A stretch of 13,714 nucleotides of DNA from a virus. The DNA is taken from UHGV virus genome UHGV-0183437, one strand, 5' to 3'. The notes beneath the pieces were generated by a model that saw only the letters and a list, made by a program, of their open reading frames with translations, did no database searches and was not told where the DNA came from. Shown one piece after another: positions 1 through 13,714 of the stretch; the first letter of the stretch is position 1; every line of letters starts with the position of its first letter. Made by a program: the position numbers and the translations under genes.

Positions 1-7
1 TATTGCA

Positions 8-30
8 GAGACCATTCAATGAGTGGTCTC
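8..30. other. Inverted repeat / potential RNA hairpin (about 10-bp stem including one G-U pair, 3-nt loop), no following U-tract
   Basis: GAGACCATTC (8-17) pairs with GAGTGGTCTC (21-30) around loop AAT. No T-run follows on either strand, so it is not a canonical intrinsic terminator. Confidence 0.35.
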
Positions 31-99
31 GACAATGGCTTATACCCTACACGGGATAACTTAACTGATATCCCTTTTAGCGGATAAACGGAGCCAACA

Positions 100-342
100 A
101 TGGCAGAGATTATTCCCATGACTGAAGAACAGAAATTCCAGTTAGAGATTTACAAACTGGTCATGAACCAGAACGCAGCCGCAGAAGAAGCATTTCAGTT
201 CATTGGCACTGACGAGCTGAAGCTTGAGCTATTCAAAATTCACTTCCAGTCAGGCGGCGCTAATTCAGATATCACGACCCGCACTATCGAAGCGGTGCGT
301 AAATCGAAGGAAGCGTTAGACCTGTTCACTACCGGAGCATAA
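100..342 (+). CDS. Small hypothetical protein (80 aa) immediately upstream of the terminase genes; positional analogue of P22 orf80
   Basis: Uninterrupted ORF with an ACGGAG Shine-Dalgarno about 7 nt before the ATG; stop at 340-342 lies 2 nt before the next ATG. Same strand and packing as the downstream operon. No motif I recognise. Confidence 0.55.
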   Translation: MAEIIPMTEEQKFQLEIYKLVMNQNAAAEEAFQFIGTDELKLELFKIHFQSGGANSDITTRTIEAVRKSKEALDLFTTGA

Positions 343-344
343 AC

Positions 345-788
345 ATGGCGCGCCCAACAAAGTATCAAGAGGCGTATGCCGAACAGGCACGCAAACTGTG
401 CTTGCTGGGCTATACAGACGCCGAACTCGCTGACTTCTTTGAAGTTAGCGAGGCAACAATCAACAATTGGAAATTGGAATATCCGGAGTTTTTAGAGTCC
501 ATAAAAAAGGGTAAGGCCGTCGCTGATGCAGAAGTTAGTGATCGTCTTTATCAACGCGCTATGGGCTTCGTGGCTCCAGACATCGATATTCGTGTTATTG
601 AAAACAGAATTGTCGAAACTCCGCTTAAGAAGTATTACCCGCCTGATACAACTGCCGCCATCTTCTGGCTCAAGAACAGACAGAAAGATAAATGGCGAGA
701 GAAGCAGGACGTCAACCATACATCTGATGACGGCTCCATGACTCCAAAAGCTCCAGTGTATAACATTGTAAAAAGCGAGACGCAATGA
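345..788 (+). CDS. Terminase small subunit (DNA-recognition subunit), not P22 gp3-type
   Basis: 147 aa. The N-terminal segment (YTDAELADFFEVSEATINNWK) looks like a helix-turn-helix, and the tail (AAIFWLKNRQKDKWREKQ) is typical of small-terminase families. ATGA overlap with the large terminase start at 785-788. Confidence 0.75.
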   Translation: MARPTKYQEAYAEQARKLCLLGYTDAELADFFEVSEATINNWKLEYPEFLESIKKGKAVADAEVSDRLYQRAMGFVAPDIDIRVIENRIVETPLKKYYPPDTTAAIFWLKNRQKDKWREKQDVNHTSDDGSMTPKAPVYNIVKSETQ

Positions 789-2263
789 CAGAGCAATGCA
801 GCATTCCTGAAGCGTTTGAGGAATACCTGCAGCCAGCCAGATTCAAGGTAGCTTATGGCGGGCGAGGTTCCGCCAAGACGCGAACGTTCATAACAATCCT
901 CCTCAATAACGTCATCTATCACGGATGGAAGCTTATCTGTTTTCGTGAGTACATGAAGTCCATCAAGGAATCATGCTATGCGGAAATTGTTGAAGAGATT
1001 AACCGCCGAAACCTCCACTCACTGGTGACTATCAATAAGACAGAGATATTTGCCAATAGCGGCGGACGTATCAGTTTCGACTTCCTGCGCCTTAACGTGG
1101 AAAATATCAAAGGTTACGCAAACTTCGATGCCGCCCTTGTAGAGGAAGCAGAAAACGTATCAAAGGACTCATGGGAAACGCTTATCCCAACGGTACGTAA
1201 AGAGTTCTACAGCGCTGAGTATGGTCGAGTGGTTGAGTCGGAAATATGGGTTGCATACAACCCGAAGAACAGACTCAGCGATACACATCAGCGCTTTGTT
1301 ACGAATCGCATATACCCCGACTATGACGAAAACGGTAATCGCTACTGCATCGTCAAGCAGATCAACTACACAGCTAATCCATGGTTCCCGGAAACTCTCC
1401 GCAGGGATATGGAGATTATGAAGAAGGCTAATCACGAGCTTTATCGGCATGTGTATCTTGGTGAACCGGTGGGGGCATCAGAAATGGCTATTATCAAGTT
1501 TGCATGGTTAGAGGCTGCAACAGACGCCCACATTAAGCTCGGATGGAAAGCTAAAGGTGCAGTGATTGCAGCGCATGACCCGTCAGACACCGGCCCAGAT
1601 GCCAAAGGATATGCAGTGCGACATGGATCAGTTGTTAAGCGCGTATGTGAAGGGCTGCTCATGGATATAAACGAGGGTGCTGATTGGGCATCTTCATTGG
1701 CGGTAATCGATGATGTTGATCATTTCCTGTTTGATGGAGATGGACTTGGAGCAGGGCTTCGTCGACAGATAACAGACTATTTCAGTGGAAAGAAAGTCAC
1801 CGTAACAATGTTTAAAGGTAGTGAATCGCCATTCGACGAAGATGCTCCATATCAGGCTGGGGCATGGACTGATGAAGTTGTGCAGGGTGATAACGTCCGC
1901 ACTATTGGAGATGTATTCCGAAACAAGCGAGCGCAGTTCTATTACACGCTGGCTGACAGGCTTTATCGAACATACCGGGCGGTAGAGCATGGTGAATACG
2001 CCGACCCTGATGAAATGCTTAGCTTTGACAAAGAGGCTATTGGAGAGAATATCCTCAACAAGCTATTCGCAGAGCTAACGCAGATCCAACGCAAATTCAA
2101 CGGCAACGGGAAGCTGGAGCTTATGACTAAGGTCGAAATGAAGCAGAAGCTCGGTATTCCATCTCCTAACCTGGCTGATGCGCTGATGATGTGTATGCAT
2201 TGCCCGGAGTCGGCTGCGCAACCCGACTATTCCAGTTACTCAATTCCTTGTGGTGTAGGTTGA
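785..2263 (+). CDS. Terminase large subunit (ATPase + nuclease)
   Basis: 492 aa. Walker A-like motif AYGGRGSAKT near the N-terminus (nt ~851-880), Walker B-like hydrophobic-D-E stretch (DAALVEEAE), and C-terminal acidic motifs (AAHDPSDTG, LFDGDGLGAG) consistent with an RNase H-like nuclease domain. Sits directly upstream of the portal gene. Confidence 0.93.
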   Translation: MTEQCSIPEAFEEYLQPARFKVAYGGRGSAKTRTFITILLNNVIYHGWKLICFREYMKSIKESCYAEIVEEINRRNLHSLVTINKTEIFANSGGRISFDFLRLNVENIKGYANFDAALVEEAENVSKDSWETLIPTVRKEFYSAEYGRVVESEIWVAYNPKNRLSDTHQRFVTNRIYPDYDENGNRYCIVKQINYTANPWFPETLRRDMEIMKKANHELYRHVYLGEPVGASEMAIIKFAWLEAATDAHIKLGWKAKGAVIAAHDPSDTGPDAKGYAVRHGSVVKRVCEGLLMDINEGADWASSLAVIDDVDHFLFDGDGLGAGLRRQITDYFSGKKVTVTMFKGSESPFDEDAPYQAGAWTDEVVQGDNVRTIGDVFRNKRAQFYYTLADRLYRTYRAVEHGEYADPDEMLSFDKEAIGENILNKLFAELTQIQRKFNGNGKLELMTKVEMKQKLGIPSPNLADALMMCMHCPESAAQPDYSSYSIPCGVG

Positions 2264-2264
2264 T

Positions 2265-4463
2265 ATGGCAGAAAAAAAGATGACTGACTGGCATCGCAAG
2301 GTGCTGTGCAACTTTGATAATGCATGGTCAGCAACGCAGGATATGCGTGAGCAGATTATTGAGGCTCAACGTTTCGTCCGGGTGTCCGGCGCACAGTGGG
2401 AAGGCAGCACAAACGCTGGTTACTCATTTGATGAAGGTAGGTTTGAGCATTACCCGCGCTTTGAACTGAATAAGATTGCCCGTGAATGTGATCGCATCAT
2501 TGGCGAGTATCGACAGAATCGCATCAGCGTTAAATTCAGGCCGAAGGACGATAAGGCATCGGAAGCGTTAGCCGAAAAGATGAACGGCAAATTCCGCGCT
2601 GACTATCAGGAAACATCCGGTGGCGAAGCGTGTGATAACGCATTTGATGATGCTGTAACGGGCGGATTCGGTTGTTTCCGCATGTGTGCCGATTACGAAG
2701 ATGAAATGGATCCGAGTAACGAGCAACGCCGTATAAGCCTTCTTCCTGTTTACGACCCAGCGACATGCGTCTTCTTCGATCAGGACAGCAAGCAATATGA
2801 CCGCTCTGATGCTATGTGGGCTATGGAAATGTTCTCCATGACGCCTAAAGCGTTCGAAGCTGAATACCCTGATTCCATCGCTGCAAGTCTTTCTCGTGAT
2901 GACACTGGCACTCAATATGACTGGTCAACTCCTGATGCTATCTATGTTGGTCGCTACTATGAAGTCCGCATAGAGAAGGTGAAGCTCACGGCGTGGCGCA
3001 ACCCTGTTAGCGGAGAAACGGCAATCTATGATGAAGAGCAAATCAAAGATATTGTCGACGAGCTAACCGATGGTGCATTCGAACTGATCGGTGAGCGAAC
3101 GGTGAAGAAACGCCGCGTTTATTGCGGTCTTCTGTCTGGCGCTGAATGGCTGGAAGAACCGAAGCGCATTCCGGGCGAACATATTCCTCTCATCCCGGTA
3201 TATGGGCGTCGTTCATTTGTTGATAATCAGGAGCGAATCGAAGGCCACGCAGCAAAAGCGATGGATGCACAGCGTCTTGAGAACCTGATGGTTTCCATGA
3301 TTGCAGATAACGCTACTCAGGCTGGCGGTGATGGCATTCCTGTAGTTGATGTTGACATGATTCCTGGTCCTCTCGCCACTCATTGGGCGGAGCGCAACAA
3401 AAAGCGCCCGGCGTTCCTGCCGATGGTCAGTCTGAAAAACAAAAACGGAGATATTACTGCGCAGGCTCAGGTCAGCAGTTATACGCCTCCGACACAAATG
3501 CCTCCAGCTCTTGCCGGGCTATTGCAGTACACCGGAACGGCTATTCAGCAAATTACAGGTGCGTCGCAGCTTGAGAACATGCCGAGCAACGTCGCCACCG
3601 ATACCGTTGATAGCATCTTTAACCGGATGGATACGCAGTCCTATATCTACATGGACAACATGGCTAAATCCATGCGTCGCGCTGGCGTTGTGTGGCTTTC
3701 TATGGCGCGTGAGGTCTATGGCAGTGATACGCCGATGCGTATCGTTAATGAGGACGGCAGCGATGACGTGGCGCTGATGACTGGTGAAGTGGTTGACCGT
3801 CAGACAGGGCAGGTTATCGCGCTTAATGACCTTTCGCAGGGCAACTATGAAGTGACTGTCGATGTCGGTCAGTCGTTCGCTACTCGCCGTGATGCAACGG
3901 TTAAGTCGTTACTTTCCATGCTGGCACTTATCCCACCAGGAACGCCGAAGCACGACCTTGTATCGTCGATGATTCTCGACAATATGGACGGCGAAGGGAT
4001 GGACGACCTTAAAGAATACAACCGCAATCAGTTGCTTCTGTCTGGAGTTATCAAGCCGAGAACACCAGAAGAACAGAAGATGGTTGAGCAGGCGAAACAA
4101 CAACAGGCCAGTCAGCCAGATCCGGCTATGGTTGCTGCGCAAGGTCAGCTTCTTGCTGGTCAGGCTGAATTGCAGAAAGCGCAGAACGAACAGGCAGCCA
4201 TTCAGGTTAAAGCATTCCAGGCACAGACTGATGCTCAGGTTGCAGCGGCAAATGTTGTGAAAATACTCGCATCTGCCGATAGTCAGCAGAAATCTGATAT
4301 CCGCGAGGCTCTGAAACTGCTCGGACAGTTCCAGCAACAGCAAGGAGACAATGCCCGTGCTGATGCAGAGCTTGTCCTGAAAAGTCAGGCACAGGGTCAT
4401 GCGCAGCGCATGGACATCAGCAGCATCCTGCAAAAATCAACTCAGCAACAACCACAGCAGTAA
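2265..4463 (+). CDS. Portal protein, P22 gp1-like, with long C-terminal Gln/Ala-rich helical extension
   Basis: 732 aa (P22 portal is about 725 aa). Recognisable P22-portal-like segments: KKRRVY, GEHIPLIPVYG, and the C-terminal PRTPEEQKMVEQAKQQQASQPDPAMVAAQGQLLAGQAELQKAQNEQ. Starts 1 nt after the terminase stop. Confidence 0.93.
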   Translation: MAEKKMTDWHRKVLCNFDNAWSATQDMREQIIEAQRFVRVSGAQWEGSTNAGYSFDEGRFEHYPRFELNKIARECDRIIGEYRQNRISVKFRPKDDKASEALAEKMNGKFRADYQETSGGEACDNAFDDAVTGGFGCFRMCADYEDEMDPSNEQRRISLLPVYDPATCVFFDQDSKQYDRSDAMWAMEMFSMTPKAFEAEYPDSIAASLSRDDTGTQYDWSTPDAIYVGRYYEVRIEKVKLTAWRNPVSGETAIYDEEQIKDIVDELTDGAFELIGERTVKKRRVYCGLLSGAEWLEEPKRIPGEHIPLIPVYGRRSFVDNQERIEGHAAKAMDAQRLENLMVSMIADNATQAGGDGIPVVDVDMIPGPLATHWAERNKKRPAFLPMVSLKNKNGDITAQAQVSSYTPPTQMPPALAGLLQYTGTAIQQITGASQLENMPSNVATDTVDSIFNRMDTQSYIYMDNMAKSMRRAGVVWLSMAREVYGSDTPMRIVNEDGSDDVALMTGEVVDRQTGQVIALNDLSQGNYEVTVDVGQSFATRRDATVKSLLSMLALIPPGTPKHDLVSSMILDNMDGEGMDDLKEYNRNQLLLSGVIKPRTPEEQKMVEQAKQQQASQPDPAMVAAQGQLLAGQAELQKAQNEQAAIQVKAFQAQTDAQVAAANVVKILASADSQQKSDIREALKLLGQFQQQQGDNARADAELVLKSQAQGHAQRMDISSILQKSTQQQPQQ

Positions 4464-4553
4464 TTAACCCATAACGTGCAATGGCTGTCTTTATGAGGCC
4501 TGGCACCCTATTGCCTTCCGATGGGCTGAACATCGAGTAAACAGGGGTAACAA

Positions 4554-5447
4554 ATGGACCAGATGGCAGAAAACACACCAGAAGTTGAAATCGAAACCGA
4601 CGCGTCAGAGCAGATTCCTGATGATGTCGAACTGGCTGAAGAAGTCGAAACAGAAGATGGCAGTGAGTCCTCCGGCAATGATGCAGAGGAAGCTACTGAA
4701 ACTGATGACGACGAATCAGAACAGGAATTCTACTTTGGTGACGAAAAGCTGGATTCGCCAACCAGCGAAGATGGCGCAGAGCATGGACTGGTAAAACACC
4801 TGCGCAAGACGATTAAAGAGAAAGACCGCGAGCTGAAAGAGCTGATGCGTCAGTCTCAGAAACCCGTCGAGCAGCAGCCGGTAATCACTCAACCACCGCG
4901 AATGCCAAAACTGGATGATGAGGACATCGGTTTCGATGAAGAAATCTATCAGCAACGCATGGCTAAGTGGGCAGAGGATAACGGAAAGTACCAGCAACAG
5001 GAGATGGCTCGCAAGCAGAAGGAGCAGGAGCTTCAGGCTGCCTATCAAGAGCGATTATCCAAATATCAGCAACGTGTTAAGGCTCTCAAAGTTCCTGGCT
5101 ATCAGGAAGCTGAGCAGGCCGTACTCGAGGAAATTCCCATCGAGACACAAAACGCGATCCTGTTTGAGTCAGAGAAGCCGGAAATCGTTGTTCTGGCGCT
5201 CGGTCGCAACGCTGAACTGCGCAAGCAACTGGCAGAAGCTACCAACCCCGTAGCAATTGGTCGTCTGCTGGAACGTATCGAATCGAAGGCCAGAATCATG
5301 CCAAAAGCAAAAACCACGGCAGCCACAACCCCGACAGTTAAGGGGAGCAACGGCGCAGTAATCAATAACCTCGACAAACTGAAAGCCAAGGCGCTGGAAA
5401 CTGGTGACTGGACGCCGTATTTCGCCGCTAAAAAGGCAAAAAAATAA
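4554..5447 (+). CDS. Scaffolding protein (P22 gp8-like)
   Basis: 297 aa (P22 gp8 is about 303 aa), located between portal and coat. Very acidic N-terminal ~80 aa, central charged and Gln-rich predicted coiled coil, basic C-terminal tail (DKLKAKALE...AAKKAKK) resembling the coat-binding C-terminus of P22 scaffold. AGGGG Shine-Dalgarno before the ATG. Confidence 0.8.
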   Translation: MDQMAENTPEVEIETDASEQIPDDVELAEEVETEDGSESSGNDAEEATETDDDESEQEFYFGDEKLDSPTSEDGAEHGLVKHLRKTIKEKDRELKELMRQSQKPVEQQPVITQPPRMPKLDDEDIGFDEEIYQQRMAKWAEDNGKYQQQEMARKQKEQELQAAYQERLSKYQQRVKALKVPGYQEAEQAVLEEIPIETQNAILFESEKPEIVVLALGRNAELRKQLAEATNPVAIGRLLERIESKARIMPKAKTTAATTPTVKGSNGAVINNLDKLKAKALETGDWTPYFAAKKAKK

Positions 5448-5465
5448 CCTATCGGAGCATTAAGC

Positions 5466-6719
5466 ATGGCTAACCAATTAGCAAAAGACCTTGAAATCAT
5501 GTTCGAAAACTACGTTGAAGGCTTTGAGGCCGCCTGCGTAGTTTCCCGTAACGCTAAAAAATTCCGTCCCGGTGATACAGCAATGCAGCGAGCAGGTGAT
5601 GTTCTGTATCGTCCGCAGCATTACCACATGAATATTGAAGAAGGCCTCGATCTCAGCAGCAAAACGCCAACAGCACTGGTTCAGCGCCTTGTTCCTTCTG
5701 TGTTCAAGGAGCCGAAAAACATTCTGTACACTCTGGATGCGCGTGAAATGCGTGACCCGGAACATAAAACTGAAGCTGGTCGCGCCGCAGGTATGCGCCT
5801 TGCTGCACAGATTGACTCTGACCTGATTTCCATGGTTACGCAGCGTGCTACTAACGTGATCACGATGGCTGACTCAACCACAGGTACACAGGGCCGTGAT
5901 TTGTGGAACTGTGCGGCAGGCATTGATGCCACCATGACGGCGATTGGTGTACCTCAGGGTATCAACCGTCGCTCTTTCTGGAACCCCTTCAACTACAAAG
6001 ATCTTGCTGGCGAGCTTGGTCACCGTGCCTATGCTCAGGGAGCAACCCTGACAGCATACGAAAAAGCGCAGATCCCTCCGGTTGCGTCCTTCGATAGCTA
6101 CAAGACCGATATTTCTGGTCGTGTTCCGAAGGGTACAGCAACTTCCCTGACGCTGGCGGCTGAACCTGCGCACAAGGTTGAAGCGAAAGATGCCAACGAT
6201 ATGCCAGTGGATAACCGACAGGGGACTATTACGGTATCTGCATCTGGGTTGCAGGTTGGCGATGCGTTCACCATTGCTGGCGTGAATTCTGTACACCAGA
6301 TCACCAAAGACACCACCGGGCAGCCGCAGGTATTCCGCGTTCTGGCAGTAAGCGGAACGACAGTAACTATCTCCCCGAAAATTCTGCCGCCTGACAACGC
6401 GGATGTCGCCAGCCGACCATATGCAAACGTTGATGCTAACGCGGCAAATGGTGCAGCAATTACCATTCTCAACAAAAATGCCGCACCGGCTAACCTATTC
6501 TGGGCTGATGGTTCTGTTGAGCTGATGTACGGCAAACTGGCGTTCCCGACTGGTCAGGGTCCACAGGTAATGACAGCAACCACCGAGCAGGGCGCTACGC
6601 TGATCATGTCTTACGCCTTCGACCACATCAAAGGCGTAACCACTGCTCGTTTCACCACTCTGTATGGTTGCTCTGTACTTGTTCCTGAATATACGGGCAT
6701 CGTTATTGCCGGGCAGTAA
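5466..6719 (+). CDS. Major capsid (coat) protein, P22 gp5-like fold with probable inserted domain
   Basis: 417 aa. Position after scaffold, size well above a minimal HK97 fold, and local resemblance to P22 coat (PYANVDAN and NLFWADG versus the P22 YANV / NVFWADD region as I recall it). Followed immediately by a strong terminator. Confidence 0.88.
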   Translation: MANQLAKDLEIMFENYVEGFEAACVVSRNAKKFRPGDTAMQRAGDVLYRPQHYHMNIEEGLDLSSKTPTALVQRLVPSVFKEPKNILYTLDAREMRDPEHKTEAGRAAGMRLAAQIDSDLISMVTQRATNVITMADSTTGTQGRDLWNCAAGIDATMTAIGVPQGINRRSFWNPFNYKDLAGELGHRAYAQGATLTAYEKAQIPPVASFDSYKTDISGRVPKGTATSLTLAAEPAHKVEAKDANDMPVDNRQGTITVSASGLQVGDAFTIAGVNSVHQITKDTTGQPQVFRVLAVSGTTVTISPKILPPDNADVASRPYANVDANAANGAAITILNKNAAPANLFWADGSVELMYGKLAFPTGQGPQVMTATTEQGATLIMSYAFDHIKGVTTARFTTLYGCSVLVPEYTGIVIAGQ

Positions 6720-6726
6720 TTTTGGT

Positions 6727-6749
6727 GGGGCTTCGGCCCCATTTTTATT
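6727..6749 (+). terminator. Rho-independent terminator / RNA-stabilising 3' hairpin after the coat gene
   Basis: GGGGC-TTCG-GCCCC (6727-6740): 5-bp GC stem with a UUCG tetraloop, followed directly by ATTTTTATT (6741-6749). Lies 8 nt after the coat stop codon. Confidence 0.7.
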
Positions 6750-6760
6750 GGGAGAAGACA

Positions 6761-6949
6761 ATGGCACGAACAATGCTCTATAAGCCGGGCAACATGATCA
6801 CCTCTGGTCAGTTTGCTGTCGATTACATCATTGTTGATGACGAAGAAGTTAAATCTCACCTGAAAAAAGGCTGGGTAAAAACTCCTGAAGAAACCGCAAC
6901 GAAGCAAAAAGTGGCTAAGGCGGAAGAAGATGGCGAAAACGAAGGGTGA
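6761..6949 (+). CDS. Small hypothetical protein (62 aa from ATG 6761), between coat and gp4-like gene; positional analogue of P22 orf69
   Basis: The ORF track opens this frame at 6722 (TTG), but that start lies inside the terminator hairpin. ATG at 6761 is preceded by GGGAG (6750-6754). Acidic C-terminus (AKAEEDGENEG). The 3' end overlaps the next gene by 20 nt in a different frame. Confidence 0.45.
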   Translation: MARTMLYKPGNMITSGQFAVDYIIVDDEEVKSHLKKGWVKTPEETATKQKVAKAEEDGENEG

Positions 6950-7391
6950 TCTCGTTCTTAAGGCTTTACGAAAAGCCGGGCTGTATTCCAATGCCACGTT
7001 GACAGATGCTGACCCTCAGGCAATTGAAGATGCCATTAATGACCTCGAAGACATGATGGCAGCATGGCAGGCTAAAGGTATCGAGCTTGGGTATCAGTTT
7101 GCTGATACAGAAAACGGCATCATGCCGTTACCGGACGATGATTCAGGTATCCCTGCATGGGCAAATGATGGCGTCGCTTTGAAACTCGCTGTGCAAGTGT
7201 GCATGGATAACGTCATTCAGCCGTCAGACGCTCTCCTTACCGCTGCTGACAGTGCATATCAGACAATCTGCATCGCTTTAACCAAAATACCACCACTTGA
7301 GCGGCGAAATGACATGCCTCGCGGTAGTGGTAACAAAAGCGCGTTTACGTGGAATCTGTTTTACATCGAGAAAGATGATCCGAGTACGTGA
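6930..7391 (+). CDS. Head completion / tail adaptor protein (P22 gp4-like)
   Basis: 153 aa. N-terminus MAKTKGDLVLKALRKAGLYSNATLTDADPQAIEDAINDLEDMMAAW closely follows the P22 gp4 N-terminal pattern as I recall it; position after the coat gene matches P22 order. Confidence 0.85.
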   Translation: MAKTKGDLVLKALRKAGLYSNATLTDADPQAIEDAINDLEDMMAAWQAKGIELGYQFADTENGIMPLPDDDSGIPAWANDGVALKLAVQVCMDNVIQPSDALLTAADSAYQTICIALTKIPPLERRNDMPRGSGNKSAFTWNLFYIEKDDPST

Positions 7392-7400
7392 GGTGAATAA

Positions 7401-8819
7401 ATGCCGATTCAGCAACTTCCGCTTATGAAAGGTGTCGGCAAAGACTTTCGAAACGCCGACTATATCGACTATCTGCCAGTGAATATGCTGGCTACACCCA
7501 AAGAAATACTCAACAGCAGCGGATATCTTCGCTCATTCCCGGGCATTGCCAAACGATCTGATGTGAACGGTGTATCGCGCGGCGTCGAGTACAACATGGC
7601 GCAGAATGCTGTTTATCGCGTGTGTGGCGGCAAGCTGTATAAGGGCGAAAGTGAAGTCGGTGATGTTGCCGGAAGTGGTCGCGTATCAATGGCGCATGGT
7701 CGGGCATCACAGGCGGTAGGCGTTAATGGTCAACTGGTCGAGTATCGTTATGATGGCGCGGTCAAAACCGTCTCAAACTGGCCTACAGACAGCGGATTCA
7801 CACAGTATGAGTTAGGTTCTGTTCGTGACATTACGCGCTTACGTGGGCGTTATGCGTGGTCAAAAGACGGCACTGATTCATGGTTTATTACTGACCTTGA
7901 AGACGAATCGCATCCTGACCGTTACAGCGCACAATATCGCGCAGAATCGCAGCCGGACGGCATCATCGGTATCGGCACATGGCGAGACTTCATCGTCTGC
8001 TTTGGTTCATCGACGATTGAGTATTTTTCCCTGACTGGTGCAACCACCGTTGGTGCCGCTTTGTATGTCGCACAGCCATCGCTGATGGTGCAGAAAGGTA
8101 TTGCCGGAACCTACTGTAAAACTCCATTCGCTGACTCGTATGCGTTCATCAGCAATCCGGCAACAGGTGCGCCGTCTGTATACATCATCGGATCCGGTCA
8201 GGTATCACCAATCGCCAGCGCGAGCATTGAGAAAATCCTTCGTTCCTACACTGCTGATGAACTGGCTGATGGCGTGATGGAATCGTTGCGGTTTGATGCT
8301 CATGAGTTGCTGATTATTCACCTGCCGCGCCATGTTCTTGTTTACGACGCATCTTCAAGCGCCAATGGTCCGCAATGGTGTGTGTTGAAAACAGGCCTGT
8401 ATGACGATGTGTACCGCGCTATCGACTTCATTTACGAAGGCAATCAGATAACGTGCGGCGATAAGCTGGAGTCCGTGACCGGGAAATTGCAATTCGACAT
8501 CAGCAGCCAGTACGACAAGCAACAGGAACACCTGCTGTTTACTCCACTGTTCAAAGCGGATAACGCCAGAGTGTTCGACCTTGAGGTTGAATCGTCAACT
8601 GGCGTTGCGCAGTATGCTGACCGCCTTTTTCTCTCTGCAACCACTGACGGCATCAATTACGGGCGTGAGCAGATGATTGAGCAGAATGAACCGTTCGTTT
8701 ACGACAAACGCGTTTTGTGGAAGAAAGTAGGGCGCATCAGGAAAAACATTGGTTTCAAATTGCGCGTTATCACGAAGTCACCTGTCACTCTGTCTGGCGC
8801 TCAGATAAGGATTGAGTAA
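7401..8819 (+). CDS. Tail hub / head completion protein (P22 gp10-like)
   Basis: 472 aa, the same length as P22 gp10, in the gp4-gp10-gp26 order. GAGGTGA Shine-Dalgarno 5 nt before the ATG. Stop overlaps the next start (TAATG). Confidence 0.85.
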
Positions 8820-9520
8820 TGGCGGATTCGAATCTCAATGTGCCGGTAATCATTCAGGCTACACGGCTCGACACATCAGTCCTTCCACGCAATATCTTCT
8901 CGCAGTCATATCTGCTTTACGTTATCGCACAGGGTACTGATGTTGGTAACGTGGCGAACAAGGCCAACGAGGCCGGACAGGGCGCTTATGACGCACAAGT
9001 CAGGAACGATGAGCAGGATGTGATTCTGGTCGATCACGAAGAAAGAATTCGTCAGCTCCGCATTGAAGTAGATGACCATGAAATCCGTATTGCTGCGAAT
9101 ACTGCGGCAATTGCAGAGCTGGATGTCAGACTAACCACGGCTGAAGGAGAAATAGTCACTTTACAGGCTGACGTCAGCGCTCTTGATGGCCGGGTTACGA
9201 CTGCTGAGAGCAACATTTCTGCATTACAGGACGACTATGTATCGAAAACAGCCACTGCAACACAATCGCTGGCATCTCCCCTCAATGTAACAACATCCTA
9301 TTCGGTCGGCGGCACCAAGGTTATTGGTGCTCGTCAGACAGGGTGGACAGCGGCTACAGGTACGGCTCTTCGCGGCTCATTCAACGCTAACCAGACATAC
9401 ACGGTAAGTGCCACATACACACGGTCTGAGGTGTCGGCTATGGCTACAGGATTGCAGCAGGCGCGGCAGCGTATCAAAGCTCTGGAAGATGCATTACGGA
9501 CTCATGGGTTGATTGACTGA
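8819..9520 (+). CDS. Tail needle (P22 gp26-like, short form without C-terminal knob)
   Basis: 233 aa, the same length as P22 gp26. Strong resemblance along the protein: N-terminus (VIIQATRLD...[21 protein letters not shown]), trimeric coiled-coil heptads in the middle, and C-terminal end ([14 protein letters not shown]). Confidence 0.93.
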
Positions 9521-9975
9521 TGATTACATTCAAACCAACGCGAAACATCGACCTGATAGAAGCAGTAGGAAATCACCCTGACATTATCGCCGGGAGCAAC
9601 AACGGTGATGGATACGACTACAAACCTGATTGCCGTTACTTTGAGGTGAACGTGCACGGGCAGTTCGGCGGCATTGTTTACTATCAGGAGATTCAGCCGC
9701 TTACATTCGATTGCCACGCCATGTACCTGCCAGAGGTTCGTGGATTCAGCAAGGAAATCGGGCTGGCGTTCTGGCGATACATTCTGACTAACACCACCGT
9801 TCAGTGCGTCACATCGTTCGCCGCACGCAAATTCCGCCACGGGCAGATTTACTGCGCAATGATTGGCCTTAAGCGTGTCGGAACCATCAAGAAATACTTC
9901 AAAGGCGTGGATGACGTGACGTTTTACAGCGCCACACGCGAAGAACTAATCGACTTCCTGAATCACGGGAGATAG
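9520..9975 (+). CDS. Probable virion assembly protein (P22 gp14 positional analogue)
   Basis: 151 aa ORF between the needle gene and the first ejection-protein gene, as in P22 order 26-14-7-20-16. Start overlaps the upstream stop (TGATG). Assigned by synteny and size only. Confidence 0.65.
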   Translation: MITFKPTRNIDLIEAVGNHPDIIAGSNNGDGYDYKPDCRYFEVNVHGQFGGIVYYQEIQPLTFDCHAMYLPEVRGFSKEIGLAFWRYILTNTTVQCVTSFAARKFRHGQIYCAMIGLKRVGTIKKYFKGVDDVTFYSATREELIDFLNHGR

Positions 9976-9977
9976 CC

Positions 9978-10670
9978 ATGTTATATGCATTTAAGCTGGG
10001 CAGAAAGCTGCGCGGAGAGGAACCTTATTGCCCTGAAAAAGGCGGGAAAGGTGGCAGTTCTGATAAAAGTGCAAAGTATGCAGCAGAAGCTCAGAAGTAT
10101 GCCGCAGACCTGCAAAATCAGCAGTTCAACACCATCATGAACAACCTGAAGCTGTTTACTCCTCTGGCTGATAAGTATGTCGGCAGCCTCGAGAACTTAT
10201 CGTCTCTGGAAGGGCAAGGTCAGGCACTTAACCAGTATTACAACTCTCAGCAGTACAAAGATCTTGCAGGTCAGGCTCGCTATCAGAGTCTGGCGGCAGC
10301 AGAGGCAACGGGTGGATTAGGCTCTACAGCAACAGGAAACCAGTTAGCAACAATCGCACCAACGCTTGGTCAGCAATGGCTGTCTGGTCAGATGAACAAC
10401 TACCAGAATCTGGCAAATATTGGTCTTGGCGCACTGCAAGGTCAGGCAAACGCCGGGCAGACATATGCCAACAACATGAGTCAGATTTCGCAGCAAAGTG
10501 CGGCTCTTGCAGCGGCAAATGCCAACAGACCATCAGCAATGCAATCTGCTATTGGCGGAGGTGCGTCTGGTGCTATTGCTGGGGCCAGACTTGCGAAATT
10601 AATTGGTTCATCAACTCCGTGGGGGGCTGCGATCGGCGGCGGTCTTGGTCTGCTTGGCTCGTTGTTTTAA
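9978..10670 (+). CDS. Ejection (internal virion) protein, P22 gp7-like
   Basis: 230 aa (P22 gp7 is about 229 aa). Gln/Asn/Ala-rich body and glycine-rich hydrophobic C-terminus (AIGGGASGAIAGARLAKLIGSSTPWGAAIGGGLGLLGSLF). Position matches gene 7. Confidence 0.75.
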   Translation: MLYAFKLGRKLRGEEPYCPEKGGKGGSSDKSAKYAAEAQKYAADLQNQQFNTIMNNLKLFTPLADKYVGSLENLSSLEGQGQALNQYYNSQQYKDLAGQARYQSLAAAEATGGLGSTATGNQLATIAPTLGQQWLSGQMNNYQNLANIGLGALQGQANAGQTYANNMSQISQQSAALAAANANRPSAMQSAIGGGASGAIAGARLAKLIGSSTPWGAAIGGGLGLLGSLF

Positions 10671-10680
10671 GGGGTAATCA

Positions 10681-12060
10681 ATGGCTACGTGGCAACAGGG
10701 TATTAATTCTGGTGGTTTTCTGGCTGGCATCGGTACGCAAAATGAGAATGCGCCAAAGGCAAGCGACATTAACGCAACGCTTGGTCTGATCCGCGAAAAC
10801 AATGAACTGGCTCGCTCAGGTGTAAATAACGTTGGCCTGACCGCGTTACGTGGTCTGGCTGGAGTTGCTGATATTTACAATCAGGAACAGCAACAGAAAG
10901 CTATTAGTGCGTTCAATAAGGTTCACGCTGATGCATGGGCTTCTGGTGATCCATCGGGACTATTTAAGTTTGCCCAGGAAAATCCAGCGTTTGTTGCACA
11001 GGCACAACAGGCGTTTTCCGGTCTTAATGATCAGCAACGCAACGATATGGGCGATTTAGCCATGAGGGCTAACGTCGCTCTTTCTCAGGGACCGGAAGCC
11101 TACAGTAAATTCATTACTGACAACAAGGACAGGTTAAATCGCGTTGGTGCTAATGCTGACTGGATGATTCAGACAGGTATCCAGAATCCAGAGCAGCTAT
11201 CACACATGCTGACTACTATGTCTCTCGGTGCGCTTGGACCAGAAAAGGCGTTTGCTGTTCAGGACAAAATGGCTGGTCGTGAGATTGACCGAGGAAGACT
11301 GGCAGAGACAATCCGCAGCAATCAGGCTGGCGAGGCGCTAACAGCGCGTGGTCAGAATATCACGATGCGCGGTCAGGATTTATCGATGCAGAGAGCATCA
11401 ATGAAAGGGGCGGTTGGGAATAATGAGCGTACAGTTCAGTTAGCAGATGGCAGAACTGTAACGGTAGGCGGGAAGCTTCACGGCGCTGGGGCTAATGCGT
11501 TCTACGAAGGTATCGACAACGAGGGGAATATGGTTCGCGTCCCTGCTGGCTCTATTGCCGCTCCGGCTACATCGGCAGCAAGCGCGCAGAATTACGCAAT
11601 GAAGAAAGATCTTGATGCAATTTCTGGTGCATCAATTGACGATCTTGGCTTCATGACTGGCATTACAGGCTCTTCAGGTTCTCCTGCTCTTGGTGCAGAT
11701 ATTCGTAGCCGTGCATCTGGTGGTGATCAGAGGAAACTATACAACGCTGCACAGCGAATCCAAGGAAAGATGCAGAATCAGGGCATTGCAGCAGCCAGAG
11801 ACATGGGGGCATCCGGTATCAACACCGTTGCAGAAGCAAAGATGTATTTTCAAGGTATGCCACAGGTTGATTTCTCAAGCCCTGAAGCACTGCAACAATC
11901 AATGCGCGACATTAAGCAATATACCGACAATTACAACCAGCAATATAACGTTAATGTCGGTAATGGAGGGAAGAAATCATCAATGCAACAGCCGCCTACT
12001 CAGCAATCAGCAGGAGGTAGCTACACGTCAAAATCAGGCATTCAATTTACGGTGGAATGA
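10681..12060 (+). CDS. Ejection (internal virion) protein, P22 gp20-like
   Basis: 459 aa (P22 gp20 is about 471 aa). Gly/Ala/Gln-rich, low-complexity Q/N-rich C-terminus. AAGGGG Shine-Dalgarno upstream. ATGA overlap with the next gene at 12057-12060. Confidence 0.75.
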
Positions 12061-13655
12061 TGAAAGTAACTGCAAACGGTAAGACATTTACCTTCCCTGA
12101 TGGTACGAGCACCGAAGATATTGGCACCGCTATTGATGAGTATTTTGCTGGTCAGGCTGTTCAGCAACAAACAGTTAATCAGGCCAATAATGAACCAGCA
12201 CGTGAAGAACCATCATTGATGCAACAAGCTGGCGATTGGCTCACAGGTGGTCAAAGTGCAGGGCAAATTGCAGAGCAGGCTGGTCGTGGTCTGGTAAACA
12301 TACCATTTGACGTATTGCAGGGTGGCGCAAGTCTGATTAATGCAATCAGCCAGGGGCTTGGTGGCCCCAAGGTTTTGGACGATGTCTATCGTCCAGTAGA
12401 TCGACCAACAGACCCTTATGCGCAAGCTGGAGAAACAATTGGTGGGTATTTAGTTCCAGGAGTTGGAACGGCAGGAAGCATGGCTATTGGATCGCTGGCA
12501 GAGGCCGCAAATCAGAAAGGCGATTTCGCACAAAATGCAGCTAAAAATGCCGGAGTTAACCTTGCCGCTCAGGGTGTTCTTTCCGCAGCAGCAAAGGGAA
12601 TAGGGCGTGGAATAACGGCTATAAAAGGTGATATTGCGCCAGAAGTGGCGAAGAAAATTGCCACATCAGAATCGATGGGCGTGACACCAATGACATCTGA
12701 TGTTATCCCGCCGAAAAATGCTTTCACTCGCGGCCTTACTCAGGATGCCGAGGGGGCTTTGCTCGGGACGGGCTCAAAGCGAGCAGAGCAATATGCAACG
12801 CGTAGTAAGCTGGTAAGCAATTATTTTGACCGTTTTGGTGAGTACAACCCTGATGATGTGGTGAAATCTCTGACCACCACGTTAAGGGGGCGGAAGGATG
12901 CTGCTGGCGCTGTTATCAATGACGTCACCAATAAAATGGGTAATGCCGCAGTTGATACTACAAATACCATGAATGCTCTGAATACAGCGATCGCAAGACA
13001 GGAACGGCTTGGGACTTCAGCCAATCAAAGCCTGCTTACATCCTTGCGTAACCTGCGTGAAGAATTAGCAAACCCTGCAACTGATTTGGATGTTACGTTT
13101 GATCTCTTGCGTCAGCACAGAACAGCATTTAGATCTAATGTTCAGGGAGATGCTATGGTCTTCCCCAACCAGGCAAAAGCAGCTACCAATATGGTAGAGA
13201 ATGCAATGTCAAAAGACCTTCGTAACGCAGTTGCTAAAAACCTCGGTGCATCAGACGCAGCAAAATACCTTAAAGCAAATTCCGATTATGCAAACGTTTA
13301 TAATAAGGTGCTTAATAAAAACATTGCCAACAAGCTCAACAAGGCAAGCAGTGAAGCCAGTCCTGAACTTATAAATACCGTTGTATTAAGCAGAAAACCA
13401 TCTGACGTAAAACGAATCTGGAGCGCACTGGATGATAAGGGGAAAGATGCTATGCGTGCAGCTTACGTCAGCAAAATAGCGGAAAAGACCGGGGACTCTC
13501 CAGCCAAGTTCATCACTGAAGTTAATAAGCTGAAATCTCAGTCAGGCGGTGAAATTTACAACACTATTTTTTCTGGAAAGCACATGAAAGAGCTTGATGC
13601 TCTTCATGAAGTTCTACAGCAAACAGCAAGGTCAGATGATCTTACCCAGCAATAG
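12057..13655 (+). CDS. Ejection (internal virion) protein, P22 gp16-like
   Basis: 532 aa, third in the run of three ejection-protein genes; Ala/Gly/Gln-rich N-terminal half. Shorter than P22 gp16 (about 609 aa). Assigned by synteny and composition. Confidence 0.75.
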
Positions 13656-13701
13656 TGGACACGCGGCTAAGTGAGTAAACTCTCAGTCAGAGGTGACTCA
13701 C

Positions 13702-13714
13702 ATGACAAAAACAG
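13702..13714 (+). CDS. 5' end of a further gene (truncated by window end), product unknown
   Basis: ATG at 13702 preceded by GAGGTGA (13690-13696) at ideal spacing; reading frame continues to the window edge. In P22 the region after gene 16 carries accessory genes (sieA, immI) and the tailspike. Confidence 0.3.

What the first reader, a model, noticed from the sequence alone, without database searches (positions are those of the whole stretch)
345..2263. Mosaic packaging module: non-P22-type terminase pair joined to a P22-like portal and head genes
The portal, gp4, gp10 and needle proteins show recognisable P22-like sequence, but the small and large terminase subunits do not resemble P22 gp3/gp2 as I recall them. 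The large subunit has an N-terminal GGRGSAKT Walker A, more typical of a different terminase clade. P22-like phages are known to exchange terminase genes. A different small subunit implies a different pac recognition sequence, which is usually embedded in or near the small terminase gene, and therefore different headful-packaging and generalised-transduction behaviour.
Basis: partly seen in the sequence, partly recalled or inferred. Interest (0 to 1): 0.45.

Follow-up and report, generated by a model that had tools for sequence, protein, structure and literature searches.

The report
Domain-swapped terminase in CUS-3-like prophage
The DNA-packaging enzyme of this E. coli P22-like prophage is indeed not the P22 type, but it is the known CUS-3/Sf6 type in which the end of the small subunit and the ATPase half of the large subunit were replaced together, a tidy example of known phage mosaicism.

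Summary
ORFs 345-788 (TerS, 147 aa) and 785-2263 (TerL, 492 aa) have no BLASTP similarity to P22 gp3/gp2, fall in different Pfam families, and the P22 pac sequence is absent.

There is no joint between TerL and the portal. Portal (35% identity), coat (29%), gp4 (41%) and scaffold (no hit) are just as un-P22-like. The block 345-7391 is CUS-3-type (portal 99.5% to CUS-3).

The real mosaic lies inside the two terminase genes:
- **S1, 345-~704:** CUS-3-type TerS body.
- **S2, ~705-1438:** TerS C-terminal tail plus TerL ATPase domain from another Terminase_3 lineage. It is 40% identical to Sf6/CUS-3 and 86-97% to Citrobacter and Providencia prophages and a non-P22-like prophage.
- **S3, 1439-~2113:** a diverged Sf6/CUS-3-type nuclease core.
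- **S4, ~2114 onward:** TerL C-tail plus portal, about 97.5% identical to CUS-3.

Across about 150 loci, the TerS tail tracks the ATPase type (20/20 and 83/83), and the last 13 residues of TerL track the portal type (55/55 and 46/46). Interacting parts travel together.

Packaging specificity is inferred to be CUS-3-type. The variant is rare in E. coli (7 of 5,426 genomes) and absent from 50,697 phage records. It is ordinary in kind, with modest interest.

The parts
100..342 (+). orf80 / DUF2560 gene directly upstream of terS. It is 98.8% aa identical to P22 Orf80 and 100% to CUS-3 hkbM, and marks the left edge of the block that differs from P22.
   Evidence: Pfam DUF2560 E 1.1e-43; tblastn against P22 and CUS-3.
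345..704 (+). Segment S1: TerS body (residues 1-120), CUS-3-type. The model shows an HTH (residues 9-45), a long core helix (47-73), a beta-hairpin stalk (75-98) and a helix (102-112). It is the presumed pac-recognition and oligomerisation module, and the presumed location of pac (inferred).
   Evidence: 90% aa to CUS-3 TerS over residues 1-131. 94.9% nt to CUS-3 and 98.3% to L108 over window nt 1-704. phrog_309 terminase small subunit E 7.4e-65. AF2 model pLDDT 75.8. Foldseek gives weak TerS-like hits: 2AO9, and Sf6 gp1 3HEF/4DZJ.
705..788 (+). Segment S2a: TerS C-terminal tail 'type A' (residues 121-147, QDVNHTSDDGSMTPKAPVYNIVKSETQ) plus stop codon. It is predicted unstructured and inferred to be the TerL-docking peptide. 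It replaces the CUS-3/Sf6 tail ...GKDGGAIQIETSPMSTLFGK.
   Evidence: Alignment to CUS-3. The same tail sits on unrelated TerS bodies next to the same ATPase type. The tail is 95% conserved against 72.5% for the body in 27 divergent homologs. pLDDT is below 60 from residue ~121.
785..1438 (+). Segment S2b: TerL ATPase domain 'type A' (residues 1-218). Walker A GGRGSAKT is at nt 857-880 and Walker B/catalytic ALVEEAE at nt 1133-1153. It carries two insertions relative to Sf6 gp2.
   Evidence: Pfam Terminase_3 E 5.6e-37. Identity is 40% to Sf6/CUS-3 but 97% to Citrobacter L142, 92% to Providencia P0002 and 86% to P0012. nt identity to CUS-3 is 0.31-0.48 in 745-1444. The best cultured phages reach 53-58%.
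1439..2113 (+). Segment S3: TerL linker and nuclease-domain core, Sf6/CUS-3 lineage but a diverged allele. The candidate active-site motifs AHDPSDTG (nt 1571-1594), FDGDGLGAG (1730-1756) and NLADALMM (2168-2191, just beyond this segment) are conserved. The left joint lies in the conserved YLGEPV stretch (nt 1454-1471).
   Evidence: The C-terminal half is 88% aa to CUS-3 and 87% to Sf6 gp2, but 33-36% to the type-A lineage's own nuclease domains. The PDB 5C10 nuclease construct aligns from query residue 220. There are 23% nt mismatches to CUS-3 here against 2.5% after 2114.
2114..2263 (+). Segment S4a: TerL C-terminal end including the last 13 residues PDYSSYSIPCGVG (nt 2222-2260). It is nearly identical to CUS-3 and inferred to be the portal-docking tail.
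   Evidence: One mismatch to CUS-3 in 2114-2288. The C-terminal 13-mer type tracks the portal type: 55/55 for CUS-3-type and 46/46 for Sf6-type.
2265..4463 (+). Segment S4b: portal protein, CUS-3-type. It is 99.5% aa to CUS-3, 55% to Sf6 and 35% to P22.
   Evidence: Pfam P22_portal E 9.5e-170; BLASTP and tblastn.

Best explanation
The window is the late operon of a CUS-3-like P22-like (Lederbergvirus-type) E. coli prophage. Its terminase is a functional chimera built from four segments with different histories.

1. A CUS-3-type TerS body binds the phage's own pac site, presumably inside terS, and forms the oligomeric ring.
2. A flexible TerS C-terminal tail (SDDGSMTPKAPVYNIV) and the TerL ATPase domain were imported together from a second lineage of Terminase_3 large terminases. 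The tail docks TerS onto that ATPase domain.
3. An Sf6/CUS-3-lineage nuclease domain cuts the concatemer.
4. A CUS-3-type TerL C-terminal tail docks the motor onto the CUS-3-type portal.

The most parsimonious history has two steps.
- An older recombination at the ATPase-nuclease linker (conserved YRHVYLGEPV) created the type-A-ATPase/Sf6-type-nuclease TerL now spread in P22-like prophages of Citrobacter, Providencia and other Enterobacterales.
- A later replacement of ~1.4 kb (~705-2113) moved it into a CUS-3-like E. coli phage. The crossovers left the pac-specifying TerS body and the portal-docking TerL tail untouched.

The phage should therefore package by the headful mechanism with CUS-3-type pac specificity, which is neither P22's nor Sf6's.

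**Shown here:** the segment boundaries, the lineage affinities and the co-variation.
**Inferred:** tail-ATPase and C-tail-portal docking, the location of pac, headful packaging, and activity of the chimera.
For: **Segment boundaries.**
- BLASTN to CUS-3 covers window 1-704 (94.9%) and 1439-3763 (91.4%), with no match between them.
- 100-nt identity profiles against six relatives show the same steps.
- Mismatch density to CUS-3 is 23% in 1439-2113 and 2.5% after 2114.

**Lineage of the cassette.**
- ATPase domain: 92% to Providencia P0002, 86% to P0012, 62-64% to P0018/P0019, but 40% to Sf6/CUS-3.
- Nuclease domain: 88% to CUS-3 and 87% to Sf6, but 33-36% to P0012/P0018/P0019.
- P0012 sits in a lambdoid prophage with Phage_portal_3, Mu_F and E217-like tail genes.

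**The joint coincides with the structural domain boundary.** The Sf6 gp2 nuclease construct 5C10 starts at query residue ~220.

**TerS tail tracks the ATPase type.**
- 20/20 loci with a type-A ATPase (>=90% identity) have tail A.
- 83/83 loci with an Sf6-type ATPase have tail B.
- Both tails occur within each of two BLAST clusters of TerS bodies: a cluster holding the CUS-3-, Sf6- and GP3_package-type bodies, and a Terminase_2 cluster.

**Predictions tested.**
- Tail A in Citrobacter goes with a type-A ATPase (97%).
- Tail C in Salmonella goes with an unrelated 486-aa TerL.
- Tail D goes with an unrelated 558-aa TerL.
- Cultured marine phages with type-A-lineage ATPases (55-57%) also carry tail-A-like ends.

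**The tail is constrained.** It is 95% conserved against 72.5% for the body and is predicted unstructured.

**TerL C-terminus tracks the portal.** 55/55 and 46/46. An otherwise unrelated Salmonella TerL shares its last 12 residues with P22 gp2 beside a P22-type portal.

**Literature.**
- The TerS C-terminus binds the TerL N-terminus. In P22, TerS residues 140-162 bind TerL residues 1-58 (PMC9611059; PMC13595956).
- pac lies inside gene 3 in P22-like phages (PMC8022706, citing Wu 2002 and Leavitt 2013).

**Not an assembly artefact.** The same 1,919 bp occurs at 97-99.5% in 7 complete E. coli genomes and in IMG/VR contigs L014-L020.
Against: - No experiment or structure here shows that tail A touches the type-A ATPase domain. 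Co-variation could partly reflect physical linkage, because the tail codons abut terL and short adjacent DNA tends to co-transfer.
- The high conservation of the tail could reflect recent spread of one cassette rather than selection.
- The loci are not phylogenetically independent. The 20/20 and 83/83 counts overstate the number of independent events; the independent evidence is the handful of different TerS bodies carrying each tail.
- Whether the prophage is active is unknown. In strain TST3 an ISKpn26 element sits in the replication region.
- pac has not been located, and I know of no mapping of pac or packaging ends in CUS-3 or phages with a CUS-3-type TerS (none searched for here).
- The order and direction of the recombination events are inferred from identity levels only.
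- I could not read Casjens & Thuman-Commike 2011, Leavitt et al. 2013 or Casjens & Grose 2016, so this cassette may already be catalogued there.
Confidence: 0.8

Rival explanations
1. A complete foreign terminase gene pair was dropped as one unit into an otherwise P22-type virion module, with the joint between terL and the portal gene. This would give a pac specificity unlike that of the phage's relatives.
For: TerS and TerL have no BLASTP similarity to P22 gp3/gp2. orf80, immediately upstream, is 98.8% identical to P22's, so there is a sharp joint to P22-like sequence at the left end of terS.
Against: There is no joint at the terL/portal boundary: nt ~2114-3763 is about 97.5% identical to CUS-3 across it. 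Portal (35%), coat (29%), gp4 (41%) and scaffold (no hit) are not P22-type either. The TerS body and TerL nuclease half are the same types as in the closest relative, CUS-3.
Confidence: 0.05
2. There was no recombination. The TerS tail and TerL ATPase domain diverged rapidly in situ from the CUS-3/Sf6 versions, for example under selection to escape a terminase-targeting defence or satellite.
For: The type-A and Sf6-type ATPase domains are homologous: both are Terminase_3, 40% identical and alignable throughout.
Against: Identity steps are abrupt, from 95% to ~40% to ~78% to ~97.5% within a few tens of bases. The same ATPase domain is 86% identical in a prophage whose nuclease domain, portal and tail genes are of a different type. 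It is 53-58% identical in marine siphophages. In-situ divergence cannot produce that pattern.
Confidence: 0.03
3. The co-variation of TerS tail with TerL ATPase domain is a by-product of adjacency, not of a physical interaction. The tail codons lie within 80 bp of terL, so any exchange with a crossover in the conserved 'AAIFWLKNRQxDKWRDK' coding stretch carries both. The tail itself could serve another role, such as DNA binding as proposed for the P22 gp3 tail.
For: A strongly conserved nucleotide stretch (651-690) lies just upstream of the joint in 38 unique alleles. It is shared by bodies carrying at least 8 different tails, which makes it a plausible recombination hot spot. [quoted passage not shown]
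Against: No locus in about 100 shows a tail mismatched to its ATPase type. The tail motif persists on TerS bodies that lack that linker sequence (Terminase_2 and GP3_package types). It also persists down to 55% ATPase identity. The tail is more conserved than the folded body. P22 biochemistry maps TerL binding to the TerS tail (PMC9611059).
Confidence: 0.15

Closest known systems
Phage CUS-3 (E. coli K1 prophage, CP000711) packaging and procapsid module
   Same: Same gene order. The TerS body is 90% aa identical (nt 1-704 at 94.9%). The TerL nuclease half is 88% aa identical with an identical C-terminal 13-mer. Portal is 99.5%, scaffold 99.7%, coat 95%, gp4 99% and gp10 98% identical.
   Different: TerS residues 121-147 are unrelated. 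The TerL ATPase domain is only 40% identical and carries two insertions, giving 492 against 471 aa. The nuclease core is a diverged allele with 23% nt mismatches. The needle and the gp20- and gp16-like proteins are closer to P22 than to CUS-3.
Phage Sf6 terminase (gp1 TerS, PDB 3HEF; gp2 TerL, PDB 4IDH), an experimentally studied headful packager
   Same: TerL is in the same family: Terminase_3, with phmmer E 7.5e-192 to 4IDH. The nuclease domain is 87% identical. Walker A is in the same place and the Walker B ...VEEAE is the same.
   Different: The TerS body is a different family (Sf6_terminase, PF20901, against a CUS-3-type/phrog_309 body) with no BLASTP hit. TerS tail B is replaced by tail A. 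The ATPase domain is 40% identical. The TerL C-terminal tail and portal are of a different type, with portal at 55%.
Phage P22 terminase (gp3/gp2) and its mapped TerS-tail : TerL-N-terminus interaction
   Same: The working logic is probably the same. TerS recognises pac inside its own gene. A flexible TerS C-terminal tail binds the N-terminal part of TerL. The TerL C-terminus binds the portal. Packaging is headful (PMC9611059, PMC13595956, PMC8022706). The flanking genes orf80 and gp10 through gp16 are 76-99% identical to P22.
   Different: There is no detectable sequence similarity for TerS or TerL. The Pfam families differ (GP3_package; Terminase_6N/6C). The P22 pac sequence is absent.
Type-A-lineage Terminase_3 large terminases of non-P22-like phages (metagenomic prophage P0012/L008; Vibrio phage 1.214.O; Pseudoalteromonas phages H40/1 and C7)
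   Same: The ATPase domain is 86% identical to P0012 and 53-58% to the marine phages. Their TerS proteins end in the same tail motif.
   Different: Their nuclease domains are only 33-36% identical to the window's. Their portals are Phage_portal_3-type, and their virion modules are not P22-like.

Membership tests
P22-type terminase (gp3 + gp2) | TerS belongs to the gp3 family (Pfam GP3_package, PF16677) or shows sequence similarity to P22 gp3 | tested here: not met
   No BLASTP hit to P22 gp3. P22 gp3 hits PF16677 at E 3.5e-33; window TerS does not.
P22-type terminase (gp3 + gp2) | TerL belongs to the gp2 family (Pfam Terminase_6N + Terminase_6C) | tested here: not met
   No BLASTP hit to P22 gp2. 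P22 gp2 is Terminase_6N/6C; window TerL is Terminase_3.
P22-type terminase (gp3 + gp2) | The 22-bp P22 pac site lies inside terS | tested here: not met
   GAAGATTTATCTGAAGTCGTTA has 0 matches in the window at up to 3 mismatches.
Sf6/CUS-3-type large terminase (Terminase_3 / PBSX family, Sf6 gp2 fold) | N-terminal ASCE ATPase domain matching Terminase_3, with Walker A and Walker B motifs | tested here: met
   PF04466 E 5.6e-37 over residues 19-227. GGRGSAKT at residues 25-32 and ALVEEAE at 117-123. However, it is only 40% identical to Sf6/CUS-3, so it belongs to a separate lineage within the family.
Sf6/CUS-3-type large terminase (Terminase_3 / PBSX family, Sf6 gp2 fold) | C-terminal RNase H-like nuclease domain homologous to Sf6 gp2 residues ~214-470 | tested here: met
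   87-88% identical to Sf6 and CUS-3. phmmer to the 5C10 nuclease construct gives E 5.4e-146. The acidic motifs are conserved.
CUS-3-type small terminase | Full-length similarity to CUS-3 TerS, including its C-terminal tail (...GKDGGAIQIETSPMSTLFGK) | tested here: not met
   Residues 1-120 are 90%+ identical, but residues 121-147 are unrelated. The body is a member; the tail is not.
Canonical TerS architecture (HTH, helical oligomerisation core, stalk, flexible C-terminal moiety; PMC9611059) | Predicted fold has those four regions and resembles solved TerS structures | tested here: inconclusive
   The AF2 model (pLDDT 75.8) has an HTH at 9-45, a helix at 47-73, a beta-hairpin at 75-98, a helix at 102-112 and an unstructured 113-147. 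Foldseek matches are weak: 2AO9 at E 0.025; Sf6 gp1 at prob 0.96 with TM 0.36-0.45; none at E <= 0.001. There is no PDB sequence hit. phrog_309 'terminase small subunit' gives E 7.4e-65.
Headful (pac) packaging phages | Circularly permuted, terminally redundant virion DNA with a packaging series starting at pac | not testable with these tools
   Inferred only from TerL homology to Sf6 gp2 and from the P22-like virion module. It needs virion DNA.
P22-like phages (Lederbergvirus-type virion assembly module) | P22-family portal, coat, gp4 and gp10 in the conserved order | tested here: met
   P22_portal E 9.5e-170, P22_CoatProtein E 1.3e-75, P22_Tail-4 E 2.1e-40, Phage_stabilise E 4.7e-299. 93% nt to phiv205-1 and CUS-3 over most of the window.

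The most novel reading that the evidence does not exclude
The ~16-residue TerS end S-[DE]-DGSMTP-x-APVY-x-[IV]-V may be a portable docking peptide specific for one lineage of Terminase_3 ATPase domains. It appears on several different TerS bodies in P22-like prophages, a prophage with E217-like tail genes and cultured marine phages.

More generally, TerS proteins would be two-part adaptors. One body here carries at least 8 alternative tails, so the tail sequence would predict the TerL partner.

That would give a sequence-level handle on the TerS:TerL interface, for which the reviews read here report only low-resolution structures. It would also suggest a way to re-target pac specificity, and hence generalised transduction, by body/tail grafting.
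Probability: 0.5. Interest if true: 0.45.

Novelty: new member of a known kind. Interest (0 to 1): 0.3.

Why it matters
For annotation, the terminase here should be named CUS-3/Sf6-family. The TerS is currently labelled 'hypothetical protein' or even 'HNH homing endonuclease' in public records. Its packaging specificity should be predicted from the TerS body, which is CUS-3-type, and not from TerL.

For phage biology, the locus is a clean natural experiment. Recombination joints fall at the TerS body/tail boundary, at the TerL ATPase/nuclease linker and just before the TerL C-terminal tail. Each interacting pair (TerS tail with ATPase domain, TerL tail with portal) is inherited together without exception in about 100 loci.

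This supports the interaction map established biochemically for P22. It also nominates a specific short peptide for structural work on the TerS:TerL complex.

It is an illustration of known principles, not a new kind of system.

Tried and rejected
**Papers that could not be read.** Casjens & Thuman-Commike 2011 has no PMC id in the reference list I read and was not attempted. The following are not held in the library: Leavitt et al. 2013 (PMC3643300), McNulty 2015 (PMC4587339), Zhao 2013 (PMC3657791), Casjens & Grose 2016 (PMC4969182) and Roy 2012 (PMC3563279). What I say about their content rests on citing papers and on memory.

**Searches that returned little.**
- PDB sequence search with TerS: no hit even at E 10.
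- Foldseek of the TerS model against PDB: only weak matches, none at E <= 0.001. The fold class is therefore not settled.
- Genome-contig scan with the ATPase-domain alignment: only 3 loci.

**Attempts to locate pac.**
- No repeats beyond chance-level 11-mers in 300-900.
- P22 pac is absent.
- Nucleotide conservation among 38 unique terS alleles picks out 345-410, 483-518 and 651-690. It cannot separate pac from coding or recombination constraints, so no pac call is made.

**Method problems.**
- Single-linkage clustering of TerS bodies at E 1e-5 merged the CUS-3-, Sf6- and GP3_package-type bodies into one cluster. The count of independent body families is therefore conservative, and rests partly on Pfam/PHROG assignments.
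- A first pass at TerS calling in the Sf6-type set picked 12 out-of-frame ORFs. This was corrected.

**Considered and not run.** The large representative HMMER search was judged unnecessary.
Full report
**1. What is in the window**

The 13.7-kb window is a single + strand late operon:

| Gene | Coordinates |
|---|---|
| orf80 / DUF2560 | 100-342 |
| TerS | 345-788 |
| TerL | 785-2263 |
| portal | 2265-4463 |
| scaffold | 4554-5447 |
| coat | 5466-6719 |
| gp4 | 6930-7391 |
| gp10 | 7401-8819 |
| needle gp26 | 8819-9520 |
| gp14 | 9520-9975 |
| three ejection proteins | 9978-13655 |

Megablast places it among P22-like phages. The best matches are E. coli phages phiv205-1 and CUS-3, at about 93% over 77-83% of the window. 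The terminase region occurs at 97-99.5% in 7 of 5,426 complete E. coli genomes, most of them from pigs or pork. There it sits in a lambdoid prophage.

**2. Checking the observation**

- GGRGSAKT is at TerL residues 25-32.
- BLASTP finds no similarity between the window TerS and P22 gp3 or Sf6 gp1, and none between TerL and P22 gp2.
- The Pfam families differ. P22 gp3 is GP3_package and P22 gp2 is Terminase_6N/6C. Window TerL is Terminase_3 (E 5.6e-37). Window TerS has only a sub-threshold HTH match.
- The annotated 22-bp P22 pac sequence is absent at up to 3 mismatches.

So the statement that this is not a P22-type terminase is confirmed.

**3. Why the proposed mosaic joint is wrong**

Against P22 the window proteins score as follows:

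| Protein | Identity to P22 |
|---|---|
| orf80 | 98.8% |
| TerS, TerL, scaffold | no hit |
| portal | 35% |
| coat | 29% |
| gp4 | 41% |
| gp10 | 93% |
| gp26 | 76% |
| gp14 | 92% |
| gp7 / gp20 / gp16 | 87 / 82 / 76% |

The portal and head genes are therefore just as far from P22 as the terminase context suggests. The block that differs from P22 runs from terS to gp4.

Against CUS-3 the same genes are 95-99.7% identical. The TerL 3' end and the portal are one continuous stretch of about 97.5% nt identity. There is no joint between terL and the portal gene.

**4. The real mosaic**

Compared with CUS-3, similarity is 94.9% over nt 1-704, absent over 705-1438, and resumes at 1439. Within the resumed part, mismatch density is 23% up to 2113 and 2.5% afterwards.

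At protein level:
- TerS residues 1-120 are CUS-3-type, while residues 121-147 are unrelated.
- TerL residues 1-218 are about 40% identical to CUS-3/Sf6, with two insertions.
- The C-terminal half of TerL (from ~residue 236) is 88% identical, and the last 13 residues are identical.

The left joint lies at the end of a strongly conserved coding stretch (AAIFWLKNRQKDKWR). The middle joint lies in the conserved YRHVYLGEPV segment. That segment coincides with the ATPase/nuclease boundary of the Sf6 gp2 structure: the 5C10 nuclease construct aligns from query residue 220.

**5. Where the cassette comes from**

The ATPase domain has these affinities:
- 97% identical to TerL of P22-like prophages in Citrobacter (L142, L143).
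- 92% to a Providencia prophage (P0002).
- 86% to P0012.

P0012 has an unrelated nuclease domain (33% identical). Its genomic neighbours are Phage_portal_3, Mu_F and E217-like tail genes in a lambdoid prophage. Among 50,697 phage records the closest ATPase domains are 53-58% identical, from marine Pseudoalteromonas and Vibrio phages.

Two Terminase_3 lineages are thus about 35-40% apart in both domains. The window TerL has the ATPase half of one and the nuclease half of the other.

The identity profile shows that S2 and S3 together resemble the Citrobacter-type chimeric TerL at 79-95%. The simplest history has two steps. An older ATPase/nuclease recombination spread in Enterobacterales P22-like prophages. 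A later ~1.4-kb replacement (~705-2113) then moved it into a CUS-3-like E. coli phage.

**6. Co-variation, the main functional evidence**

*TerS tails.* TerS proteins next to type-A ATPase domains end in S-[DE]-DGSMTP-x-APVY-x-[IV]-V whatever their body:
- CUS-3-type in the window.
- GP3_package-type in Providencia.
- Three different Terminase_2-type bodies in L008, L009 and L010.

TerS proteins next to Sf6-type ATPase domains end in GKDGGAIQIETSPMSTLFGK, on CUS-3-type, Sf6-type and Terminase_2-type bodies.

Counts are 20/20 and 83/83 with no mismatch. More distant type-A-lineage loci keep a degenerate version of the tail.

*Alternative tails on one body.* Among the 120 closest database homologs of the window TerS, the same body carries at least eight different tails.

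*Three predictions tested.*
- Tail A in Citrobacter sits next to a type-A ATPase (97%).
- Tail C in Salmonella sits next to an unrelated 486-aa TerL.
- Tail D sits next to an unrelated 558-aa TerL.

*Cultured phages.* Two cultured marine phages with type-A-lineage ATPases also have tail-A-like ends.

*Constraint.* The tail is predicted unstructured. Yet it is 95% conserved where the body is 72.5% conserved.

*TerL C-terminus and portal.* The last 13 residues of TerL track the portal type: 55/55 for CUS-3-type and 46/46 for Sf6-type. The unrelated Salmonella TerL shares its last 12 residues with P22 gp2, next to a 97.7% P22-type portal.

**7. Mechanism**

These patterns match what is established for P22 and other phages.
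- The TerS C-terminus binds the TerL N-terminus. In P22, TerS residues 140-162 bind TerL residues 1-58.
- Only low-resolution TerS:TerL structures exist (PMC9611059, PMC13595956).
- In P22-like phages pac lies inside the TerS gene (PMC8022706).

I therefore read the window terminase as a working chimera. A CUS-3-type TerS body selects pac. Tail A recruits the type-A ATPase domain. The Sf6/CUS-3-type nuclease domain cuts. The CUS-3-type TerL tail docks on the CUS-3-type portal.

Walker A, Walker B and the conserved acidic nuclease motifs are intact.

The anatomy and co-variation are shown. The contacts, the pac location, headful packaging and activity are inferred. Packaging specificity should equal CUS-3's.

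**8. Caveats**

- The loci are related, so the counts are not independent events.
- The tail abuts terL, so linkage alone contributes to co-transfer.
- Tail conservation may reflect recent spread of one cassette.
- The key primary papers on P22-like terminase mosaicism could not be read. I cannot exclude that this cassette is already catalogued there.
- The TerS fold assignment is weak.

**9. Verdict**

The feature is a rare E. coli member of a known kind, the mosaic terminase modules of P22-like phages. Its specific domain combination is absent from sequenced cultured phages. The principle, exchange at domain boundaries with interacting parts travelling together, is established (recalled from Casjens & Thuman-Commike 2011, which I could not read), so interest is modest. 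The added value is a clean sequence-level definition of a candidate TerL-docking peptide.

Noticed in passing
window 8819-9520, 10681-12060, 12057-13655: The needle (gp26) and the gp20- and gp16-like ejection proteins are closer to P22 (76%, 82%, 76% aa) than to CUS-3 (66%, 77% partial, 43%). The genes around them (gp10, gp14) are 98-99% CUS-3-like. There are therefore further mosaic joints downstream of the finding.
   Followed up: partly
window 100-344: orf80/DUF2560 is 98.8% identical to P22 Orf80 and ends 2 nt before a terS with no similarity to P22 gp3. Relative to P22 this is a sharp gene-boundary joint.
   Followed up: partly
window 651-690 (also 345-410 and 483-518): These are the least variable nucleotide stretches, third codon positions included, among 38 unique CUS-3-type terS alleles. 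651-690 encodes AAIFWLKNRQK, immediately before the body/tail joint, and is shared by bodies carrying at least 8 different tails. It is a candidate recombination linker. One of these stretches could instead hold pac.
   Followed up: partly
window 413-494: A patch of 24 mismatches in 82 nt against CUS-3 RS218 lies inside the otherwise near-identical terS body (TerS residues ~23-50, the predicted HTH region). The changes are mostly synonymous. The same allele occurs with the Sf6-type tail in IMG/VR locus L108, at 98.3% over nt 1-704.
   Followed up: no
L140 4938-6398 (Salmonella prophage) against P22 gp2: A 486-aa TerL with no Pfam match and no similarity to P22 gp2 over its body nevertheless ends in the same 12 residues as P22 gp2 (IPAPIRPVRRGR). 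It sits next to a 97.7% P22-type portal and a CUS-3-type TerS body with yet another tail.
   Followed up: partly
public records for the homologs of window 345-788: The CUS-3-type TerS is annotated 'HNH homing endonuclease' in phages phiv205-1, vB_EcoP-611R6 and vB_EcoP-683R2. It is 'hypothetical protein' in most RefSeq E. coli genomes and in phiKp_30. These are probably mis- or under-annotations.
   Followed up: no
L145 3125-4922 (E. coli TST3 prophage, upstream of the region matching the window): An IS5-family element (ISKpn26) is inserted in the replication region, next to a truncated ATP-binding (replication) gene. At least this copy of the prophage may be defective.
   Followed up: no
window 857-880: Walker A is GGRGSAKT, with alanine where the classical motif has glycine before the lysine. 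A review reports the same deviation for SPP1 (PMC13595956). Close relative P0012 has the canonical GGRGSGKT, so the position varies within the lineage.
   Followed up: partly
L056-L058 (IMG/VR contigs with distant type-A-lineage TerL): The ORF directly upstream of terL ends in an HNH-like motif (…CPTCNTRKSAKHP…) instead of being a TerS. This is the familiar HNH-terminase pairing.
   Followed up: no
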